Source of the DNA: an uncultured Nitrososphaerota archaeon
Lineage (GTDB): Archaea; Thermoproteota; Nitrososphaeria; Conexivisphaerales; DTJL01
Assembly (NCBI GenBank): GCA_963842885.1
Contig: CAWJIE010000005.1
Location: 96,001 to 160,000 of the forward strand
Length of the DNA stretch: 64,000 nucleotides
Reading direction: 5' to 3'
This document shows positions 1 through 64,000 of the stretch, piece after piece (the first letter of the stretch is position 1; every line of letters begins with the position of its first letter). The notes under the pieces were generated by a model. That model was not told where the DNA came from. It ran no database searches and saw nothing but the letters and a program-made list of their open reading frames with translations. The translations under genes and the position numbers were made by a program.

Positions 1-126
1 AAGGCGAACGACGATTGCGGCCGGGACAATAAGGACGCACGCCGCAATGGCAAGGGCGACCAGAGCGCGAATGCTCTTCCTTCTCGAACTGGTCGCCGGT
101 CGGCTACCAGACGTGGCTAACTTCAA
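1..126 (-). CDS. Partial ORF running off the window edge; basic N-terminus followed by a hydrophobic signal/TM segment
   Basis: Manual translation from TTG at 126: MKLATSGSRPATSSRRKSIRALVALAIAACVLIVPAAIVVRL...; lies downstream of and co-oriented with the ArsR gene. Confidence 0.3.
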   Translation of the reverse strand, partial: MKLATSGSRPATSSRRKSIRALVALAIAACVLIVPAAIVVRL

Positions 127-201
127 ACCCCCTGGAGGCAAAAGAAGGCCACCAAAGGCCTCGCTCAGGGAAACCTGTTACGACCATCATGTCCAGCGGC
201 A

Positions 202-654
202 TCAACCTGTTCTCTGGGCCTGGAGGTCTGGGCTCCGTCCGTTGACACGCGACGGTGCACTGCCGAGAAGCTTGCCCACGCTGGCCTCGGACGCCTTGTA
301 GAAGGCCCATTTCCCGCGCTTCGTCTTGGTTATCAAGCCAGCCCTCTCAAGGATGGAAAGATGATGGGAGGCCGTCGGCTGGGTCAGACCCAGAGCCACA
401 ATGATCTCGCACTCACACATCTCCCTCGTCAGGAGCAGGTACACCATCTTGAGGCGCAACTCCTCCGACAGGGCGTTGAACACTTCGGCTCTGTGCTTCA
501 GGTCCACCTCGCCCGAGGCGCGAGAAGCCAGGTCTGTTAGCTCAGTCCGATACTTCCTGGAGTTCACCGCTTCACATCTACCGGACTGGACCAGCCGGGC
601 GAGGCTCGATTCAACGCCAGGACTCGCCCGCACCTGTGAGGATTGCCGCTTCAC
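202..654 (-). CDS. ArsR/SmtB family transcriptional regulator
   Basis: VFNALSEELRLKMVYLL..EMCECEI..LTQPTASHHLSILERAGLI..KRGKWAFY is an ArsR wHTH; start uncertain (GTG at 654 chosen; the ORF extends to 768). Confidence 0.85.
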   Translation of the reverse strand: MKRQSSQVRASPGVESSLARLVQSGRCEAVNSRKYRTELTDLASRASGEVDLKHRAEVFNALSEELRLKMVYLLLTREMCECEIIVALGLTQPTASHHLSILERAGLITKTKRGKWAFYKASEASVGKLLGSAPSRVNGRSPDLQAQRTG

Positions 655-951
655 ACCAGTGAAGATTGTCGTAACCAGAAATTTAAATATTCTGATATGA
701 TTCCCTGTCCCGTCTTGCGCGTCGCAGCCGCTCCCGCGAATCCATCTGCTGGTGGCCCCGAAAAACATTCAGGTGGCGGAAGGATGGGTCGACTTTCTGC
801 GCGGCTCTCGTCATTCCGTATTGGAGGACATGAAGATCAGCTGGCCTGCCGGTGGGTTCTGCCACGTATTCATCATCGACCCGACCGGCATGGCATCATC
901 CGTCCTCTGCCGGCTGGTTCGAGGGATTGTTAGTGGTATGATGTGTAGGTC

Positions 952-2355
952 ATGTCTGTCTTGCCGGGGAGGGGTGGCGTGAAGTCCCGCTTGTCCCATC
1001 TGCTGTCGTCCTCCGACGTCGAAGGCGAAACTCAAGATGACCCCAATCCCTTCATGCACCTCAAGCCGTTGGTGCTCCTGACAGTCCTATGGGAGTTCCT
1101 GCTGGTCCTTGCGGCTTCACTCTTCTCGCCACCGATGGGGGAGATTGCAAGCGCCTTCGGCGTTTCCACATCCCTGATGGTCAACTTTCCAATCCTGGAC
1201 AGCCTCTTCTTCCATTCTCTCGCTATGCCCCTAGCGGCCGTCCTTATGCTTGTCACGCTGGGCGCCTTCGGGATACATGGGAGGATAAGGAGCTTCGTCA
1301 TGTACGCCGGCACATTCGGCTGCATCCTGACATCTGGATCGATGGCCTACATCCTGCTGTCGGGCGGAGATACACTGTCATACCTCCTCATGTACGCGGG
1401 GATGGCCCTCGGTGCTGGCGCAGCAGTGTCCCTCCTGTTGGCCCTGTGGCCTCATCGCGCTCCCGACGTTCCGATGAAGCTGGCGGGGCGGAGCCTGGCC
1501 GGATTGACAATGTGGGTCACCGTCGCAGCAGCCTTGGTCGCCGTCACCCTGGGCTCCTACGCCGCTTTGGGGAATGCACAATGGAATCCATCGACTACCA
1601 TCGGACTGATGCCCGGGCTACAAGCGGCACATGAGAACCTGGTGATAACCGTCGTCGGGGCGGCCATCGTCGTGCTGGCGGCCAAATGGTTCAAGGCTGA
1701 GGAGTACACCGGGACTCCAGGCCTGTTCGCAAAGGTGGGTCTCTACGGCACGTTGGTCGGGATCCCCATTGTGGTCGCCTCCATGCTGGTCGCCGCCCCC
1801 ACGGCCACCGGCCCCACAGGCGATCTGACGATATTTTCAGGCATCCTTCTCCAAGCTTCCCTTTTCATCATGTTCGCCGTGATGTATGAAGAGGCCCGGC
1901 GCCTCCATGTCAGGGGGCCTCTGGGCGTCCTCCGTGAATCACTCACCTTCGGCATGCTCTTCGTCCTCTTCTGGGTGAACATCGCCGTCACCCTCCCCGG
2001 CATCTATGTGGCGGTGAACCTCGCGCGTTTCAACGGCCAGGTCTTGGGCGGCTACTATCAACAGGTGTTCGCGATAGGCCATGAACATGCCCTGGTCACG
2101 CTCATGGCCATCTCCCTGATGATGCTGGTGGCTTTGATGTTCGGAGTGAAGGGAGTCGTTGGGGCCCTAGCTGGCGTGACCATGACCGTGGGCTACGTCG
2201 TATGCACTACGGCGAACGTGTTCTACATCTTCTTCCTCATGCCCAACGGCCCGACCTTTATATCCTACATGAGCGACGGCATCGCGCTCATGTTCGTCGG
2301 CGTCCTGCTGGCCTTGATGGGCATCACCATTTCGCGACGTCCGCCGGCAGGATAA
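952..2355 (+). CDS. Polytopic membrane protein (~12 TM) with intramembrane His motifs
   Basis: 467 aa with many hydrophobic helices; motifs FFHSLAMP, AAHENLV and GHEHALV. Confidence 0.75.
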   Translation: MSVLPGRGGVKSRLSHLLSSSDVEGETQDDPNPFMHLKPLVLLTVLWEFLLVLAASLFSPPMGEIASAFGVSTSLMVNFPILDSLFFHSLAMPLAAVLMLVTLGAFGIHGRIRSFVMYAGTFGCILTSGSMAYILLSGGDTLSYLLMYAGMALGAGAAVSLLLALWPHRAPDVPMKLAGRSLAGLTMWVTVAAALVAVTLGSYAALGNAQWNPSTTIGLMPGLQAAHENLVITVVGAAIVVLAAKWFKAEEYTGTPGLFAKVGLYGTLVGIPIVVASMLVAAPTATGPTGDLTIFSGILLQASLFIMFAVMYEEARRLHVRGPLGVLRESLTFGMLFVLFWVNIAVTLPGIYVAVNLARFNGQVLGGYYQQVFAIGHEHALVTLMAISLMMLVALMFGVKGVVGALAGVTMTVGYVVCTTANVFYIFFLMPNGPTFISYMSDGIALMFVGVLLALMGITISRRPPAG

Positions 2356-2780
2356 GAACCAAGTCCGACGCCGATTGAGGACTTGGCCGTTGGGAGCGGT
2401 GGGGCCTCTACCCCCTTGCCCATGATACTCTTGGATATCCATTGCTGCTGAAGAAGACATCAATAACATCAACCTGACCGACGATGACGGCTTTCGCTTA
2501 ATGCCTGTTGTCTCCACAAACTCACTGGGGAAGAGCCCCTTGCGGCTCTAAGGCTTGGAGGCGAGGTGTTCATACCGAACCGGGTTCAAGCCCCGTTTGT
2601 CTGACCTGGAGTGATTCGTGGTCTCTGGTTAATCATAGCCACCAGGAATCGGATTCCCGCAAACTAACTGGGAGGGCACGTTGAAGGGTTCGCAAGACTC
2701 ATCTGCGGTTGCTGAAGACCATGAAACAAGCTTCGATTGATAGCACAAGAGAAGCATAGTACGGTTTAACCAAAGTGAGA

Positions 2781-2800
2781 TAGCCCGGGAAGGAATCGAA
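2781..2800 (-). repeat. att-like copy of the tRNA-Gln 3' end
   Basis: tagcccgggaaggaatcgaa matches 15821-15840 (tagcccgggaaggattcgaa) at 19/20, same orientation. Confidence 0.8.
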
Positions 2801-3080
2801 ACAAGAAGCTCGATTATGCTGTGTCTATCCCGACGTCCAGTGAGTATCAACAGGCAGTGGACTGAACTATCTGGGTAGAGAGGCTTGCCTTGCTCGGTCG
2901 TGCAGCGTCGCGGCTATGGGCAACAGAAGCGCGAACGCCCCCCCGCCATGAAGAAGACACTCCTGATGCCCACCACCTGCGTTAGGAACCCGCGAAGCCG
3001 TCTAACGTCCTGGTTCTGACCAAATTCCCCGTCGAAGCGGAGAAACAGTCAAAGGTGGCTGTGGCGTAGGCAAAGGCATC

Positions 3081-3494
3081 GTGAGGACCGTGGAAGCGAC
3101 GGTGAAAGACGGCAAAAGGAAGGCGGAAGAGGAGCTTTACAGGCTTCAGGCTGAGTTCTGCAAGGGGATGGCACACCCGAAGAGGGTTCTGATCCTCGAC
3201 ATGTTGAAGGAAGGTGAGAGGACCGTGAACGAGTTGGCCGAGATGACGAATATCCCTCAGGCCAACCTGTCACAGCACCTGAGCCTCCTGCGACGGCTGG
3301 GCCTGCTGGAGACGCGCAGAAGCGGGGTGAACATCTATTACAGCATCGCCGACAAGAGGATCGTTGAGGCCTGCTCGCTCGTCCGGGAGGCCATAGGCGA
3401 GAGGCTGCGCAAGGACAGGCGGATGCTTGAGGCCACCAGCTTGGGCGTCAAAGGTCGAAGTGAGAGAGCTGCTCACTCTGAGAAGCGTTCGTGA
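3081..3494 (+). CDS. ArsR family transcriptional regulator (BigR/SqrR/HlyU-like)
   Basis: AEFCKGMAHPKRVLILDMLKEGERTVNELA..QANLSQHLSLLRRLGLLETRRSG..YYSI..VEAC. Confidence 0.85.
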   Translation: MRTVEATVKDGKRKAEEELYRLQAEFCKGMAHPKRVLILDMLKEGERTVNELAEMTNIPQANLSQHLSLLRRLGLLETRRSGVNIYYSIADKRIVEACSLVREAIGERLRKDRRMLEATSLGVKGRSERAAHSEKRS

Positions 3495-3832
3495 TAGTGC
3501 TCCGCAGGCATCAGCGAACCGAAGGCCCTCTGCACCACTTCGCTCAGCGACGGGTGTATGTGCATGGCGTCGTTTATCGGTTCGAAGCCGCCGTCGCCCG
3601 TGTTCATCGCGGAGCCCGTGCCGATGACGACAAGGTCATACTGTTTCATCTCAGACTAGGAACCTTGCAAGCTATCAGAAAAGGTTTGTCGGGGAGATCC
3701 GAAGTGTCGTGGAGGCCACCTTCAGCTCACAAGTGGGACTTGACAAATCTAGAATTCAAAGGTCTGACAGTCGCTTGGCATTATTGATCTTTGGCCCCGC
3801 CCCGACGAGCGAAATGCCAGCCGGCAGTCCTA

Positions 3833-5263
3833 TCACTTGGGACCGACGATGATGGGGGTAGGCTTCCTCCTCTTTAGGACGAAGAACGCCGCGCCCGCCA
3901 CGGCAACCACGGCGACGACGACAGCACCGCCTACCAAGGCAGTAGTCGAAGAGGAGGGAGGAGGCACGAAGGTCACCTGGACGGACTCGCTGCTGATACT
4001 GCCAGAGGTGGCGGAAACGCTCACGGTCGTGGACGAGGTGATCGACCCAGAGAGGGTCAGGGTGGATGTGGCCTGGCCGTTGGAGGCCGTCGTGACCGTT
4101 GATGGTGACAGGACGCCAGGGCCAGATGCCGTGAGGGTGATGTTGACGCCGGCCATGGGGGTGCCGTTCTGGTCAAGGGCCGTCACCGTTACGGTGGAGC
4201 CCGATGACGAAGAAGTGCGAGTCACAGTCGTAGGGCTGGCGGAGACCTTTAGAGAGGCAAGCGCCGGCGGAGGAGGCCCTGTCGATATGACAGACACGGT
4301 GCCCGAATAATAGTTGGCGACGTAGAGGCAGCCGTTGGCGGGGTCGTAGGCTATCCCATACGGCTCAACGCCCACGGTTATCGCGCCCCCCATTACCGCG
4401 TTCGTGGTCCCGTTGATGACCGACACGGTGCTTGAACCAAGGTTGATGACGTAGAGGTAACCGTTTGCGAGGTCGTAGGCTATGCCAATCGGCCCAGAGC
4501 CCACCGTTATGGGGCTCCCCACCACCGCGTTCGTGGTCCCGTTGATGACCGACACGGTGTTTGGACCGAAGTTGGCGACGTAGAGGTAACCGTTGGCGGG
4601 GTCGTAGGCTATAGCAGCCGGATAGGTGCTCACTGTTATGGCTCCCGCCACGGAGTTTGTGGCTCCATCGATGAATGACACGGTGCCTGAGCCCACGTTG
4701 GCGACATAGAGGTAGCCGTTGGAGGGGTCGAAGGCTATTCCAACCGGATAAGTGCCCACCGCTATGGTGTCCACACCCGTGTTCGTGGCCCCGTCGATGA
4801 CCGACGTTGTGTTTGAACCATAGTTGGTGACGTAGAGGTAGCCGTTGGCGGGGTCGTAGGCTATCCCAGCCGGCGCAACGCCCACCGTTATCGCGCCCCC
4901 CACTACCGCGTTCGTGGAGCCGTCGATGACCGAAGTTGTGTTCGAACCGAAGTTGGCGACATAGAGGTAGCCGTTGGAGGGGTCGAAGGCTATCCCAATC
5001 GGCTCAACACCCACCGTTATGGGGCTCCCCACCACCGCGTTCGTGGTCCCGTTGACGACAGACACGGTGCCTGAACCAAAGTTGGTGACGTAGAGGTAGC
5101 CGTTGGCGGGGTCGTAGGCTACATCATGCGGTTGAGTGCCAACAGTTATGGTGCCCACTAAGGCGCCCACTGCTCCCCCCGCCCATGCCGGACTTGAGAC
5201 AATAGAACAAGCGGCGATTACGAAAGCCGCAATGACGAGTGCCGCCATCACTTGCTGGTTCAT
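3833..5263 (-). CDS. Surface-anchored YVTN/YncE beta-propeller protein with Big-1-like Ig domain and C-terminal TM anchor
   Basis: Signal peptide, seven P.GIA(Y/F)DP.NGYLYV.N.GS.TVSVI repeats, a Ser/Thr-rich Ig-like domain, then a TM helix followed by KRRK. Confidence 0.9.
   Translation of the reverse strand: MNQQVMAALVIAAFVIAACSIVSSPAWAGGAVGALVGTITVGTQPHDVAYDPANGYLYVTNFGSGTVSVVNGTTNAVVGSPITVGVEPIGIAFDPSNGYLYVANFGSNTTSVIDGSTNAVVGGAITVGVAPAGIAYDPANGYLYVTNYGSNTTSVIDGATNTGVDTIAVGTYPVGIAFDPSNGYLYVANVGSGTVSFIDGATNSVAGAITVSTYPAAIAYDPANGYLYVANFGPNTVSVINGTTNAVVGSPITVGSGPIGIAYDLANGYLYVINLGSSTVSVINGTTNAVMGGAITVGVEPYGIAYDPANGCLYVANYYSGTVSVISTGPPPPALASLKVSASPTTVTRTSSSSGSTVTVTALDQNGTPMAGVNITLTASGPGVLSPSTVTTASNGQATSTLTLSGSITSSTTVSVSATSGSISSESVQVTFVPPPSSSTTALVGGAVVVAVVAVAGAAFFVLKRRKPTPIIVGPK
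4285..5150 (-). repeat. Intragenic tandem repeats (~126-129 bp) encoding the propeller blades
   Basis: Near-identical DNA blocks such as gtagaggtagccgttggcggggtcgtaggcta recur with ~43-aa periodicity. Confidence 0.9.
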
Positions 5264-5544
5264 AGATACCGCAGCCAAGACTGCCACATTGGCTGAAGTG
5301 ATAAGGATTTGCTCTCTGAATCGTTCTCTCTGGCCGGGATAGGAACTCACAATGGTATGCTCAAACCGGACTCGGCTGACGTCCAAGTCTGCGTTCGATG
5401 AGCCTGTCATCTAGGGGCCTGCCGCTTCGGCTCTGGTTGATGGGGCTTCCCAATAGTGCAGTTGCGTCGAGCCGCGTCGGTGAGGACCCGGCAGCCCTCC
5501 TTCTCTCCGCCACCGTTAATAGCTCCCTCCGGTCATGAAGGGTT

Positions 5545-6258
5545 GTGACCAAGCAGTCGGAGAGGAAGATCGTCGTAGCAAGGAACGGCCCCTTCACAGT
5601 CTCAGGGAACGTCCCGCTCGCCATATGGAGCATTATCCCCGGCAGGGACGGGATTTCGTGGGAATGGAAGGAGGGGAGGTCGTTTGACACCGAAGAGGAG
5701 TACGACCTCTGCCGGTGCGGCGGCTCGAAGGAGAAGCCCTTCTGCGACGGCACCCACGCCAAGATCAAGTTCAACGGGAAGGAGACGGCCAGCCGGCTCC
5801 CCTTCGCCGACCAGGCGAGAATCTTCGACGGGCCGACACTGACCCTGAGCGACGCGGAGGAGCTCTGCGCCCTAGCCCGCTTCTGCGACGCGAAAGGGGG
5901 GATCTGGAGGCTGACCAAAAAGACCGACGACCCGAAGGCCCGCGACCTCGTCATCCGCGAGGCGAACTACTGCCCGGCGGGCCGGCTGGTCGTGCAAGAC
6001 AGGAAGACCGGGAAGGAGATCGAGGAGGCGCTCCCTCCCTCCATTGGCGTGATCGAGGACCCGGGGCTCAGCTTCAGCGGCCCCCTGTGGGTACGCGGCG
6101 GGATAAGGATCGAGTCCGATGATGGAAAGCCCTACGAGGTGCGGAACCGGGTGACGCTCTGCCGCTGCGGGGCCTCCATGAACAAGCCCCTTTGCGACCG
6201 CGCCCACGTGGACATCGAGTTCCGGGACGGGCTCGTCGAATTCGAGGAAACTAAGTAG
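5545..6258 (+). CDS. CDGSH iron-sulfur domain protein (two CDGSH-type domains flanking a divergent 4Fe-4S domain)
   Basis: LCRCGGSKEKPFCDGTH and LCRCGASMNKPLCDRAH; central LCALARFC...CPAGRL. Confidence 0.9.
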   Translation: MTKQSERKIVVARNGPFTVSGNVPLAIWSIIPGRDGISWEWKEGRSFDTEEEYDLCRCGGSKEKPFCDGTHAKIKFNGKETASRLPFADQARIFDGPTLTLSDAEELCALARFCDAKGGIWRLTKKTDDPKARDLVIREANYCPAGRLVVQDRKTGKEIEEALPPSIGVIEDPGLSFSGPLWVRGGIRIESDDGKPYEVRNRVTLCRCGASMNKPLCDRAHVDIEFRDGLVEFEETK

Positions 6259-6334
6259 GATGAAAAAAGAAGGGCGTCCCCTCCACTTCCTCCTGTCCAG
6301 ATTTGGGCCCGGCCGACGCGAGATGAAGCATTCG

Positions 6335-6359
6335 TAGCCTCGGCAGGATTCGAACCCTC
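6335..6359 (-). repeat. Degenerate att-like copy of the tRNA-Gln 3' end
   Basis: tagcctcggcaggattcgaaccctc versus the tRNA tagcccgggaaggattcgaaccctc; the T-arm portion is identical. Confidence 0.7.
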
Positions 6360-6707
6360 CGTTTTGCTTGATATCGCGACCAAAATCGGGGTTCACCGAA
6401 GCCCGTAGGCTCCCCACAGGGTGCTGTCTTGCAACCCAAGTTCCGCGCTGGACTCAAGATCGGTGCACCGAGCATGCCGAGCTCGTCTCCGATGCAGTTC
6501 TGCAGAAATGCATTACTGCAGACAAGACGTCCTGAGCAGGCTTCTCCAGTCGGTGGCACCATGGGTCTTCAGGGTGCGAATGTACCTTGATCGTCTTATG
6601 ACACCTGCCATAACAGCCTCAGGATGCGAGTATTAATCCGAAGCATCTCGTCCGACTTCAAACCCCCCGCACCACGACTCAACCGTACGATTCAAGACAA
6701 GAAGTGC

Positions 6708-7787
6708 TTACTCCGCAGATCGGAACAGGACGATCTCATGTAGGGCTGTTCCCTTTTCCTTGTTGGTAATCCCGTTGCGAGTCACGCCTATCTCGAAATC
6801 TGATTCGAGCCTGAAATATCCCGGTCGTAGACGCAACAAATGTTTTGCGATGAGCCTGAGCGGCATACTGAAGTTCTCAAGCATATCCTGACCCTCAAGG
6901 ACCTTTCTCACATCGAGGCCTATCTCAAGCTCGTTCGGGACCGAGATTGTGATCCTCCTAGGATAGCTGTGCTTGGCCTTCTGGTTATACTCAAAGTTCT
7001 CCTTTCCGAATTCGAACTCCCCTGTGCTGAGCATTACCTCTCTCCCGTCGGCCATCATCAAGACCTTGACCGCATGGTTACCCACCTTGTCATTGCACTG
7101 AATGAAAGCATAGGATACGGTGTAATGCTGCGAATAGATCCGTCCCCACATCCAATAGTCGATGATGCTCTGGAAGGGGAAATCTAACCAGTTGTGATCG
7201 TGATAGCCGACGCCCTTGACCTGCAAAACACGATCCCCATCGGCGATCGTTCCTTCGACCGAAGCTCTCGCAAAGGGGACCACCCAGGCAAAAGTGCCCA
7301 TCTTCCCGAACTGGGAAACACCAGTTCCAGGTTTCCAGCCGTTCACCTCGGCCTTAAAAATCAGATGGCAACCTAGGTCCTGTTCCTTTATATGGACCTC
7401 GTAGATAGGCAGTTCTCCGGGTGATTGTCTGGCCTTCAGATAGTTCTCTCCGATCTTGACGTCCGCCCCAGCACGGGAAGCGGTGAAGTCCGATTTGCTG
7501 CATGGCACGAACCTTTGGGTCTTCCTACCGTCTGGTCTGAGGAGGACGATCTCGATACCAGGCTTTCCTCCTGCGCCCGGGTTGGGGTTCGCTGCGTAGA
7601 AGAATATCACGATCGTGTGGCCAGTTTCCATATGCGCGTCAAAGTACCACCACTCATACATCCCTTTCTTGTGCATGTCGATATGGATGCCATCTTCTTC
7701 AGGCACGAGCGGTATTACGGTAGCATCACGTCTGCCAGGTCCGGTCCATCCTTCTTTGACCAAAGGTTCATTCATGTTATCAACCAC
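6708..7787 (-). CDS. Lipocalin-like CrtC/AttH/hydratase-fold protein
   Basis: YEWWYFDA at the N-terminus, GVGYHDHNW and YWMWGR are motifs of the CrtC/tocopherol cyclase-like beta-barrel fold. Confidence 0.7.
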   Translation of the reverse strand: MVDNMNEPLVKEGWTGPGRRDATVIPLVPEEDGIHIDMHKKGMYEWWYFDAHMETGHTIVIFFYAANPNPGAGGKPGIEIVLLRPDGRKTQRFVPCSKSDFTASRAGADVKIGENYLKARQSPGELPIYEVHIKEQDLGCHLIFKAEVNGWKPGTGVSQFGKMGTFAWVVPFARASVEGTIADGDRVLQVKGVGYHDHNWLDFPFQSIIDYWMWGRIYSQHYTVSYAFIQCNDKVGNHAVKVLMMADGREVMLSTGEFEFGKENFEYNQKAKHSYPRRITISVPNELEIGLDVRKVLEGQDMLENFSMPLRLIAKHLLRLRPGYFRLESDFEIGVTRNGITNKEKGTALHEIVLFRSAE

Positions 7788-9486
7788 CCTCAGGCTCGGC
7801 GTAGAAGAAGGGATCAGACGCGGTATTCGGATCCAATGCCTTCTTTATCTTGCTCATGTACTTAGGATAGTCATGGCAAGCTGGGCCGAAGCGCTTGTTC
7901 ATTTCACAACCGAACGCAGCGATCGGGATCCCCATAGCCTCCTCGATTGCCGCTTTGCATCCATCCTCGATGATCTCCCCGGAAGCTCTTACCGCCTCGG
8001 GATCTCCAGAGGCATACAGGAAGATACCTTCCATATATCCAAGATGAGAGTTTTCGAACGTGCCACCGCACCCCAGATCACCGCCATCGTCTAGGAAGGT
8101 CCCCTTTTCGATATACTTCTTCTTCGCCCGAGCGACCCATTCCGATTGCGTGATACCCATATCCCAAGTATCGAACGAACCTAACATCGTCGACATCCCC
8201 TGGGAAGGACGGAAGGTCGCCTGTGTGTTGACGGCGTTCCTAATCAACAGCCAGAATAACCGGGAGTCTAGCTGTAACTTCTGACGCTTTCCTAGGGGAA
8301 TGCTGTGGATCACGTCCTGCAGGCGAGGGAAGCGGCGTAGGATTGTGAGCGGGTCTTTGATGTGTTTCAATACAGGCTTCATGATACGGAACATTCGAGG
8401 CGTCATTTTGATGTTCATGGGCACTTTTACGCCGCCCGTCTCCCGCATTATCTGTTTCATCGCGGCCATTTTCCACTTGAATTCGCCATCCGAGTGGCCG
8501 ATCACCGCATTGACCAGCACATGGTGCATTGATTTGTCAAAGAAACCGCTCTCCATCGCAACCTTCAGCTCCTCATTGTTCTCGGTCATTCCGAGAGCGG
8601 ATAAGAACGATGGCGTACGGAAGCAAGCGAAGTCTATCTCAGCCTCTCCGAGCTTGTAGCCGGCATCTGCCATGGCCTTGGCGGAGGGGAAGGCATGCAC
8701 GTTCATCGTCATTCTTTCAGGTAATTTATCAAGAACGTAGACCGGGGATTTTCCTTGGACCTTCCACTGCGCGGGTCCATTCCACTTATAGAGTTTCACC
8801 GCGCACTTTGTGAACACACCGAGTCCTCCGAAGGTCCCTTGAAAACCACGCATGATGCCACGCAGCGAAGGCCCCGGACCGTCGGCTGTGAACCAACCTG
8901 TGCCGACACCGCCGCTGCCAAGGGTCAGGACCTCGCCGTTGGGCAATACCCATTCCACGCCGAGCAGATTACGACCGCTGTAGCTGGTCGCGGGTCCGCT
9001 CGAACCGTATCCCCATGCGGCCGCAGTGGACGCCAGAAGGGAATGATTGGAACCTGCGGAGACCGTGTGGACCGTCAGCCCCAACTTGAAGATCTCTGTC
9101 TGCAGGTCGATGGCGCGGACATAGGGTTCTACGATCGCGACTTGGTTTTTGGCGTCGATGTCAATGATTCTGTTCATACGCTTGAGGTCGAGGATTATCA
9201 CCCGGTCCCTTGAGGCAGCGCAGACTGCGTGGAATCCTGTCGAAAGCGGCTTGGTCATGAGGTGATTCTTGTTGCAGAACCGCATGATCTCTTGGATCTC
9301 CTGTGTGCTCTTGGGCAGCACAACGGCGACTGGACGAGGGAGCCACTTCGACCCATCCTTCACGACGGTCTCCGGATTCATGTAGAGCGAATACGTGTCC
9401 ATCATGCAGGGGGAGGTCGATACCCACTCTTGACCGACAATGTCCTGAAGTCCTTTGGTCTCTTCCTCGGTGATCAATGACAGCAC
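7780..9486 (-). CDS. FAD-binding oxidoreductase, VAO/PCMH (GlcD-like) family
   Basis: PVAVVLPKSTQEIQEIMRFCN, LDLKRMNRII, VEPYV, GVEWVLPNGE, C-terminal KIKKALDP. Confidence 0.85.
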   Translation of the reverse strand: MLSLITEEETKGLQDIVGQEWVSTSPCMMDTYSLYMNPETVVKDGSKWLPRPVAVVLPKSTQEIQEIMRFCNKNHLMTKPLSTGFHAVCAASRDRVIILDLKRMNRIIDIDAKNQVAIVEPYVRAIDLQTEIFKLGLTVHTVSAGSNHSLLASTAAAWGYGSSGPATSYSGRNLLGVEWVLPNGEVLTLGSGGVGTGWFTADGPGPSLRGIMRGFQGTFGGLGVFTKCAVKLYKWNGPAQWKVQGKSPVYVLDKLPERMTMNVHAFPSAKAMADAGYKLGEAEIDFACFRTPSFLSALGMTENNEELKVAMESGFFDKSMHHVLVNAVIGHSDGEFKWKMAAMKQIMRETGGVKVPMNIKMTPRMFRIMKPVLKHIKDPLTILRRFPRLQDVIHSIPLGKRQKLQLDSRLFWLLIRNAVNTQATFRPSQGMSTMLGSFDTWDMGITQSEWVARAKKKYIEKGTFLDDGGDLGCGGTFENSHLGYMEGIFLYASGDPEAVRASGEIIEDGCKAAIEEAMGIPIAAFGCEMNKRFGPACHDYPKYMSKIKKALDPNTASDPFFYAEPEGG

Positions 9487-9522
9487 CTTCCTCCTAGCTC
9501 CAATTTCCGTGGAGAGACCATA

Positions 9523-11001
9523 TCAAAGCCCCCATTTGCCCCGGTTCAATACCCTATGAGGATCGAATATCCCCTTCATTTTCTTCAACACCTCGTAGCT
9601 CAGCGGGTTTTGCCCGAACACCACGTCGCCGGCTGATCCGTATGGCCTGCTGAAAAAGGCCTCCTTCTGAGCCAGTTTCATCACCGCTTCCTTCTCAAGC
9701 CTGCGCATTAGCTCGACCTCGCTTGGCGTCCCGGGATCGAAGGGGCACATGAGCTCCACGTGGCAGGCATGGTTCTGAATGACAGGTTGTATGTAAACTC
9801 CGACAGACTCCTTCTCAATGGCATTTTTGCCGGCCAGATCAATGAAGACATCTACGAGTCCGGGCGCCCTATCAAGGGTCGTCAGGAAGAACAGGGAAAG
9901 GCAATGTCCTTTCAAACGATGACGCCAGTCAGTTTCGCCGCACGGACGTGTCGCCATATCCAGCAGAACCCTAGCTTGGATATTTCCCTGAGATGTCGTC
10001 ATGCTGAGCCTGTTCCCATTGGCGATGGATTCTATGTCCTTGCGCTGATACTCGACCCTTGACTTGGGCATCCTTTCAAATCCCGCGACGTTCACCAGGC
10101 AGACATAACTGGGAAGTGAGCTCCTTATTGCTTCGAATTGCCCTCCGCCCTGCGCGCTCACGAGCATGGCCGCCGCGGTGCGATCGAGAACAAAGAAATG
10201 CTCCCCTAACCATTGCCTTTGGACGTCGTAGATGAACGGGATCAACGCCAGGAGCGAATCCGCACCGAGAAGGAAAGGATGCTCGAGGGACGGTTTGAGC
10301 TCCGTGCGCATCGTGATCCATGTCACTATGCCCATAGTGCCCTGGGAACCTTGGATGACGCGGTGAAAATCCGTCTGAGATGGGCCCTGAGAGGATTTCT
10401 GGGCACCTCCCACAGCACGCTGCTGCTCAAGCGTCCCGGGACCGCCTGCCGCGCCGGTGCGGAACATCTCTCCGTTCCCGAAAATGAACTCCGTGCTCCC
10501 TACTGGGTCACTGATGTCCCACTGTCTATTTGGCCATATGGTGGGCTCTCGGTCCATCACCGATGCAACGACGCTCTTGCCGATGCGAGGCGAGAGCGGC
10601 ATCGGAACGGTCATTCCATACGGCTCAAGGGCCTTCAGCAATTCTCCGTAGGTAACGCCGGGCTCGATCAGGCAGACACGGTTTCGCCTGTTAATCCAAG
10701 GGATCTGCCTCCATTGGGACAGGTCTATCAAGATGTTCTCTTCCTTTGCCGCAAACCCGCCCTTGCCATGGACGCCCGTGGAGGAGGACACCGTCAGATC
10801 CAGACCGATTTCATTGGCAAGCCGCAACAATCCCTGTAATTCGTCCACTTTGGAAGGGCGGAGTATATAGGAAGGCTTCACCGCCCAATCTATGATAGGA
10901 TTCGATTGTTGAAAAGTGCCGATGTCGTCGGGATCACTGCTGACGGTACCCTCATGCAGAACCGAGCGCAGGCGTTCTCCAAGTTCAGGACCCGAGATCA
11001 C
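9523..11001 (-). CDS. FAD-binding oxidoreductase, VAO/PCMH family (second subunit)
   Basis: IEPGVTYGEL, GSQGTMGIVT, KMKGIFDPHRVLNRGK. Confidence 0.85.
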   Translation of the reverse strand: MISGPELGERLRSVLHEGTVSSDPDDIGTFQQSNPIIDWAVKPSYILRPSKVDELQGLLRLANEIGLDLTVSSSTGVHGKGGFAAKEENILIDLSQWRQIPWINRRNRVCLIEPGVTYGELLKALEPYGMTVPMPLSPRIGKSVVASVMDREPTIWPNRQWDISDPVGSTEFIFGNGEMFRTGAAGGPGTLEQQRAVGGAQKSSQGPSQTDFHRVIQGSQGTMGIVTWITMRTELKPSLEHPFLLGADSLLALIPFIYDVQRQWLGEHFFVLDRTAAAMLVSAQGGGQFEAIRSSLPSYVCLVNVAGFERMPKSRVEYQRKDIESIANGNRLSMTTSQGNIQARVLLDMATRPCGETDWRHRLKGHCLSLFFLTTLDRAPGLVDVFIDLAGKNAIEKESVGVYIQPVIQNHACHVELMCPFDPGTPSEVELMRRLEKEAVMKLAQKEAFFSRPYGSAGDVVFGQNPLSYEVLKKMKGIFDPHRVLNRGKWGL

Positions 11002-12305
11002 ATTCGCTCACCTCGGTCGATCTCTGCGGCCTCGTAAACAAGATCGACGATATCGACAACCGGAAGCAGTGGTTTCTCCAAGGATTGTTGGGACTCGGAC
11101 AGGTTCGCTCTGCAGTGATGACATGCTGTGACCAGACACTCAGCTCCCACATCCACCGCTTCTTCCAAACGGTCAAGAGCCGTTGAGCGCGCTAGATCCG
11201 GATATGCCAAGGGGACCCCGCCACCTCCTCCGCAACAATACGAGTATTCACGAATCCGATGCATCTCGATGAAATCGAGCCCTCTAATCGCACGTAGAAT
11301 CTGACGCGGTGGATCATAGACACCATTCACCCCTCGGTTGATCTCTTTGGGGGGTTCGGTGTAGGTCATGCAACCCCGGGTGACTTTTTGCTCCCCTTTC
11401 CATGTGAGGGGCGGTTCGCTCTGACGTCCAAGGTAACATGGATCGTGATAGGTCACCTTTCGCCTGATAGGATTGGGCAAGCGCAGACGGTTATCAGCTA
11501 TCAACTGCGCCAAGAACTCGGTAATATGCAGGACTTTGGCCTTGGGCGCCCTCGCATACTCAGGATACTTGGAACGGAAAGCTCCCAGGCACGACCCGGA
11601 CAGGACAACGACCGTCCCGATCTTCATATCGTCGAGCATATCCACCAGATGGTTTGCTGTGTTCGCAAAGACATCTCTGTGTCCTGTCCAGTAAGCTGGC
11701 AGCCCGCAGCTCGTTTCATTCTCTCGCAGGATGCCGAAATCCACCTCTGCTTGCTTCAGAAGGATGGCGCACTTTCGGGCTACTTCTGTGGCTCCTGGGT
11801 CGCATCGCATGCAACCCGTAAATAGGAGAATCGGCGCTTCTTGGTTCGGCAATATCTTCAATCCCAGGTCTTCTGCCCAACTCAGACCTTGATCCTCTGT
11901 CCTTCCCTCTGGATTTCCATATTCTTGAAGATTCTTTATCATGGACCGATGGGCAGGCAAAGCAAATCCTTCGTCCACAATGTGCTCTCTGAGCGCCATG
12001 TTCACTGCGTGGCGTTCCGCATCCATGATGAATTTGCAGGAAACATCACAGAGTCCGCATGCAGTGCAGGCGAACGTGATATCAGCAAGCGCTTGATCGA
12101 CCTGGATGCGGCCATTGACCAATGAGAGTGCCATGATGCTCTTGCCTGACCCTGAATATCCATGGAAATGGTACAGGTGGCTGGCTGGGCAACCATCAGC
12201 ATATTTCGGGTTCAGTACCGTTGGTAGTGGCACCATTTTGCACAAAGAGCATCTGATGCACTTCTGCATCTCCGGTTCCAGATCTTTGAGTCTAGACAAG
12301 GACAT
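10998..12305 (-). CDS. Fe-S oxidoreductase, HdrD/GlcF/GlpC-like (4Fe-4S clusters plus CCG domains)
   Basis: CIRCSLC..CP, CTACGLCDVSC, ETSCG, TYHDPCYLGR, YCCGGGGG, TACHHC. Confidence 0.9.
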   Translation of the reverse strand: MSLSRLKDLEPEMQKCIRCSLCKMVPLPTVLNPKYADGCPASHLYHFHGYSGSGKSIMALSLVNGRIQVDQALADITFACTACGLCDVSCKFIMDAERHAVNMALREHIVDEGFALPAHRSMIKNLQEYGNPEGRTEDQGLSWAEDLGLKILPNQEAPILLFTGCMRCDPGATEVARKCAILLKQAEVDFGILRENETSCGLPAYWTGHRDVFANTANHLVDMLDDMKIGTVVVLSGSCLGAFRSKYPEYARAPKAKVLHITEFLAQLIADNRLRLPNPIRRKVTYHDPCYLGRQSEPPLTWKGEQKVTRGCMTYTEPPKEINRGVNGVYDPPRQILRAIRGLDFIEMHRIREYSYCCGGGGGVPLAYPDLARSTALDRLEEAVDVGAECLVTACHHCRANLSESQQSLEKPLLPVVDIVDLVYEAAEIDRGERM

Positions 12306-12589
12306 GCCGTTGCACGTTCCTCTGCTAATGAGCAACTGGCGCCTAAAAGGATATTGGACTCCGCCAGAACGATATTCTTTGGCCGCATTGTGATCGTTTT
12401 AAAGCCTTCCTAAGCCGCTTCACTCTATTCATCATTTGCACCGTTTTGCAAAATAGCGGAAATCTAGAAAGAGGAAAAAGTATGTTACATTTTTTCAATG
12501 CTTTCCGACACGGCGGTTATTGGGTGAGCGGTGGCGACCCGATTTCCCCCGGGGCAGTCAAGAGTCCTTCAGGCCGATCTGTTCTCGGG

Positions 12590-12872
12590 CGAGACTTCAG
12601 GTGCAGATTGCCTGCGCCATCGGTGTGGCGGAGCCCATCTCCGTCTTCGTGACGACCTTCGGCACCGGGAGAATCCCCGACGATAAGATAATGGAGCTGG
12701 TCAAGAAGGACTTCGACCTGCGCCCCGGCATGATCATCAAGCGCTTGGACCTTCTGAGGCCCATCTACAGGAAGACGGCCTGCTCGGGCACTTCGGGAGG
12801 AACGAGCCCGAGTTCACCTGGGAGAGGACAGACGTGGCCGATCATCTGCGGCAGCTGGCTGGACTGAAGTAG
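12590..12872 (+). pseudogene. metK: C-terminal fragment of a bacterial-type S-adenosylmethionine synthetase
   Basis: [47 protein letters not shown], then after a frameshift [15 protein letters not shown]; the N-terminal two thirds are missing. Confidence 0.85.
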
Positions 12873-12933
12873 CACACGGATTCAGCGTAGCTCAGTTCAC
12901 TCCGGGCTGGCCATTAGCGCTGTCGGCGAGCCT

Positions 12934-13929
12934 TCAGAGGTAACCATTATCGCGGTACCATTCTAAGGTCTCGCTTAGTCCATCTCTCAGCCCGAAAGAT
13001 GGCCGATACCCCAGCTCCCTCGTCGCCTTCGCCGAGGAGAAGGCCCGGTCGCAAGTCACCGAGTCCACCGTGCCCGTGCGCCACATGAAGCTCTCCCTCC
13101 CCGCTACAGCGTTGAAGGCCTCGACGGGGGCCATCATCGCCTTCGCCAAGGCCTTGGGAAGGTGCCTGACGGGAGGCTTTCGTCCGCAGAGCTCGGCCAT
13201 TATGGAGTACAGGTCCGTGTACGTCCAAGCATGGTCATCGGTTATGATGTACGTCTGGCCATTGGCCGCCTCGGGGTTTTCTAGGGCTAGGGCGAAGGCG
13301 CTGACCACGTCTCGAACGTGGACGAACTGCACCAGGTTCCTCCCGCTGCCTACGATGAATTTCGTGGCCAAAGAGCCCTTGGCGAAGGATGTGATGAACC
13401 AGTAGGCGACGTCGTCGACGTTCTTGGGGCCGTATACGCCAGACGGACGGATGATGGTCCAGTCGATGCCGTCCGCCGTTGACTCCCTGACCGCCTTCTC
13501 CGCCGCCACCTTGGACCGTCCGTATTCGTAGGAGGGCCTCAGAGGCGTATCCTCGTCGGCCGGGGGCGATTCCACGGGGCCGATGGCCTCCGTGCTGCTG
13601 CAATAGATGAACCTCCTGACGCCGTTGGCGACGCAGGCCCGGAGGAGGGAACGCGTCCCTTCCACGTTCACCTCGTCGTAGAGCTCCCTTTTCCCGAAGA
13701 AGGTGTAGTAGGCGGCAAGGTGGATAACCGCCTCCATACCTTCGGTCGCCACAATGAGGCTCTTTGCATCCGTAAGGTCAGCGATCCTAATCTGCGCGCC
13801 GGCCACGCCATCCGTTGTCGCCTTGCGTGCCATACCGGTTACCTCATGCCCCCGGCGGACCAACTCTTCGACAATGTACCCTCCAATGAAGCCGGTCGCG
13901 CCCGTCACCAATACCTTCGTCGGGCTCAC
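12934..13929 (-). CDS. NAD-dependent epimerase/dehydratase (3beta-HSD/HpnA-like extended SDR)
   Basis: VLVTGATGFIG, VIHLAA, SSTEAIG, YGRSK, RPSGVYGP. Confidence 0.9.
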   Translation of the reverse strand: MSPTKVLVTGATGFIGGYIVEELVRRGHEVTGMARKATTDGVAGAQIRIADLTDAKSLIVATEGMEAVIHLAAYYTFFGKRELYDEVNVEGTRSLLRACVANGVRRFIYCSSTEAIGPVESPPADEDTPLRPSYEYGRSKVAAEKAVRESTADGIDWTIIRPSGVYGPKNVDDVAYWFITSFAKGSLATKFIVGSGRNLVQFVHVRDVVSAFALALENPEAANGQTYIITDDHAWTYTDLYSIMAELCGRKPPVRHLPKALAKAMMAPVEAFNAVAGRESFMWRTGTVDSVTCDRAFSSAKATRELGYRPSFGLRDGLSETLEWYRDNGYL

Positions 13930-14155
13930 CCCAGGAGGACGCGGCCTTCTCGGCTGTGGACGGCGTAAGTAAGGGACAGAGCTAGGTTCACACCATCAAA
14001 CGGCTCGGCGGAGCTCCTCATGTACATGTCCTCGACCGGCGTGACCCGGTAGACGCCTGCTACCCCGCCTTCAAGCATTTCGTCGGGATCGAAGCTCGGC
14101 TGCACGATGCATTGATGCACAACTTGAGTATTAAGCGTGATGGACAGGAGGCCCA

Positions 14156-14171
14156 TTCGCAGGTCCAAGCC
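14156..14171 (+). repeat. 16-bp motif TTCGCAGGTCCAAGCC, copy 1
   Basis: Identical to 14377-14392 and 15178-15193; intergenic. Confidence 0.85.
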
Positions 14172-14255
14172 GACGTCCCTGACCTCCAACGCTTCGGTAC
14201 CAAGACACGTAAGAACGAAGAGTATCAAAGATATGAAGGAAGGAGAGTTGGGAGG

Positions 14256-14345
14256 ATGTGGTACACGAAGACAAGACTGCTCATAGTCATAATCATAATA
14301 GTGGTGGTCACCGCGGCCATTGCCCTATTGAAAAGGTCCGTCTGA
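14256..14345 (+). CDS. Small single-TM peptide (29 aa)
   Basis: MWYTKTRLLIVIIIIVVVTAAIALLKRSV with purine-rich SD-like sequence upstream; lies between motif copies 1 and 2. Confidence 0.5.
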   Translation: MWYTKTRLLIVIIIIVVVTAAIALLKRSV

Positions 14346-14376
14346 AGAGATAGCACCAGATTCAGACATCGATGCT

Positions 14377-14392
14377 TCGCAGGTCCAAGCCG
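14377..14392 (+). repeat. 16-bp motif TTCGCAGGTCCAAGCC, copy 2
   Basis: Exact copy. Confidence 0.85.
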
Positions 14393-14522
14393 AGGCGTCA
14401 CCCGTCAGCGGAGGAATCCCGTCGTTCTTGAACTCGACTGGCCCAATACCTCAATCGATATTAGGAAGGCTGACAACGATTCGGTCAGCAGGTAGATCTC
14501 CTTGGTTGACAGGCCAGCATCC

Positions 14523-15101
14523 ATGAAGTCTAGATACGGCTTGGGCGCGGCGGGAGCACTCTTGCTCTTGGCCGGGACCGTTAACGTCATCTTCAACATG
14601 GTCTCTGAAGGGACATATCCTGGTTACAACCTCGGCACCAACGCTCTGAGCGACATGGGCGCAATCGGCTCGCCAACGTTTCTCCTCTGGAATGGTCAGT
14701 TGCTGGTCACTGGGATCCTCTCATTCATAGGGGTCGTAATATTCCTGCGAAGCTCGGCTCTCCCAATTCCTAACATCAGAACTGCTTGGGTCTTGTATGT
14801 CTTGCCGCCGTTGGGATCAATCATCGTTTCTCTCTTTCCTGAGAATTCGGTTTTGGCCATTCACGCAGTAGGTGCCTTTATGGTCTTTATTTTTGGAGGT
14901 CTTGGGTCTATCTACGCATATAGGTTCACGAAGTCCCCGTTCAGGTATCTATCGGTACTCTTGGGAGCGGTGTCTCTGCTGGCCATATCCCTCTTCGGCA
15001 TTCCGTCGGTCGTCGGCTTTGGCGTCGCAGAGCGCCTGGTCGTGTACTCGTTCAACATCTGGACCATTTGTTTTGCAGGATACCTGATGTCAAGAGAATG
15101 A
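14523..15101 (+). CDS. DUF998 family membrane protein
   Basis: YPGYNLGTNALSDMGA, LFPEN..IHAVGA, GVAERLVVY. Confidence 0.8.
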   Translation: MKSRYGLGAAGALLLLAGTVNVIFNMVSEGTYPGYNLGTNALSDMGAIGSPTFLLWNGQLLVTGILSFIGVVIFLRSSALPIPNIRTAWVLYVLPPLGSIIVSLFPENSVLAIHAVGAFMVFIFGGLGSIYAYRFTKSPFRYLSVLLGAVSLLAISLFGIPSVVGFGVAERLVVYSFNIWTICFAGYLMSRE

Positions 15102-15177
15102 ACAGCTCCACCAGAGGACGATAGGTCTGAATGCGAATTGGGCTACATCGAAATCTTGCCACGAAATCAGCCCATTT

Positions 15178-15193
15178 TTCGCAGGTCCAAGCC
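15178..15193 (+). repeat. 16-bp motif TTCGCAGGTCCAAGCC, copy 3
   Basis: Exact copy. Confidence 0.85.
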
Positions 15194-15250
15194 CACGCCT
15201 TGGGATACCTATTGAAATACTGGTCAGCCTTACAATACTGGGGCGAGTTC

Positions 15251-15670
15251 ATGAGTAGAGCCGGTGACTACAACGCGCAGAACATTGCGGAGTTCCGCAG
15301 GAATCACGGAAAAGTCGGAGGCTACTTCGAGGGAGCTCCGTTGCTGCTGCTCCACACCGTCGGGAGACGCAGCGGCAAACCTCGCACCAACCCGATGATG
15401 TACCTCAAAGACGGGGAGCGTTACGTGGTGTTCGCGTCCAAAGGTGGTGCGGATACCCATCCGGACTGGTACTACAACCTCATGGCCCACGCTGACGTCC
15501 AGATCGAGGTCGGCGACGAGACGATTGACGTGCATGCTGAAGAGATCACCGGCCTTGAACACGACAGAATCTACAGGCGCCAAGCCACCCTCTATCCCCA
15601 GTTCGCCGACTACCAACGCAAGACCAAGAGAATCATCCCAGTCGTCGCTCTCACCAAGAAGAAGAAATAG
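15251..15670 (+). CDS. Deazaflavin (F420)-dependent nitroreductase family protein (Ddn-like)
   Basis: IAEFRRNHGKVGG, LLLHTVGRRSGKPRTNP, FASKGGADTHPDWYYNL, YQRKTKRIIPVV. Confidence 0.9.
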   Translation: MSRAGDYNAQNIAEFRRNHGKVGGYFEGAPLLLLHTVGRRSGKPRTNPMMYLKDGERYVVFASKGGADTHPDWYYNLMAHADVQIEVGDETIDVHAEEITGLEHDRIYRRQATLYPQFADYQRKTKRIIPVVALTKKKK

Positions 15671-15817
15671 AGAGGAAGTTTGTTGAAGTCCCGCCTTGAT
15701 TCAATTAACTTATTGACTTCAATAACATAAAGATGATTAACCTATTGAGAGTCCTCTGTTCGGGCCTAAGCGCTGCACGTCGACCTAATTCATACCTCCG
15801 GATACGAATAGTTCAAT

Positions 15818-15967
15818 TGGTAGCCCGGGAAGGATTCGAACCCTCGTCACCAGGGGTCTCCTCCCAACAGCGCCAAGGAGTCTTGTTCTAGCCCACGGCT
15901 GTCAGGATCCAGAGCCTGGTATCCTTGGCCGCTAGACTCGGCGGCGCACCTGCGCCTCGACCGGGCT
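15818..15967 (-). tRNA. tRNA-Gln(CUG) with two BHB introns (21 nt at 10/11, 15937-15957; 53 nt at 37/38, 15856-15908), CCA encoded
   Basis: Spliced sequence AGCCCGGTCG|TCTAGCGGCCAAGGATACCAGGCTCTGG|CCCTGGTGACGAGGGTTCGAATCCTTCCCGGGCTACCA; A1-U72 pair; each intron has a 4-bp central helix flanked by 3-nt bulges. Confidence 0.92.
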
Positions 15968-16035
15968 TCAGGGCTACCGTATGAACAGGCTTTTTGTAGG
16001 TATAAGTCCTTTTCTGAACGGAAGGTCACCCAAGT

Positions 16036-17166
16036 CTACTGAGACAACTTCATGTATTCGGACACTGCCTTGCCGGTGTCGAACCCTGGAAGTTCAGCCG
16101 TGACCCCTTCGCCGAAGGCGGCCAAGGCGAGGAGGAGTTGGTCCTTTGTGACGTTCCCCATGTGACCCACTCGAATCATGTCGTCCTTGTGCGTGTCAAC
16201 CCCCCTTGCGACCAAGATGTTGTGCCTGGCGAGTATGGACTGGTGTATCTTCGCCGCGTCCTTGACTTTGATCGTCGTTACGGTGGGGCTGGGGTCCCTG
16301 GCCCAGAGCTGGACGCCGCCTTTGACGAGAGCCTCCCTGAAGGCGGAGGACAGGATTGTGTGCCTCTTCCAACGGCTTTCTAGCCCCTCCTCCTTGACCA
16401 TCTCCAATGCCACACGCAGTGCTCGCAGGATCGGCACGGTGGGGGTGGTGACATAGATTTGAGGGTCCTTCATCACCTCTAACCAGTTCTGCAGGTTGAA
16501 ATAGTACGATGGGATCGGTGTCTTCCTCTTCTGGACGAGGTCCACCGCCCGCGTGGACAGGGCCATCAGCATCGCGCCGGGTGGCGCGGCCAGGGCCTTC
16601 TGAGATCCGGCGAAGGCGACGTCCAAGTCCCAGTCGTCGAACCTGAGCTCGGCGCCTCCCAGACCGCAGACGGCGTCGACCAGGGACAGGGCCCCGTGGC
16701 GGCGCGCGACCGAAGCCAGGTCCTTTACGTTGTTGATCACGCCCATGCTCGTCTCGATGTGGGTGATCAGGACAGCCTTGTACGCGTCCTTCGAAAGCAT
16801 TTCGTCGAGGACCTTTGGGTCGGCAGCTTGGCCCTCGGGGGGACTGTAGACGGTGGTCTCCGCTCCGTATATCCTCGAGACGTTCGTGTAGCGCTTGCCA
16901 AAATAACCCAGCTCGATGGAAAGTACCCTGTCACCCTTCTCAAACAGGCTGGCTGCAGAAGATTCTATCCCGAAGGTCCCAGAGCCGGAGAATACGATGA
17001 CGTCCCCCTTGGCCTGAAAGACGTACCTCGTCAGGTCTAGGATCTGCAGGAATTCGTTCTCGAACTCCTTCGATGTGTGCCCCACCATGGGGAGGGACAT
17101 CGCCTGAAGGACGCGAGGATGGAGGTTCGTCGGGCCCGGAATCATGACAAGAGTGGGATCTGCCAT
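16036..17166 (-). CDS. Class V PLP aminotransferase (serine-pyruvate/alanine-glyoxylate type)
   Basis: LVMIPGPT, THIETSMG, VDAV, GSQKALAAPPG, IRVGHMG. Confidence 0.9.
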   Translation of the reverse strand: MADPTLVMIPGPTNLHPRVLQAMSLPMVGHTSKEFENEFLQILDLTRYVFQAKGDVIVFSGSGTFGIESSAASLFEKGDRVLSIELGYFGKRYTNVSRIYGAETTVYSPPEGQAADPKVLDEMLSKDAYKAVLITHIETSMGVINNVKDLASVARRHGALSLVDAVCGLGGAELRFDDWDLDVAFAGSQKALAAPPGAMLMALSTRAVDLVQKRKTPIPSYYFNLQNWLEVMKDPQIYVTTPTVPILRALRVALEMVKEEGLESRWKRHTILSSAFREALVKGGVQLWARDPSPTVTTIKVKDAAKIHQSILARHNILVARGVDTHKDDMIRVGHMGNVTKDQLLLALAAFGEGVTAELPGFDTGKAVSEYMKLSQ

Positions 17167-17207
17167 GTCAGTTGGCACTCAGCCAAGGGTCAGGCTGAGC
17201 CACGGCT

Positions 17208-18173
17208 TTAAGTATTCTCGAGCAGTCGTGGGCGCGCCAAGTCGACCATCCTTTCGACGACCTCCTTGATCCGGACCCCTGGGCCCCCTCCCATGGCGAA
17301 GTTCGGCTCGCCTCCGCCCTTCCCTCCCTGCTCCTCGAGCACGTCGCTGAGCAGCTTGCCGCAATCAAGGTTCACGCCCGGGCTCCTTGCTATCAGCACG
17401 AACGGAGTCCCCTTTTCACTGTACCCCAGGACGAAGAGATTCCTTCCAGATGTGATCGCCCGGCCCACTTCGAAGAGCAGCACCTTGCCCGCCACCGGCC
17501 CAAGATCATAGGCGTAGATCTCCGTCCCTCCGATGGAGCTCGAAGGGTGCAGACTCCGGAACACCCGCGAAGTCAGCTCGCCCACGACCCCCTTCAAGCT
17601 CGAAAGCTCAGCTTCGGCCCGTGCCGATGCCTCCGCGATGAAGTTGTGCCTGCAGTGGAGATGTCGCGCCGCCTCGACCTCGCTGAGGATCGTGCTCCCG
17701 ACCAGCCGCATCGCCTCGCGGCCAGTGACGAACGAGAACTCATAGGAAGAGCCTGCAAGGCTGCGGAAGTCCTCAACGACGAAGAGGGAGGCTGTCGCGG
17801 TGCTTCTCGCGTGGCTGTGGGCGCATGTGGCGGCGTCATATTCGCCAATCTGCACCACCCTGACCTTTCCCTCGAGCCGCTCCTCCCTGGTCCTCAGCCT
17901 GGGAAACGTCCTTCGGGCCTCCTCCACTGATGAGAAGGAAAGCTCCTTGACCGGGAGGTCTGCGGCGATCATCCTGTTCGCCGCCTCCATCGAGTCGACC
18001 AGGGCCTTCCAGTCTAGGCGTGACGCCTTCAGCTTCACCTTGCCGCGGAGCCCCTCCTGTTCCACGACATGGACGGTGAGGTCCACTCCTAGGTCCTGGA
18101 GGCTTCTTATGAACAGGTGTTCAGCTGTGTGTGCAGCCGCCTCCGCTTCGGCATTCGTTCCGGTTTCCATCAC
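17208..18173 (-). CDS. AlaX-like tRNA editing protein with DHHA1 domain
   Basis: HTAEHL and CAHSH zinc-editing motifs; C-terminal GGKGGG..FAMGG. Confidence 0.75.
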   Translation of the reverse strand: MMETGTNAEAEAAAHTAEHLFIRSLQDLGVDLTVHVVEQEGLRGKVKLKASRLDWKALVDSMEAANRMIAADLPVKELSFSSVEEARRTFPRLRTREERLEGKVRVVQIGEYDAATCAHSHARSTATASLFVVEDFRSLAGSSYEFSFVTGREAMRLVGSTILSEVEAARHLHCRHNFIAEASARAEAELSSLKGVVGELTSRVFRSLHPSSSIGGTEIYAYDLGPVAGKVLLFEVGRAITSGRNLFVLGYSEKGTPFVLIARSPGVNLDCGKLLSDVLEEQGGKGGGEPNFAMGGGPGVRIKEVVERMVDLARPRLLENT

Positions 18174-18231
18174 GGTGATGGGGGAACGGGGGGTAATATG
18201 AGCTACGCTCGCCAGTCGCAGAGATGTATAC

Positions 18232-20118
18232 TCAGGAAAACTGGGACGGTTTCACGTAGTCCCCGAACTTGGAGCGTGTTTCACGGAGCCTGGCGCGTTG
18301 CATTCCCAGGACATCGTAGAGCCTCTGTGGCACGTGCTCCATTCCCCTATAGGTTTTCTCCACCCTGTCCAGCTTGGCCAGGCGCTCGGGAATCCTGAGA
18401 GTGAACTGCTCGTCGTAGGCCTCCTGGGTGTAGGGCCTCCCTAAGACCTCGGAGAAGAGCCTCTTCAGGTCGGAGTATATCGGTATCCTGCCAGTGGGAG
18501 TCTCTATGGCCTGGACATCTCCGTGGGTCCGGAGCTCCATCCACTTGAACCAGACGCGCTTGTCCGTCTTGTCGTTGAGGAACCTCCCCTCCTTGTTGCG
18601 AAGAAAGTAATTCACACCGAAGATCTTCGGCTGGTGCTCTAGTTCCTCTCCGAAACGCAAGTTGTCCTCAACATAACGACCGACCGGGATGGAGAGGAAG
18701 TCGAGGTTCGACATTGGATTGAACTCCCTGACCCCCTCCTTGCCCAGCGTGGCCGCCGTCGTCTCAGACTCTAGGCAGGCGCCGAACGTGACGATCCCGT
18801 GCTCCCAGCCGATGGACTCTTCGACAGGCACGCATGTGTCTGAATCTCTTCCGCCGTACACGATGGCGCCCACCTCCACACCCGCAGGGTCTTCGATGAC
18901 CGGGTCCAGGTTGCTGAACAGGTCGAGCGAGACCGTGAAGCGAGCGTTCAGGTGAGAAACGGGCACATCCTTGCCTTTCTCGTCCTTCTTCCCCTGCCAC
19001 CACTTCCCGCTGTGATTGATCCCAGCAGCAGGCATTGCGACGTCCGCTCCGTCCCAGAAGACCCCCCCGTCGCTGGTCACGAGCACATTGGAGAAGATGA
19101 TCTCGCCGGGGCTGTGGAGGACCTTCCACTGAATGGAGTCGTCCCTGGAGTTGATTCCCTGGATGATACCGAAGACGCCCTTCTCCACGTTCACCGAGCG
19201 AACGCTTCCGTTCACTTTGCGCAAGTAGGCTATGTCGTCGCCAACTATCCTCTCCCCTTCGAGCATGGCGGTGGAGGTCTTCCCGCACATCGACGGAAAC
19301 GCCCCCGTGAAGTACGTCCTCCTCCCGCCGGGGCCGTTGACCCCCATAACCAGCATGTGCTCCGTGAGCCAGCCTTCTCTGGATGCCCTGACGATGGCGA
19401 GCCTCATGGCGAGCTTCTTCAGCCCGATGGAGTTCCCGCCGTACTGGGTGTTGACGCTGTAGACCGTCTCCCCGTCCAGGTCGATGTAGATCCTTCTCAT
19501 GCCCAGGTTCTTTGACGTCCTCCGCTCGTCCAGCTCCCCCTCAGAATGGACGAACTTGAACGGCCTGGCGCTGGCTCCCTGGCGAATGAACTCCTCGTAC
19601 CCCTGGCGGTAAAGTATGTCTTCGCTGTGGGCGACGTAGCTGGAGTCGGTTATCTGGACGCAGGGGATGGAGAAAATGGAGCCCACGGGACCGAGACAAT
19701 AGAACGACACGAACATGCGGCGGCCCGCCATGATGCCCTTCAAAAGAGACCTCACTTCCTCAAGCCTCTCCTGCCTTTCGCCCGTCCTGATGCCAGGTCC
19801 CAGATTCACTCCGGCCGGGAGAAGGATCTGGGTGTGCTCCCTGTCCCTTCCCTGATCATAGTAGTTCTCAAAGTGGGCGGTGTGGCCTTCGGTCGAAAGG
19901 CGGGACTCTTCGCCGTCGGCGACCGCGGCCTCTCGGATGAAAATGAAGTCCTTGGGAGTGCTGGCGGAGACGTAGACGCTCAATGGATCGCAGAGCTCGA
20001 CGTATTCCGCAACGAACCTGAGCACGTCATCGCTTCGAATCGCTTCAAGGCGACCAAAGTCCTTCGGTGACAATCGGCCCTTCAGAAAGACCGACGCGCT
20101 GGTCTCAGTAGCTGTCAT
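18232..20118 (-). CDS. pckG: Phosphoenolpyruvate carboxykinase (GTP)
   Basis: YGGNSIGLKK, WLTEHM, GAFPSMCGKTS, VGDDIAY, YGGRD, FNPMSNLDF. Confidence 0.95.
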   Translation of the reverse strand: MTATETSASVFLKGRLSPKDFGRLEAIRSDDVLRFVAEYVELCDPLSVYVSASTPKDFIFIREAAVADGEESRLSTEGHTAHFENYYDQGRDREHTQILLPAGVNLGPGIRTGERQERLEEVRSLLKGIMAGRRMFVSFYCLGPVGSIFSIPCVQITDSSYVAHSEDILYRQGYEEFIRQGASARPFKFVHSEGELDERRTSKNLGMRRIYIDLDGETVYSVNTQYGGNSIGLKKLAMRLAIVRASREGWLTEHMLVMGVNGPGGRRTYFTGAFPSMCGKTSTAMLEGERIVGDDIAYLRKVNGSVRSVNVEKGVFGIIQGINSRDDSIQWKVLHSPGEIIFSNVLVTSDGGVFWDGADVAMPAAGINHSGKWWQGKKDEKGKDVPVSHLNARFTVSLDLFSNLDPVIEDPAGVEVGAIVYGGRDSDTCVPVEESIGWEHGIVTFGACLESETTAATLGKEGVREFNPMSNLDFLSIPVGRYVEDNLRFGEELEHQPKIFGVNYFLRNKEGRFLNDKTDKRVWFKWMELRTHGDVQAIETPTGRIPIYSDLKRLFSEVLGRPYTQEAYDEQFTLRIPERLAKLDRVEKTYRGMEHVPQRLYDVLGMQRARLRETRSKFGDYVKPSQFS

Positions 20119-20235
20119 CTGGTTCCCTGAAACTGCACAAACGGTCTGCGAACTATTTTAGTCTTTGTTCGGCAGGAAGTTGCAAGAAAAAGGGAACGAT
20201 CCCGACCCGTCGTCCCTCAGATAGACGTCGACATC

Positions 20236-21528
20236 CTACCTGAAGGTGGAGGTGCCCCACTTCTTCAGGGCCTCTTTCAGTTCCTTGCTCTTGGCCGCAT
20301 ACTCCTGTAAGGGCGTCCCCTGCTGGTAGGCGTCAATGGCATCCCGGAGCGCCTTGGCTCCGGCCCTCCCGCCAGCTGGATGACCCCAGATGCCTCCCCC
20401 GAGCTGCACCACGATGTCGGTGCCAAGGATGTCGAACAGCTGCGGAAGGAGGCCGACGTGAAGGCCACCGGAGCAGACGGGGAAGACAGGCTTCATTCCG
20501 TGCCAATCGGTACCCAGAAGGTGACCACGGCTGTCCGTGCTGGGCGAGGTGATCTTGTCTTCCAGCGTCCGCACCTCGGCCCTCGACGCTTCGAGCTTCC
20601 CCACGACAGTGCCGATGTGAAGCTGGTCGACGCCTATGAGCCGGCATGTCTCGGCGACGACCGCCATGCTCATCCCATGGTTGGGGCTTCTGGTGAAGGC
20701 GGCATGGAAGGCTCTATGGGCATGTATCGCCAGCCCGAGATCACCGGCCGCCTCCCTGAGCGTCTGCAAGGCAGCCCAGCCAGCGGTAATTACATCGATC
20801 ATGATGTACTCCCCGCCCAAGTCCTTCACCAGCTTCGCACGCCGCACCATCTCGTTAGTCTCGGCCGTGATGTTTATCAGGTAGCTCTTGCGCTCGCCCG
20901 TCTCCTTCTCGGCCATGTCCCTGTACCGGAAGGTCTCCCTGGCCCTAGCCTCGAACGGGTTGAAGCCCTGGCTGGTGAGGTTCTCGTCGTCCTTCAGGAG
21001 GTCCAGGCCGCCCAGCCATGCTTCGTAGCCGTAGAGGGCGTGCTCCTTGTATGTGAGGCCTAGCTTAGGCTTAGGAACGGAGGCGGTGAGTGGGCGCTTC
21101 GGGACCTTCATGAAACTCCTTATCCCCTGCCTGCCGAAGCCCGGCCCGCTAAAAGAGCGCACCAACTCCTCGGGCCAGAAGACGTCCACCAGCCTCAGAC
21201 TCCTGAGGGCCTTCATGCCGAAGACGTTCCCCGCTATGCTGCTCATTACCTGGGGCATGTTCCCAGGCTCAAAGAGCTCCAGGGGGTAGGACACGAAGAC
21301 ATATTCGCCATCTAGTCTGTAGGCGTGGGCCATGATGTCCCTCACTTCTTTCGTGAGGGTGGTGAGGGTGGTCCATGTTCCCACGCTGCTCTCAGAGGCG
21401 ACGCGCCCGGCCGCCTCCTCCATGGAGAAGCCCCTTGATGGCCTGACCTTGAATGCCGCCACCAGCTCGCCCTCCGAAGGCTCGTGCTTGAAGTCGAGAA
21501 AATCGGAATACCATTCGATCTTCTTCAT
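20236..21528 (-). CDS. rbcL: Form III RuBisCO
   Basis: ESSVGTWT, PKPKLG, GLDLLKDDENL, HAHRAFH, SGGLH, GGGIWGHP; catalytic residues intact. Confidence 0.95.
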   Translation of the reverse strand: MKKIEWYSDFLDFKHEPSEGELVAAFKVRPSRGFSMEEAAGRVASESSVGTWTTLTTLTKEVRDIMAHAYRLDGEYVFVSYPLELFEPGNMPQVMSSIAGNVFGMKALRSLRLVDVFWPEELVRSFSGPGFGRQGIRSFMKVPKRPLTASVPKPKLGLTYKEHALYGYEAWLGGLDLLKDDENLTSQGFNPFEARARETFRYRDMAEKETGERKSYLINITAETNEMVRRAKLVKDLGGEYIMIDVITAGWAALQTLREAAGDLGLAIHAHRAFHAAFTRSPNHGMSMAVVAETCRLIGVDQLHIGTVVGKLEASRAEVRTLEDKITSPSTDSRGHLLGTDWHGMKPVFPVCSGGLHVGLLPQLFDILGTDIVVQLGGGIWGHPAGGRAGAKALRDAIDAYQQGTPLQEYAAKSKELKEALKKWGTSTFR

Positions 21529-21736
21529 GTCTGCTTTTCCGAGATGTTACAGTGCCTCATACCCATATATGTCTGCGGCCAAAAGCGTCGGGGGAAATGC
21601 AGCGCCCTCCTTGGGGACGGCCGAGAAGAGGGCGGCTGAAGTTGCGCTATCCGTCGCCAAGTCTGCTGATTGCGAGGCTGGCCGTCCCGAATTAGCCAAG
21701 ACCATTTTTTATATTCGTGGAGTCCGCACATCACCC

Positions 21737-23065
21737 ATGAGCCAGCCTAGGAGGGCAGTGATCCTTGGAGCTGCTGGGCGAGACTTCCACAATTTCAACG
21801 TCTTCTTCCGAGAGAATCCCGCCTATGAAGTGGCGGCCTTCACGGCCACGCAGATACCTTACATATCGAACCGGACGTACCCGCGCTCCCTGGCTGGGCC
21901 CAGGTACCCTTCGGGCATCCCGATAGTCCCCGAGTCCGAGCTGTCTTCTCTCATCGAAAAGCAGGGGGTCGACGACGTCTTCTTCTCCTACAGCGACGTC
22001 ACCCACGAGCAGGTCATGCATCTGGCCTCCATGGTCTTGGCTGGGGGAGCCTCCTTTCACCTTCTCGGGCCCAAGGACACCATGATTCCCTCACGTAGAC
22101 CTGTCGTGGCAGTCGTAGGGAGCAGGACGGGAGTGGGCAAGTCCACCATTTCCAGGCACGTCTTCAGGACGCTCTCTGACCTGGGCTGGAAGCCGGTGGT
22201 GGTTAGACATCCGATGCCCTATGGGAACTTCGACCGGGCTGTCGAGAGATATGCCACTGTCGACGACGTCGTGAAGTCGGGCATAACGGTGGAGGAGATG
22301 GAGGAGTACGAGCAGCACGTCGAGCAGGGAGGGGTCATTTACTCTGGAATCGACTACGGAGAGATCCTGAAGCAGGCAGAGAAGGAGGGGGACTTGGTGC
22401 TGTGGGACGGAGGCAACAACGACATGTCGTTCTACAAACCCAACCTGACGATAACGGTGCTGGACCCCACGAGGCCGGGACAGGAGGCGAAGTACCACCC
22501 TGGAGAGGCGAACGTCAGGATGGCTGACATCATAGTGGTCAACAAGGTCAACGTGGCGGCGAAGCAGGAAACGGAAAGGACCATGGCCGCGGCCAGGGAG
22601 CTCAACCCGAAGGCCGAAATCGCCCTCACCGAGTCGGTCGAAACAATCGACAAGCCGGAGCTGGTCAAGGGCAAGGATGTGCTGGTCGTGGAGGACGGGC
22701 CGTCGGTGACCCATGGGGGGCTTTCAGAAGCCGTGGGCGCCAGGGCGGCGCGGCTCTACGGCGCCAGGCTGGTAGACCCGAGGAGCTACGCCGTTGGCTC
22801 GATAAAGGAGGCATATTCGAAGTTCAAGCAGATGGGGCTCGTGATGCCGTCATTGGGGTACAGCAAGGAGCAGCTCAAGGACCTCGAAGATTCCATCAAT
22901 GGAGTCCCGTGCGACGCCGTGCTCCTGGGCACGCCGGCCAACCTGGCGCTCGTGCTCCATATTGTGAAACCCGTGGCGAGAGTCAAGTTCGCGGCCAAAG
23001 ACGCTTCCACCCCGTCGCTTTCGGAGCTCCTCAAGCTGCACGCGGGCGGCTTCAGGCGCGAGTGA
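21737..23065 (+). CDS. COG2403 P-loop enzyme (cyclic 2,3-diphosphoglycerate synthetase-like / arginine synthetase ArcE-like)
   Basis: GAAGRDFHNFN, RTGVGKS, RHPMPYG, EEMEEYE, WDGGNND, VEDGPSVTHG. Confidence 0.8.
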   Translation: MSQPRRAVILGAAGRDFHNFNVFFRENPAYEVAAFTATQIPYISNRTYPRSLAGPRYPSGIPIVPESELSSLIEKQGVDDVFFSYSDVTHEQVMHLASMVLAGGASFHLLGPKDTMIPSRRPVVAVVGSRTGVGKSTISRHVFRTLSDLGWKPVVVRHPMPYGNFDRAVERYATVDDVVKSGITVEEMEEYEQHVEQGGVIYSGIDYGEILKQAEKEGDLVLWDGGNNDMSFYKPNLTITVLDPTRPGQEAKYHPGEANVRMADIIVVNKVNVAAKQETERTMAAARELNPKAEIALTESVETIDKPELVKGKDVLVVEDGPSVTHGGLSEAVGARAARLYGARLVDPRSYAVGSIKEAYSKFKQMGLVMPSLGYSKEQLKDLEDSINGVPCDAVLLGTPANLALVLHIVKPVARVKFAAKDASTPSLSELLKLHAGGFRRE

Positions 23066-23176
23066 AGGCCGTCCTAGCCCACGTCTTCGTTGGCTCTTCG
23101 AACCCCTCCCGAGAGGGCTGCAGCGGTGCGCCGAACGAGATACGTTTAAGAGCGAACTTGAGCAAGGATTCGTTCG

Positions 23177-24871
23177 ATGTCGCTGCCGGGTAACATCGAC
23201 AAGGCCCTCGACATAGCCAGGAGACGGGGCTTTTTCTGGCCGGCATACGAGACCTACGGCGGCTCCGCCGGCCTTTTCGTGTTCGGCGATAACGGAGTGA
23301 AGACTCGCGAAAACATCGCGTCGGTGTGGAGGGAGATATTCGTAAAACCGCACGAATTCTTCGAAATAGATGGCCCCGAGTTAGTGCCTGAGCAGATTCT
23401 CGAGGCATCCGGACACGTGGCCAATTTCAAGGACCCGATGGCTGAGTGTCTTGCCTGCCACAGGAAGTTCAGGGCCGACCATCTCCTCGCGGACGTCGGG
23501 ATACTGGTGGGAGAAGGAGCACCTTTGGAGACGATCGAAGCCAGGCTGGCAGAGGGAAAGGTGAGGTGTCCGGAATGCAAGGAGCAGAAGTGGAGCGTTC
23601 GACCCTTCCTCACCATGTTCAAGACAGGCCTGGGCCCGTACAGCGAGGCTGCGGGTTACCTCCGGCCCGAAACCGCGCAGAACATGTTCGTCGAGTTCAA
23701 GCGCATCTTTGAGGTCGGCCGGGGGAGGATCCCCTTCGGAGCGGCACAAGTGGGTAGGGGCTTCAGGAACGAGATTTCACCTCGCCAGTCGCTGGTGCGG
23801 ATGAGGGAGTTCCACATGGCCGAGGTCGAGCTCTTCTTCGATCCGGACGAGCCAGCGTGTGACTTCCTTAGGTTCGTCGAAGACGAGGTCCTGAACCTGC
23901 TCACCGAGGAGGAGGTGGAGGCGCAGAAGGAGGAGGTTCTGTCTGAAAGCGTCAAGGTGGCCCTGGCCAGGGGCCACATCAAGACGCCCTGGCTTGGGTA
24001 CTTCATGGCCCTGTCGAAGCTGTTCCTTGGTAGGCTCGGGATCCCGGCTGACAAACAGAGGTTTAGGGCCAAGGTGAAGGGCGAGAGGGCCCACTATTCC
24101 GTGCAGACGTACGACCATGAAGTCCTCCTGGACGGATGGGGCTGGATTGAGGTGGCCGGACACGCCTACAGGACGGACTACGATCTGAGGTCCCACATGA
24201 AGAAGACGGGCGCCGACTACTCTGTCTCGATTCAGCTCGCGAGCCCCAAGAGGATGACGAAGAGGATCTGGAGCCTGGACGTGTCAGCGGTCAAGGCGAA
24301 GTACAAGGAGGACTGGAAGGACCTCTTGAAGGCGTATGCCTCCCTGAAGGAGGACGCCAGAGAGATGGACGTTCCCAGGGAGCTGGGCGGGATCGCTCTG
24401 GACCCCTCTGTCGTCCAGACGTCGACCAAGGAGGAGGTCATCGCCTCCAAGAAGCTGATCCCGCATGTCGTCGAGCCGAGCTTCGGTCTGGACAGGATCG
24501 TCCTCGCGACGATGGTTCTGGACCTCTACCGCAAGGAAGACCGCGACATACTGAAGTTACCCAGTCGCATAGCGCCCGTTCAGGTGGGGGTGCTCCCGCT
24601 GCTCTCGAAGGACGACATGATAGCGGAAGCCTTGGCGATTCAGACCAGCCTCGAGGCCGCGGGAGTAAGCACGTTCTACGACGAGTCGGGCTCGATAGGG
24701 AAGAGATACGCGCGCCTTGACGAGATCGGGGCTCCCCTGGCGGTGACCGTTGACTATGACACGATTTCGAAGGGGCTGGTGACCATCAGGGAGAGAGATA
24801 CGTGGGAGCAGGTGTCCGTCAGCAGAGACGACCTCCTGTCGAAGATTAAGGGGCTGCTGGGTCGTCCTTAG
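23177..24871 (+). CDS. glyS: Glycyl-tRNA synthetase (archaeal/eukaryotic alpha2 type)
   Basis: RRGFFWP, YLRPETAQ, FRNEISPRQ, RAHYS, VVEPSFGLDR, GSIGKRYARLDEIG. Confidence 0.95.
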   Translation: MSLPGNIDKALDIARRRGFFWPAYETYGGSAGLFVFGDNGVKTRENIASVWREIFVKPHEFFEIDGPELVPEQILEASGHVANFKDPMAECLACHRKFRADHLLADVGILVGEGAPLETIEARLAEGKVRCPECKEQKWSVRPFLTMFKTGLGPYSEAAGYLRPETAQNMFVEFKRIFEVGRGRIPFGAAQVGRGFRNEISPRQSLVRMREFHMAEVELFFDPDEPACDFLRFVEDEVLNLLTEEEVEAQKEEVLSESVKVALARGHIKTPWLGYFMALSKLFLGRLGIPADKQRFRAKVKGERAHYSVQTYDHEVLLDGWGWIEVAGHAYRTDYDLRSHMKKTGADYSVSIQLASPKRMTKRIWSLDVSAVKAKYKEDWKDLLKAYASLKEDAREMDVPRELGGIALDPSVVQTSTKEEVIASKKLIPHVVEPSFGLDRIVLATMVLDLYRKEDRDILKLPSRIAPVQVGVLPLLSKDDMIAEALAIQTSLEAAGVSTFYDESGSIGKRYARLDEIGAPLAVTVDYDTISKGLVTIRERDTWEQVSVSRDDLLSKIKGLLGRP

Positions 24872-24903
24872 ATACGCTTCAATATCGATTATCGATTTCT
24901 GGA

Positions 24904-25218
24904 GTGGGTGTGACGCGACTGACCCTCCTGCTGGAGCGAGGGCTCTTTGGGGTCTACGTCTTTTGGAGCTGTCACAAGGAGACGATGTGCGGTGACGACT
25001 TCATCACCCCCGAGTTGAAACATGGCCACGAGCTGAGCGCCGGGAGGTTATACCCCGTCCTGGCGGAGCTAGCCGATGCCGGCTACCTTCTGGTCGAGGA
25101 GAGGAACGAGCACAGCAAGCTCCACAAGTAATATCGCACGACTGAGCTCGGAATGAGCAAGCTTTCGGCCATAAGGAGGGACTTGGGGCTCCGATGAAAG
25201 AGTTCCTCATCGATTGAC
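24904..25218 (+). pseudogene. PadR family regulator, frameshifted or degraded
   Basis: ELKHGHELSAGRLYPVLAELADAGYL..EERNEH; the frame breaks at ~25128 and continues YRTTELG in another frame. Confidence 0.55.
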
Positions 25219-25264
25219 TTCACGATTGACAGATTCCATTCCATAGAACGGGTGCTTTCGAGGC

Positions 25265-25450
25265 GTGGTGGCGGACCTGAAATCGGAGAAGAATAAGGGG
25301 TACCTGAGGAGGAGCGGCTACCTAAGGTACTTTGGGCCCGCCCTGATGGTCAGCGTGGCGTGCTTTGATCCTGTCAACTTCGGGGTCGACATGGCTGGAG
25401 GAGCGGCGTTCAACGTGTACCTCCTGATCGGGTCCCTCTGGGTCCAGATG
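25265..25450 (+). pseudogene. N-terminal fragment of an MntH/NRAMP transporter
   Basis: YFGPALMVSVACFDPVNFGVDMAGGAAF is a degenerate DPGN motif; truncated. Confidence 0.6.
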
Positions 25451-25451
25451 G

Positions 25452-26186
25452 CTAGGAGGGGTTCAAAAGATGTTTCAGCAGGTCGCTATGCTTCTTTTCA
25501 TCTGCTTCTATTGACGCCAGTAGAGCCGTAATGATCCTGTCCGGGAAGAACTGCTTTACGGCGTCAAGGTTGTGGACGTGCGCCGTCTCCTCGTAGGAAA
25601 GCAGCTTCTGCAGCTGCTCGTCGTCCGGGAGGTCGGCCTCAGTCGGCTCGTCCCTCTCTATGTTGCCTATGATGGTCATCACTATGTCGGCATGTCTTAT
25701 GCTGTCGCTGGCCACACCTCTGAAGAGCAACCTCGTCAGGTCGTTCCGCAGGTTGACCGCGACCCCCATGAACAGCTCGGCGGCCTCCTGCTCGGCCTGG
25801 AGCCTCCCTCTGAGGGTGGTCAGAAGCTTCTCCCTGCCCTGCCTCTGGAAGGAATCCGCCTCCGTCTTCGCCACGGCCTTCCTTTGAAGCAACCCGGATA
25901 CTTCATAGATCAGCTCGAAGAACTCGGCCTGGAACATCCTGCCTTCTCGCAAGGCGATCCTGTCGCAGAGGTCGTCCACCAGTTGCAGCACGTCGGGGCG
26001 AGACAGCACCTTGACCTGCGCTGCGGCCCTTTCGCCCTTCATGTACTGGGTGACCGCCGACGGACTCAGCCCCAAGGCCTCCGCAGCGACCTTCCTCCTC
26101 AGCCCTCGCCTTTCGACAAGCCTCCTCACAAGAAGCGCCCTCAGCCCTGGAACGAGCTTCTCAGCTGTAAGCTGCTCAGTGCGCAT
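25452..26186 (-). CDS. HTH transcriptional regulator fused to a ferritin-like domain
   Basis: N-terminal AAEALGLSPSAVTQYMKGERA; C-terminal EQEAAE..DSIRH..EETAH..DEKKH four-helix bundle pattern. Confidence 0.8.
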   Translation of the reverse strand: MRTEQLTAEKLVPGLRALLVRRLVERRGLRRKVAAEALGLSPSAVTQYMKGERAAAQVKVLSRPDVLQLVDDLCDRIALREGRMFQAEFFELIYEVSGLLQRKAVAKTEADSFQRQGREKLLTTLRGRLQAEQEAAELFMGVAVNLRNDLTRLLFRGVASDSIRHADIVMTIIGNIERDEPTEADLPDDEQLQKLLSYEETAHVHNLDAVKQFFPDRIITALLASIEADEKKHSDLLKHLLNPS

Positions 26187-26409
26187 GAGCCATGCGATGT
26201 TCTGCCCGTCAAATAAAGGTTCCACACTGTGAAAGTCTGTTTGACGACGGGCAGGGAAACGTAAATTCACATCGTCAACTATTCGTTTTACACCAAAAAC
26301 CTCATATCACGCGGATTCGCAGCATGCACAGATAAGCATGGGCCCCCCGGGTAGCGAGCCACCCCATCGAATGCGTCATGCCCATGGGAATCGTGGTCGA
26401 TAGGTCCCG

Positions 26410-27603
26410 ATGAACGTCAGCGGCGCGTCGATCAGGAACTGGGCTCGAATCTTCGGCCCGGCGTGGCTTGTCATGATGGCTGACATCGACATCGCTTCAA
26501 TCATCACCGGGCTCCAGGCGGGGGCGACCTGGGGTTATCGCATGGTCTTCGTGATGCTGGTGCTGACCGTTCCCCTCTTCTTCATCCAGGACGCCGCCGG
26601 GAGGCTGGGCACGGCAGGAGGCATGGGGCTCGGCGAGGCCATCGCATCGTCCTTCGGTCGGAGGACCGCGATCTTGGCTGCAATTCCCATGGCCGCATCC
26701 GATTTCCTTGAGTACGTCGCAGAGTACGCGGGAATAGCCATCGGCCTCTACCTCATCGGGCTTCCCGTCCTGATCGGCCTGGTGGCGGCCTACCTCGTCA
26801 CTACCTCCATAGTGGTGGGCAGGAAATACAGGCAGGCCGAGATGGTACTCCTCCCCCTGAGCTTCCTGGTGGTCGCCAGCATCGCTGTGTCCGCCTTGCT
26901 ATTCCCTGTCGATTTGAGTAAGCTGGTGTCGGTCGGGCTGTCCCCGCTACAGCCTTACGGAGATTCCTCCTTCGACTTCCTCATGGCAGCCAGCATAGGG
27001 GCAGTCGTGATGCCTTGGATGCTCTATTTCCATTCGGGGGCGGATTCCAGGAAGAAGCTGAAGGCGGCCGACCTCAGGTTTGAAAGGCTCGAAACACTCG
27101 TCGGCGCCGTGGTGTCCGAGGTCCTAATGGCCGTCATCGTGGTCGACGGGGCGCACCTCCCCAGCTCCGGCAATTTCCTGAGCACCTCCGAACTGTCTGC
27201 GGCCCTCTCTCCGCTGGGGGCATACGCGCCGGCCCTTCTGGGGATCGGGCTCGTCTGTGCGGGATTCCTGGCCCTGGTCGTGATCTCGTTGGGCTCGGCG
27301 TGGGGGGCGCTGGAGGCTCTCGGGAAGCGCTCCAGGAAGGCCTTCCTGTGGGTGTATGGGCTTGAGAGCATCCCCGCGTTGGCAGTCGTGCTCCTAGTCG
27401 GCAACTATGTCCACCTCCTCCTGAGCCTGATGGTGACCTTCACAATCATAATCATCCCCTCTCTGTACTTCCTTGGGAAGCTCGTTGCCGACAGGAAGGT
27501 CATGAATGGCAGGCATTATGGCAGGCGCGAGATGGCCGTCTACTGGTTGATGTCCCTGGGGATCGTCGTTGGAGGGATCCTGGGGCTGGCTTCCGTCTTC
27601 TAG
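26410..27603 (+). CDS. NRAMP-family divalent metal transporter
   Basis: FGPAWLVMMADIDIASIITGLQAGATWGY, IGAVVMPWMLYFHS; ~11 TM. Confidence 0.85.
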   Translation: MNVSGASIRNWARIFGPAWLVMMADIDIASIITGLQAGATWGYRMVFVMLVLTVPLFFIQDAAGRLGTAGGMGLGEAIASSFGRRTAILAAIPMAASDFLEYVAEYAGIAIGLYLIGLPVLIGLVAAYLVTTSIVVGRKYRQAEMVLLPLSFLVVASIAVSALLFPVDLSKLVSVGLSPLQPYGDSSFDFLMAASIGAVVMPWMLYFHSGADSRKKLKAADLRFERLETLVGAVVSEVLMAVIVVDGAHLPSSGNFLSTSELSAALSPLGAYAPALLGIGLVCAGFLALVVISLGSAWGALEALGKRSRKAFLWVYGLESIPALAVVLLVGNYVHLLLSLMVTFTIIIIPSLYFLGKLVADRKVMNGRHYGRREMAVYWLMSLGIVVGGILGLASVF

Positions 27604-27670
27604 GGGCACGGGGGCCGGCTGGGAGAGGCCTCGACCATCCGCGCGAAACCTGGGCACGACCGAGTGGAAC

Positions 27671-28472
27671 CTAGGCGTAGAATGCTAAGAGAGCGAACGC
27701 CACGGCCACGACGTCGGAGATGAGGTTGACTTCGTTGTTGCCGACGGCCTTCCATCCCTTGACCCACTTCGTCGGCTGACCACAATGAACCCTCTTCTCG
27801 GTCATCATGCCGCACGAGCCGCACGTGTAGAGGACCTGGACTAGCGCTTCCAAGGAGGCTGTCGACGTTGCAGCCCACGAAACCCGCCAGAGCGGCGATG
27901 AGGATGTAGGCGAGCGGAGAGGCCAGCACACCCAGTGCGGCAGCGAAGAGAGCCATGATGAGCGAGCCAAGGAGGGCCGCCATCTCTCCCAGTAGGGTCA
28001 CACCGCCGCTAATCCCCGGGGGCGTAACAGAGCTCGGCCGGTTGATTAGGATAGGCCTCTTGTCGCTCAGAAGGCCGATTTCGGTGGCGAGCGTGTCGGC
28101 CGCAGCGGAGGCTATGGCAGCGACAAAGAGGACCGTGAAGACGGGACTGGGCTCGAAATGGTTGATTATGGAGATGGAGGCAGCGACGGCCCCGTTGGCG
28201 ACGACGTTACGGATGCCCCGGGCTCCCCTCTTCTCTTCGGCTGCATGGATGGAGAGCTTGAACTGATAGCGGTACCTCGTCGCGCCCGAACCCAGGACCA
28301 GGAAGGCGATAAGCACTGATACCCAGGCCCAGCCGGAAGTAGCAGCGATGAGCAGGCCCAAGCTGAAGCCAGAGACGCTCCCCCAGACGTCCGTCGCGCC
28401 AAGGCGATATGCCGCGACCGATATCCCGAGAAGGGCGAGCGTCCCCAGGATGTTGACGAGTACACCCTCCAC
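27671..28472 (-). CDS. DUF92/TMEM19 family membrane protein (one frameshift near 27845)
   Basis: RGIRNVVANG, ADTLATEIG, GISGGVTLLGE, VDSLLG, continuing LVQVLYTC..NNEVN in a second frame. Confidence 0.8.
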
Positions 28473-28497
28473 AACAGGAGAGGTCTTCTGATAATTC

Positions 28498-29206
28498 TTA
28501 AGCCTTTGTGCGGCCTAAGGAGGCGAGCTTCTCCACGATCTCCTTCACGGACCCCTTATAGGAGACCGCCAGCACTAGATGCTCCTTCTCCGCCAGCTGG
28601 ACCGCAAGGGGGTCGAGCTCGTGGAGGCCGTGTATGACCACGACCCGAGGCTTGAGCTGGGAAACGCGAATGGCCACCATGGGGCTGCGTCCCAAGCCCA
28701 CCTGTGTGAATACGACGATGCGCTCCGTGCTCTTGCCATATATCTTGTAGAATTCGACGCCAGAAAGAGAGTAAATCGTCCTGATGCTGTCCAGGACGGT
28801 GTAGCCGAAGACGAGCCTTTCGAGCTGATCCTGCCCCGCGAGAACCTGGGCGCCCAGCTCGCTGAGGACTTTCCCGACGGTCACGGGCTCGGCAGTATTC
28901 GCCGATGCCGAGGATGGCGCTGGAGTCCATCTGGGCAGGCTTGCTGGTGAGGAGGCGGTTCCCCTCCTTGTCAAGGGAGATCAGGGCGTCGACGAATCTC
29001 TTGAGGAACATCGCGCCAGGGGAATGCCTGCGGCCGTTTTCATAGTCGCTGAGGACGGAAGGCGAAACCCCCATCGCCCTTGCCAGCTGGGCCTGACTGA
29101 TCCTGCCCTTCTCCCGCCAGAGCTTCATCGACCTCCCGGGGCTGGCACTGACCGTCAACTCCCCGGCGATGCTGATGGCGAGGTCGTCGGTTGATTCTCC
29201 CAACAT
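28498..29206 (-). CDS. Archaeal XRE-HTH transcriptional regulator (COG1709-like; frameshift near 28890)
   Basis: IAGELTVSASPGRSMKLWRE..SPSVLSDYENGRRHSPG; second frame GYTVLDSI..GRSPMVAIRV. Confidence 0.8.
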
Positions 29207-29301
29207 GCCTCGAGCGGCCGGTTTTGTATATAACATTTGCCTGAAGAACGTTGGACATCTGACGATTTCGGCGGCGATGAGCTGGCAGTTGTTCCCTCGC
29301 A

Positions 29302-30786
29302 TCAGCTTCCTTGCTTCACCGTCTTCCTTTCGACCGCCTCCTGTGCCGAGAAGAAGAGCCGGGTGAAGCCCAGCGTCTGGAACCCCGCGTCGCGCACCCG
29401 GAGGACGACGGGGAGGTCGCCGACGGCCTTCCCCAGCATCAGGCAGTGGCGTGGAGGGAGGGACCTCACGATGCTCTTCACAGTCTCGGCGTCGGTCATC
29501 GAGGCCTGGGCCACCGTCTCAAGGTCGCGGTCGTTGGTGAAGTTGTAGAGGAACACGTTGTCGGCCTGCCTGTAGACGCCGGCGCCCAGGGCGTCGGGCT
29601 GGTTGGTGACGAAGACAGTGAAGACCCCGTAGTGGCGCATCCTCGTGATCAGATCCTCCCAGTAGGTCTGCCTTAGGTAGAGGTGGGCCTCCTCCGCGAA
29701 GAGGAACATGGGCGGCAGCATGCGCTGCTCTAGGGTCTCCACCACCTTGGCGAGGAGGGCCTCGACTATCATCCGCCTCGCCAGCGGGTTGACGCCGGCC
29801 ATCGATACGATGACGGCTCCTCCCCCTGCCTGGCTGGAGTAGAGGTCCTCCAACCGCACTTCGTACCTCTCGGAGTCGGTGAAGAGGCCGGAGGAAAGAA
29901 GGCTGTAGTATCTCGACAGGAGAGCGTCCCTCACTAGCTCATTGCAATGCCAATGCTGGATGACCTCCTCCATGTCCTTGAGCGTGATTCTTCCGGAGCT
30001 CTCGAGGTAGTCCCAGACACGAAGGAACTCTCTCAGGGTGGCCCCAGGGACCTCCAGCACGTTCTGGAAGATGTCCAGCATTATCCGCCTGCCGAGGTAC
30101 CTTATCGTGAACTTCAGGTTATGCCCGGGCTGGAGGACCTTGACCTTGTCCGCGTATCGGCTGGCGGAGCCGTCGCGGGAGAACGAAAGCCCGCCGTATT
30201 CGTTGTTAAGGTCGAAGACCAGGATATAGGCCCCGAAGTCCAGGAGGCCCGCGGCGAGCAGCTTCGCGATGTGAGACTTGCCCGCTTCCTTCCTGCCGGT
30301 TATTATTGTGAGCCTGCCGTCCAAGTCCTCCGCGTTGATGGAGAACTCCTCGCCGGAGAGGGTGCTTCCCAGCCGGATTGGCCTCCCGCCTCGCCGACCC
30401 ATGAGCGAATAGAGCTCGTCAAGGGGAAGCCTTGCGATGCGGCTGTTGCTCCTGCTCGGGAGCCAGCCCATGTCGGGGAGGGCCACCCCGCGGTCCACCA
30501 CGCACCGTATCTTGCATTTGAGGACCTTCGCGTCCTTGATCATGTATGAGATGCTGTTCAGCTGGAGGGGGTCGCTGTGGACAAGCTCGGATGTCGCGAA
30601 GAGCTCGTCCCTGAGCATCTCCTCTTGGATTCCCATGGAGTCGAGGTAGGTATCATCGTAGACTTGGACGATGAGAGAGCGCCCCTCCTTGTCGTCCGAA
30701 ATCTTGACGTAGTCGCCCTTCTTGAAGTCCTCCTCGGGCATGGTGAGGATGCGGATCTCGTCCCCCTGCTTCTCGAGTATCTTCAG
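29302..30786 (-). CDS. herA: HerA-like helicase/ATPase
   Basis: Walker A GRKEAGKS, Walker B FAEEAH, RMRHYG, TNQP; frame stays open upstream to a CTG at 30786 overlapping the nurA stop. Confidence 0.85.
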   Translation of the reverse strand: MKILEKQGDEIRILTMPEEDFKKGDYVKISDDKEGRSLIVQVYDDTYLDSMGIQEEMLRDELFATSELVHSDPLQLNSISYMIKDAKVLKCKIRCVVDRGVALPDMGWLPSRSNSRIARLPLDELYSLMGRRGGRPIRLGSTLSGEEFSINAEDLDGRLTIITGRKEAGKSHIAKLLAAGLLDFGAYILVFDLNNEYGGLSFSRDGSASRYADKVKVLQPGHNLKFTIRYLGRRIMLDIFQNVLEVPGATLREFLRVWDYLESSGRITLKDMEEVIQHWHCNELVRDALLSRYYSLLSSGLFTDSERYEVRLEDLYSSQAGGGAVIVSMAGVNPLARRMIVEALLAKVVETLEQRMLPPMFLFAEEAHLYLRQTYWEDLITRMRHYGVFTVFVTNQPDALGAGVYRQADNVFLYNFTNDRDLETVAQASMTDAETVKSIVRSLPPRHCLMLGKAVGDLPVVLRVRDAGFQTLGFTRLFFSAQEAVERKTVKQGS

Positions 30787-31810
30787 CTCGCCCCGCGCCT
30801 CCTAGACATGGTCAGGGGGCCGAGGACGGTCTTTCGCAGGCTGTCAGAGGGGAGGACCGTGACCTTGGCCTTCCTGGTGAGCTGGCTCTTGACCACCGCC
30901 TCCTCGAGGTCGGAGAATATCGAAAGGAAGTGCGCCGCCCTCAACGTCTCCGGGTATCCCCTCACCAGCAGGTCGCTTTCGCCGACGGTGGAGAGGACCT
31001 CGTCGGGGTCCTCCGACCTCGTCAGGTCGACGCGGAAGGGCATGCCGTCGGACGTCAGCTTCGAAAGGTAAGACTTCCCGAGGAGGTCGGCCACGAAGAG
31101 CCTGACGTGCTGCGTGATGTCGACGTAGGAGGGAGGGAGCCCGTCCTCGAACAACTGGCTCTCTATCCCCTGCAGCACCTTTAGCTTCGTGCTCTTGGCG
31201 ATGCCCGCAAGGAGGGTGAGCTCGCCGTCGCACCTGTCGACAAGGGACTTCAGGGTGCTCCCCCTGGGTTCGAACACCGAGGGTTTCAGGGAGCCGTCTA
31301 GAAGCAACAACCCTTGCTCGAGGCTGGTGGAGACTTCATGCGCAAGCACTCTCTCCATCAGGACCCGGATAAGCCTCATGGCCATCCCGGAGTCCGAAAG
31401 GATGAGTCGCCTGGGCACAGGCTTCTCCAGCAGCCCGAGCAGGGTTTGGACACTGTCGTCGCCCACGTAGATTACACTGGGGCCGACCACAACGGAGTTC
31501 TTCGCGCCGCCTATGTTGAAGGCCAGTGAGGCCTTGGCAGCGTACACAGCGCCGTCGTCCGTCTCCGCGATCTGGATGACGCTCGAGTCCAACGCGGCGA
31601 CGTCTCTCCTCCTGCCCTTCGGCTGGATGGGGTGAATCTCGACCGCGTCCCCGGCGCTCCTCCAGCCCTTGATGGGCTCCAGGTCTTCGCCCCTCCTAAC
31701 CAGAACAAGCTTCTTGCCGTCCAGCTCGGAGAAGCTGTTGGCTGAGAGCTCCCCGAACCTGCTGACGGCGGGCGAAGAGAGGATAACGTTTAATTGCTTG
31801 TTCAACTTGA
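30783..31810 (-). CDS. nurA: NurA-like nuclease
   Basis: AALDSS, LLLDGSL, GIAKST, GYPETLRAAH; start uncertain. Confidence 0.8.
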
Positions 31811-31886
31811 CCAACAACAGTACAGGCTGGTAGGCTAAATAAATGTTGCGCAACTTGATTGTGTTCAACAATAAGGGGACTCGACG

Positions 31887-32285
31887 TTGAGCTCCACCGT
31901 CATACACATCAAGCTCAAGCGAGGCGGATGGGAGGTCGAGCTGGACGTCCCCGAAGACCGCGTGTCGGAGGTCATAGCGAAGGTCCTAGCCGGGCTGAGC
32001 GCGAAAGGCCCCGGCGAAGGCGGCCTCTTCGCCCAGGAGAAGCCCGATCGGGGAGTGACCTGCAAGACGTTGCTGGAGAAGCTCTGGGGCGAATCGTGGT
32101 TCGGGACGCTGCGGAGCCTTTCGGAGGTGGACGAGGAGCTGGCAAGGATAGGGTACCATTACGACAAGACGGCCATCTCTCACAGCCTCACCGACCTAGT
32201 CAGGGAAGGCACCTTGAGCAGGGACGGGACTCCCCGCAGCTACCGCTACGTGCAGAAGAAGCCTCCGGAGAACTCCCTAGCCTAG
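31887..32285 (+). CDS. Small protein: N-terminal beta-hairpin/helix domain plus C-terminal wHTH
   Basis: IHIKLKRGGWEVELDVPEDRV..; WFGTLRSLSEVDEEL..ISHSLTDLVREGTLSR..YRY. Confidence 0.75.
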   Translation: MSSTVIHIKLKRGGWEVELDVPEDRVSEVIAKVLAGLSAKGPGEGGLFAQEKPDRGVTCKTLLEKLWGESWFGTLRSLSEVDEELARIGYHYDKTAISHSLTDLVREGTLSRDGTPRSYRYVQKKPPENSLA

Positions 32286-32774
32286 CTTCCCGAGGGACTT
32301 CGCCAGCCAGTTGACGCCGGTCGTAGTGATGTAGTAAAAGACGCCGTTGTCGGAGGCAAGCCGGTCGGCGTGGCCGGCCTTCGTCATCTCGCTCAACCTC
32401 GAGCTTATGCTCTTCGGGTTGAGCCCCGTAAGGCGCTCAAGGTCCTGAAGGGTGGCCTTGTCCGAACTGAGCTTGGCCGCCTCCAAGCCAATCTTCAGCG
32501 ACACCAGCTGGAGGGCGATCAGCATCTTGTCGCTGAGCTTGGCGTCTGTGATGACGCGGGGGCCTTCAGGCGTCATGCGCACATAGTCCTGGAAGATGTT
32601 CGTGAGTTCAGAGAGGGAGTAGTTCAGCACGAGGGTCTTCGCCAGCTCGAGTGTGGGTATCTGCTTTGCCATCAGGTTGTTGAAGCTGACAGCGACCTCC
32701 TCCGGCGCGCCAATCAGGTCGGCTTCGAAGCCGTCGAAGTTGACGTGAACGCGGACCTCCTTTTTCTCAGACAA
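32277..32774 (-). CDS. Small protein: N-terminal beta-hairpin/helix domain plus C-terminal wHTH
   Basis: VRVHVNFDGFEADLIGAPEEV..; TLQDLERLTGLNPKSISSRLSEMTKAG..YYITTTGVNW. Confidence 0.75.
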   Translation of the reverse strand: MSEKKEVRVHVNFDGFEADLIGAPEEVAVSFNNLMAKQIPTLELAKTLVLNYSLSELTNIFQDYVRMTPEGPRVITDAKLSDKMLIALQLVSLKIGLEAAKLSSDKATLQDLERLTGLNPKSISSRLSEMTKAGHADRLASDNGVFYYITTTGVNWLAKSLGKLG

Positions 32775-32829
32775 ATCTCAAGACCTCATTGTTTCTAGAT
32801 CGCGACGTCTTGCGATGTAGTGCCCTCAC

Positions 32830-32990
32830 TCGGCGTTAAAAGACTTGCGGGTTCTGGGAAGTTATCGGTTGACTCTTCCCTTCGAGACATCGACTCTGAG
32901 GATTACAGGCATCGTCTGGTTCCCCTTCATCGCTTCAACTGCCTCGCCTTTGGAATGGGCGAACCTCACCCACCCTTTGTGCGAGATGTT
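32830..32990 (-). ncRNA. Predicted omegaRNA (reRNA) scaffold plus guide
   Basis: Stems GGGTGGGTGA/TCGCCCATTC, CGAGGCA/TGTCTCG and GGGAAG/CTTCCC overlap the tnpB 3' end; the guide would be the flank CGCAAGTCTTTTAACGCCGA. Confidence 0.6.
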
Positions 32991-34115
32991 CATGACGGCG
33001 ACCAAGTCCCGGTCGAACCACTTCCCGCACTTCGGACACCAGAGCTGTCTATCATGCTGGACGTCCTCTCTTGCTGCCCCTTGGAGTCTCTCCCCGCATC
33101 GGTAACAGTTCGACGACGTCCCTCTGGTCTCGGCTTCAGTCAGACGTATCACCGGGATGCCGGCCCACGCAGCCTTGTACTCGATCTGCCTCTTGATCTC
33201 GGCGTAGGGCCAGCTGTTCATCATCCCCCTGTAGCTCCTCCCCTGCCCGTTCCCTTTCTGGTAAAGCCTCCTGATATCTCGGATGTCTTCGAAGGCGATT
33301 GCTTGCTTATCCTTCACTGCGTCAGCTACGACCATTTTGGAGACTCTGTGGAGGATGTTCTGGATGCGGCCGCGTTTCCTCCTTCCGTACTTCGACGCTA
33401 TCCTCTTCCCAACCCGGACATCGTTCCTCTTGAAGGACCTGACCGCGCTCTTCGTAATCTCTGCTATGTCCACGGCCTTCGCCATGCCATAGTAGGTCAC
33501 CTTCCTATCGCCGCCCACCGTCAGGTTGCGAAGGTTCCTGTCTACCCCGACAGCGCTGGCCAGGCCCTTCAACTCCTCCACCTCTTTCGAATAGGAGACT
33601 GACAGCGATGTCTCCGTCAGCGTGAAGGAGTTCGCCTTCAGCGTCGTGTCGGACAGGACGTGCAATGTGTGCCTGTTCAGCGGTATCTCCTCATGCTTGC
33701 GATCTCCAGTTGGTATGCTAAGGACGCCATTGGTGACCTTGAAGCCATAGCAGGAGGTCAGCATCGGCCTACTCAGGTATGGAGACTTCGTCTGATTTCC
33801 CCTCCTAATCGATTTCTTCCTCGATGCCAGGATGCCGGCGGCCTTTGAAATGGCGCACAGCTTGTAGTAAGAGGGGACGCGGAACCTTGAAAGGCTTTGA
33901 TATGAAAGGAGGCTCAGGCGTCGGAGGGTCGAAGCGTCGCCGGACAGCCCTATGCGGATGCACTCATTCGTCATCTCCTTGAACGACCGCATGAAGATCT
34001 AGGACTTCCGATGAGGGAGAATATGACTGCCGCACCGCCTTCCTGGCCAGCAATTCAGAAATGCAGTACGGAATCACTATTAAGGGCCTGCATCAGCCGA
34101 CAACTTCCCAAAGCC
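32850..34115 (-). mobile_element. TnpB-only element with 23-bp TIRs and an 8-bp target-site duplication
   Basis: TIRs 32850-32872 (GGTTCTGGGAAGTTATCGGTTGA) and 34093-34115 (reverse complement GGCTTTGGGAAGTTGTCGGCTGA), 19/23 identical; flanks GACTTGCG (32842-32849) and GACTAGCG (34116-34123). Confidence 0.8.
32862..33992 (-). CDS. tnpB: RNA-guided endonuclease TnpB
   Basis: RuvC-I VGVDRN, RuvC-II IAFEDI, zinc finger CYRC..CPKC, RuvC-III DRDLVAVMNI; the true start is probably ~34054 (MLARKAVRQSY...), separated by small indels. Confidence 0.92.
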   Translation of the reverse strand: MRSFKEMTNECIRIGLSGDASTLRRLSLLSYQSLSRFRVPSYYKLCAISKAAGILASRKKSIRRGNQTKSPYLSRPMLTSCYGFKVTNGVLSIPTGDRKHEEIPLNRHTLHVLSDTTLKANSFTLTETSLSVSYSKEVEELKGLASAVGVDRNLRNLTVGGDRKVTYYGMAKAVDIAEITKSAVRSFKRNDVRVGKRIASKYGRRKRGRIQNILHRVSKMVVADAVKDKQAIAFEDIRDIRRLYQKGNGQGRSYRGMMNSWPYAEIKRQIEYKAAWAGIPVIRLTEAETRGTSSNCYRCGERLQGAAREDVQHDRQLWCPKCGKWFDRDLVAVMNISHKGWVRFAHSKGEAVEAMKGNQTMPVILRVDVSKGRVNR

Positions 34116-34175
34116 GACTAGCGTAACTCAGCGAAGAGGTCGCACGACCGTGGAAAGCGTACGCCCTTCTGTGCG

Positions 34176-34718
34176 TCACGGGCCGGCGACGGAAGCGTCG
34201 AAGACGGATGGAGTCGAACCAGGTCTCTCCTGGGCGGCCTGTTGGTATTCGGCGCCCGACTGTAGCAGGCTCGTGGAGGAGGTGTACAGGAAGTCGCCGT
34301 CAGGGCCCTTGAACCTCCTGAGCTTCCCCTCCTGTGCCAGCCGGAGCAGCGCCACTGCCACGGACTGCCTCGGGTAAACGAGGCCGAAGGACTCGAGGGC
34401 GCCCTTGACCTCTAGGAGGCGCCTGGGGGTCCTCCCCCATGAGGAGCCGAAGAGCTTCGTCATGATGCTGGGGAGCGATTCCCCCTTCTCCACCCTGAGC
34501 TCGGGGAGGTCCTGAAAGGGCGCCTGCTGGGCCTGCACGTTCGCCGGAGGCTGAGCTAGCGTCACGGGCGGAGGAATCGACGAAGGCTTCTCAGACGCCA
34601 TCCCTTCGACAATGGCAGGGACGAGCTCGATGAGGTCCTCCAAGGAGTCCTTCGGACCCTCGATTTCAACTTCGTTTGCACCGACCTTGACCCTGACCCT
34701 TACGTTATCAGAAGACAT
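34176..34718 (-). CDS. Small protein: N-terminal beta-hairpin/helix domain, Pro/Gln linker, C-terminal wHTH
   Basis: VRVRVKVGANEVEIEGPKDSL..; WGRTPRRLLEVKGALE..SVAVALLRLAQEGKLRRFK..FLY. Confidence 0.75.
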   Translation of the reverse strand: MSSDNVRVRVKVGANEVEIEGPKDSLEDLIELVPAIVEGMASEKPSSIPPPVTLAQPPANVQAQQAPFQDLPELRVEKGESLPSIMTKLFGSSWGRTPRRLLEVKGALESFGLVYPRQSVAVALLRLAQEGKLRRFKGPDGDFLYTSSTSLLQSGAEYQQAAQERPGSTPSVFDASVAGP

Positions 34719-34799
34719 CGTAAACAAGGTTGGAGAATGCCGATATAACGGTTTCCTGGGAAGGCTACGAAAGGAGAACGCTGGTCCTCAAGTATTCGT

Positions 34800-36722
34800 C
34801 TACTTCGATGTTTTCGCCGCGACTTCCTGGAGCTGCCGCTTCAGCTCGGCGCCGACCTTGGCGCCGTCCATCTTCCCCCTAGCCTTGGACATCACCCTGC
34901 CCATCAGGAGGCCGAACGACTCCGAGCCCTTGGATTGCACGATCTGGGAGTTCTCTCGAATCGTCTCTGCCACCAAGGCCGAGAGCTCTCCGGAGGTCAT
35001 CGCGCCCAGGCGAAGAGATTCCACCGCTTCAGCTATGCCATTCGCCTTCCTGGATAGGATGACCCTCAGGATGGCGGGCGCCGCCTCCTTGGCGATGTCC
35101 CCCCTCCCTATCCTGAGAAGAAGCTCCTCCAACAGGCTTTCGTCCACGTACCCTACGTCGAGCCCCTCCCTGCCCAGGCTGACGATGGTCTCTGTCAGGA
35201 AGGAGGCCACAAAAGTCGGCGCGAGCTTCGTCTCCCCTACGACCTTCTCGAAGAGCATGTAGTGCTCCGAGTCCAACAGGTGGTCGGCCTGCTCTTCGCC
35301 GAGCCCATGCCTGGCCATCAGTCGGCGGACCTGCTCCTCCCAGGGAGGGAGAAGCTTCTTCGACGCGACTTCTACCATCTCTGCGCTGATGGAGATGGGT
35401 GGTATGTCCGTCTCCGGATACATCCTCGCCGAGCCAGGCCGCGGCCTGATGAATCTCGTCCCCCCGTCAGTCATAGGACCTCTGGTTTCAGCAGGAGGGC
35501 CGACGAAAGCCTGCCTCAGCCTGTCCGTGATGGACCTCAGGCACAGGAGAGCACGCGTTTCCTCTCCAATCAGGAGGATGAAACCATCGCCGGGGCCACA
35601 GCCAAGTAGCTCCCTGACCTTCCTTACCTCATCGTTGGTAACGCCATAGCCGGGGAGCTCGTCGGAGTGCAGGAGGCCGCCGAGCTTGAAGAACCGGGCG
35701 ATGTCCGCCAGTTCGCGCCCCAGCCTCGTGTCGGGGTACGGCTCTTCCGAAAGGTGGCCGGCGAAGCCTGGCGCCTTCAGGCCGAAGACCGTCCCCTTCT
35801 TTAGGCCGGAGCTCACCAGCTTGCTCTGGGTCGAAGAGAAGACCCCAGTGCAGTCCTGAGGGGAGAACTCCACCTTCGATGGCTGAGCTCCCTCCTTCCT
35901 AAGCAGAGATGCCAGGTCGAGGAGCCAGAGCTGCCTCTTGGCTTCGTAACCCACCACCTGCGACACGAGGTCCAGCTGCTGGACCCCTTTGACCTCTATG
36001 ACCTCCCCCCCTCTGACGGAGACATTAATGTCCTGCCTGATGGTGCCCAGGCCCCTGTCCACCCTCCCCGTCGCCTTCAGGATCTTGCCGATCTCTCCCG
36101 CGATCTCCTGGACCTCCATCGGCTTCGCCGTGACGGGCGCGAGCGAAAGCTCGATGAGCGGGATCCCCAGCCTGTCGAGGGAGAAATCCCTCTCTCCCTC
36201 TCTCTCCTCAAGGTTCCTGGCAGCGTCCTCTTCAAGGGTGACAGAAAGTATAGGCACATCGGCCACGGCCGTCTTGAGAGTCCCTCCTAGGGCCACCACC
36301 ATCGTCCTCTGGAAGCCGGTCGTGTTGCTGCCGTCGATGACCATCTTGCGCATTACATGGACCTCGTCGACTATGTCTGACGAGAAGAGGGAGGAAATCA
36401 TGATGGAACTCTCTAACGCCTCCTGGTTCAGGTCATGCGGTGGCTCTTCGTCGGCCTCGACCAGGCAGCTGGAGTCGGCACCAGAGTAGTAGTTGAGCCA
36501 GAGGTTCTTGCTGGCTTCGAACAGGGCCGCCGGGTCCACCTTTCCGAGCTCGCTCTGGCTGGGCCGAAGCCGCCTCCGGAAGGTCCTCTCGCCGTCCTCC
36601 TTATGCTGCCCGCAGCCACAGAAGAGCTTGGTTCCGGTGTTCAGCTGGCGATGGATTTCAAGTCCGACCTTCAGGTCGATCTTCTTCGGATCAAAGGGGA
36701 AGGAAGTGTCCTTCATCTTCAC
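34800..36722 (-). CDS. gatE: Glu-tRNA(Gln) amidotransferase subunit E
   Basis: KVGLEIHRQL, MRKMVIDGSNTTGFQRT, RGLGTIRQDINVS, RPRPGSARMYPETDIP. Confidence 0.97.
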   Translation of the reverse strand: MKMKDTSFPFDPKKIDLKVGLEIHRQLNTGTKLFCGCGQHKEDGERTFRRRLRPSQSELGKVDPAALFEASKNLWLNYYSGADSSCLVEADEEPPHDLNQEALESSIMISSLFSSDIVDEVHVMRKMVIDGSNTTGFQRTMVVALGGTLKTAVADVPILSVTLEEDAARNLEEREGERDFSLDRLGIPLIELSLAPVTAKPMEVQEIAGEIGKILKATGRVDRGLGTIRQDINVSVRGGEVIEVKGVQQLDLVSQVVGYEAKRQLWLLDLASLLRKEGAQPSKVEFSPQDCTGVFSSTQSKLVSSGLKKGTVFGLKAPGFAGHLSEEPYPDTRLGRELADIARFFKLGGLLHSDELPGYGVTNDEVRKVRELLGCGPGDGFILLIGEETRALLCLRSITDRLRQAFVGPPAETRGPMTDGGTRFIRPRPGSARMYPETDIPPISISAEMVEVASKKLLPPWEEQVRRLMARHGLGEEQADHLLDSEHYMLFEKVVGETKLAPTFVASFLTETIVSLGREGLDVGYVDESLLEELLLRIGRGDIAKEAAPAILRVILSRKANGIAEAVESLRLGAMTSGELSALVAETIRENSQIVQSKGSESFGLLMGRVMSKARGKMDGAKVGAELKRQLQEVAAKTSK

Positions 36723-38029
36723 TTCACCAACCTCCTAGAGCCAATCTCCCCCCGGAGGTTGCGCGCCATGGAGGAAGCCATCTCGGCCCGCTCAAGGCCC
36801 CGACCGACGAGCCAGCTGGCCTTGGCAAAGGCCGTCTCCGACAGCATGTCCCCGAGCGGGACGACGCCGATCCGCAGGAGGTCCCTTCCCGTGTTATAGA
36901 CCGTCATCCTTACGCTCCCCCAAATGGTCTGGGAGGTCATCCCCACGAACACTCCGGAGTCTATGGCCGCCTTGAGCTCCTTGTTGGCCGAGCTGGGCGC
37001 GTGCCCAAGGCCCGTGCCTTCGAGTATGATCGCCTTGCAGCCTTCCTTGACAAGGAAGCCTATCAGCGAGGGATTGAAGGCAGGATGGAGCTTGATGATG
37101 GAGACGTCGTTTGAGAAGGAGGGGGTGCAGGTGAAGCCCTTCAGGGAACTCCTCCTCGGCCGCAGCCCTGGGTTGAGGAGCACCTCCTGGCCGATGTGGC
37201 CGACAGGGGCAGAGTTGATCGACTCGAAGGCGTCGCGACGGCTCGAATGGTCTTTCCTGACGCGGACGCCCAGATGGACGTCCAGCTCGTCGTCGCTGAG
37301 CCCTCCGTGCATCACGACGAAGACGCCGGAGGCGTTCCCCTTCGCGGCCAGCTTGACGGCGCCGATGAGGTTCGTCGCGGCATCCGACGACGGCCTATCG
37401 CTGGATCGCTGCGAGCCAACGAGCACCACCGGGACGGGAAGGCCCTCGAGCGCGAACGAGAGCGCCGCCGCGGTGTAATGCATCGTGTCCGTGCCATGAG
37501 TGATTACGACCCCATCGTAACCTCTCCTGATTGTCTCCTCGACGCGCTTGACCAGCTCCGACCAGCGTAGAGGGGTCATGTTCTCGCTGTATATGCTGAA
37601 GAGGGCTTCGGTCTCCACTTCTGCGATGCCGGAGAGCTCTGGTACCAGATAGTAGAGCTCCTCGGAAGACAAGGCCGGCCTGACACCTCCCGTGCGGTAG
37701 TCGATGCGGGAGGCGATGGTCCCGCCCGTGCCTATTATCATGACCTTGGGCAGGCCGGGGACAAGCTTCGGCTTCGGAGGTGATTGGAAGGATGGCTCCA
37801 CGCCCTTCGAAATCAGCTTGACCTCCTTGATCCTCTGGATGGAGATTCCAGTATTGTAGCCGGTCTTCAGCTTAAGGACGACATGCTCCTCGTCGGCGAA
37901 TTCGTAGCGAGGCATCAGCACGCCGTCCACTTCTTCCCTGTCTGTCGTGACAGTCACGCGGTCACCCACGGAGACGCCGAACGCCTCCAGCTTCTTCAGA
38001 CAGGCCCCCCTGTAACCTTCCAGAACCAT
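36719..38029 (-). CDS. gatD: Glu-tRNA(Gln) amidotransferase subunit D
   Basis: GTGGTIASRIDYRTG, HGTDTMHY, GSQRSSDRPSSDA, HSSRRDAF. Confidence 0.97.
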   Translation of the reverse strand: MVLEGYRGACLKKLEAFGVSVGDRVTVTTDREEVDGVLMPRYEFADEEHVVLKLKTGYNTGISIQRIKEVKLISKGVEPSFQSPPKPKLVPGLPKVMIIGTGGTIASRIDYRTGGVRPALSSEELYYLVPELSGIAEVETEALFSIYSENMTPLRWSELVKRVEETIRRGYDGVVITHGTDTMHYTAAALSFALEGLPVPVVLVGSQRSSDRPSSDAATNLIGAVKLAAKGNASGVFVVMHGGLSDDELDVHLGVRVRKDHSSRRDAFESINSAPVGHIGQEVLLNPGLRPRRSSLKGFTCTPSFSNDVSIIKLHPAFNPSLIGFLVKEGCKAIILEGTGLGHAPSSANKELKAAIDSGVFVGMTSQTIWGSVRMTVYNTGRDLLRIGVVPLGDMLSETAFAKASWLVGRGLERAEMASSMARNLRGEIGSRRLVK

Positions 38030-38150
38030 CTGAATGATCGTCCGGATGAAGCTGGTGTCTTCAGTGCTATATGAGTTGTTCGTCGGGCGACGGATTTCCC
38101 GGAGACAGCGTTTAAAGGAGACGATGGGGAAGCGAGACAGCGGACTCCGC

Positions 38151-39098
38151 ATGAAGGCCCTTGTCACCGGCGGTGCTGGTTTCATCGGGAGCAGCCTTTG
38201 TGAGGCCCTCCTGGGCGAAGGATACCGGGTCGTGGCCTTTGATGACCTGAGCACGGGCTCCCTCCTGAACATCTCCGGTCTGATGGGAAGGGCTCGATTC
38301 GAGTTCGTCAAAGGTGACTGCAGGAAGGGCGAAGACGTCCATGCGGCGATGAAAGGCGTGGATAGGGTCTTTCACCTCGCTGCGATTGCAGAAGTCCGCC
38401 CCGAGCTCTATCCCCCCACCGAAGTCATCGAGCACAACGTACTCGGAACGCAGGTCCTTCTCGAGGCATCTAGGTCCAGCGACATCGAGTCATTCGTCTT
38501 CGCGTCGTCCTCCACTGTTTACGGCGAGCCCACGGTGCTGCCGACGCCGGAGGACTACTCCCCCCTCGAACCCATATCTGTCTATGGTGCTTCCAAGCTT
38601 GCCTCGGAAGCGGTCATCTCTGGATACGTGGGCACCTACGGCCTGAACGCGGTCGCGTTACGGCTGGCTAACATTGTAGGAGAAAGGAGCCGGCGGGGAG
38701 TGATTCACGATTTCGTGACCAAGCTGACCTCTGACCCATCCAAGCTGGAGATATTAGGCGACGGCTCTCAGGCGAAGTCCTATCTCTACATCGAAGACTG
38801 CGTCCATGCGTTTCTGGCAGCCGGTCGCAGGGCGGACGGGTTCGAAGCTTATAACGTGGGGTCGGAGGATCAGGCCAACGTGAGGGAGATGGCCGCTGTC
38901 GTCAGCAAATCGATGGGGCTGAAGCCAATGTTGCATTTCACCGGCGGCGTGGACGGCGGCCGCGGATGGAAAGGGGACGTCAAGTCCATGCTGCTGGATG
39001 TCCACAAGATAAGACGGCTGGGATGGAGGCCGTCGGGGAACAGCCTTTCCGCGGTTCAGAGGACCGTCAGCGCGATGCTGAAGTTCTCAGCCCCTTGA
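38151..39098 (+). CDS. UDP-glucose 4-epimerase-like NAD-dependent epimerase
   Basis: ALVTGGAGFIG, SSSTVYG, YGASK, GGRGWKGDV. Confidence 0.9.
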   Translation: MKALVTGGAGFIGSSLCEALLGEGYRVVAFDDLSTGSLLNISGLMGRARFEFVKGDCRKGEDVHAAMKGVDRVFHLAAIAEVRPELYPPTEVIEHNVLGTQVLLEASRSSDIESFVFASSSTVYGEPTVLPTPEDYSPLEPISVYGASKLASEAVISGYVGTYGLNAVALRLANIVGERSRRGVIHDFVTKLTSDPSKLEILGDGSQAKSYLYIEDCVHAFLAAGRRADGFEAYNVGSEDQANVREMAAVVSKSMGLKPMLHFTGGVDGGRGWKGDVKSMLLDVHKIRRLGWRPSGNSLSAVQRTVSAMLKFSAP

Positions 39099-39125
39099 AA
39101 CAAACGCCTTAAGTATGAATCGCTC

Positions 39126-40691
39126 GTGGAACAGTGCGTGCCTGCGGCTGCCTCGAAGGGTGGGTCCGTTGTACGAGGGGTTTACCACCTGTTCGTCGGC
39201 AACATCGCCTCCACCATACTGCTGGCCGTCACCGCGATTTACGTAGGGCGGACCCTAGGTCCCTCGGCGTACGGCCTCTATGCCCTGGCTCTCGTGGCTC
39301 CAGGCTACCTGTATGTGGCCACCCAGCTGGGCCTTCAGTCAGCCGCAACGAGGTATGCGGCCAAGTACTCGGAGGAGGGGGAAGGCAAGAAGGCCGTGTC
39401 GTTCATCTACTCTCTCCTTCTTTTCCAGATGCTGCTCACCCTCGCCGGCATGGGCTTGGTCATACTGTCGTCGGGGTTCGTGGCTAACGAGTTGCTAGAC
39501 AGGCCGGAGTTGGAGGCCGTGATTCCTCTGGCCGTCGCGTCGACTTTAGGCCAGAACCTCTTCTTGACGGCTTCCGCAGGTTTCCAGGGCCTCAACAGGA
39601 TGGACAGCTCCGCGTGGCTGCAGGTCGCGGAGGCAGCCATCAAGTTGGTGGTCTCGGCAATCCTGCTGCTGACCGGCTACGCCGTGGCGGGAGCAGTGGC
39701 GGGAAACACTGTGGCGTTCATCGTCGCGGGAGTTTTGGGTCTGGCCATGGTCATACGATGGAACGGCAGCCCCCTTCCTCACGGCTGGGCCCAAGACCTC
39801 AGGATTGCCTTGCCCTACGCGGCGCCCATCTACGTCAGCGCTCTCGTGGCAGGCTTCGTTCCCCTCCTACAGAGCACGCTCATGGCCCTTTTCCTCAAGA
39901 ATAGCCAAATCGGCGGCTACGGCGCTGCCGTCAACATCTCGGCGCTTATGTCGCTCTTCGCCTATCCTATTACGACGGCGCTCTTTCCGCTTTTCAGCAG
40001 GATAGGGAATGACGAGATCAAGCTCAAGGAGACATATCTCTCCACGCTTCGCTACACCACCATCCTGATGGTCCCGCTTACGATGGCCACCATGGCGCTT
40101 TCTCTGCCTCTGACGGCGGCGGTCTACGGGCGGTCCTACCATTTCGCTGGTCCTTACCTGGCGGGCGTGGTGGCGCCCTACCTCCTGGCTGGGTTGGGCA
40201 GTCTCGCCTGGGGCTCCCTGCTCTACGGCACCGGTGAGACCAAGAAGGCACTGGTCTCCGGCGTCGCCGGCTCACTCGTGGCCGTCGTGCTCTCGGCCTC
40301 GCTCATCCCCCTTTGGGGCGTGATCGGAGCAATCGTTGCATCCTTCGCGGGGCAAGCCGCCTCCCTGGCCGTGGCTGCGCGCTATGGGAGGGCCCTCCTG
40401 CGGCTAGGACCAACTTCCAGGGGTCTCTGGCGAACGTACCTCTCCTCAGCGATTGCGGCCGTTGTCGCCTATCCAGTCACATACGTTCCAGTTCACCCGA
40501 TATTTGTCACTCTCCTCGGCGCTGTCGTCTTTCTTGCCGCCCTAGTGCCAATGATGGTCTTAACGGGATCGATCACCCGAAGCGACGTCGACACGCTGGA
40601 CGGCTACTTCGCGAGAGTGAAGCCGTTCTACTACCCGTTCAAGGCGCTTGAAGTTTATTATGGCCTCTTCGAACGCTTGCTGCGGCGCTGA
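39126..40691 (+). CDS. Oligosaccharide flippase (Wzx/MurJ-like MOP family)
   Basis: ~14 TM; GRTLGPSAYGLY, GGYGAA, LFPLFS. Confidence 0.85.
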   Translation: MEQCVPAAASKGGSVVRGVYHLFVGNIASTILLAVTAIYVGRTLGPSAYGLYALALVAPGYLYVATQLGLQSAATRYAAKYSEEGEGKKAVSFIYSLLLFQMLLTLAGMGLVILSSGFVANELLDRPELEAVIPLAVASTLGQNLFLTASAGFQGLNRMDSSAWLQVAEAAIKLVVSAILLLTGYAVAGAVAGNTVAFIVAGVLGLAMVIRWNGSPLPHGWAQDLRIALPYAAPIYVSALVAGFVPLLQSTLMALFLKNSQIGGYGAAVNISALMSLFAYPITTALFPLFSRIGNDEIKLKETYLSTLRYTTILMVPLTMATMALSLPLTAAVYGRSYHFAGPYLAGVVAPYLLAGLGSLAWGSLLYGTGETKKALVSGVAGSLVAVVLSASLIPLWGVIGAIVASFAGQAASLAVAARYGRALLRLGPTSRGLWRTYLSSAIAAVVAYPVTYVPVHPIFVTLLGAVVFLAALVPMMVLTGSITRSDVDTLDGYFARVKPFYYPFKALEVYYGLFERLLRR

Positions 40692-40856
40692 GAAGGGATA
40701 CGCGGACTCTGTTGCGTTTTTGGCGTTCAGCCGAGGGCGCCTGTGAGCTCCGAGCTTGCAGGCGAGATTTCGGAGTTCGCAAACCAATAATCGGCCAAGA
40801 TCTACTCTGACACGCACCGAATGCTTATTATCCATCTTCAAGCTTGAAGGGTAGTC

Positions 40857-42095
40857 ATGCAGGACAACCTCAAGGACCGAAGGGTGCTCGTGACTGGGAT
40901 AACCGGTTTTGTGGGTCCCCATCTGGCAAAAGGCCTGCTGGATGAAGGAGCTATAGTATACGGATTGGTGAGACGCCGCTCGGATGGCAACCTGCGGAGA
41001 GGTCTAGTCGATCTGGGCATTGACAAACAAGTCACTCCTATCGAAGGAAGTGTGGAGGATTTGACGAGTCTTCTTACCGCTCTGGACAGGTCGCAACCGG
41101 ATTACATCTTCCACCTTGCGGCTCAGAGCTTCGTCGAACGTTCTTTCATTAACCCACTTGAGACCTTCCAGGCCAATGCAACTGGAACGACCAACCTGCT
41201 CGAAGCGGTGAGGATTAAGGATAGGAATAACACGAGATTCATCTTCGCCGGGTCGAGCGAAGAGTACGGGTTGGTAATCTCGTCACAGCAACATCTAGAT
41301 GCCTATCTCAAGGAGCACAAACACATCTTTCCTTACCCGGTTCGAATCCCCGAGCTTCCCGTAAAAGAGACAAATCCCCTGCGCCCCATGTCCCCCTATG
41401 CTGTGACTAAGGTCTACGGGGAGTACATTACCCTGAATTACCATCGCAGCTACGGCCTAAAGTCTCTCGTAACAAGAGCGTTTAACCACGAGGGTGGTCG
41501 GAGAGGTTCCACATTCGTCACATCAACGATCGCCAGGCAGGTCGTTCAGCTGAGGTATGGGTCGATTGACAAGATAAAGATCGGAAATCTTAACGCGTTT
41601 AGGGACTGGAGCCACGTGGACGACATAGTAGAAGGATACGAGCTGGTTGCGCTGAGGGGAGAAGAGGGAGATGTTTACAACCTCGGCTCTGGGAGAACGA
41701 ATTCTGTGTTAACATATTTGCTTTGGACGTTGCAAGAGGCCGGCTATCCTGTGCAAAGCATATCAACACTAAAGGGAGAAAGGAAGGTCAGTCAGCCTGC
41801 AGAAAAAGTCAAGATAAAGAAGTTCGGAATAGAGTTCGAGGGCTCTCGAGCTGATGATCTGATGCTCGACGACGAACTGTCATTCCTTTCTCACGATGCA
41901 GGCGTAACGGTGGAGACAGGCAAGGGCGATATTTCCATCGAATTCGACAAGGAACGTTTCCGTCCTGCCGATGTTCCTATTCTTCTGTCCGATGCAGGGA
42001 AGGCGAGAGAAACACTCGGCTTTTCTACCAAATACACATTGAAGGATATCATACTGGATCAGCTGAACTACTATGCAGCTCCTGAAAGAAGGTAA
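40857..42095 (+). CDS. gmd: GDP-mannose 4,6-dehydratase
   Basis: VLVTGITGFVG, HLAAQSFV, SPYAVTK, AFNHEG, RDWSHV, RFRPADV. Confidence 0.88.
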   Translation: MQDNLKDRRVLVTGITGFVGPHLAKGLLDEGAIVYGLVRRRSDGNLRRGLVDLGIDKQVTPIEGSVEDLTSLLTALDRSQPDYIFHLAAQSFVERSFINPLETFQANATGTTNLLEAVRIKDRNNTRFIFAGSSEEYGLVISSQQHLDAYLKEHKHIFPYPVRIPELPVKETNPLRPMSPYAVTKVYGEYITLNYHRSYGLKSLVTRAFNHEGGRRGSTFVTSTIARQVVQLRYGSIDKIKIGNLNAFRDWSHVDDIVEGYELVALRGEEGDVYNLGSGRTNSVLTYLLWTLQEAGYPVQSISTLKGERKVSQPAEKVKIKKFGIEFEGSRADDLMLDDELSFLSHDAGVTVETGKGDISIEFDKERFRPADVPILLSDAGKARETLGFSTKYTLKDIILDQLNYYAAPERR

Positions 42096-42744
42096 TCTGT
42101 AAGAACCTCCTCGGTCAGGCTCTTTCCGTCTCAGACGCTGCTGTGAAGGATCTCACGTCCTGTCTGAGGTGTTGCCAACGGTACAAGAACCTGATTCGAC
42201 GAATCAAGATATCAATTCTTCGTCCGTCTAGTCAGTCTGCCATCGAAGACCTCTCCGCCTGCCTAGCCACCCTGTTTGTCGTTTCGTGCTGCAAAGCTTG
42301 CTCCTCTGGAGGTCGTCAGGAGTGCGCAGCATCGCCGCCCCAGGCCCGTGTTCAATCTCCGTCGTCACGAGGCAACTGAGTTTAATAGGATGGGCGGGTC
42401 ACCTGGAATTCGTGAGGCCGCCGATGAACCTCGAAGTCAAAGGAAGTAGTGTGCGGAAGCACTTCTCGGGGTGCGAAAACGACGAAATACCTCATGATGG
42501 GAGCTTGGTGAGCGGCATTTCCCCAGCCGTAAGAGTCTACAGCTCATATGATGACGCCGGGGGGCATGAGAACAAGGTAATCGACTCCGGCGACACTGGA
42601 GCAGGCAAGTGGTTGTTGCTCAAGAAGAGTGTGATATGCCTTTCGACAGTCTTTGTGTCGGTTGAGAATACTGGCACGGTTGAATCTTTCTTCCTTTCGG
42701 TCAACCTGTGCACCAATGGACTCGACTCTTAGGGCGGTGAATCC

Positions 42745-43773
42745 ATGCTACCTTTCACTCAAGGAAGATGTCCCAAGGTTTCAGTCATAGTGCCCAACCT
42801 GAATGGATTGGAACTTCTCAAAATATGCATTCCATCCCTGTTGAAAACGGACTATCCCGATTTCGAGATCATAGTGTCTGACGATGGTTCCGACGATGGC
42901 AGTGTTCAGTTTATCCGGGAACATTTCCCCGGTGTTCAGTTAGTTGAGAGTGGTCACACAGGTGGATTCGGTAAAGCCTGCAATGCTGGTGTCATGAAGT
43001 CACGCGGGGAGCTAGTCGCCTTTATGAACAATGACATAGAAGTCGACCCAGGTTGGCTTTCCGCACTGGTCGCGCATCTGCTGGAAGACCAAGGGCTCGC
43101 TGGTTGTGACTCCAAATATGTGAACTACTTCCGCCGGGAACTCATTGACTGCGCCGGAAGGTTTCTCGACAGGTATGGCGATTCTCTTGACCGTGGCGCT
43201 GGCGAACTTGACAGGGGACAGTACGATGCTGTTCAGCCCGTATCATATGGACTAGGCCTATTCAGAAGAGACTTGATCGAGAAAGTTGGCGGGTTCGACG
43301 AGGTCTTTCTCATCTACTACGAGGACGCCGATCTCGGTTGGCGGCTGTACAGGATGGGCTACAGAGTGGATTATGTTCCTGCTAGCGTAGTGTTCCATAT
43401 GCACGGCATGACTACTTTACAGGCCAAGTCAGGGAAAAAGAGACTGAAGAGCAAGTATCTCTTCCACTTCTACAAGAACAGACTGAGGATGATCATAAAG
43501 AATCAGTCAGGACTCGAATTGGGGTTTGCGATGATGATATGCCTCTATGACATGTTCGCTCTGACCATGGTCTATCTAGCGACAGCGAATGGGGAATGTC
43601 AACTGATGATGATGAAGGGACTAGCGTGGAACTTGTCAAATCTTGGCAACACTGTGATTTCGAAACGCACTCTGGATTTCAAAGCCGCCCCGGCTAGTAT
43701 GCCTTTTCATGTCTTACAACGGGACATGGAAAGACCTTCTCAGAAGGCTTGCGGGATAGGTAAGACTACGTGA
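42745..43773 (+). CDS. Glycosyltransferase family 2
   Basis: VSVIVPN, DDGSDDGS, GFGKACN, FMNNDI, GGFDE..YYEDADLGWR. Confidence 0.9.
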   Translation: MLPFTQGRCPKVSVIVPNLNGLELLKICIPSLLKTDYPDFEIIVSDDGSDDGSVQFIREHFPGVQLVESGHTGGFGKACNAGVMKSRGELVAFMNNDIEVDPGWLSALVAHLLEDQGLAGCDSKYVNYFRRELIDCAGRFLDRYGDSLDRGAGELDRGQYDAVQPVSYGLGLFRRDLIEKVGGFDEVFLIYYEDADLGWRLYRMGYRVDYVPASVVFHMHGMTTLQAKSGKKRLKSKYLFHFYKNRLRMIIKNQSGLELGFAMMICLYDMFALTMVYLATANGECQLMMMKGLAWNLSNLGNTVISKRTLDFKAAPASMPFHVLQRDMERPSQKACGIGKTT

Positions 43774-44244
43774 GAATCCTGGATGTCGCAATCAGGACAT
43801 GAGTGTGGCTTGAGACCGATGAACGCCCAAGTTGTGTGAAACCTGTCCCTAATGCTACATCAAGAGAATGTGGAGAGGGCTCCACACGGTTGGACCCTTG
43901 GACAGGATATGAATATGCTGTCCATTCTGCCGGTCTCTCAGATGATGGTGTAACGTACGACTGAATGGTGCTCTTGAGAAGATGCTCTCCAGAGGGAGAG
44001 CAAGGCACTTCGTGGACAGGAAGTCTCTCCAGATCACTGGATATCTCACTCTCAGAAGAACCCTCGCATTCTCAATCAACAGTAGTTAACAGTTTCACCA
44101 AACAGTTTCGTTCTTTCTTCCAAGTGCGGACGTTTCGTATTTGCTTGAAGATTCCTCAACAAAATGTGAGCCGACAAAGGACGAAAACCAATCGCAAGAG
44201 CCTTGGTACTCATACAGACAGGCATCTTCGGACCAGTTGATATG

Positions 44245-45204
44245 TCAAGCTGGGTGCAATTTCATCCATTCAACGGTTCTTGTTATCCCTTCCTCAAGCG
44301 TCGTTTCCGCCTTCCATCCGAGGATTCGGAGGGCCTTTGAAGCGTCAGGCACTCTTCTTCCAATATCTTCGTAGTGACTTCCAAACTCCTTCGCTGTATC
44401 CAAATGAATAGGTCTCAGGGTTGATCCACAAGCTCTTAGCGCAATTTCGACGACCTCATTAATAGTGCTCTCTCTTTCACTCCCCAAGTTGAAGGTTTGG
44501 CCGATCGCAGATTCTGAATCCAAACTCAGCAGAAGGCCCCTTATCAAATCTTCAACATACGTGAAACATCTGGTCTGTTCCCCATCGTCATAAACCAATG
44601 GAGGCCGTCCGTTCAGAATCCTCTGTATCGTTGCAGGAATTACGAATGAAGGTCTTTGTCTCGGGCCGTATACATTGAACGGCCTTATGATTGTTGTTTG
44701 AAGCTTGTGCTTTCGATGCGCAGCGTTGATCAGATGCTCGCACAGTGATTTGCTGGTGCTGTAGCTCCAGCGGTCTATTGACGGATCCCCAAGTACTCGG
44801 TCAGAAGTCTCTGACCATGGGACCTCTTTGTTCTTGCCATAGATTTCGCTCGTGCTCATTGAAATAAGCCTGACATTGAACTCTATGCAGTACTCGAGTA
44901 CGTTGCGCGTTCCGGTGACTATATTGTCAATCGTCCCCAGTGGGTCGTTGATGTACTGATCGACACCAACAGTCGAGGCCAAATGATAGATGACATCTGT
45001 GCTTGAGAGAAAAGCCTTCGGTGCAGAAACCGAGCTTGCAACATCGCAAGCTGCGTAATGAAACATGGGATTACTTGAAAAGTCGCGCAGGTTCATCGGA
45101 ACAGATTCCGATAAATCTGTTGCATTGACTTCCTCGTTTCTCGATAGCAGAGCCGCCACCAGATGACTTCCAATGAAGCCGCCTGCGCCAGTGATTCCAA
45201 TCAA
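44245..45204 (-). CDS. NAD-dependent epimerase/decarboxylase (UDP-GlcA decarboxylase-like)
   Basis: GITGAGGFIG, STSEIYGK, RWSYSTSK, RPFNVYGPRQ. Confidence 0.88.
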   Translation of the reverse strand: MIGITGAGGFIGSHLVAALLSRNEEVNATDLSESVPMNLRDFSSNPMFHYAACDVASSVSAPKAFLSSTDVIYHLASTVGVDQYINDPLGTIDNIVTGTRNVLEYCIEFNVRLISMSTSEIYGKNKEVPWSETSDRVLGDPSIDRWSYSTSKSLCEHLINAAHRKHKLQTTIIRPFNVYGPRQRPSFVIPATIQRILNGRPPLVYDDGEQTRCFTYVEDLIRGLLLSLDSESAIGQTFNLGSERESTINEVVEIALRACGSTLRPIHLDTAKEFGSHYEDIGRRVPDASKALRILGWKAETTLEEGITRTVEWMKLHPA

Positions 45205-46583
45205 TGTCTAGACCTCACGAAGTTTCCTGGACTATAATAATCGTGCCCTCCTTTCGCCACAGACAAGGGATCAAAGGAGTGCCATCCATCAAAAACGATG
45301 GCTTCTCTCTCAAGCTTCGGACTCATATCATCCCATTTGAATTCTGGATGATTAGCCACCAAAACAACCGCCTGGGCGCCGTCGATACATGAGCCCAGAG
45401 AGTCAGATTCTTTGATGCCGCATTCTTCCTCAATTGTCTTCGGATCAACCCAAGGATCGAATACAGACACCTTGAAACCTCGATGTCTTAGCCCTCTGAT
45501 TATGGGATTTGCAGGGGTATTGCGGGTATCACTTGTTGATCCCTTGAATGCATACCCCAAGATAGCTACCTTGGTCCGATTTGGTGTGAAACCCCTGCCC
45601 CTCAATATGGATAGAAGGGTCTCAAGAATGACTGTAGGGACTCTTTCGTTCACGTGCCTTGCAATCTGGGGGATTTCTATCTCCACCCCCTTTGAGGCAG
45701 CAAAATTCACAAGGAACCAGGGATCCTTCGTGAGACAGCTTCCGCCGACACCAATGCCTGGGGTGAGACAGTTCACTTTGCCCCTTCCTTTTGGCAAAGA
45801 ATTTGCGGCAGCGATAACTTCCATGACATTCACTTCGATTGCCTCACAGACCCTTGCTAGTTCGTTTGCTAAGGCAACATTCACGTCTATCCAAACGTTA
45901 TCGGTCAGTTTTACCAATTCAGCAGCTTCCAAAGAACTTACGCGAATCACATTCAGACCTGCACTCCTCCAAAATTCTTCAGCAAGCACTGCGCTCTCCT
46001 CGTTGATCCCGCCAACCACGACTGGAAGCTCTTTGATCTCATTCATGGCATTTCCCTCCGCTAGTCGTTCTGGACAGAATGACAAGAAGATGTCCTTTCC
46101 CGGTTCAAAACCGAACTCTTGAAGCATCGCGGCGACAACAGTTCGTGTTGTTCCAGGTGGAAGAGTGCTCTTTGCAATAAGCAGCTGGCCCTTACGCAAG
46201 AACTTGCCAATTTCATTGATGCAAGATTCTAAGGCTGTGAGATCAGGAGAATATTGGCCACCAATGGGTGTTCCAACCGTCACTATCAAGATTCCCGAGT
46301 CACTGATTGCTTCGTACGAGCTAGTTACTGACAATGCGCCAGAGGAAATGAGTTTGGAAAGTGACTCGCTGACCTGCGGCTCTTTCAAATGTGGTTCTCC
46401 TGATGCGATCTTCCTAATGACACTGGGCTGACTGTCTATCCCAGTCACATGGAATCCCCTTTCGGCAAGATAGACACCCAGCACGGTTCCAACGTAACCG
46501 AATCCGATTATCGCAACGTGTTTTCGCTTACGAATGGCTGTCAAATAATCGTCCCTAGCATGTGCCTTTCTCTCGTGACCCAT
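45201..46583 (-). CDS. UDP-N-acetylhexosamine/nucleotide-sugar dehydrogenase (WecC/WbpA family)
   Basis: IIGFGYVG, KSTLPPGTT, FCPERL, PGIGVGGSCLTKDP, FKGSTSDTRNTP. Confidence 0.9.
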   Translation of the reverse strand: MGHERKAHARDDYLTAIRKRKHVAIIGFGYVGTVLGVYLAERGFHVTGIDSQPSVIRKIASGEPHLKEPQVSESLSKLISSGALSVTSSYEAISDSGILIVTVGTPIGGQYSPDLTALESCINEIGKFLRKGQLLIAKSTLPPGTTRTVVAAMLQEFGFEPGKDIFLSFCPERLAEGNAMNEIKELPVVVGGINEESAVLAEEFWRSAGLNVIRVSSLEAAELVKLTDNVWIDVNVALANELARVCEAIEVNVMEVIAAANSLPKGRGKVNCLTPGIGVGGSCLTKDPWFLVNFAASKGVEIEIPQIARHVNERVPTVILETLLSILRGRGFTPNRTKVAILGYAFKGSTSDTRNTPANPIIRGLRHRGFKVSVFDPWVDPKTIEEECGIKESDSLGSCIDGAQAVVLVANHPEFKWDDMSPKLEREAIVFDGWHSFDPLSVAKGGHDYYSPGNFVRSRH

Positions 46584-46972
46584 ATTTTCATTTTATTCAT
46601 GTTTGATGGCTCATCCTTAAGTGTTTATCGAAGCCTAAATCTCGATGTCACTCTGTAGAGGCAAAACTTGGATGGTGTCCCTCAGCGGTGTGACTTGATG
46701 ATTGGATAGGTCACAAGTTCCTCGATTGCCCATCTGTCTTGGTGTGCTCTTCTTGGGAGAGCTCGACCCCTGGAAGACCCTAGGAATTAGTTTCTCGCAA
46801 CGCAGACGCATAATGATGCAGTCAGAGAGATTGAGTTCGCCTTGGCATCGGGTCAGGTGAAGGATTCTCTCGACACGCGTGCAGTGGAATGGTACAAGCA
46901 CCTTCAAGCGGACACCGAAGCCGCGAGGCAAGTCTCTTTAAGAGGCGTCAACCTATAGAGAGGCGATAGACT

Positions 46973-47464
46973 TTGCTCCCTGGGGTTCGGCTCTATGATA
47001 TCAAGAAGTTCCCTGATGAAAGGGGTTTCTTTGCGGAGATACTCAGGGAGGACTGGAAAGAGTTCTTGGAGGACGATGAGGTCGTTCAGGCCAATCTTTC
47101 GTTCAGCTATCCTGGCGTGATTAGGGCCTGGCACCGTCACCTCAGGGGACAGGTGGATTACTTCATCGTCCTCAGGGGCGCCATGAAGATATGTGCTTAT
47201 GACGACGACCCTACCTCCCCCACGAGGGGGGAGCTGGACGAAATCATAGCCAGCTCCGAAAGACTCCAGGTGGTTCGCATACAGGGCAACTACTGGCATG
47301 GCATGAAGACCTTAGGTAACGAAGCCTCCATGACCGTGTATGCCGTAAACAGGCTTTACGACTACAAGAACCCCGATGAAGAGAGACGCCCCTGGGACGA
47401 CCCGACCATCATCGACCCTAGGACGGAGAAGCCCTTCGACTGGAACAGGCCTCCTCACAAGTAG
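46973..47464 (+). CDS. rmlC: dTDP-4-dehydrorhamnose 3,5-epimerase family
   Basis: DERGFFAE, SYPGVIRAWHRH, YWHG. Confidence 0.85.
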   Translation: MLPGVRLYDIKKFPDERGFFAEILREDWKEFLEDDEVVQANLSFSYPGVIRAWHRHLRGQVDYFIVLRGAMKICAYDDDPTSPTRGELDEIIASSERLQVVRIQGNYWHGMKTLGNEASMTVYAVNRLYDYKNPDEERRPWDDPTIIDPRTEKPFDWNRPPHK

Positions 47465-47479
47465 GGGCGAGGCTTCTCT

Positions 47480-48400
47480 ATGAGGCTGTTGGTGGTGGGC
47501 GCCAGTGGTCAGGTGGGCGCCAAGGTGGTTGCGGCGGCCTCGAAAGAGAACGAGGTCCATGGGACCTATATGACACGGAGACCCCCTACCGGCGTCGCTG
47601 GCTCCTGGCTCCTTGACAAGACCGAGGCAGCTCAGGTAGCCGAGGTCTTCTCCGGCGTCAAACCGGAGGTAGTGGTTGACACTGCGGCGCTTCACAACGT
47701 AGACTACTGCGAATCCCATCCCGAAGAGGCGCTCGCCGTGAACCGCGATGGGACAGCCCACTTGGCTGACGCTTGTAGGGAAAGGGGTGCGAAGTACATC
47801 TTCATCTCCACCGACTACGTCTTCGATGGTGTGGGTGCCCCCTACTCCGAGGAGGCCACGCCCAGGCCCCTGAATGCGTACGGCGTGAGCAAGCTGGAGG
47901 GCGAGAAGGCGGCGCTCGAACGCAACCCTGACACGGTGGTCGTGAGGCCTTCGGTCATCTACAGCTGGGTTCCTCCAGAAAATGCAACGGGATCATCTTC
48001 AGGCAGACCGCTGAACTTCGGCGCCTGGCTAGCCCATCAGCTCGCCGCCAAGAAGGAGCTCAACATCGTGACCGATCAGATTTCGTCACCCACTTTGGCT
48101 GACGATTTGGCGGGCGCCATCTTGGCTCTGGTGAGGGGTGAGTCGAGAGGGGTCTTCCACGCGGCTGGAGCCACGCCCGTCAGCAGGTACGGGTTCTCAT
48201 CAATTATGGCAAGGCATCTAGGCCTGAACGAGGATCTGATACGCCCGATTTCGACCCCGCAGCTCAAGCAGGCTGCAAAGAGGCCAGTGGACAGCAGCTT
48301 GATTTCAGATAGAATTTGGGGAGAAGTGGGATACAGGATGATGGAATTGGATAAGGCGTTGGATGTATTCACATCTCAATCGAGAGCGGGTTCGCGATGA
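47480..48400 (+). CDS. rmlD: dTDP-4-dehydrorhamnose reductase
   Basis: GASGQVG, VDYCE, ISTDYVFDG, YGVSKLEGE, DQISSPT. Confidence 0.9.
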   Translation: MRLLVVGASGQVGAKVVAAASKENEVHGTYMTRRPPTGVAGSWLLDKTEAAQVAEVFSGVKPEVVVDTAALHNVDYCESHPEEALAVNRDGTAHLADACRERGAKYIFISTDYVFDGVGAPYSEEATPRPLNAYGVSKLEGEKAALERNPDTVVVRPSVIYSWVPPENATGSSSGRPLNFGAWLAHQLAAKKELNIVTDQISSPTLADDLAGAILALVRGESRGVFHAAGATPVSRYGFSSIMARHLGLNEDLIRPISTPQLKQAAKRPVDSSLISDRIWGEVGYRMMELDKALDVFTSQSRAGSR

Positions 48401-49464
48401 AAGGTCTCCTTCTGGCGGGCGGCTTCGGGACTAGGCTCAGACCTCTCACATTTACAGGCAACAAGCACCTCCTCCCTATCGGCAACAAGCCCATGCTCCT
48501 CTACGGTTTGGAGCACCTGAAGAACGCCGGAATCACCGAGGTCGCTATCATCCTTGGTCCGATCAAGGAGGGCGTGGTGGAGGCACTGGGCGACGGCTCG
48601 GCCCTGGGGTTGAGGATATCGTACATAGATCAGCCCGAGCCGAAGGGGCTGGCTCATGCAGTCCAAATCTCTGAGGGCTTCATGGCCGGCGAGCCCTTCG
48701 TCATGTACCTTGGCGACAACCTTCTGAAACAGGGCGTGACCGACTTCATCAAGACCTTCCAGAACGAGAAAGCGGACTGCGTCGTGGGGGTCTGCCCTGT
48801 CAAGGAGCCGTCAAGGTTTGGCGTCGCAGAAATGGACGATGGCAGACTTGTGAGGCTGGTCGAGAAGCCGAAGGAGCCCAAGAGCAACCTCGCCCTCATC
48901 GGCGTCTACGTCTTCGGCCCGGCCATCTTCGACGCTGTGAAGAAGATAAAGCCCAGCTGGAGGAACGAGCTGGAGATAACGGACGCCATCCAGACCCTCC
49001 TCGACGACGGGAAGAAGGTGGAGGCCCAGATGGTGACGGGCTGGTGGAAGGACACGGGCAAGCCGTCCGACCTTTTGGAGGCGAACCAACTTGTCCTCTC
49101 AGACTTGGAGACGAACATCGAAGGTGAGCTGGCGGAGGGCTGCCAGCTGACCGGCAGCATCGCCATAGGCGCCGGCACCAAGGTTTCTTCGAGTGTCAAC
49201 ATTAGGGGGCCGGCCATCATCGGGAGGAACTGCACCATCGGCCCCAACGTGTACGTGGGTCCCTACACTTCCATCGGCGACGAGTGCGTCCTGAAGGACG
49301 CGGAGATAGAGAACAGCATCATCATGAAGGGGTCAAGGATAGAGAGCGGTAAGAGGATCGTGGACTCTCTGATAGGGAGCTACTCCACCATCCTTAACGG
49401 AGACGGCTCCCTCCCCAAGGGGTACAAGCTCATCATAGGAGAGAGGTCGTTCGCCCAGATATAG
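48397..49464 (+). CDS. rmlA: Glucose-1-phosphate thymidylyltransferase (long form)
   Basis: LAGGFGTRLRPLT, YLGDN, EKP, ELEITDA; C-terminal left-handed beta-helix. Confidence 0.92.
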   Translation: MKGLLLAGGFGTRLRPLTFTGNKHLLPIGNKPMLLYGLEHLKNAGITEVAIILGPIKEGVVEALGDGSALGLRISYIDQPEPKGLAHAVQISEGFMAGEPFVMYLGDNLLKQGVTDFIKTFQNEKADCVVGVCPVKEPSRFGVAEMDDGRLVRLVEKPKEPKSNLALIGVYVFGPAIFDAVKKIKPSWRNELEITDAIQTLLDDGKKVEAQMVTGWWKDTGKPSDLLEANQLVLSDLETNIEGELAEGCQLTGSIAIGAGTKVSSSVNIRGPAIIGRNCTIGPNVYVGPYTSIGDECVLKDAEIENSIIMKGSRIESGKRIVDSLIGSYSTILNGDGSLPKGYKLIIGERSFAQI

Positions 49465-49680
49465 ACGAGGCCCCCTGAGGCTTGGTGGCCCCGCCGAGGG
49501 CGCACGGAGGAACCTGCTGAGAGGGAGGATCCCCCAGGAGATGTTCTTCGTCGAGGGCCAAGTCATAGCTTGCGGACAATCGCTCCACTCGTGGCGCCTT
49601 CAAGTAGGCCCTGAGCTACAGGGGGTAGCAGGTCGCGATCCCCGCGGAGAAGGGTGGAATGTGGCTCTGCTTCGCAAATC

Positions 49681-50562
49681 TCAAGATCTATATCTCTTCT
49701 CCTGTGAGTACGACGAAAAAGCCCAGCCGACGTTGTAGGCCAAAGATATGAGCCATTCGTACACGGCGAATCTGAGGCCAGAGACCTTCTTGCTATAGAA
49801 GATCAAGTTGTAAGGAAAACATACCGACACGAGGAAACTCAGAAGCCTCTTCTTATAGAACGCCTTTCTGTATTTGGGATGCTTCTCAAACATCAACCGT
49901 ATGGAGCTGCCGTACATGAAGTTCCTTCTCATTTCGTTGAATAGTCCGTTTCTCCTGAAGTGGGCGCTATGACCCGTGAAATCAATCAGCGTCCTGAATC
50001 CCAAGTCGTTCACTCCTAACGCTATATCGGTGTCCTGTGTACAATATCCACGGACATCGGGGATGCCATGATGCTCTACCAACTGCCTTACCAAGTCGGC
50101 CCTGTATATGGTTGAAATCATGCCCAAGCCTCTGTCCGTTTCAACCATGCCGCCCGATGGAATGTCCTTCCTGTGCCTCCAAAGCTCCGTGATGGAGCCT
50201 GGCCCAGTGAAATTCGCGAAGGATGCGATCCCTCCTATGTCACCGGCGATCTTGTCAACTATTCCAAAGAACGTCTTGTCGACTGCAACGTCGCTGTCTA
50301 TGAACGCGATAAAATCTCCCCTTGAGGCCGATACAGCGAGGATCGTGCACTCGGCAAGGTTGCCCGCGCTGTATAGGATGACAGCAGAAGGGATGAGGCG
50401 TCTTATCACTTCAACAGTCTGATCCGAGGAGTTCCCGTCCACAAAGATATGCTCGTACTGGAACTCTGGAGCCTCAGCCTCCGCCTTGAGGGTTGCCTCT
50501 ACCCCCCTGCCTACGTAGGAGGCGGAGTTATACGTCAGGGTGATGACAGAAACCAAGGTCAT
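49681..50562 (-). CDS. Glycosyltransferase family 2
   Basis: VSVITLTYNS, VDGNSSDQT, FIDSD, QDTD. Confidence 0.8.
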   Translation of the reverse strand: MTLVSVITLTYNSASYVGRGVEATLKAEAEAPEFQYEHIFVDGNSSDQTVEVIRRLIPSAVILYSAGNLAECTILAVSASRGDFIAFIDSDVAVDKTFFGIVDKIAGDIGGIASFANFTGPGSITELWRHRKDIPSGGMVETDRGLGMISTIYRADLVRQLVEHHGIPDVRGYCTQDTDIALGVNDLGFRTLIDFTGHSAHFRRNGLFNEMRRNFMYGSSIRLMFEKHPKYRKAFYKKRLLSFLVSVCFPYNLIFYSKKVSGLRFAVYEWLISLAYNVGWAFSSYSQEKRYRS

Positions 50563-51398
50563 CCGCTGTACGCCTCGACCGTTTCTTTGAGCGCTTCCTC
50601 AATCGGCGTCATGCGGAAGGACGGCAGGGCTGATTCCAAGCTGCTAGGGTCTCCAAGGAGCTCGGCTATGTCCCACCCTTCCCTATCGGTCTTGGATATG
50701 GATACCGCCTTGGGGTCGCCAGTTATCATGGTGGCGATTTCATCCAACGCATGATTCGTTCCACTACATATCAGAACAAGGCCGGTGGTTTCGTTCTCGT
50801 AAAGTAGCCTGACAGCCCTTGCGGTGTCCTTGACGTATACGAAATCGCGCCGAGTGTTGCCTCTCAATGTTATCCTTCCTGTCTTGACGTATTGCCTTAC
50901 CATCGTCGGTATCAGAAAATGAGGACTCTGTCTGGGACCGAAATTGTTAAAGGGTCTGACGATCAAATAGTCAAAGCCGTAGCGTCTCCCATACAGCCTC
51001 ACCGCGTCCTCGGCGGCGAGTTTGGAGGCGGCATACGGATCCGCTGGAATCGGTCTCGTATCGACTCCAAGCGGAAACTCCGTCTGACTGCCATAGACAT
51101 GAGAGGTGCTGAAGTAGATGAATCGCTTGAACATGCCGTGGTTCTTGAGAAGGTTGACCGTCCCGAGCGTGTTTGTCTGGTAGTATGCGTCTGGTGAATT
51201 CCAAGACGATGGCACATAGGTAAGCGCCGCCGCGTGAATCACGGTGTCTATACCTCTCAGGTTCCTTACGACATTAGCCTCGTCCTTGATGTCCCCCGAA
51301 AACAGTTTCACCGAACATCTTTCATCGGTTTGGAATGCTTCGAGAATGTGTGAACCTATGAAGCCGCTCCAACCTGTGATTAAGACGTGTTCCTTCAT
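50559..51398 (-). CDS. NAD-dependent sugar dehydratase/epimerase
   Basis: LITGWSGFIG, STSHVYG, PYAASK, RPFNNFGPRQ. Confidence 0.85.
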   Translation of the reverse strand: MKEHVLITGWSGFIGSHILEAFQTDERCSVKLFSGDIKDEANVVRNLRGIDTVIHAAALTYVPSSWNSPDAYYQTNTLGTVNLLKNHGMFKRFIYFSTSHVYGSQTEFPLGVDTRPIPADPYAASKLAAEDAVRLYGRRYGFDYLIVRPFNNFGPRQSPHFLIPTMVRQYVKTGRITLRGNTRRDFVYVKDTARAVRLLYENETTGLVLICSGTNHALDEIATMITGDPKAVSISKTDREGWDIAELLGDPSSLESALPSFRMTPIEEALKETVEAYSG

Positions 51399-51736
51399 GC
51401 CAATCGCACCCGCCCTGTCACGTCCCGGACGTGGACTAAGGGGCGCCACTGGGTGCCGTCCTTTATGACGGGTACCTCCCAGGTCCCGTAGCGGCCAAGA
51501 ATCATCCTGTCGGCGGCCATGTCGACCAACGCATCGAACCCCCTCATCAGTTTGCCGTCGAACCAGTGTATGTCATCCCTGACTAGGGTCAGGCGATCGG
51601 AGAACGCCGGGTCGCTCAAGCGACCCTGCCCGAAGAAGAAGCAGTCCTGACCGGTGACCGAGCGCCCCTCATCGAAGAGGTGTGGAACGAGTTTGTTGTC
51701 GAAGTAGCCCGCCCCTCCGGTGACTGGGACTTTCAA
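51395..51736 (-). pseudogene. Internally deleted NAD-dependent epimerase remnant
   Basis: VTGGAGY..DALVDMAA joined directly to DGTQWRPLVHVRDV. Confidence 0.65.
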
Positions 51737-51798
51737 ATGGGACGTACCACACTGGCGGAAGCGTCGATTTATCCTTTTTGAAGGCCGGCGCGCAGCGG

Positions 51799-52332
51799 CT
51801 AGGGGCCCTTCTTGGACTTCCTGTAGAGCTCACCCAGGAGCTCCACGTACGGCCGGACCTCCATGAGGAAGTCGTCGAACGCCGCCCTCTCGAAGATAAG
51901 GTCTTGCTGCCCCTTGGCGTCAACGACCAGTCTCGAGAAGAGCACCACGCCGCCGCTTCGCTCGGGCTCCTTTTCGTTGAGCTTGGGGAAGTATATGAGT
52001 GCGCCGTAGCCGGTCTTCTTCTTACCCTTCCTGAAGACGAGGTTGTAGTACATCTGCAGGTTCTTCTTATACACTTGAAGTTGCTTGCGTCGGCTCTCGG
52101 AGCGCGCGACATCGTCGTAGTCCCCCTTGGTGAAGGCGTCCACGATCTCCCTGACGAGCTGGAGGTCCCCCATCTTCTTGGTGAACTGCTCGTAGCCGAT
52201 AGGCATGGAGAAGACCGTATCCAGGGCCTCGTCCCATTCGACGGCGCTGAACGGCTTGCTGAGCTCGAGCTTCATTTCCCCCTTCAGCTCGTTCTCCAGG
52301 ATCTCCTCCAGCTTGAAATTCTTCGATTTCAC
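51799..52332 (-). CDS. Conserved hypothetical protein
   Basis: 177-aa soluble ORF with host-like codon usage; no family recognised. Confidence 0.65.
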   Translation of the reverse strand: MKSKNFKLEEILENELKGEMKLELSKPFSAVEWDEALDTVFSMPIGYEQFTKKMGDLQLVREIVDAFTKGDYDDVARSESRRKQLQVYKKNLQMYYNLVFRKGKKKTGYGALIYFPKLNEKEPERSGGVVLFSRLVVDAKGQQDLIFERAAFDDFLMEVRPYVELLGELYRKSKKGP

Positions 52333-52397
52333 AGATGGAAGTCCGATGCGGTTTGTATATAAGTTCTATCGCAGCCTTTGCTCCATACGGCGTTTGC

Positions 52398-52988
52398 CTA
52401 GGCTGACGCAAGGATCGAGTGGAAGGCGTCCAAGATATGAGCCGTCAACCCCCAGATCACACGCTCACCATGGACGAAGGCGGGGACTCCCCTGAGGACT
52501 GTCCCGGCCACCTCGATGTCCACTGCCTTCCTCTCAAGGGAGGCCAAGGGGGCCCAGAAGACCTCGGTCAATTCGCTCGAAGGTGTGAAGACGAACTTCC
52601 TGTCAGAGTAGGCAACGAATGGCGTAACACTTGTGCCAGGCCGATTACGAGGGTTGACCGTTTCCAGAAAGCCCAGCACTTCGGCCTTCTTGCAAATGTC
52701 GACGAAGGTCTCTTCGAAGAACTCCCTGCACGCCGTCTGCGCTAAGGTCGCGTCCACCTCCTTTGACCTGCCGCCGGGAAAGGCTATCTGGCCGGACCAG
52801 GGGTCTCGGGGGTCCTCCGCCCTCTTCGCGAAGAGTACTTCGACGGCGCCTCCATGGAGCGTGATGAGCATGACGACGGCAGCGTAATCCGGACCCAGGA
52901 AGCGAGGCGCATCGCTGACGGGGGACAGGCGAGCACGCAGAAGGGGAAGCAGCTCGGCCTTCGTGTAGCTCCTCGCCGTCCCTGACAT
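52398..52988 (-). CDS. Nudix hydrolase, CoA pyrophosphatase type
   Basis: AAVV, DPWSGQIAFPGG, TACREFFEET, IWGLT. Confidence 0.88.
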   Translation of the reverse strand: MSGTARSYTKAELLPLLRARLSPVSDAPRFLGPDYAAVVMLITLHGGAVEVLFAKRAEDPRDPWSGQIAFPGGRSKEVDATLAQTACREFFEETFVDICKKAEVLGFLETVNPRNRPGTSVTPFVAYSDRKFVFTPSSELTEVFWAPLASLERKAVDIEVAGTVLRGVPAFVHGERVIWGLTAHILDAFHSILASA

Positions 52989-53104
52989 GGGCGGGAATGC
53001 CCTGTGAGGAGAATAAAAGCGTTGAGGAAGGTGGAGCCCGCCCCCCAGATTAGAGAATACTCTTATCTTCCTACCTCAGAACCAGAGAAGGACGGCTGGA
53101 CGAC

Positions 53105-53572
53105 TTGAAGATTAGGGAGTTCAAGCTTGACGATTATGCCGCGGTCGCCAGGCTTTGGATGAAGGCTGGCTTGGGGTTCCGGCTGGGGGATGACCTCGAC
53201 TTTGTAAAGGTGAAGGTCAGCAGGGACCCCGACCTCTTCCTCGTCGCCGAGGAGGGAGGGCGCATCGTGGGCAGCGTGATGGGTGCATGGGACGGCCGGA
53301 GGGGCTGGATATACCACTTGGGGGTTCTCCCAGAAGCGAGGAGGAATGGGGTCGCCTCGAAGCTCATCGAGGAGCTGGAGGGCCGGATGAGGAAGAAGGG
53401 AGTGTCGAAGGTGAACGGGCTCGTGTACGGGTGGAACAGGGCCTCTCTGTCGTTCTTCACCAAGAGCGGCTACAACGTCCAGACCATGAAGGAGGTCGAG
53501 AAGCAGCTCGTCGTTTGGAAGCACAAGCTCGTCGCTCCCGAGAAGGGCAGGCGGGCCCCACGCAAACATTGA
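53105..53572 (+). CDS. GNAT acetyltransferase (YpeA-like)
   Basis: RDPDLFLVAE, WDGRRGWIYHLGV, RRNGVASKL. Confidence 0.88.
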   Translation: MKIREFKLDDYAAVARLWMKAGLGFRLGDDLDFVKVKVSRDPDLFLVAEEGGRIVGSVMGAWDGRRGWIYHLGVLPEARRNGVASKLIEELEGRMRKKGVSKVNGLVYGWNRASLSFFTKSGYNVQTMKEVEKQLVVWKHKLVAPEKGRRAPRKH

Positions 53573-53614
53573 CCCCGGCTGACGGCCGGGAGTTATGTAG
53601 ATAGGACCGGCCGT

Positions 53615-54712
53615 CTACTTCCCGCCGGGGAAGGGGACGCCGGTGTCAGCACCCAGCTGCCTGAGCATCTCCATCGTTTTCGCGTCCAGCGCCACCCCCG
53701 CCTTTCGCCTTACGTCTTCGGTGTAGAAGGACTTCTCGCCGGCGACGTAGATCTCCTCCGCGCCCGGGAGCTTCTCCGCCCCCTTGAGCTTGGCCAACAG
53801 CTGGTCCATCCTCGCCTTGAACTCCGGGAGGCCGATGAAGGCCTCGACGTTGATGGCGCCGAAGAAGTGGCCGACGTCGGCAGGAGTTGGGTCCCTGCGT
53901 CTCGCCCACCCCCGAGCTCCACTGGGCGCCGGTCAGTATGCCGGAGAAGATGTCCACGACCGCCCCAAGGCCGTAGCCCTTGTGGCCTCCGAGCACTTCG
54001 CCCAGGCCGCCCAGGGGAAGGAGAGACGCCCTTGGAGATCTTGTCGGGGTCGTCGGTCAGGTTCCCGTCCGCGTCTATCCCCCATCCGATGGGGACCTTC
54101 TTGCCGATGCGCTTCGCCACCTCCATCTTGCCGATCGGGGCTACGCTGGTGGCCATGTCCAGGACGAAACCCCTCCCCCCTGTGGGGACGGCTACGCAGA
54201 TCGGGTTGGTGCCGACCAGCTTCTGCTTTGAGAAGGTGTGGGCTACGAGTGGGCGCGTGTTCGTCATGACCAGCCCGATGAGGTCCTGCTCAAGGGCCAT
54301 CAGGCCGTAGAAGCCAGCGATGCCGAAGTGGTTGCTGTTCCTGACGCCCACCAGCCCGACGTAGTTCCCCTTTGCCTTTTCGATGGCCATGTTCATGGCT
54401 CTGTACGACACTACCTGGCCGAGGCCCGAGTCGCCGTCCAGGAGGGCGGTCACCGGAGACTGGCGGATGACCTTGATGTCGGGGTGGACCTTCACCACTC
54501 CGTTCTTGATGCCGTCGGTGTAGCGTTTGAGCCTGGCTACGCCATGCGACTCTATCCCCCTGAGATCGGCCTTCACCAGGTTCTGTGCGGTGATGGAGGC
54601 GTCCTCTCGGGGGACACCCAGCTTGACCAGGACATCAATCACGAAGTCCTGTCAGGACGGCATGATCTACCCGCGAATACATCCCTTCGACCAGTTCGCC
54701 TTTTTCGCGCAT
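53615..54712 (-). CDS. Ldh_2 (malate/L-lactate/L-sulfolactate dehydrogenase) family; several frameshifts
   Basis: ADLRGIESHGV, RNSNHFG, GTNP, DMATS, GGHKGYGL and IYVAGE spread over three frames. Confidence 0.85.
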
Positions 54713-54937
54713 TGCGACTGAAAGGTCCTATGAATGACGTATAAGACTTGCTGTGTCTTCCCATCGGCCGAGGCGGAGGACCGTCTAGAGGATCTTCTTG
54801 CTCATGAGGAAGGTGAACCCGGAACCCTGAGACAAGAACATCACGTCGACGGCCTGTATGCGAGGGAGAGGAGAAGCGAAACCACGGCCGAAGAGCGGCA
54901 CAGGGGCCCGAGAGTCACCAAGCTCTCAGCCCCCGAT

Positions 54938-55507
54938 TTACTGTTTCTTCGTCCAGAGTGGCGTGCGGCTGTCGGACAGCTCACCGCCGATGTGGACCTG
55001 GTCTATGTGCTTTGAGAGGCTTTCCGGGCTCTCCAGGAGCGACGCGCAGAAGGGGCAGACCATCCCCTGCCCTTCGTGGTTCACCGGGAGCGGGAGCACG
55101 GCTTGGCTTCCCTGGCCCGTGAACCCCCATCTTGTCATGAGTCCGAACACAGAGCCGTCTGCGTTGACGAGCACGAGGCGGCGCGTCCCCCTCGATGCCA
55201 TGAGATTCAGTGCCTCGGAGAGGTTGCGGCTCTTGGAGAGAGTGATGAGAGGCTTCGACATCACCTCGCCCACCGCGACGCTGCGCGGATCGCGCCCCGT
55301 CGCTACGATCCTGTAACAGAGATCCCTTTCGGTGATTATCCCCACAGGAAGTCCGCCCTCGGTAACTATCACGCTATCATTGCCCGAGTCCTTCATCTTC
55401 GTGGCTGCCTCCTTGACCGAAGCCCCCGAGTCAAGGTAGATGATGTCCTTCTGGACGAAGTCGGAGGACGGGCTGGACAGCAGCTCGGAAAGCGCTTTCG
55501 GGTCCAC
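54938..55507 (-). CDS. CBS-pair protein with C-terminal C2H2 zinc finger
   Basis: VGIITERDL, VMSKPLIT; CPFC..LSKHIDQVH. Confidence 0.85.
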   Translation of the reverse strand: MDPKALSELLSSPSSDFVQKDIIYLDSGASVKEAATKMKDSGNDSVIVTEGGLPVGIITERDLCYRIVATGRDPRSVAVGEVMSKPLITLSKSRNLSEALNLMASRGTRRLVLVNADGSVFGLMTRWGFTGQGSQAVLPLPVNHEGQGMVCPFCASLLESPESLSKHIDQVHIGGELSDSRTPLWTKKQ

Positions 55508-55720
55508 TTCGAATCTCCGAGGAAGAGTCGGGGCTGGAACTTAAAAACCATTGGGGCTTGTCGCAGGGACGGGCACATCCTGGAGGTCCTGCGAAGGAGG
55601 CCCCTGTTCGGGCGCATGGTCGGGTCCCTGCCCACCTTGACGGGCACGACTAAGCAAAGTCTTTCATCAAAGGAGAAGCATTAGGCATAAATATTACAAC
55701 CCTGAGTATGGAGAGAGAAC

Positions 55721-58613
<2,893 letters not shown>

Positions 58614-58658
58614 AGAGGTTTATTCCTTATATATCCCGCCGGGCGGTCACGGTCTCGT

Positions 58659-59915
58659 ATGACCGCCTCCTTGAACTACCCGAAGAACCCTCTGTTGGAG
58701 CTATCCGAGGAGGAGCTTATCTTCAGGGAGTCCGTCCGCTCCTTTGCCCAGAAGAACATCGCTCCTCAGTGGGAGAAGGCGGACGACGAAGCCGCGGCCT
58801 CTCACAAGCCGATGACGGAGATCGCCAAGAAGATGGGAGAGCAGGGCCTCCTGGGTCTGACATGCAGCCCCGATTTCGGAGGGCAGGGAGGGAGCCAGAC
58901 CATGGCCACCATCGCGATAGAGGAGCTCGCTTACGCAGACCCCTCCGTGGCCACGGCAGTCTATGCGCTGCTCAACATCGGCTGGCCATTCATCCTCGAG
59001 AAACACGCCAACCCAGAGGTGGCGAAGAAGGTGATTGGAGAGGTGGCCAAGGGCGACGCTTTCTTCGGCATCGCGTCGACCGAATCGCAGAGCGGGTCGG
59101 ATATCCAGGGGTTGAAGACGAAGGCGACCCCCACCGGCGGTCGATACATCGCCTCGGGGGAGAAGACCTTCATCAGCGGCGTGAACGAAGTGTTCAACCT
59201 GCCATTCGGAGGTGGGTGGCTGCTGGTGGCGAGGACGGGCGGCACGGGCCACCGCGGCCTTTCGACCTTCGCCTTCCTTCCCAGGGAGAAGGGCGAGAGC
59301 AAGGAAGGTGTGTCTTGGTCGCTATTCGACGGGATAGGGCGCCACGCCCTTAGCACCGGGACCCTCGCGCTGGACAACTTCGAGTTAGCCAAGGACGACC
59401 TGGTCGGTGAGGAGAACAGGGGGTTCTACGTGCTCATGGAGGGATTCAACGGCGCGCGCATTCTCGTCGCTGCGGCGTGCATTGGAGCCACCCGATGGCT
59501 CCTCGACAAGGGGGCCGAATGGATAAAGGCAAGGGAGGTCGGAGGAAGGAAGATCTCGTCGTACCAAGGGGTCAACTTTCGCTTCGCCGAGCTGTTCGGA
59601 AAGTACGAGGCTTCGACGATGATGGTGTACAGAGCGGCTCGGCTCTTCGACAGGATCTATTTCCAGAAGGACAGGAGGTACGAGCCCAGGGACCTGAACG
59701 TCCCCGTGGCGATGGCGAAGATGTGGGCTCCGGAGGTGTCGGTCGAAGTGGCTCAAGAGGTGATGAGATGGCACGGCGCCATCTCCTACACCAAAGAGCA
59801 CCCCTTGCAGCGGGCCCTTCTGGGACTGACCTCCTACGTAATCGGGGCCGAAGGGGCTCAGAACGTGATGAAGCACATCGCCGCCAGGGACCTCCTGGGC
59901 GGGGAGTTCGTCTAG
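58659..59915 (+). CDS. Acyl-CoA dehydrogenase
   Basis: ASTESQSGSD, GEKTFISG, FNGARI, MAK, IGAEGAQNVMK. Confidence 0.9.
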   Translation: MTASLNYPKNPLLELSEEELIFRESVRSFAQKNIAPQWEKADDEAAASHKPMTEIAKKMGEQGLLGLTCSPDFGGQGGSQTMATIAIEELAYADPSVATAVYALLNIGWPFILEKHANPEVAKKVIGEVAKGDAFFGIASTESQSGSDIQGLKTKATPTGGRYIASGEKTFISGVNEVFNLPFGGGWLLVARTGGTGHRGLSTFAFLPREKGESKEGVSWSLFDGIGRHALSTGTLALDNFELAKDDLVGEENRGFYVLMEGFNGARILVAAACIGATRWLLDKGAEWIKAREVGGRKISSYQGVNFRFAELFGKYEASTMMVYRAARLFDRIYFQKDRRYEPRDLNVPVAMAKMWAPEVSVEVAQEVMRWHGAISYTKEHPLQRALLGLTSYVIGAEGAQNVMKHIAARDLLGGEFV

Positions 59916-61484
59916 GGGTACACCGACTGGCACTGCTCCCGCATGAACTGCGAGAGGTAGTAGATCCCCCCAGCGCCCTTCCCGGTGGAGCCGCTGTGCT
60001 TCCAGCCCTACGAACGCCTGCACGCCCACCATCGCCCCCGTCGTAGCGCCGACGGACCTGTTCCAGTAGACGACCCCGGCCTGAACAGCGTCGAAGTAGC
60101 GCTGGGCCTCCTGGGGGTCTTCCGTGAATATCCCGCCGGTGAGTCCGTATTCGACTTCGTTGGCGACGCTGAGCGCCTCATCGAGGTCCTCCACCTCTAT
60201 GACGGAGAGCACCGGGACGAAGAGCTCCTCCAACTCGATCCTGTGGCCTCTGGGGATGCCGTCTACGATGGTCGGGGCGACATAGTTGCCGTGCGCGAAC
60301 TCGCCCTCTCTGAGCACCTTTCCGCCGCACAGTATCTTGCAGTCCTTCGACGCGTCGGCAACCGCGCCAGTGTATTTCGCCAGAGCCGCCTTGTTGATGA
60401 CGGGCCCCATGAAGACCTCCTTCCTCGTCGGATCGCCGACGACGCACTTCTCAGTGCGCGCGACGAGCTTTTCGACGAACTCCCTATGGATTGCCTTGAA
60501 GACTATGACCCTGCTGGTGGCGCTGCACTTCTGTCCGCCGAACCCGAATGCACCCCTGAAAACTCCCTCGACCGCTTTGTTCAGGTCGGCCTTGGAAGTC
60601 ACGATGGCGGCGTTCTTTCCTCCCATCTCTGCGATGAAGGGCTTCGGGCCCTTCGAGCTGAACTGGAGGTATCCCTTCGCGCCGACGTCGTAGGAGCCTG
60701 TGAAGGCGATCCCCTTGACCTTGGGGTTGCCCAGGATCGCGTCGCCTACCGTGCCGCCCGGTCCCGTGACCAGGTTCAGGACGCCAGGGGGTAGGCCTGA
60801 GTCGGCGAGGATTCTGTAGAACTCGACGGCGACGAGGGGAGCGTCACTGGACGGCTTGAGGGCGGCGGTGTTGCCCGTGATGAGGGCCCCCGACGTCATG
60901 CCGACGGTTATGGCCAAGGGGAAGTTGAACGGGGAGACGACGCCCCAGACGCCGTAGGGCTTGAGCATGCTCTTCACCTTCTCCCCTTCGTAGACGCTCT
61001 TCATCCTGTGTACGAAGCCCTTGTTCCTCTGCATCTCGCTGGCGTAGTATCGAAGGTAGTCGATGGCCTCGTCGACGTCGCCGACAGACTCTGCCCTGGT
61101 CTTGCCGTTTTCGATAGACATCAGGGCCGAAAGGAAGAACTTCCGGCTCGCCATGATGTTGGCTGCCTTGTAGAAGATCTGGACGCGCTTCCTGTAGTCC
61201 AGCCTGGACCAAGCCTCGAAAGCCCTGTCGGCCGCATCCACGGCGGCGTCCGCATCCTTCCTCTCTCCCTTCTGGAGGTAGGCGAGGACCTTCCTGTCGT
61301 CGGCAGGGGAGAACTTCGCGAACTCCTCCTTCGCCCTCACCTCCTTCCCGCCGATGTACAGAGGGACGTGCCGCCCGAGGTTCCCCTCGACTTCATGAAG
61401 GGCCGTCTCGAAAAGATCGTGAAATTCCTTCTCACGTCCTTGCCGGCTCAAGCGGAGCCAAGTCGCTTCGCTCCTGAATGGCAT
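59912..61484 (-). CDS. Aldehyde dehydrogenase, P5C dehydrogenase-like (one extra base near 60007)
   Basis: SPFNFP, FTGS, EMGGKN, GQKCSA, EELFVP; corrected C-terminus GWKHSGSTGKGAGGIYYLSQFMREQ. Confidence 0.9.
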
Positions 61485-61658
61485 GTTGGGATGAACACCT
61501 AGCCCGAAGAAGGGTTGTTCTGGGATAATAAATCTAGTTCCGGATTGCAGGGAATCGCCAGAGCGGGGAAGATGGAGGAGTGAGCAAGAGGAGGGTTCGA
61601 GGAGCCGCGGTCCTCGCAAACGGATTTAACAGGCAGCGGAGGACCACTCAGATGATGA

Positions 61659-63490
61659 ATGAAGAGGGGAGATGCCGTCCTGAAGGCGGAGGCCCATGAT
61701 GACGAAGGGCTCGGCAAGGCTCTGGGAGTGGACCTGTCTCAACTGGACGATTCTCAGCAGGCGGGATCTCCTGGAAAGGCTGAAAGCCGCCGATGCCTCG
61801 GGGGTCGCTTCCCTCCTGAGGACTCGACAGGAAGAAGGGTCTTGAGCTGGTCAGGAAGTACGGCGAAGCCGAGGGGAGGGTGGCCGAAAGGGCCGCCCTG
61901 AAGACGCCCGACGCCAGGAAGCTGGGGAGGGAGCTTCTTTCGCTATTCTCGGAACTCGCTTCCTGTGAGCTTTCCAAGGCCGGTTTCCAGGTCACGACCC
62001 CCACGCTCGACGCGAAACTAATCCAAAAGAGGCTTTCCCTGGGCCCGGCGGCGCGAGGGATCCATGACTCCTTGAACGACAAGGGGAAGCTCGAGGGCTC
62101 TCTCAGGCTCCTCAAGGACGCGGCTTTTGAGAAGCCGAAGCAGGGAGAGTCGGGCATTTCCAGCTATTTCCTGGCCCGCCGTCGATTCCTGAGGATAGCG
62201 ACGTCGTTCTTCGAAGGCTTCGGCGACGTCAACGAGGTCCAAGCGTTCCTCTCTCCCATCGACCGCACGGCGCTCGCGGCTCTTTCGCACATCATGGAGG
62301 AGATGGGCGGAGGGGCAATGGAGGACGCCGACGCAGTCCTGGGCGACGCGGAGGTCGTCATCAACGAAGAGCTCAGGAAGGGCCGCGGCGATGCCGAATC
62401 TGCCAGAAGGGCGGTGGAGGGAAGGATTGATGAAGTGGTTTCCGCGCTCGGGATGAACGCGGCGGAGGAGGAGGGGCTGAGGCGCGCCGCGATGGAGGGT
62501 CTGCGCATCCCCTTCGAGTTCGAGAAGGGCACGCTCAACGAGGTCCTACGGCACTGGCGGAAGAGGCAGGAGGAGGAGAGGGCGAAGAGGACGGCGAGGG
62601 TGGAGGCGGCGCTGGGGCAGCACCTGGACTTGATCGACCTGGTCGTCTCGAAGCTGCTGGAGCTGGACAGGGCTCTGGCGATAGCTTCTGCGATGCGGCG
62701 CTACTCCCTGGTCGTGCCCGAGCTGGGCGTTCAGGGGGAAGGCTTCGTAAACGGCCGTAACCCATTCCTCCTCAGAGACTCGACAGAGAGGAAGGAGAGG
62801 GAGGTGCATCCGGTGAGCTACAGCCTGGGGAAGACCCAAAGCATCCAGGTTGCAAAGGCGAGGAACGTGGCGGTCCTCACTGGGGCGAATAGCGGAGGCA
62901 AGACCACCCTGTTGACCACATTGGCGTCCGTCCACATACTCACCCTCTACGGATTGCCAGTTCCCTGCGATAGGGCCGAGGTGGTCCCGGTCCCGATCTA
63001 CCTGTTCCGAAGGAGGGTGACTCGGAGGATCGGCAGCCTTGAGCACGCCCTTGGTTCGCTGATCCCGGTGTTCGGAGACCGGCGTCGGAAGCTGGTCCTG
63101 ATCGACGAATTCGAGGCGCTCACGGAACCCGGAGCTGCCGGGCGCATAATGGCGGCTGTGCTGAACGAGGCCGCCTCGAGTAGCAGCCTGGTCCTGGTGG
63201 TCACGCATCTGGCTCGCGAAACGCTCCCACATGTGAGGCTCCCCATAAGGGTCGATGGGATAGAAGCGAAGGGGCTTGATTCCAAGGGAGACCTCGTGGT
63301 TGACCGTCAGCCCGTCTTCGGCCACATCGGCTCCAGCATGCCCAAGCTGATAATCATGAAGCTGTCCAGGTCGACGAAGAACAGGAGGGTGAAGGCTCTC
63401 TACGAAGAGATACTTGCTTCAATCAAGGAGGAGAAGGCACAGGTGCAGGCGCCCATAGCCATCCCCTGGGCGCGAAGTGAGGAGGAATGA
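61659..63490 (+). CDS. Archaeal MutS-like P-loop ATPase (MutS5/MutS2-type; N-terminal frameshifts)
   Basis: LTGANSGGKTTLL, LIDEFEALTEPG, VTHL, RVDGIEA. Confidence 0.8.
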
Positions 63491-63539
63491 CGTCCCCTCA
63501 TTCGGACTTGAAGGGGCCTATACCGAAAAAGGGTTGGGC

Positions 63540-63553
63540 AATTGGGCCCAATT
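63540..63553. promoter_or_regulatory. Perfect 14-bp palindrome AATTGGGCCCAATT within a larger imperfect hairpin
   Basis: Seen directly; flanked by GGTTGGG/CCCAGCC; intergenic. Confidence 0.35.
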
Positions 63554-64000
63554 AGGTACCCCAGCCAGGTCCCAAAATCTGTTGCGGTCGTAAAGTGCCA
63601 TATCCTCACTATGCCTTGGGACGACATCTTTCTCACTTGATCATCTTTAAGTTATTGAGAACAATAGGTTAATTGAATGGGGAAAGGGTCGCCCCGCGCT
63701 GGCCCTCATTTTATCTTGGCGATGATCTGTTGCAACTCAGACTAGGCTGTCAGCCAGAGGTTCCTTTCTATCGGCCTTTGAGACACAGTCCTCCACCAAA
63801 TCATCGACTATGACTTGAATGACACTGTCGAGTGCTGACCTGCTGAAGCGGCTCGCCTGGCTTTCCAATCAATCATGAGGAGGAGGCGTGCCCGCCTGCT
63901 GGGTCGTCGAGACCACGGGGACCAGGATAGCGCAGCCCGCCAAGCAGACGGCCGCCAACACGAAGGTCGCGAGGAACCCGAAGTAGAACGAGACATAACC

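Follow-up and report, generated by a model that had tools for sequence, protein, structure and literature searches.

A conserved sequence of about 23 bp appears to be the shared joint, that is, the attachment or crossover sequence, of mobile gene-sized modules in the variable islands of one Conexivisphaerales genus, and this is the explanation that we prefer, at slightly better than even chances. The repeat is confined to that single soil-archaeal genus, with about 60 copies in each genome. The window analysed here, 64,000 nucleotides of one such genome, would hold a small array of three site-joined modules whose location next to a tRNA gene is incidental; this is part of the preferred explanation and shares its standing. 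In our best reading the system is integron-like in its outcome and not in its mechanism.

The repeat and the array in the window

Within the window, TTCGCAGGTCCAAGCC occurs exactly three times, always on the + strand and between ORFs, with a + strand ORF downstream of each copy (Table 1). A sequence-only reading of this DNA had described three intergenic copies in the same orientation, each followed by a co-oriented gene, and at the level of ORFs this was borne out (a 29-aa ORF, a DUF998 gene and an F420H2-dependent quinone reductase gene). Two of its starts, 14156 and 15178, are exact, and the third, given as 14377, is off by one (14376). There is no extra copy in the window at up to 3 mismatches, the mean for shuffled sequence being 0.81. 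The right flank of copy 1 agrees with the consensus YACGYCC except at its first base, and no Pfam family matched the 29-aa ORF of unit 1. The array closes with one of three intergenic modules (A, B and C), module A, whose core (15720-15736) is an exact match and whose long form is also found after the last site of several other arrays. The modules recur with the motif (M) in the composite forms A-M, B-M and C-M; module C is a hairpin and the motif itself has none. The epimerase/dehydratase gene of the left flank is kept in sister species, in a different local gene order.

Table 1. Features of the array and its flanks (positions in the window)
Feature	Position	Strand	Description
Junction site copy 1	14156..14178	+	Exact 16-mer plus GACGTCC
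Junction site copy 2	14376..14391	+	Exact 16-mer; right flank GAGGCGT deviates from consensus
Junction site copy 3	15178..15200	+	Exact 16-mer plus CACGCCT; cagcccattt before the site
Unit 1	14172..14375	+	204 bp; putative 29-aa hydrophobic ORF 14256-14345
Unit 2	14392..15177	+	DUF998 membrane protein gene 14523-15101, own upstream region included; PF06197, E 1.8e-13
Unit 3	15194..15699	+	F420H2-dependent quinone reductase gene 15251-15670; PF04075, E 8.7e-41
Module A, long form	15700..15749	+	AT-rich TATA-like repeat between two ATTAAC(C/T)TATTG direct repeats; end of the array
Probable tRNA-Gln(CUG), two introns	15818..15967	-	3' end toward the array; sub-threshold Rfam match, manual comparison
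Left flank, NAD-dependent epimerase/dehydratase gene	12934..13929	-	PF01370, E 1.4e-49
Right flank, class-V aminotransferase gene	16036..17178	-	PF00266, E 1.1e-24

Searched for genome-wide, as had been suggested from the window alone, the motif is in clear excess over chance. The 2.03-Mb genome carries 41 exact copies, 58 at up to one mismatch and 66 at up to two, against 0 forward and 1 reverse matches of a reversed control pattern. Three sister species have 24, 60 and 44 copies (up to one mismatch), and a fourth has 1 copy and instead about 7 copies of the variant TTCGCAGCCCCAAGCC. Other relatives have 0-1 copy per genome (36 searched, up to one mismatch). Furthermore, other genera of the same family lack the site, which therefore is not a general part of their gene expression.

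The 16-mer is the core of a non-palindromic, directional site of about 23 bp, TTCGCAGGTCCAAGCC-YACGYCC, preceded by TT (TT-CGCAGGTCCAAGCC-YACGYCC). Among 268 unique sites, the positions of the 16-mer are conserved at 96-100%, and the flanks, which lie outside the search pattern, are conserved as well (TT 92-93%, YACG 68-88% per position). The DNA around the sites has a median identity of 72-83% in the same species pairs. Conservation of the block stops abruptly at its 5' edge, and these roughly 23 bp are the sole part common to the sites of all four species.

The consensus, judged by reading, contains no inverted repeat, dyad or hairpin, and the GTTRRRY core is likewise absent. No attC-type fold was detected in 57 sites with 60-nt flanks, whose mean z was -0.17 on the top strand and -0.20 on the bottom strand, compared with -0.23 for 60 random genomic windows. 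Rfam gave no known RNA family for the site, module A or module C. Coding through the site on the opposite strand was dropped as an explanation because a variable T run shifts the frame between copies. A viral or plasmid source of the site was also rejected: the 21 matches of the 16-mer in viral contigs resemble chance, and none of them has the extended site.

Orientation of the sites and the tRNA question

Regarding orientation, 115 of 119 neighbouring sites up to 5 kb apart in the four genomes point the same way and 4 are opposite; in 80 metagenome contigs the figure is 117 of 117. Neighbouring sites have a median spacing, and units a median length, of about 1 kb, and the typical unit has no integrase. 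The sites are consistently between ORFs. The orientation of the site is, however, unrelated to the strand of the gene: among 78 units the size of a single gene, 37 have it on the strand of the site (+), 32 have it on the other strand (-) and 9 are ambiguous, with no bias. The distance from site to start codon runs from 16 to 656 bp. That replication sets the common orientation was not supported, since there are at least 7 flips on four contigs and none of them is at the Orc1/Cdc6 gene of contig C3, the origins being putative.

These counts bear directly on the alternative that had been offered for the window, a shared operator, and more broadly on a promoter element common to a regulon. The co-oriented ORFs after all three window copies would fit it, but both gene strands and the wide range of distances contradict it, and the promoter-like region of the DUF998 gene is found downstream of the site, with a conservation of its own. 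We therefore hold it to be very improbable. In its behaviour the site resembles neither a promoter or operator nor an attC hairpin.

The sequence-only reading had also placed the array beside a tRNA-Gln, and for this the evidence is weak. ARAGORN, with introns allowed or not, and Rfam at the gathering score found no tRNA in the window. Nevertheless, Rfam gives a sub-threshold tRNA match at 15829-15938 on the - strand (22.1 bits for a cut-off of 29, E 0.16), and by eye 15818-15967 (-) has an acceptor stem and the whole T-arm and 3' end in common with the genome's tRNA-Gln(UUG). This region is probably a tRNA-Gln(CUG) with two introns. Synteny is kept in three sister species, where the tRNA adjoins the aminotransferase gene.

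What did not survive is the derivation of the site from this tRNA, according to which serial cassette capture would have left the copies as scars of an attachment site derived from tRNA-Gln. The array ends about 70 bp from the probable tRNA-Gln 3' end, and elsewhere in this genome integrases overlap tRNA genes, as such an origin would suggest. Yet only 3 of the 66 copies of this genome are beside the window tRNA, and the other 63 are elsewhere. The same tRNA has adjacent site copies in the opposite orientation in one sister species and no site within 16 kb in another, so arrays are not tied to it. The proposed likeness of the reverse-complemented motif to the tRNA-Gln anticodon arm is noise: the extended motif aligns to tRNA-Gln(UUG) with a score of 7, and its reverse complement also with 7 and two gaps, and the alignment to the resident tRNA is at noise level too. 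We rejected a tRNA origin on these grounds and give it hardly any credence.

Variable units and the search for an enzyme

In three orthologous unit pairs, 88-92% identical, the similarity runs from one site and ends at the next. Full-length matches were found for 4 pairs among 120 units, and the assessable neighbours differ in all five cases (5/5). In contigs compared with this genome, 31% and 16% of the bases of array DNA were matched, against 54% and 61% in the flanking DNA of those contigs. Both larger genes of the window array have relatives in other surroundings: the DUF998 gene of unit 2 has an 81% identical sister-species copy on another contig, behind module B and a decayed site, and the quinone reductase gene of unit 3 an 83% identical one in a different array, also on another contig. 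The cargo of the modules includes transporters, surface proteins, sensors and toxin-antitoxin-like genes.

Changes are also seen between strains. Two contigs carry a 334-bp unit, together with a site of its own, that a third contig with 99% identical flanks lacks, and two units stand in swapped order in this genome and in a 97-98% identical contig. At the level of aligned sequence, these cases show that the homology of orthologous units ends at the site while their neighbours differ, and that units are gained or lost and reordered among strains. The 67 'switched' neighbours among metagenome contigs are not independent, since such contigs may be chimeras formed at repeats and some of them duplicate the genomes. 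By read mapping, one sample's contig covers the entire window array. A circular form was not seen in the reads, and apparent joints, with sides of 20-26 letters, are cross-mapping from other repeat copies and thus say nothing on excision.

The cassette idea of the sequence-only reading keeps its central part, the motif as a mark of the joints of units that are variable and shuffled among relatives, and loses the tRNA origin. The two objections it had raised against itself, an invariant gene order in relatives and a fixed distance to the gene start, do not hold, because units differ in presence and order and the distances vary.

The crossover point is variable. The joint of the 334-bp unit is at a 5-bp AAGCC immediately upstream of the extended site, and in one orthologous unit pair the break is in or after the 16-mer. 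Strain-level breaks, among them that of the unit-order swap, are also inside module A.

Regarding recombinases, the tyrosine recombinase that had been suggested as a partner of the motif was not found beside any array in this genome, where the four PF00589 matches are all at least 11 kb from any array, and neither was a recombinase gene of another kind. Across all data, the 20 protein families most often encoded near sites include no recombinase, and no IntI is present. The one clear case of an integrase-bearing, site-bounded unit is in a sister species and not in this genome: a 9.6-kb unit (contig positions 12472-22090) with a tyrosine integrase at 13175-14362 (PF00589, E 2.1e-14), about 700 bp from the site and without a relative in viral contigs. 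One tyrosine integrase family that we profiled is also present in site-less genera and was not found in one site-bearing species. Of the family's 9 genomes, only 7 gave matches to tyrosine recombinases as a whole (E up to 0.001).

This genome encodes a single Y1 transposase, which adjoins a TnpB gene; it also has six TnpB genes and an IS110-family element. A link of the site to TnpB, Y1 or serine recombinase loci was not supported, since site likeness near them is no higher than in background windows. IS110 was rejected as the agent, because its target is hairpin module C rather than the motif and because two site-rich species gave no match to it. These genes, the sharp 5' edge of the conserved block and the recurring composites are what one would expect if the site were a conserved terminus belonging to a small, non-autonomous transposable element (MITE-, REP- or IS200/IS605-like) that inserts between genes in a set orientation and has its transposase elsewhere. 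Against such an end stand the background-level likeness and the IS110 distribution just given, the mere 23 bp or so common to four species, and the lack in the site of a dyad, a fold, a hairpin or terminal inverted repeats, and of a target-site duplication at the joints read. It would furthermore leave unexplained that whole inter-site units travel jointly, and we consider it improbable.

A more serious alternative, if still an unlikely one, is that the site is mainly a functional intergenic element, such as a signal for transcript ends or a site bound by a regulatory, insulator or chromatin protein, located between the transcription units of accessory islands, and that shuffling is a passive by-product of homologous recombination between dispersed repeats of any kind. 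The conservation of the site across species amid DNA of much lower identity points to selection on the sequence, and its constant place between ORFs, the breakpoints in module A, the varying crossover point and the lack of a linked recombinase all agree with this. A relation to gene direction or distance would then be expected, whereas none was found; near-total co-orientation whatever the gene strand is unexpected for a regulatory site, and its absence from the other genera of the family also counts against this reading.

A proposed mechanism and known systems

For the shared joint that we prefer, the following steps are proposed. A module carrying one copy of the site would recombine with a resident copy in a single crossover (Campbell-type integration) and would thus end up between two co-oriented copies. 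Recombination between these copies would excise the module as a circle, and repeated rounds would build, trim and reorder arrays. Each module would bring its own promoter, so genes could lie on either strand, and single-crossover insertion would give near-total co-orientation regardless of gene strand. We infer the circular intermediate, the direction of events and the need for a matching copy as the cause of the site's conservation.

The enzyme may be a dedicated site-specific recombinase acting in trans, or the conserved repeats may be substrates for homologous or short-homology recombination by the host. We favour the second, because breaks also occur in module A and the crossover point varies, which is easier to reconcile with recombination wherever a repeat is shared than with a single enzyme that cuts at a single position. 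A dedicated, non-integron cassette-exchange system, in which a trans-acting recombinase uses the 23-bp double-stranded site to move self-expressed modules at dozens of loci, is possible but rather doubtful. To our knowledge, integrons, which have attC hairpins and IntI as their defining parts, are essentially the only gene-cassette systems described, and such a system, if true, would be a second, archaeal invention of the gene-cassette principle.

In either case a simple, sequence-defined joint, unlike attC/IntI, organises about 60 sites per genome and coincides with the most variable DNA of a little-studied, non-ammonia-oxidising lineage of Nitrososphaerota from peat and soil. Should an enzyme be behind it, site-specific recombination would gain a new system whose target is short and programmable-looking; if there is none, it would be a clear natural case of an archaeal accessory genome that short conserved repeats divide into exchangeable modules. 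In both cases the 23-mer is of practical use, for retrieving cassettes from metagenomes and for tracking gene flux at the strain level. In the accessible text of the literature on Conexivisphaerales, archaeal integrons, thaumarchaeal integrated elements and archaeal cassette or hypervariable islands we found no description of the repeat, although supplements could hold tables of repeats or mobile elements, and a term search of the available text of a preprint on the order Conexivisphaerales gave no mention of mobile elements, integrons or cassettes.

The sequence-only reading had called the system integron-like, which is right for the outcome. As integrons and CALINs (clusters of attC sites without integrase, reported for Archaea) are portrayed in the relevant passages of PMC9668308, the likeness lies in co-oriented short sites that part gene-sized, mostly single-gene units of often unknown function, in array content that is highly variable between relatives, and in the lack of an integrase near most arrays. 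The co-oriented clusters counted above also correspond to sites less than 4 kb apart bounding mobile units. In mechanism the two differ: attC is, in those passages (PMC9668308), variable in sequence with a conserved hairpin, whereas the site here is a conserved 23-bp sequence without a dyad. Integron cassettes are co-oriented under a common promoter, and here the genes show no orientation bias. The breakpoints here have no one fixed position, some being in another repeat. A complete integron has IntI beside the array and none is present here; CALINs lack an integrase too, so its absence alone does not exclude that class.

Re-use of att sites by tyrosine integrases, which produces tandem arrays of elements in archaea and bacteria, offers another parallel (as outlined in parts of PMC6563490), with direct repeats of an att-like sequence flanking successive inserts. 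The 9.6-kb sister-species unit, with its integrase next to the site, resembles these arrays; the median unit of about 1 kb without integrase does not, nor do some 60 sites at many loci instead of one attB. Furthermore, att often comes from the target gene, commonly a tRNA, and the site here is not in a tRNA or a conserved gene.

The modules A, B and C invite comparison with intergenic mosaics as well. In the neisserial intergenic mosaic elements with dRS3 and the enterobacterial BIME/REP mosaics, inverted or palindromic repeats flank short non-coding units. Alike are the combination of short conserved repeats with few intergenic modules, the targeting of one module (here C) by an IS110-family element and the role of repeats as recombination breakpoints; unlike them, the repeat here is direct and non-palindromic and bounds whole genes. 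The pdif sites of Acinetobacter plasmids are 28-bp dyad XerC/XerD sites with two recombinase-binding arms and alternating orientation, whereas the site here has no dyad on reading of the consensus and its copies are co-oriented. What both have in common is that copies of a short site delimit discrete gene modules, which occur in different contexts.

A dispersed repeat beside a probable tRNA gene

The 16-mer TTCGCAGGTCCAAGCC occurs in the window as three exact copies, and no further copy was found there with up to three mismatches allowed. The sequence-only reading had the number, the shared orientation and the intergenic placement right, all three lying between ORFs on the plus strand, but its second position, 14377, was off by one. 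The window lies on contig C5 of its genome, which totals 2.03 Mb in 11 contigs and has 41 exact copies and 66 with up to two mismatches, and a reversed control pattern gave 0 forward and 1 reverse matches. Allowing one mismatch, we counted 58 copies in this genome, 24, 60 and 44 in three sister species of the genus, and 1 in a fourth, where the variant TTCGCAGCCCCAAGCC occurs about seven times, including three copies that form a small array. The 36 genomes from other genera, families and classes had none, save a single one-mismatch match. In the public genome collection, only MAG records with the titles Conexivisphaerales or Nitrososphaerota archaeon had several copies; bacteria gave many single matches, at chance level for a 16-mer in that much DNA, and the 21 matches in viral contigs all lacked flanking conservation. 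The motif is a dispersed genus-specific repeat and not a tRNA feature. Given such copies, the idea that the three in the window are scars of serial capture at the neighbouring tRNA is weak.

Regarding the tRNA itself, ARAGORN made no call beside the array, with introns allowed or not, and Rfam gave no match at the gathering score, only a sub-threshold one. By eye, however, the acceptor stem and the entire 3' half are common to this stretch and the genome's tRNA-Gln(UUG), and it is probably a tRNA-Gln(CUG) gene with two introns, one near position 8/9 and the other in the anticodon loop. One 13-nt stretch within an intron agrees with the motif's reverse complement at 11 positions; we take this as chance.

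Coordinates of the features (window positions unless a contig is named; C2 to C9 are contigs of the same genome, L211 is a sister-species sequence)
Feature	Location	Strand	Remarks
Motif copy 1	14156	+	followed by a hydrophobic 29-aa ORF, no Pfam family
Motif copy 2	14376	+	followed by a DUF998 protein (PF06197)
Motif copy 3	15178	+	followed by an F420H2-dependent quinone reductase (PF04075)
Epimerase gene and three-gene block	7780-13929		block of 568, 492 and 445 aa
Module A	15700-15749		points into antisense of the tRNA-Gln gene
Probable tRNA-Gln(CUG) gene	15818-15967	-
Sub-threshold Rfam tRNA match	15829-15938	-
TnpB gene	~32985-33206 (C5:128985-129206)	-	Cas12f1-like_TNB, PF07282
Units in swapped order	C2, 104.6-106.4 kb
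Module A near tRNA-Ser(GCU)	C4:214559-214583		~31 nt upstream of the tRNA 5' end
IS110-family copies	C3:189200-190640; C3:1370-2700; C7:18960-20300		outside the window
Unit with integrase	L211 (contig 59), 12472-22090		9.6 kb, between two motif copies
Tyrosine integrase of that unit	L211, 13175-14362		about 700 bp from the site
Integrase fragments	C9:16774-17214; C3:20563-20871		zinc-ribbon type, N-/C-terminal
tRNA-Glu	C9:16624-16700		beside the C9 fragment
Arrays on the same contigs	C9:190; C3:24-8696
Orc1/Cdc6 genes	C4:344684-344950; C3:234220-234501		the two of the genome
Array with orientation switch	C4:335-341 kb

Site anatomy and arrangement of the arrays

Aligning 268 unique sites, taken from four genomes and from 80 metagenome contigs, revealed a conserved block of about 23 bp, TT-CGCAGGTCCAAGCC-YACGYCC. 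Its 5' edge is sharp and follows a C/T tract poor in G; on the 3' side conservation fades gradually. Only the genome of the window and its closest relative commonly show an additional box upstream, (tc)aGCCCA and then 0-3 T. The consensus shows no dyad symmetry, and 57 sites with 60-nt flanks folded no better than shuffles or random windows. On site anatomy and distribution, a reading of the copies as transposon ends is weak.

The sites are clustered in islands. Neighbouring copies up to 5 kb apart share their orientation almost without exception, 115 times out of 119 in the genomes and 117 times out of 117 in the metagenome contigs. The units between them (n=120) have a median spacing of about 1 kb (range 167-7816 bp). 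In the 78 units of single-gene size, the best-scoring ORF shared the strand of the site 37 times, lay on the opposite strand 32 times and could not be assigned clearly 9 times, and the distance from site to start codon varied from 16 to 656 bp. Mixed strand and variable distance exclude a promoter or operator at a fixed position, so the operator proposed earlier as the alternative explanation is weak. The main rival, held less likely than the reading favoured below, is that the site is primarily a protein-binding or transcript-end element at which recombination is incidental.

Among the genes near the sites are those for ABC-2 and MFS transporters, beta-propeller surface proteins, PAS histidine kinases, AbiE/nucleotidyltransferase pairs and HTH proteins, together with many ORFs without a family. 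The Orc1/Cdc6 gene on C4 lies 3-8 kb from an array in which the motif orientation switches.

Units across species and strains

At the same locus, with the tRNA and an aminotransferase gene, one sister species has no site within 16 kb, another has four in opposite orientation with other genes, and in a third an array of nine or more sites lies 9 kb past the epimerase gene. Two sister-species sequences (L176 and L177) have the epimerase gene at the other end of a conserved three-gene block from where it lies in the window, and both carry an extra gene of 355-375 aa there; rearrangement has thus altered the array's left flank. The DUF998 and quinone reductase genes of the window have copies, 81% and 83% identical, on two other contigs of a sister species, the latter within another array.

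When three orthologous pairs of units (88-92% identity) and one paralogous pair (78%) were aligned, the similarity ran from site to site, with unrelated DNA outside. Among the 120 units, 29 pairs have 100 bp or more in common, and in 4 pairs the match extends along the whole length; all five assessable neighbours of these 4 differ. Of the array DNA of two sister species, 31% and 16% of the bases were matched in the genome of the window, against 54% and 61% of the non-array DNA of the same contigs. The identity of the shared units is within the ordinary orthologous range for these species (median 83%, HSPs of at least 500 bp), so rearrangement is shown, but not necessarily recent transfer between species.

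A segment comparison gave 251 matched pairs, with neighbours conserved in 222 comparisons and switched in 67, 15 of the latter with a shared segment at least 97% identical; these counts are not independent, because the same loci are duplicated in the genome and metagenome sets. Three strain-level cases were verified by alignment. One metagenome contig and a sister genome carry a 334-bp unit complete with its own site, which another contig with 99% identical flanks lacks; the joint lies at a 5-bp AAGCC that immediately precedes the extended site. Two units on C2 are in reversed order in a 97-98% identical contig, with one breakpoint at the site and the other inside module A, a repeat found near the motif. 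Finally, a contig 100% identical to the genome of the window over 334 bp diverges inside module A and continues as module A joined to the motif, where our genome has the long form of A. Within what contigs can show, units are thus truly gained or lost and reordered among strains, in line with the shuffling that the cassette idea predicts, but the breakpoints fall at more than one nucleotide position and in more than one repeat family.

Companion repeats, candidate enzymes and the proposed cycle

In this genome and its closest relative, the motif (M) is accompanied by three short repeats: module A (~50 bp, AT-rich, TATA-like, with two ATTAACCTATTG direct repeats; 44 matches), module B (~35 bp) and module C (a ~45-bp hairpin; 53 matches). 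They occur alone or as the composites A-M, B-M, C-M, A-C-M and M-C. Since few or no copies of A and C were found in the other two species rich in sites, these modules accompany the site without belonging to it. Module A has a short form fused to the motif and a long form tending to close arrays; the copy near tRNA-Ser(GCU) has a promoter-like spacing. The three copies of an IS110-family element (PF01548 and PF02371), one of which is frameshifted, all interrupt the module C loop at an identical position (ttccagca^gc); this is an IS110 element in an archaeon that targets a repeat. It was not found in two site-rich species.

No recombinase was found beside any array in the genome of the window, whose four tyrosine recombinase matches are at least 11 kb from any array. 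The genome also has one serine recombinase, one Y1 transposase and six TnpB genes, at whose loci site likeness was not above background; the TnpB gene in the window bears no relation to the motif. Across all data, no recombinase is among the 20 protein families found most often within 6 kb of sites, and the one tyrosine integrase family profiled is also present in genera without the site. The integrase-bearing L211 unit, which also encodes a HEPN protein and ORFs mostly without any Pfam family, looks like an autonomous integrative element using the motif as attachment site. Sister species have two more integrase genes or fragments no more than a few kb from sites. No PF00589 match was obtained in the one species of the genus that is poor in sites, and over nine genomes site scarcity correlates only weakly with PF00589 absence.

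We lean, with little more than even confidence, towards a Campbell-type cycle of insertion and removal at the site. Circles would insert by a single crossover at a resident copy, giving co-orientation regardless of gene strand; recombination between co-oriented copies would remove a unit again, and a unit with a decayed copy would be immobile, which could keep the site conserved. Such a cycle would produce arrays, unit-wise homology, different neighbours and strain polymorphisms. The variable breakpoints favour general recombination on short conserved repeats, whereas the strict 23-bp conservation across species and the integrase-bearing unit favour a dedicated recombinase.

These arrays can be compared with Neisserial dRS3/NIME mosaics and Acinetobacter pdif modules. 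No description of the repeat itself was found in the literature searched (supplements aside). Nearest in outcome are integrons and CALINs, among them archaeal ones defined by canonical attC (PMC9668308). However, three of the four defining features tested are lacking in the motif arrays, including a common gene orientation: integron cassettes are co-oriented, whereas the genes in our units are on either strand. Near in mechanism are arrays of integrated elements re-using one att site (PMC6563490), from which the motif arrays differ in scale and in their lack of integrases.

Separately, the zinc-ribbon tyrosine integrase fragments on C9 and C3 match the pattern that an SSV-type integrase would leave if its own integration had split it, and both contigs also carry motif arrays.

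Follow-up and report, generated by a model that had tools for sequence, protein, structure and literature searches.

What kind of element carries the tnpB gene that lies between inverted repeats near the middle of a 64,000-nucleotide stretch of DNA (the window) from an uncultured Nitrososphaerota archaeon, and what moves it? The gene TnpB is normally tied to Y1 or serine transposons, which leave no scar, and a short direct repeat directly outside a pair of inverted ends is at odds with that association.

Boundaries and gene content of the element

The ends, the gene and the flanking duplication are placed as follows, in window coordinates.

32842..32849, no strand: target-site duplication beside the right end, GACTTGCG, the same sequence that occurs once at the unoccupied site in genome G012
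32850..32872, minus strand: right-end terminal inverted repeat, reading GGTTCTGGGAAGTTATCGGTTGA on the plus strand
32862..33992, minus strand: tnpB, 376 aa, intact, with RuvC residues D151/E235/D329 and a zinc finger
34093..34115, minus strand: left-end terminal inverted repeat, reverse complement GGCTTTGGGAAGTTGTCGGCTGA
34116..34123, no strand: target-site duplication beside the left end, GACTAGCG, with one change

Positions 32850-34115 are a 1266-bp non-autonomous transposon with tnpB as its sole gene and with terminal inverted repeats of the IS6 type, which have a GG tip and a CTG core. The two arms are 23 nt long and complementary at 19 of 23 positions (83%), forming the longest of the 32 inverted pairs in 32600-34400, and GACTTGCG and GACTAGCG, directly outside them, match at 7 of 8 positions. 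The inverted ends and 8-bp direct repeat described in the original prediction are therefore real, and its claim that tnpB is the only gene between them also holds, 32862-33992 being the only credible open reading frame inside. The right-end repeat overlaps the tnpB stop codon; the left-end repeat carries two changes within its GGTTCTG tip, the sequence with which the terminal repeat of IS257 also starts.

The encoded protein matches Pfam PF07282 (Cas12f1-like_TNB; 7e-16, 58.6 bits, cut-off 26.3) and TIGR01766 (47.8 bits, cut-off 32), scores slightly below the cut-off for NCBIfam guided_TnpB (NF040570; 97.2 bits against 100), and retrieves TnpB and Cas12f structures from the PDB (ISDra2 TnpB at E 8e-6). 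The supposition that its RuvC D/E/D motifs and zinc finger are intact is borne out: D151, E235 and D329 are invariant in seven aligned copies, as are C299, C319 and C322, and the window copy has all four zinc-finger cysteines, although the fourth, at position 296, varies among the seven. The window copy is old, given its 83-84% identity to the nearest sister copies, its changed left tip and the change in one copy of its duplication; its tnpB reading frame is nonetheless intact.

Sister copies, relatives and an empty site

Five copies of the element, including that in the window, are present in the same genome, and their low-coordinate homology ends exactly at GGTTCTG. Two of them have perfect 8-bp repeats of unlike sequence, TAGCTCGG at L003 and TAGATAGG at L005. 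In L005 a single variant core, GGTGCGTCTT, appears at both ends, so the two ends co-vary. In L002 the left tip is degraded and the duplication is no longer recognisable. A separate pair of 69-70-nt repeats in this genome (C1:5260-5328 and C3:382305-382373) was rejected as mobile elements on account of a shared left flank and the look of a duplicated gene.

The same arrangement extends to relatives. Among 169 tnpB loci, 166 could be scanned for an inverted repeat of at least 16/22 with GGTTCTG-like tips at both ends; 63 qualified, leaving 59 non-redundant relatives after de-duplication, and 103 failed these end criteria. Duplications of 8 bp were found in the 59 relatives at 8/8 (19 relatives), 7/8 (7) or 6/8 (2). 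When flank pairs were permuted among the 33 loci of the genome-only set, no pair reached 7/8, and 0.4% matched at 6/8.

An unoccupied allele is found in a genome of the same genus, G012, where GACTTGCG occurs once between flanks 94% and 89% identical to those of the window; G011 likewise lacks the element. None of the sequencing runs listed for the stretch is an RNA run. Contigs from four metagenome DNA runs (two studies) show only the occupied allele, with both junctions in X1 and X2. None of them contains a joint skipping 32850-34123, but contigs cannot show absence, and this result is therefore no evidence on mobility.

A transposase acting in trans

The genome of the window encodes an intact 420-aa transposase (C5:414996-416255) within a 2920-bp element whose 64-bp repeats start with GGTTCTGGTCGGTTGTCGGTTGA. 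IS6 is its best family: NF033587 is matched over the whole profile at 105.7 bits, below the NCBIfam equivalog cut-off of 125, the next-best family being IS1 at 45.9 bits, and PF13610 (DDE_Tnp_IS240) is matched at 59.3 bits, over its cut-off of 27. IS6-like DDE transposases are encoded as well in the same genus and in other genomes that carry the tnpB element. These partner transposases have additional N-terminal SWIM and zinc-binding parts, and the autonomous elements that encode them are 1970-3294 bp long and contain extra open reading frames.

Both types of element begin and end with GGTTCTG(T/G)..., and 15 of 36 transposase loci combine GGTTCTG ends with perfect 8-bp duplications. The correspondence can be followed in individual genomes. 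The tip of a same-genus autonomous copy (L224) reads GGTTCTGGGAAGTCTTCGGTTG and that of the tnpB copy L003 reads GGTTCTGGGAAGTCATCGGTTG, and in G036 the autonomous L198 starts with the same 18 nt as two tnpB elements, L063 and L073. No duplication flanks the resident 2920-bp element, whose repeat matches that of the tnpB element in the window at 19/23 positions. None of the 36 transposase loci contains tnpB, and the 168 tnpB loci yielded a single transposase fragment of 73 aa.

The transposase that moves the tnpB element is encoded at another place in the genome. As far as sequence comparison can take it, these data show the 8-bp duplication to be the product of an IS6-like DDE transposase working in trans, and the resident transposase is presumably the enzyme that acts on the ends in the window. 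The original prediction had proposed a TnpB module captured by a DDE-type, trans-mobilised element, and its suggested checks included a search for further copies that share the ends but differ in their 8-bp duplications, for a DDE transposase whose own ends match, and for an empty allele with a single 8-mer. These turned out in its favour, the copies being L003, L005 and the relatives, the transposase residing in the same genome with IS6 as its best family, and the empty allele being that of G012.

A predicted omegaRNA and a one-sided motif

What, then, does TnpB do in such an element? Three further features bear on this question.

32830..32849, minus strand: predicted omegaRNA guide, placed by the geometry of known TnpB elements, with its length assumed
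32850..32975, minus strand: predicted omegaRNA scaffold, from covariation over the 59 relatives
34124..34125, minus strand: TAM-like dinucleotide, reading TA in the tnpB direction and adjoining the left-end duplication on its 5' side

The predicted scaffold consists of helices 32953-32959/32969-32975, 32883-32888/32941-32946, 32898-32900/32922-32924 and 32906-32907/32917-32918, together with a predicted terminal stem in which 32874-32880 pairs with 32856-32862, inside the right-end repeat. Across the alignment, pairing over the 18 pairs of this structure stands at 93.3%, and it falls to 31-48% if the partners are slid; double changes occur at 17 of the 18 pairs, none of 500 shuffles reached the covariation score, and RNAalifold concurs. 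Listing covarying column pairs by brute force gave too much noise to be useful. The terminal stem was tested between positions -13 to -7 of the right-end repeat and the seven nucleotides that follow a conserved CGAA motif; at least 6 of the 7 positions pair in 39 of 48 distinct sequences, and in 255 of 974 comparisons of mismatched repeat types. Retention of the tips is unequal: 154 of 159 loci have the right one and 83 of 158 the left one. A scan of 32500-34400 against Rfam returned no relevant family, only a single chance match. The covarying structure over the 3' end of tnpB and into the right-end repeat is probably an omegaRNA. By analogy with the TnpB of IS605 and IS607, its guide would consist of the duplicated 8-mer and the right flank, starting at 32849 and running towards lower coordinates on the minus strand; the first 15 nt of the guide so predicted match the G012 empty site.

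The opposite end bears a motif. Of the 28 elements with duplications of at least 6/8, 27 have T[A/G] immediately 5' to the left-end duplication; at other offsets it is found in 0-10 of the 28, and at the mirror position of the right end in 5. Only 16 of 31 elements with degraded duplications keep it. The G012 empty site, which reads ...AAAAGACTTGCG followed by CAAC..., has TG where the window has TA. Among 15 autonomous IS6-like elements the motif is present at 2 of 30 flanks (a count read from the rows). Because it is nearly constant beside tnpB elements with intact duplications and so rare beside the autonomous ones, the one-sided T[A/G] looks like a TAM rather than a transposase preference.

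The element could be exactly as described here and T[A/G] still reflect the target sites favoured by the transposase, or by a variant serving the tnpB elements, with TnpB as a passive or decaying passenger. Weak target preferences are common in DDE transposases, and age and partial decay show in the window copy and in several more, one tnpB copy having an in-frame TAG. We nevertheless regard this explanation as unlikely: the motif is one-sided, and autonomous elements that share these ends nearly always lack it; the three RuvC residues are invariant, the omegaRNA-like structure covaries, and the right tip is far better conserved than the left.

An ordinary element of the IS200/IS605 type, moved by a Y1 TnpA, with the inverted and direct repeats arising by coincidence, is a much poorer candidate, and we hold it to be very improbable. 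Most solo tnpB genes do belong to this type (the IS1341 group), and the genome has one Y1 transposase (C5:213342-213695), but that gene adjoins another tnpB, only 25% identical to the one in the window. Coincidence is contradicted by the G012 empty site, which shows that the 8-mer was duplicated, and by duplications of 7/8 or better in 26 of the 59 relatives, against none in permuted pairs. The element has symmetrical ends that match the ends of DDE elements; the absence of IS605-type subterminal hairpins, implied in the original prediction, was confirmed by folding the 80-nt ends as single-stranded DNA on both strands, which proved no more structured than shuffles (z-scores 0.76, -0.71, 1.12 and -0.55). 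Least credible of all is an IS607-type element whose inverted ends are half-sites for a dimer of its serine recombinase: the genome has one resolvase-family gene (C5:361178-361660) and IS607 ends terminate in GG according to the accessible part of a 2026 review (PMC13565253), but that gene is far off, no recombinase adjoins any copy in the part of the relatives whose flanks were scanned, the same ends flank DDE transposase genes, and serine recombination leaves no 8-bp duplication, while duplications of varied sequence are frequent here.

Proposed mechanism

Taken as a whole, the best explanation, and in our judgement a very likely one, is a trans-mobilised IS6-type tnpB transposon with a probable omegaRNA and with presumed TAM recognition and cutting of empty alleles. 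An IS6-like DDE transposase acting in trans inserted the element and created the 8-bp duplication. A structured RNA from the 3' end of tnpB is modelled to run through the right-end repeat into the flank, where the duplicated 8-mer and the right flank would serve as its guide. TnpB with this omegaRNA would then recognise the unoccupied site alone, in which T[A/G], the 8-mer and the right flank are contiguous. The occupied site would escape, since its left 8-mer is followed by the repeat and its right 8-mer has ...AACC before it in place of T[A/G]. Cutting of empty alleles might, through homologous repair, restore the element or spread it. Transposition in the IS6 family is classically replicative (PMC7986276, in the text available to us) and leaves no empty donor site, which makes the benefit of a homing nuclease less obvious.

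We also propose, tentatively and with somewhat more doubt than confidence, that the one-sided T[A/G] is imposed by TnpB itself. This might come about by a persistence filter, in which only insertions 3' of a TAM are driven into empty alleles and so attain detectable frequency, or by steering, in which TAM-bound TnpB would direct the IS6-like transpososome to integrate one duplication-length downstream. If true, this would be evidence from natural populations that the persistence of insertions is decided by an RNA-guided nuclease rather than by the DDE transposase, and a guide beginning with the duplicated 8-mer would solve the homing problem that duplications pose.

Comparison with known systems

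Prokaryotic TnpBs in DDE transposons with inverted ends were described by Altae-Tran et al. (2023, PNAS; PMC10691335), whose text, in the parts available, defines branches DDE-1 to DDE-6, reports solo TnpBs with the same ends for which mobilisation in trans was proposed, and mentions a "TA motif 8 bp upstream". As in those branches, TnpB here lies within inverted terminal repeats with its 3' end near the transposon end; unlike in some of their members, the transposase is never in cis in the loci examined (0 of 36 loci, one fragment in 168). Under the rule used there, which asks for a DDE gene no more than 1 kb away, the present clade would hence not count as DDE-associated. A protein-level search of a plasmid collection gave only distant TnpB matches, none above 31% identity, and so offered nothing to connect the clade with the remark on plasmid-borne DDE-5. 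The DDE partners named in the available portion of the 2026 review are ISL2, IS630 and IS1031, not IS6, and the same portion treats the way in which TnpB serves a duplication-leaving DDE transposon as an open point (PMC13565253). Our search of the literature on IS6 together with TnpB found, by title or abstract, none on an IS6-ended tnpB architecture.

The IS6 family itself (IS26, IS257 and archaeal clades; Varani et al. 2021, PMC7986276) shares with the elements studied here, going by the portion of that review at hand, the 8-bp duplication, the GG tips, the cTGT core in short inverted repeats and, in the partner transposase, a DDE domain of the IS240 type. Classical members are listed there as about 800 bp long with one open reading frame, with one passenger-gene member. 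The partner elements differ from these in their length of 2-3.3 kb, their extra open reading frames and a transposase below the NCBIfam equivalog cut-off, and the element in the window differs in having no transposase.

With solo tnpB elements of the IS1341 group (ISDra2-type, PDB 8exa and relatives) the element has in common a homologous TnpB, a structured RNA from the tnpB 3' end that reaches the right end, and a short motif 5' of the left end. It departs from them in its inverted repeats and 8-bp duplication, which the haloarchaeal IS1341 literature describes tnpB elements as lacking, and in having no subterminal hairpins. The duplicated 8-mer, moreover, sits between the motif and the left end, so that the putative guide must begin with the duplication. 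From IS607 it is set apart by its inverted repeats and duplications and by the distance of the resolvase gene. Fanzors in eukaryotic TIR transposons (Bao and Jurka 2013, PMC3627910) offer the parallel of a TnpB-family nuclease in a DDE-type transposon with inverted repeats and duplications; compared with those elements, as the available text presents them, ours are prokaryotic (Nitrososphaerota archaea), small and non-autonomous, and contain no other cargo.

The general kind, TnpB in trans-mobilised DDE elements with inverted ends, has thus already been described, and the element in the window is a well-documented new example of it, not a new class. The family offers a clean and testable case, with an IS6-like type of partner transposase, matched ends, an empty site, a covarying predicted omegaRNA whose last stem is the transposon's inverted repeat, and a candidate 2-nt TAM exactly one duplication-length outside the left end. 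Its compact archaeal TnpBs (about 370 aa), with so short a candidate TAM, may also interest those who mine for editing tools.

Results

At 32842-34123 the original prediction placed a lone tnpB between inverted repeats and flanking 8-mers, and repeat, flanks and reading frame are all as it described them. The 23-nt inverted repeat (19 matches; arms 32850-32872 and 34093-34115) is the longest among 32 inverted pairs in 32600-34400 and is bordered directly by GACTTGCG and GACTAGCG (outer limits 32842 and 34123). The sole credible gene between the ends is a minus-strand reading frame of 376 aa (32862-33992), whose product matches the Pfam Cas12f1-like_TNB, TIGR01766 and NCBIfam TnpB models and, in the PDB, ISDra2 TnpB and Cas12f chains. 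The RuvC residues D151, E235 and D329 and the zinc-finger cysteines C299, C319 and C322 are invariant in an alignment of seven copies. Given this orientation of tnpB, right end (RE) denotes the low-coordinate end of the element and left end (LE) the high-coordinate one. Just inside the LE repeat, CTATTAAG (CTTAATAG on the tnpB strand; window 34077-34084) is invariant in four aligned copies and could be a TATA-like promoter element of tnpB. No Pfam model matches the genes around the insertion (31887-32285, plus; 32277-32774 and 34176-34727, minus), two of which the original prediction took for wHTH genes; by eye, the products of 132 aa and 183 aa resemble each other over a C-terminal stretch.

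Four further copies, with DNA identities of 84, 83, 69 and 66%, and two short fragments are found in the window's own genome (G000; 2.03 Mb, 11 contigs, 87% complete). Alignment of the five copies with their flanks reveals that RE-side homology ends exactly at GGTTCTG in every one. The expected copies with the same ends and different target duplications are present: two bear perfect 8-bp direct repeats of differing sequence, TAGCTCGG in L003 and TAGATAGG in L005, and a third, L002, has a degraded left tip and no 8-bp direct repeat. Both ends of L005 carry the same variant core, GGTGCGTCTT in place of GGGAAGTTAT; the two ends have thus varied in step, as two binding sites of a single protein would be expected to do. 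The sister copy L021 (G000:C5:330416-331540; 81-82% identical) is decaying: a single TAG stands in its frame, its left tip is degraded and it lacks a duplication. Another insertion, L004/L023 (G000:C5:322658-323830), has its RE flank in common with L016 on contig C89 of the same-genus genome G012 (tgattaacctttc in L016, gattaatctttc in L004/L023); this insertion is thus older than the separation of the two genomes and was vertically inherited. The fragments L006 (G000:C1:38593-38657) and L007 (G000:C3:326605-326643) match only the region resembling an omegaRNA, the predicted guide RNA of TnpB (window 32879-32943); of the two, L006 amounts to a right end on its own, of the L005 subtype and with its repeat complete.

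A 3.8-kb query over the window locus matches G012 in two blocks, 94% and 89% identical, which lie 34 nt apart and abut the element borders. The aligned site, ...GTTAAAAGACTTGCG|CAACAGCGGG..., holds a single 8-mer and no element, so that the empty allele on which the original prediction had staked its own refutation does exist. G011, a second genome of the genus, also lacks the element, with a more diverged spacer.

Profile-guided scans recovered 133 relatives from species-representative genomes and at least 544 from metagenome contigs, and 80 from each source were retained; by their record titles they belong to Nitrososphaerota (Conexivisphaerales, Nitrososphaera, Nitrosotalea, Nitrosopumilus and soil MAGs labelled Bathyarchaeota). 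Enough flank to scan was available at 166 of 169 loci; at 63 of them the inverted repeat matches in 16/22 positions or more and both tips resemble GGTTCTG (at most two mismatches), and the other 103 fall short of this. Removal of identical-flank duplicates leaves 59 elements, with 8-bp flanks matching at 8/8 in 19, 7/8 in seven, 6/8 in two and at most 5/8 in 31; random pairing of left and right flanks from the first 33 elements gave none at 7/8 or better and 0.4% at 6/8. Judged from sequence, members of the family were inserted in the DDE manner, with 8 bp of target duplicated. The tip motif is found at the RE of 154 of 159 loci, against 43 in a wrong-orientation control, and at the LE of only 83 of 158 (control, 37), which indicates that left ends decay or vary more.

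The DDE transposase with matching ends that such insertion calls for was found by a repeat search of G000, in a 2920-bp element (C5:414111-417030; 1612-4531 of locus L008). Its 64-bp terminal inverted repeats, 92% identical, start GGTTCTGGTCGGTTGTCGGTTGA / GGCTCTGGTCGATTGTCGGTTGA, to be compared with GGTTCTGGGAAGTTATCGGTTGA / GGCTTTGGGAAGTTGTCGGCTGA at the ends of the window's tnpB element. The intact transposase that it encodes, 420 aa long, combines a DDE_Tnp_IS240 domain (PF13610, 59.3 bits) with a SWIM finger and a zinc-binding motif; among NCBIfam families it scores highest against IS6 (105.7 bits over the full profile length, below the equivalog cut-off of 125), then against IS1 (45.9 bits). 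Three more reading frames of this element (118, 164 and 213 aa) have no Pfam or NCBIfam match, and the resident element shows no target duplication. G000 also holds a 75%-identical paralogue of the transposase, plus remnants. The TFB-like gene directly outside the element has four other DNA matches in G000, 77-80% identical.

The same transposase type occurs in all five tnpB-bearing genomes tested, in one as remnants only; across the class it is present in 89 of 251 genomes (87 of 249 without two unpublished genomes). GGTTCTG ends with perfect 8-bp duplications are found at 15 of 36 transposase loci (two loci of unpublished genomes being left out), at lengths of 1970-3294 bp. The transposase elements and the tnpB elements have ends in common, which by comparison of their tips match within lineages: in the window's genus the transposase element L224 starts GGTTCTGGGAAGTCTTCGGTTG and the tnpB copy L003 GGTTCTGGGAAGTCATCGGTTG, and in G036, another tnpB-bearing genome, the tnpB elements L063 and L073 agree with the autonomous L198 in their first 18 nt. 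None of the 36 transposase loci contains tnpB, and the 168 tnpB loci contain a single 73-aa transposase fragment. As the two never share an element among the loci examined, mobilisation of the non-autonomous tnpB element must be in trans, as had been proposed.

Two mini-elements of 69-70 nt in G000, L009 (C2:16105-16174) and L010 (C3:171283-171351), consist of two facing GGTTCTG-type repeats around a spacer of about 23 nt; neither shows a clear duplication, and both resemble MITEs derived from the IS6-like family. The duplications of several autonomous IS6-like elements from different genomes (L230, L232, L233, L234, L240, L248 and L249) resemble one another, reading TGTTTTAG, TGTTTCGA, TGTTTTTA or, in reverse complement, CTAAAACA, which may reflect a preferred target or insertion into a shared repeat; the left flank ends AACC in L234, L248 and L249, and the right flank starts GGTT in L234 and L249.

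Could another recombinase move the window element? The one Y1 TnpA gene of G000 (142.5 bits to PF01797) adjoins a different tnpB, only 25% identical to the window's, in a canonical IS605-like pair outside the window (G000:C5:212299-213695), so that both TnpB architectures reside in one genome. As single-stranded DNA, the 80-nt ends of the window element are not more structured than shuffles (z -0.71 to +1.12), and neither Y1 nor resolvase-type mechanisms produce 8-bp duplications, which argues against Y1 TnpA. The single resolvase-family gene lies elsewhere in G000, and the 8-bp duplications speak against it as well.

An alignment of 59 elements over the 220 nt that end at the RE tip supports a conserved RNA fold, placed in the window as follows.

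Window 32883-32975: omegaRNA-like helices, from the covariation alignment.

RNAalifold predicts 11 pairs, all 11 with compensatory changes. A four-helix, 18-pair structure, hand-written from the same alignment used to score it and thus somewhat favoured, is 93.3% paired, against 31-48% with partners slid by 1-3 columns; 17 of its 18 pairs show changes on both sides, and its covariation score of 0.598 (at most 0.189 for slid versions) was reached by none of 500 shuffles. In an extra stem, nucleotides -13 to -7 of the RE repeat pair with the 7-mer after a conserved CGAA motif. At least 6/7 of the positions pair in 39 of 48 distinct sequences, and in 255 of 974 control comparisons with swapped repeats differing at three or more positions. 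Because it pairs within the scaffold, the RE repeat would serve two purposes, as a site for the transposase and as the last stem of the predicted RNA; this dual role would explain why right tips are far better conserved than left.

Counted from the LE tip on the tnpB strand, positions -10 and -9, which immediately precede the duplicated 8-mer on its 5' side, read T[A/G] in 27 of the 28 elements whose duplications match at 6/8 or more, and in 16 of the 31 whose duplications are degraded; other offsets give 0-10 of 28, and the mirror position after the RE copy 5 of 28. The dinucleotide is TA in the window and TG in the G012 empty site. Target preference of the transposase might be thought its source, but the motif is one-sided and occurs at only 2 of 30 flanks of 15 autonomous IS6-like elements with perfect duplications (count read from table rows), which is not as such a preference would give. 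It is what a target-adjacent motif of TnpB would give, provided that the guide starts at the RE border.

Discussion

The observation behind the original prediction is confirmed, and its interpretation, a TnpB-only element moved by a DDE transposase in trans, is supported by the duplications, the empty site and the matching IS6-like ends. Sequence comparison likewise establishes a conserved RNA structure, an intact nuclease triad and a one-sided flank motif. We hypothesize that the resident IS6-like transposase acts on the tnpB-element ends, that an RNA is made with the flank as its guide, and that TnpB may cut empty sites, whereby the element would be restored or spread. An empty site would present T[A/G], the 8-mer and the right flank; in an occupied one, either the 8-mer would run into the repeat or the full match would have ...AACC in front of it. 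IS6 transposition is classically replicative (PMC7986276) and leaves no empty donor, so the benefit may not be repair of the donor but homing into empty alleles when DNA is exchanged.

TnpB inside a DDE-type inverted-repeat element is an already known architecture. Altae-Tran et al. 2023 (PMC10691335) describe six TnpB branches associated with DDE transposases, each with inverted terminal repeats, and a 2026 review (PMC13565253) lists ISL2, IS630 and IS1031 as DDE partners; IS6 is not named as a partner in the literature text searched. The present analysis adds a partner of IS6-like type, an empty site, a count of the duplications, a stem that draws the repeat into the scaffold, and a control that places the flank motif in tnpB elements only. 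The GG tips, cTGT core and 8-bp repeats given as hallmarks of IS6 ends by Varani et al. 2021 (PMC7986276) are seen both in the tnpB elements and in the autonomous ones.

What the first reader, a model, noticed from the sequence alone, without database searches (positions are those of the whole stretch)
32830..32990. omegaRNA built into the TIR; the guide begins with the TSD and reconstructs the empty site with a T-rich TAM
Seen on the minus strand: three stems overlap the tnpB tail, and the last (GGGAAG/CTTCCC) uses TIR sequence; the tnpB stop codon lies inside the TIR. The sequence after the end is CGCAAGTC-TTTTAACGCCGA. The reconstructed empty site reads ...GAGTTA-CGC(A/T)AGTC-TTTTAACGCC, so the guide would match it next to a GTTA/TTA motif. 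Established: TnpB guides are the flank following the element end, and TAMs are 5' and often T-rich. Inference: in the occupied allele the TAM is followed by only 8 matching bases, and the single TSD mismatch falls at guide position 4, possibly limiting self-targeting. The guide also covers a TTTTAA TATA-like box of the downstream wHTH gene.
Basis: partly seen in the sequence, partly recalled or inferred. Interest (0 to 1): 0.7.

Follow-up and report, generated by a model that had tools for sequence, protein, structure and literature searches.

The report
TnpB guide RNA inside IS6-type transposon end
A small mobile element in an archaeal genome carries only an RNA-guided nuclease gene (tnpB), and its guide-RNA scaffold is built into the element's inverted-repeat end, so the RNA would read out into the duplicated target site and recognise the still-empty version of its own insertion site.

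Summary
On the minus strand, window 32850-34115 is a 1266-bp element with 23-nt inverted ends (19/23), an 8-bp target duplication (7/8) and one gene, tnpB, whose stop codon lies in the right end. A genome of the same genus has the empty site with one copy of CGCAAGTC.

The last 124 nt (32973-32850) form a conserved structured RNA. Across 43 relatives, 95.5% of pair cells are paired and 22 of 34 pairs show compensatory changes. The terminal hairpin and a pseudoknot arm (GAACC) are right-end repeat sequence.

Ends and duplication are of IS6 type. The genome holds an IS6-like DDE transposase element with matching ends, so the tnpB element is probably moved in trans.

At 60 unique insertion sites, the two bases 5' of the left duplication are T then A/G in 51. 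There is no mirror motif on the other side. DDE-bearing relatives show the motif on 1 of 20 sides. This is the signature expected of a TAM, here (W)TR, beside a guide that starts at the duplication.

No RNA data exist. RNA ends, cleavage and the trans-mobilisation are inferred. It is a new variant of the known DDE-associated TnpB kind.

The parts
34124..34126 (-). Candidate TAM (TTA) immediately 5' of the left target-duplication copy. The orthologous empty site in G012 has TTG.
   Evidence: Sequence. Empty site. TR at this position in 51 of 60 unique sites.
34116..34123 (-). Left copy of the 8-bp target-site duplication (CGCTAGTC; position 4 mutated).
   Evidence: The single copy CGCAAGTC in the empty site of G012.
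34093..34115 (-). Left terminal inverted repeat (GGCTTTGGGAAGTTGTCGGCTGA).
   Evidence: pair I1. Conserved at the left ends of other copies.
34077..34083 (-). TTAATAG, conserved just inside the left end in four own-genome copies. Possibly the element's own TATA-like promoter box (inferred).
   Evidence: Alignment by eye of left ends. Function not tested.
32862..33992 (-). tnpB, 376 aa, with the RuvC residues D151/E235/D329 and the CxxC..CxxC zinc finger intact.
32850..32973 (-). Predicted omegaRNA scaffold, 124 nt. It overlaps the last 112 nt of the tnpB ORF, stop codon included, and ends at the tip of the right repeat.
   Evidence: RNAalifold and pair counts on 43 sequences. Covariance model R1 hit at 131.6 bits over exactly this range. 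Single-sequence fold.
32961..32965 (-). GGTTC in the loop of the first hairpin: 5' arm of the predicted pseudoknot.
   Evidence: helices 2-3; one compensatory change and two G-U pairs among 41 sequences.
32850..32854 (-). GAACC, the last five bases of the element: 3' arm of the pseudoknot and tip of the right repeat.
   Evidence: Terminus conserved in 72 of 75 loci scanned.
32856..32880 (-). Terminal hairpin GGGAAG...CTTCCC. Its 3' arm is right-repeat sequence and its loop holds the tnpB stop codon.
   Evidence: All 6 pairs show compensatory changes across relatives (helix 8).
32850..32872 (-). Right terminal inverted repeat.
   Evidence: pair I1. Contigs of other strains or copies diverge exactly at 32849/32850 (table 7).
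32842..32849 (-). Right copy of the target duplication (CGCAAGTC), predicted guide positions 1-8.
32830..32849 (-). Predicted guide (CGCAAGTCTTTTAACGCCGA). The 20-nt length is assumed from other TnpB systems. It includes TTTTAA at 32836-32841.
   Evidence: Inference from family precedent plus TAM position. 18 of 20 bases (the first 15 contiguous) match the empty site of G012. TCTTTTAACG is conserved in three congeners.

Best explanation
Window 32850-34115 (minus strand) is a non-autonomous transposon of IS6 type. It has GG-tipped inverted ends, an 8-bp target duplication and no transposase. Its only cargo is an intact RNA-guided nuclease gene, tnpB.

The last 124 nt of the element encode the omegaRNA scaffold. 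It has a 5' hairpin, a multi-stem middle domain and a terminal hairpin. A pseudoknot joins the loop of the 5' hairpin (GGTTC) to the very last bases of the element (GAACC).

Transcription that runs through the right end adds the flank as the guide. That guide is the 8-bp duplication followed by the next roughly 8-12 bases.

The resulting TnpB-RNA complex can only match a chromosome that lacks the element. There, the motif (W)TR, the single 8-mer and the right flank are contiguous. In the occupied allele only 8 bases follow the motif before the left repeat begins.

Cutting the empty allele and repairing it from an occupied copy would spread or retain the element (homing).

Movement to new sites is most likely carried out in trans by an IS6-like DDE transposase encoded elsewhere.

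Shown here: the anatomy, the empty site, RNA covariation, the orientation-specific upstream motif, and an intact catalytic triad.

Inferred: the RNA ends, cleavage, homing, and trans-mobilisation.
For: 1. Element and empty site. G012 has the flanks joined as ...GCTGTTG-CGCAAGTC-TTTTAAC....

2. Structured RNA on the sense strand.
- On 43 relatives, 34 pairs in 8 helices give 95.5% of cells paired. Shuffles give 78.7% and slid controls 25-42%.
- 22 pairs have compensatory changes, and 0 of 500 shuffles reach any measure.
- Several pairs are mostly G-U (190-248 in 41 of 43, 199-242 in 29). These would be A-C mismatches on the other strand.
- The terminal hairpin has no counterpart at the left end (sequence).
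- Model R1 finds the five tnpB copies at 121-132 bits.
- In distant relatives the R1 hits end exactly at the repeat tip. No hit better than 17.4 bits (E 0.05) falls in 30 DDE loci, L238 or L239.

3. TAM signature.
- At 60 unique sites defined by their duplication, the dinucleotide 5' of the left copy is T+A/G in 51. The flank background is 0.143, giving a binomial p of 4e-34.
- The mirrored motif on the right side occurs in 9 of 60, which is background.
- In one Nitrosopumilus genome, 10 of 10 tnpB elements with a duplication have TTG or TTA there.
- DDE-bearing elements with the same kind of ends and perfect 8-bp duplications have TR on 1 of 20 sides (Fisher p 1e-10).

4. Nuclease intact. D151, E235, D329 and four zinc-finger cysteines are invariant in 7 aligned relatives. 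A profile matches solved Cas12f and TnpB structures.

5. IS6 link.
- The genome has a 2920-bp element with ends GGTTCTGG..CGGTTGA.
- It encodes a 420-aa protein that matches Pfam DDE_Tnp_IS240 (59.3 bits, cut-off 27) and covers the whole NCBIfam IS6 profile.
- The family hallmarks, namely 8-bp repeats, GG tips and a cTGTt motif, are as described in PMC7986276 (passages read).
Against: - No RNA run holds this sequence. Neither the transcript nor its ends were seen.
- The single-sequence fold is only modestly better than shuffles (z = -1.68).
- The pseudoknot rests mostly on invariant bases. It has one compensatory change and two G-U pairs among 41 sequences at column pair 91-304, and one A-U, one G-U and one unpaired at pair 85-306.
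- 67 of 166 loci gave no detectable duplication. They were left out of the motif counts, so those counts are conditional on a recognisable duplication.
- 9 of 60 sites lack TR.
- The DDE controls come mostly from genomes other than those of the tnpB elements.
- The trans-mobilisation link is weak at genome level. Of 10 sampled genomes with the tnpB family, only 3 also have a DDE relative at E<=1e-40. The NCBIfam IS6 score of 105.7 bits is below its cut-off of 125.
- The own-genome DDE element has no duplication.
- This particular copy has a diverged left repeat (4 of 23 bases) and a mutated left duplication, so it may no longer move.
- Metagenome contigs showed only the occupied allele.
Confidence: 0.75

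Rival explanations
1. TAM-directed insertion. The TnpB-RNA complex, or TnpB alone through its TAM-reading surface, takes part in choosing the insertion site. The DDE transposase is then steered to integrate right after a TTR, left end first. Every new copy is therefore born with a usable guide. On this reading the motif reflects targeting at integration, not later selection by homing.
For: - The motif is nearly universal in apparently recent, near-identical copies within one genome. 10 of 10 with a duplication, and 13 of 14 overall, have TTR on the left-end side.
- Its position is exact and its orientation strict.
- DDE-bearing relatives lack it.
Against: - No known TnpB acts in integration.
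- Consensus assemblies only show insertions that reached high frequency, so a filter by homing explains the same data.
- 9 of 60 sites lack TR.
- No protein-protein link was tested.
Confidence: 0.12
2. DNA-level explanation. The conserved 3' region and hairpin are subterminal transposase-binding DNA, and the TR motif is a target preference of the (unidentified) transposase that moves tnpB elements. No flank-derived guide RNA is involved.
For: - The terminal hairpin arm and GAACC are repeat DNA that a transposase must bind in any case.
- The transposase partner is not proven, since only 3 of 10 genomes hold both.
- One 851-bp element with no tnpB and no R1 (scaffold model) hit up to E = 1 (L239) has TTA on one side.
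Against: - The structure is specific to one end and one strand. It has many G-U pairs and no counterpart at the left end.
- DDE transposases acting on two like ends give symmetric target preferences, but the motif is one-sided.
- DDE-bearing elements lack the motif.
- Deletion or cargo-swapped derivatives that keep the scaffold (L242, L244) keep the motif on the predicted side.
Confidence: 0.06
3. Domesticated regulator. This TnpB no longer serves the transposon. Like TldR-type relatives, it uses its fixed guide to bind the TTTTAA promoter box of the downstream gene (32277-32774) and so regulates it.
For: The predicted guide covers TTTTAA. TCTTTTAACG is conserved upstream of the orthologous gene in three congeners.
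Against: - The RuvC triad is intact.
- The element is multi-copy, with different flanks and duplications.
- The closest congener lacks the element at this site, so it is a recent insertion and not a fixed regulator.
Confidence: 0.03
4. The element is an ordinary IS200/IS605 (IS1341-type) tnpB-only element moved by the Y1 TnpA encoded elsewhere in the genome.
For: The genome has one Y1 transposase gene (C5:213342-213695, 142.5 bits). It lies next to a distant TnpB (C5:212299-212835, 27% identity).
Against: According to the review PMC13565253 (passage read), IS200/IS605 elements have neither terminal inverted repeats nor target duplications. This family has both, with an 8-bp duplication verified by an empty site.
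Confidence: 0.02

Closest known systems
IS200/IS605-family TnpB-omegaRNA systems (e.g. ISDra2)
   Same: - A RuvC nuclease with a zinc finger.
- An RNA scaffold that overlaps the 3' end of tnpB and ends at the right transposon end.
- A guide read from the flank.
- A TAM equal to the bases 5' of the left end.
- The proposed role of cutting the empty site so that it is repaired from an occupied copy.
   Different: - Those elements have no inverted ends and no target duplication, and are moved by a Y1 TnpA that itself selects the TAM-like target (PMC13565253, passage read).
- Here the ends are inverted repeats and an 8-bp duplication forms guide positions 1-8.
- Here the TAM lies outside the duplication, and the last scaffold elements are made of repeat sequence.
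DDE-transposase-associated TnpB branches (Altae-Tran et al. 2023, PMC10691335; section 9 and passages read)
   Same: - TnpB inside transposons with inverted terminal repeats.
- The tnpB 3' end lies close to the transposon end.
- Solo TnpBs are flanked by the same ends as transposase-bearing copies, so they are mobilised in trans.
   Different: - The partners named in print are IS630, plus ISL2 and IS1031 as listed in PMC13565253. IS6 is not named in the texts I could read.
- I found no description of the TIR-tip pseudoknot, of a TAM outside the duplication, or of the contrast between tnpB-bearing and DDE-bearing elements.
Fanzor nucleases in eukaryotic TIR/TSD transposons
   Same: An RNA-guided TnpB homologue carried by DDE-type transposons that make target duplications. 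The guide RNA reaches the inverted end.
   Different: In Fanzor systems the short, fixed 5' duplication (TA, TTAA) is read as part of the TAM (PMC13565253, passage). Here the duplication is 8 bp of variable sequence and would be read by the guide, with the TAM upstream of it.
IS6/IS26 family insertion sequences
   Same: - An 8-bp target duplication.
- Short inverted ends with GG tips and a cTGTt motif (PMC7986276, passages). Most relatives here read GGTTCTGT(T/C)AA...
- The putative partner protein carries DDE_Tnp_IS240.
   Different: - Classic members are about 800 bp and carry only the transposase.
- These elements carry tnpB instead of a transposase.
- The partner protein is 420 aa with an N-terminal SWIM zinc finger, and scores below the NCBIfam IS6 cut-off.
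Cas12f (type V-F) effectors
   Same: These are the best solved-structure matches of the protein profile. NCBIfam Cas12f2 scores 81 bits. I recall a T-rich 5' PAM of the TTR kind; this comes from memory and no call confirms it.
   Different: There is no CRISPR array, and the guide comes from the transposon flank.

Membership tests
TnpB (OMEGA RNA-guided nuclease) | RuvC-like domain with a D-E-D triad and a C4 zinc finger | tested here: met
   D151, E235, D329, C299, C319 and C322 are invariant in 7 relatives, and C296 is present in this copy. Pfam Cas12f1-like_TNB scores 58.6 bits against a cut-off of 26.3. NCBIfam guided_TnpB scores 97.2 bits, just under its cut-off of 100.
TnpB (OMEGA RNA-guided nuclease) | Structured omegaRNA overlapping the 3' end of tnpB and ending at the right transposon end | tested here: met
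   Covariation on 43 sequences. Covariance model hits end at the repeat tip. The RNA itself was not observed.
TnpB (OMEGA RNA-guided nuclease) | A conserved TAM 5' of the sequence matched by the flank-derived guide | tested here: met
   TR at 51 of 60 unique sites, on one side only. Absent from DDE-bearing relatives. This is comparative evidence only.
TnpB (OMEGA RNA-guided nuclease) | RNA-guided DNA cleavage | not testable with these tools
   Needs biochemistry or an interference assay.
IS200/IS605 transposon family | No terminal inverted repeats and no target-site duplication; Y1 TnpA chemistry | tested here: not met
   A 23-nt inverted repeat and an 8-bp duplication are present. The element has no TnpA. 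The only Y1 gene of the genome lies elsewhere.
IS6/IS26 family (as a non-autonomous derivative) | 8-bp target duplication | tested here: met
   Empty site in G012. 46 elements have perfect 8-bp duplications.
IS6/IS26 family (as a non-autonomous derivative) | Inverted ends with GG tips and a cTGTt motif | tested here: met
   Right ends read GGTTCTG(T/G) in nearly all loci. This copy has CTGG in place of CTGT. The motif is as described in PMC7986276.
IS6/IS26 family (as a non-autonomous derivative) | A cognate IS6-type DDE transposase with matching ends in the same genome | tested here: inconclusive
   Present in this genome (C5:414111-417030) and in G036 (L238). Only 3 of 10 sampled genomes with the tnpB family also hold a DDE relative. 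The NCBIfam IS6 score is below its cut-off.
IS6/IS26 family (as a non-autonomous derivative) | Replicative (cointegrate) transposition | not testable with these tools
   Mechanistic; needs an assay.

The most novel reading that the evidence does not exclude
TnpB here is not only a homing nuclease. Through its TAM-reading surface it steers an IS6-type DDE transposase to integrate immediately 3' of a TTR motif, in a fixed orientation. Each new copy is therefore created with a working guide (the duplication plus the flank) next to a valid TAM. This would be a guide-independent, TAM-directed form of transposon targeting.
Probability: 0.12. Interest if true: 0.85.

Novelty: new variant of a known kind. 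Interest (0 to 1): 0.65.

Why it matters
TnpB nucleases are understood mainly in IS200/IS605 and IS607 elements. There the transposase itself inserts next to the TAM and excises without a scar.

What they do in DDE-type transposons, which insert with duplications, has been an open point. A 2026 review notes that such associations are rare in prokaryotes and calls their benefit unclear (PMC13565253, passage read).

This family is common in soil, peat and marine Nitrososphaerota. A capped metagenome scan gave 544 confirmed relatives. The family offers a natural test case for three reasons:

- The scaffold has fused with the transposase-binding end.
- The duplication becomes part of the guide.
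- Only the tnpB-bearing elements sit next to a one-sided TTR motif.

That contrast is population-level evidence that the nuclease shapes which insertions persist, or where they land.

The proteins are compact (about 376 aa), with a short TAM and a defined 124-nt scaffold. That also makes them candidates for genome-editing work.

Tried and rejected
- RNA evidence. No RNA holder was listed for the element, so the RNA ends could not be tested.
- Allele polymorphism. I laid contigs of four DNA runs. Only the occupied allele was seen in X1 and X2, and no contig joined across the element. This shows no polymorphism but does not exclude it.
- Rfam. No family matched at E<=1 apart from a chance hit to RSV_PBS on the other strand.
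- Earlier notes of this scan. Three look-ups returned nothing.
- A permissive repeat pattern with 2 mismatches matched hundreds of places and was useless. It was replaced by an exact-class pattern.
- A regex for the scaffold core with 2 mismatches gave 9 spurious hits in DDE loci. It was replaced by the covariance model.
- Tiny repeat-only pairs in the own genome (C2:16105-16174, C3:171283-171351) have no duplications, so they could not serve as tnpB-less controls.
- The 851-bp element L239 has no tnpB and no R1 (scaffold model) hit up to E = 1. It has TTA on one side, and as a single control it is ambiguous.
- The idea that TTAA at -10 is an alternative TAM with a guide starting 6 bases earlier was rejected. 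The 6 bases before the duplication do not match the AGAACC end of the RNA.
- A script error was corrected.
- I ran no structure prediction, fold search or complex prediction, because the family assignment did not need them.

Full report
**What is there**

Read on the minus strand, the window holds a 1266-bp element from 34115 to 32850.
- It has 23-nt inverted ends, GGCTTTGGGAAGTTGTCGGCTGA and GGTTCTGGGAAGTTATCGGTTGA, which match at 19 of 23 positions (pair I1).
- The 8-mers flanking it are CGCTAGTC on the left and CGCAAGTC on the right.
- Its single ORF of 376 aa (32862-33992) is a TnpB. Pfam Cas12f1-like_TNB scores 58.6 bits. NCBIfam guided_TnpB scores 97.2 bits, just under its cut-off of 100. 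A profile of seven relatives matches solved Cas12f and TnpB chains.
- The RuvC residues D151, E235 and D329 and the zinc-finger cysteines are conserved.
- The stop codon (32862-32864) lies inside the right repeat.
- The surrounding genes (a HerA/NurA pair and a GatE-like ORF) and the relatives found later place the host among Thermoproteota/Nitrososphaeria-type archaea.

**The duplication is real**

The genome has four more copies with the same anatomy. Two have perfect 8-bp duplications (CCGAGCTA, CCTATCTA). One has an in-frame TAG and no duplication.

A genome of the same genus, G012, carries both flanks at 91-95% identity with nothing between them. It reads ...CCCGCTGTTG-CGCAAGTC-TTTTAACAGCG.... 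So CGCAAGTC is the original target, it was duplicated on insertion, and the left copy later mutated.

**Family**

Scans with a seven-protein alignment gave two sets of loci.
- Public genomes: 133 confirmed relatives, 80 kept. All are MAGs labelled Nitrososphaerota, Thaumarchaeota, Conexivisphaerales or soil 'Bathyarchaeota'.

In 72 of 75 loci scanned, the sequence downstream of the protein match has three parts:
- a strongly conserved stretch (...GTAATCCTCAGAGTCGATGCCTCGAAG);
- a hairpin of variable sequence;
- the terminus CAGAACC, allowing one mismatch.

**The RNA**

I aligned the last 180 nt of 43 elements. RNAalifold predicted 29 pairs, 17 of them with compensatory changes. It also predicted a long-range pairing between GGTTC, in the loop of the first hairpin, and the terminal GAACC.

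I then counted a 34-pair structure that includes that pseudoknot and the first hairpin.
- 95.5% of cells are paired, against 78.7% in shuffles and 25-42% when partners are slid by 1-3 columns.
- 22 pairs have changes on both sides, and 0 of 500 shuffles reach any of the five measures.
- The first hairpin (5 of 5 pairs), the long closing stem (6 of 7), an inner stem (3 of 3) and the terminal hairpin (6 of 6) all covary.
- The pseudoknot is mostly invariant. At column pair 91-304 it has one compensatory change (GCTC with GAGCC) and two G-U pairs.
- Many pairs are G-U, so the structure belongs to the sense strand.
- The hairpin has no counterpart at the left end.

A covariance model of 130 positions and 29 pairs gave these results:
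- It finds this copy at exactly 32850-32973 with 131.6 bits.
- It finds the other four copies at 121-130 bits, and a remnant at C1:38557-38689 at 59.8 bits.
- In elements of a distant subfamily it scores 47, 43.5, 30.6 and 17.7 bits, each hit ending at the repeat tip.
- It finds nothing better than 17.4 bits (E 0.05) in 30 loci of DDE elements, L238 or L239.

The single-sequence fold shows the same three domains. Rfam has no matching family.

**Ends of IS6 type**

The 8-bp duplication and ends with GG tips and a CTGT motif are the hallmarks of the IS6/IS26 family (PMC7986276, passages read).

The own genome holds a 2920-bp element at C5:414111-417030.
- Its ends are GGTTCTGGTCGGTTGTCGGTTGA and GGCTCTGGTCGATTGTCGGTTGA.
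- It encodes a 420-aa protein with a SWIM zinc finger and a DDE_Tnp_IS240 domain. The NCBIfam IS6 profile is covered end to end at 105.7 bits, below the cut-off of 125.

No tnpB element contains a DDE gene. The tnpB elements are therefore best read as non-autonomous IS6-type elements moved in trans. This remains an inference.
- In a sample of 401 genomes of the phylum, 37 have a relative of the DDE protein and 10 have the tnpB family. Only 3 have both.
- The own-genome DDE element has no duplication.

A Y1 TnpA exists elsewhere in the genome next to a distant TnpB. However, IS200/IS605 chemistry makes neither inverted ends nor duplications.

**The TAM test**

If the guide is the flank after the right end, the target in an empty chromosome starts with the 8-mer. 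The TAM must then be the bases 5' of the left copy.

I defined insertion sites by finding the 8-mer that follows the right end again upstream of tnpB, next to a repeat-like sequence.
- Of 166 loci, 78 gave a candidate, 67 gave none, and 21 lacked an end or a flank.
- After filtering on distance, mismatch and repeat score, 59 remained. After removing repeated sites, 48 remained.
- Among those 48, position -2 is T in 43 (chi-square p 1e-20), position -1 is A or G in 42, and position -3 is A or T in 35.
- The first bases after the right copy show no bias.

I added 12 elements from one Nitrosopumilus genome, G036. Its repeat pattern occurs 138 times there, against 9 for the control. This gave 60 unique sites.
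- TR occurs at 51, WTR at 44 and TTR at 28.
- The mirrored motif on the right occurs at 9.
- The TR frequency in the flanks is 0.143, giving a binomial p of 4e-34.

Within G036, 10 of 10 tnpB elements with a duplication have TTG or TTA on the left-end side. So do 3 of 4 without a duplication. A 497-bp deletion derivative and a cargo-swapped element that both keep the scaffold have it on the predicted side too.

As a control I collected DDE-bearing elements from the phylum sample. Ten have GG..CTGT ends and perfect 8-bp duplications. TR precedes the duplication on 1 of their 20 sides (Fisher p 1e-10 against 51 of 60). Two more, with GGTGCTGT ends and seen, also lack it by eye.

The motif is therefore tied to tnpB and to its orientation. 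This is what a TAM predicts and what a symmetric DDE target preference does not. For this copy the motif is TTA, and the empty site in G012 has TTG. The predicted guide matches that site at 18 of 20 positions, the first 15 contiguous.

**How it most likely works**

1. tnpB is transcribed from the left end or from outside.
2. The 3' part of the transcript folds into the scaffold. Its last hairpin and pseudoknot arm are repeat sequence.
3. Read-through adds the duplication plus flank as the guide.
4. The complex cuts chromosomes in which TTR, the 8-mer and the right flank are contiguous.
5. Repair from an occupied copy installs the element.

In the occupied allele the match ends after 8 bases, so self-cutting is not expected.

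IS6-type transposition is described as replicative (PMC7986276). The nuclease would then serve spread into empty alleles rather than repair after excision.

The near-universal TTR could arise in two ways. Homing-competent insertions may be the ones that reach high frequency. Alternatively, the nuclease may influence where the element integrates. My data do not separate these two.

**Compared with what is known**

TnpBs in DDE transposons with inverted ends, and solo TnpBs mobilised in trans, are in print (PMC10691335, section 9 read). The partners named are IS630, ISL2 and IS1031 (PMC13565253, passage read).

I found no text linking TnpB to IS6-type elements or to Nitrososphaerota. The additional files of the 2023 paper were not visible to me.

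In Fanzor systems the short duplication is part of the TAM. Here it is part of the guide target.

I therefore rate this a new variant of a known kind.

**Not shown**

I have no transcript data, no cleavage data, no direct link to the transposase, and no polymorphic alleles. Contigs of two runs hold only the occupied site.

Noticed in passing
Left flanks of related elements (e.g. L079, L082, L086, L091, L099, L117, L130, L244); not present at window 34124-34133: A second one-sided motif. TTAA sits exactly at -10..-7 from the duplication in 12 of 60 unique sites, against at most 2 at any other offset, and with no peak at any downstream offset (at most 2, one at the mirrored +7). The sequences further upstream are unrelated. 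Four of the nine sites without TR belong to this group. It may be a host TATA box placed to drive transcription into the left end. Unexplained.
   Followed up: partly
Own genome G000:C5:414111-417030 (outside the window; L009/L245): A 2920-bp IS6-like element with inverted ends of about 52 nt. It has a 420-aa SWIM + DDE_Tnp_IS240 protein and two cargo ORFs without family matches (164 aa, and a 213-aa ORF). It has no target duplication.
   Followed up: partly
DDE-bearing elements L249, L250, L254, L257, L259, L261, L263: The 8-bp duplications of DDE-bearing elements are A/T runs that resemble each other (TGTTTTAG twice, its complement CTAAAACA, ATAAAACA, TTAAAAAG twice, CAAAAAAT). This suggests a target preference of the transposase that the tnpB elements share only weakly.
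   Followed up: no
Own genome G000:C1:38557-38689 (minus): A remnant of the right end. The 3' half of the scaffold plus the repeat scores 59.8 bits with model R1. It lies downstream of an unrelated ORF, with no tnpB.
   Followed up: partly
Own genome G000:C2:16105-16174 and C3:171283-171351: Pairs of facing repeat-like sequences about 70 bp apart (miniature elements made of two ends only), without duplications.
   Followed up: no
L242 (497 bp) and L244 (1454 bp) in genome G036: Derivatives that have lost most or all of tnpB but keep the scaffold and both ends. L244 carries part of another zinc-finger transposase-like ORF. They could supply guide RNAs to TnpB made elsewhere.
   Followed up: partly
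Own genome G000:C5:212299-213695: A conventional IS605-type pair, a Y1 TnpA (142.5 bits) next to a distant TnpB (27% identity to the one studied), coexists with the IS6-type tnpB elements.
   Followed up: no
window 29302-31907 (minus): Adjacent ORFs of 479 aa and 374 aa match the HerA helicase central domain (DUF87) and NurA: an archaeal HerA-NurA end-resection pair.
   Followed up: no
window 32826-33109: Summed contig depth in four metagenome runs rises 2- to 10-fold over the scaffold region. This is because many related copies share this conserved stretch. Several contigs diverge exactly at 32849/32850.
   Followed up: partly
window 31887-32285 (+), 32277-32774 (-), 34176-34727 (-): Three small ORFs around the insertion have no Pfam match. 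The two on the minus strand begin with similar N-terminal segments.
   Followed up: no
Own genome G000:C5:330294-331558 (L002/L017): This copy (82% protein identity) has an in-frame TAG, a degenerate left repeat tip (TCCTCTGG) and no duplication. It is probably decaying or rearranged.
   Followed up: no
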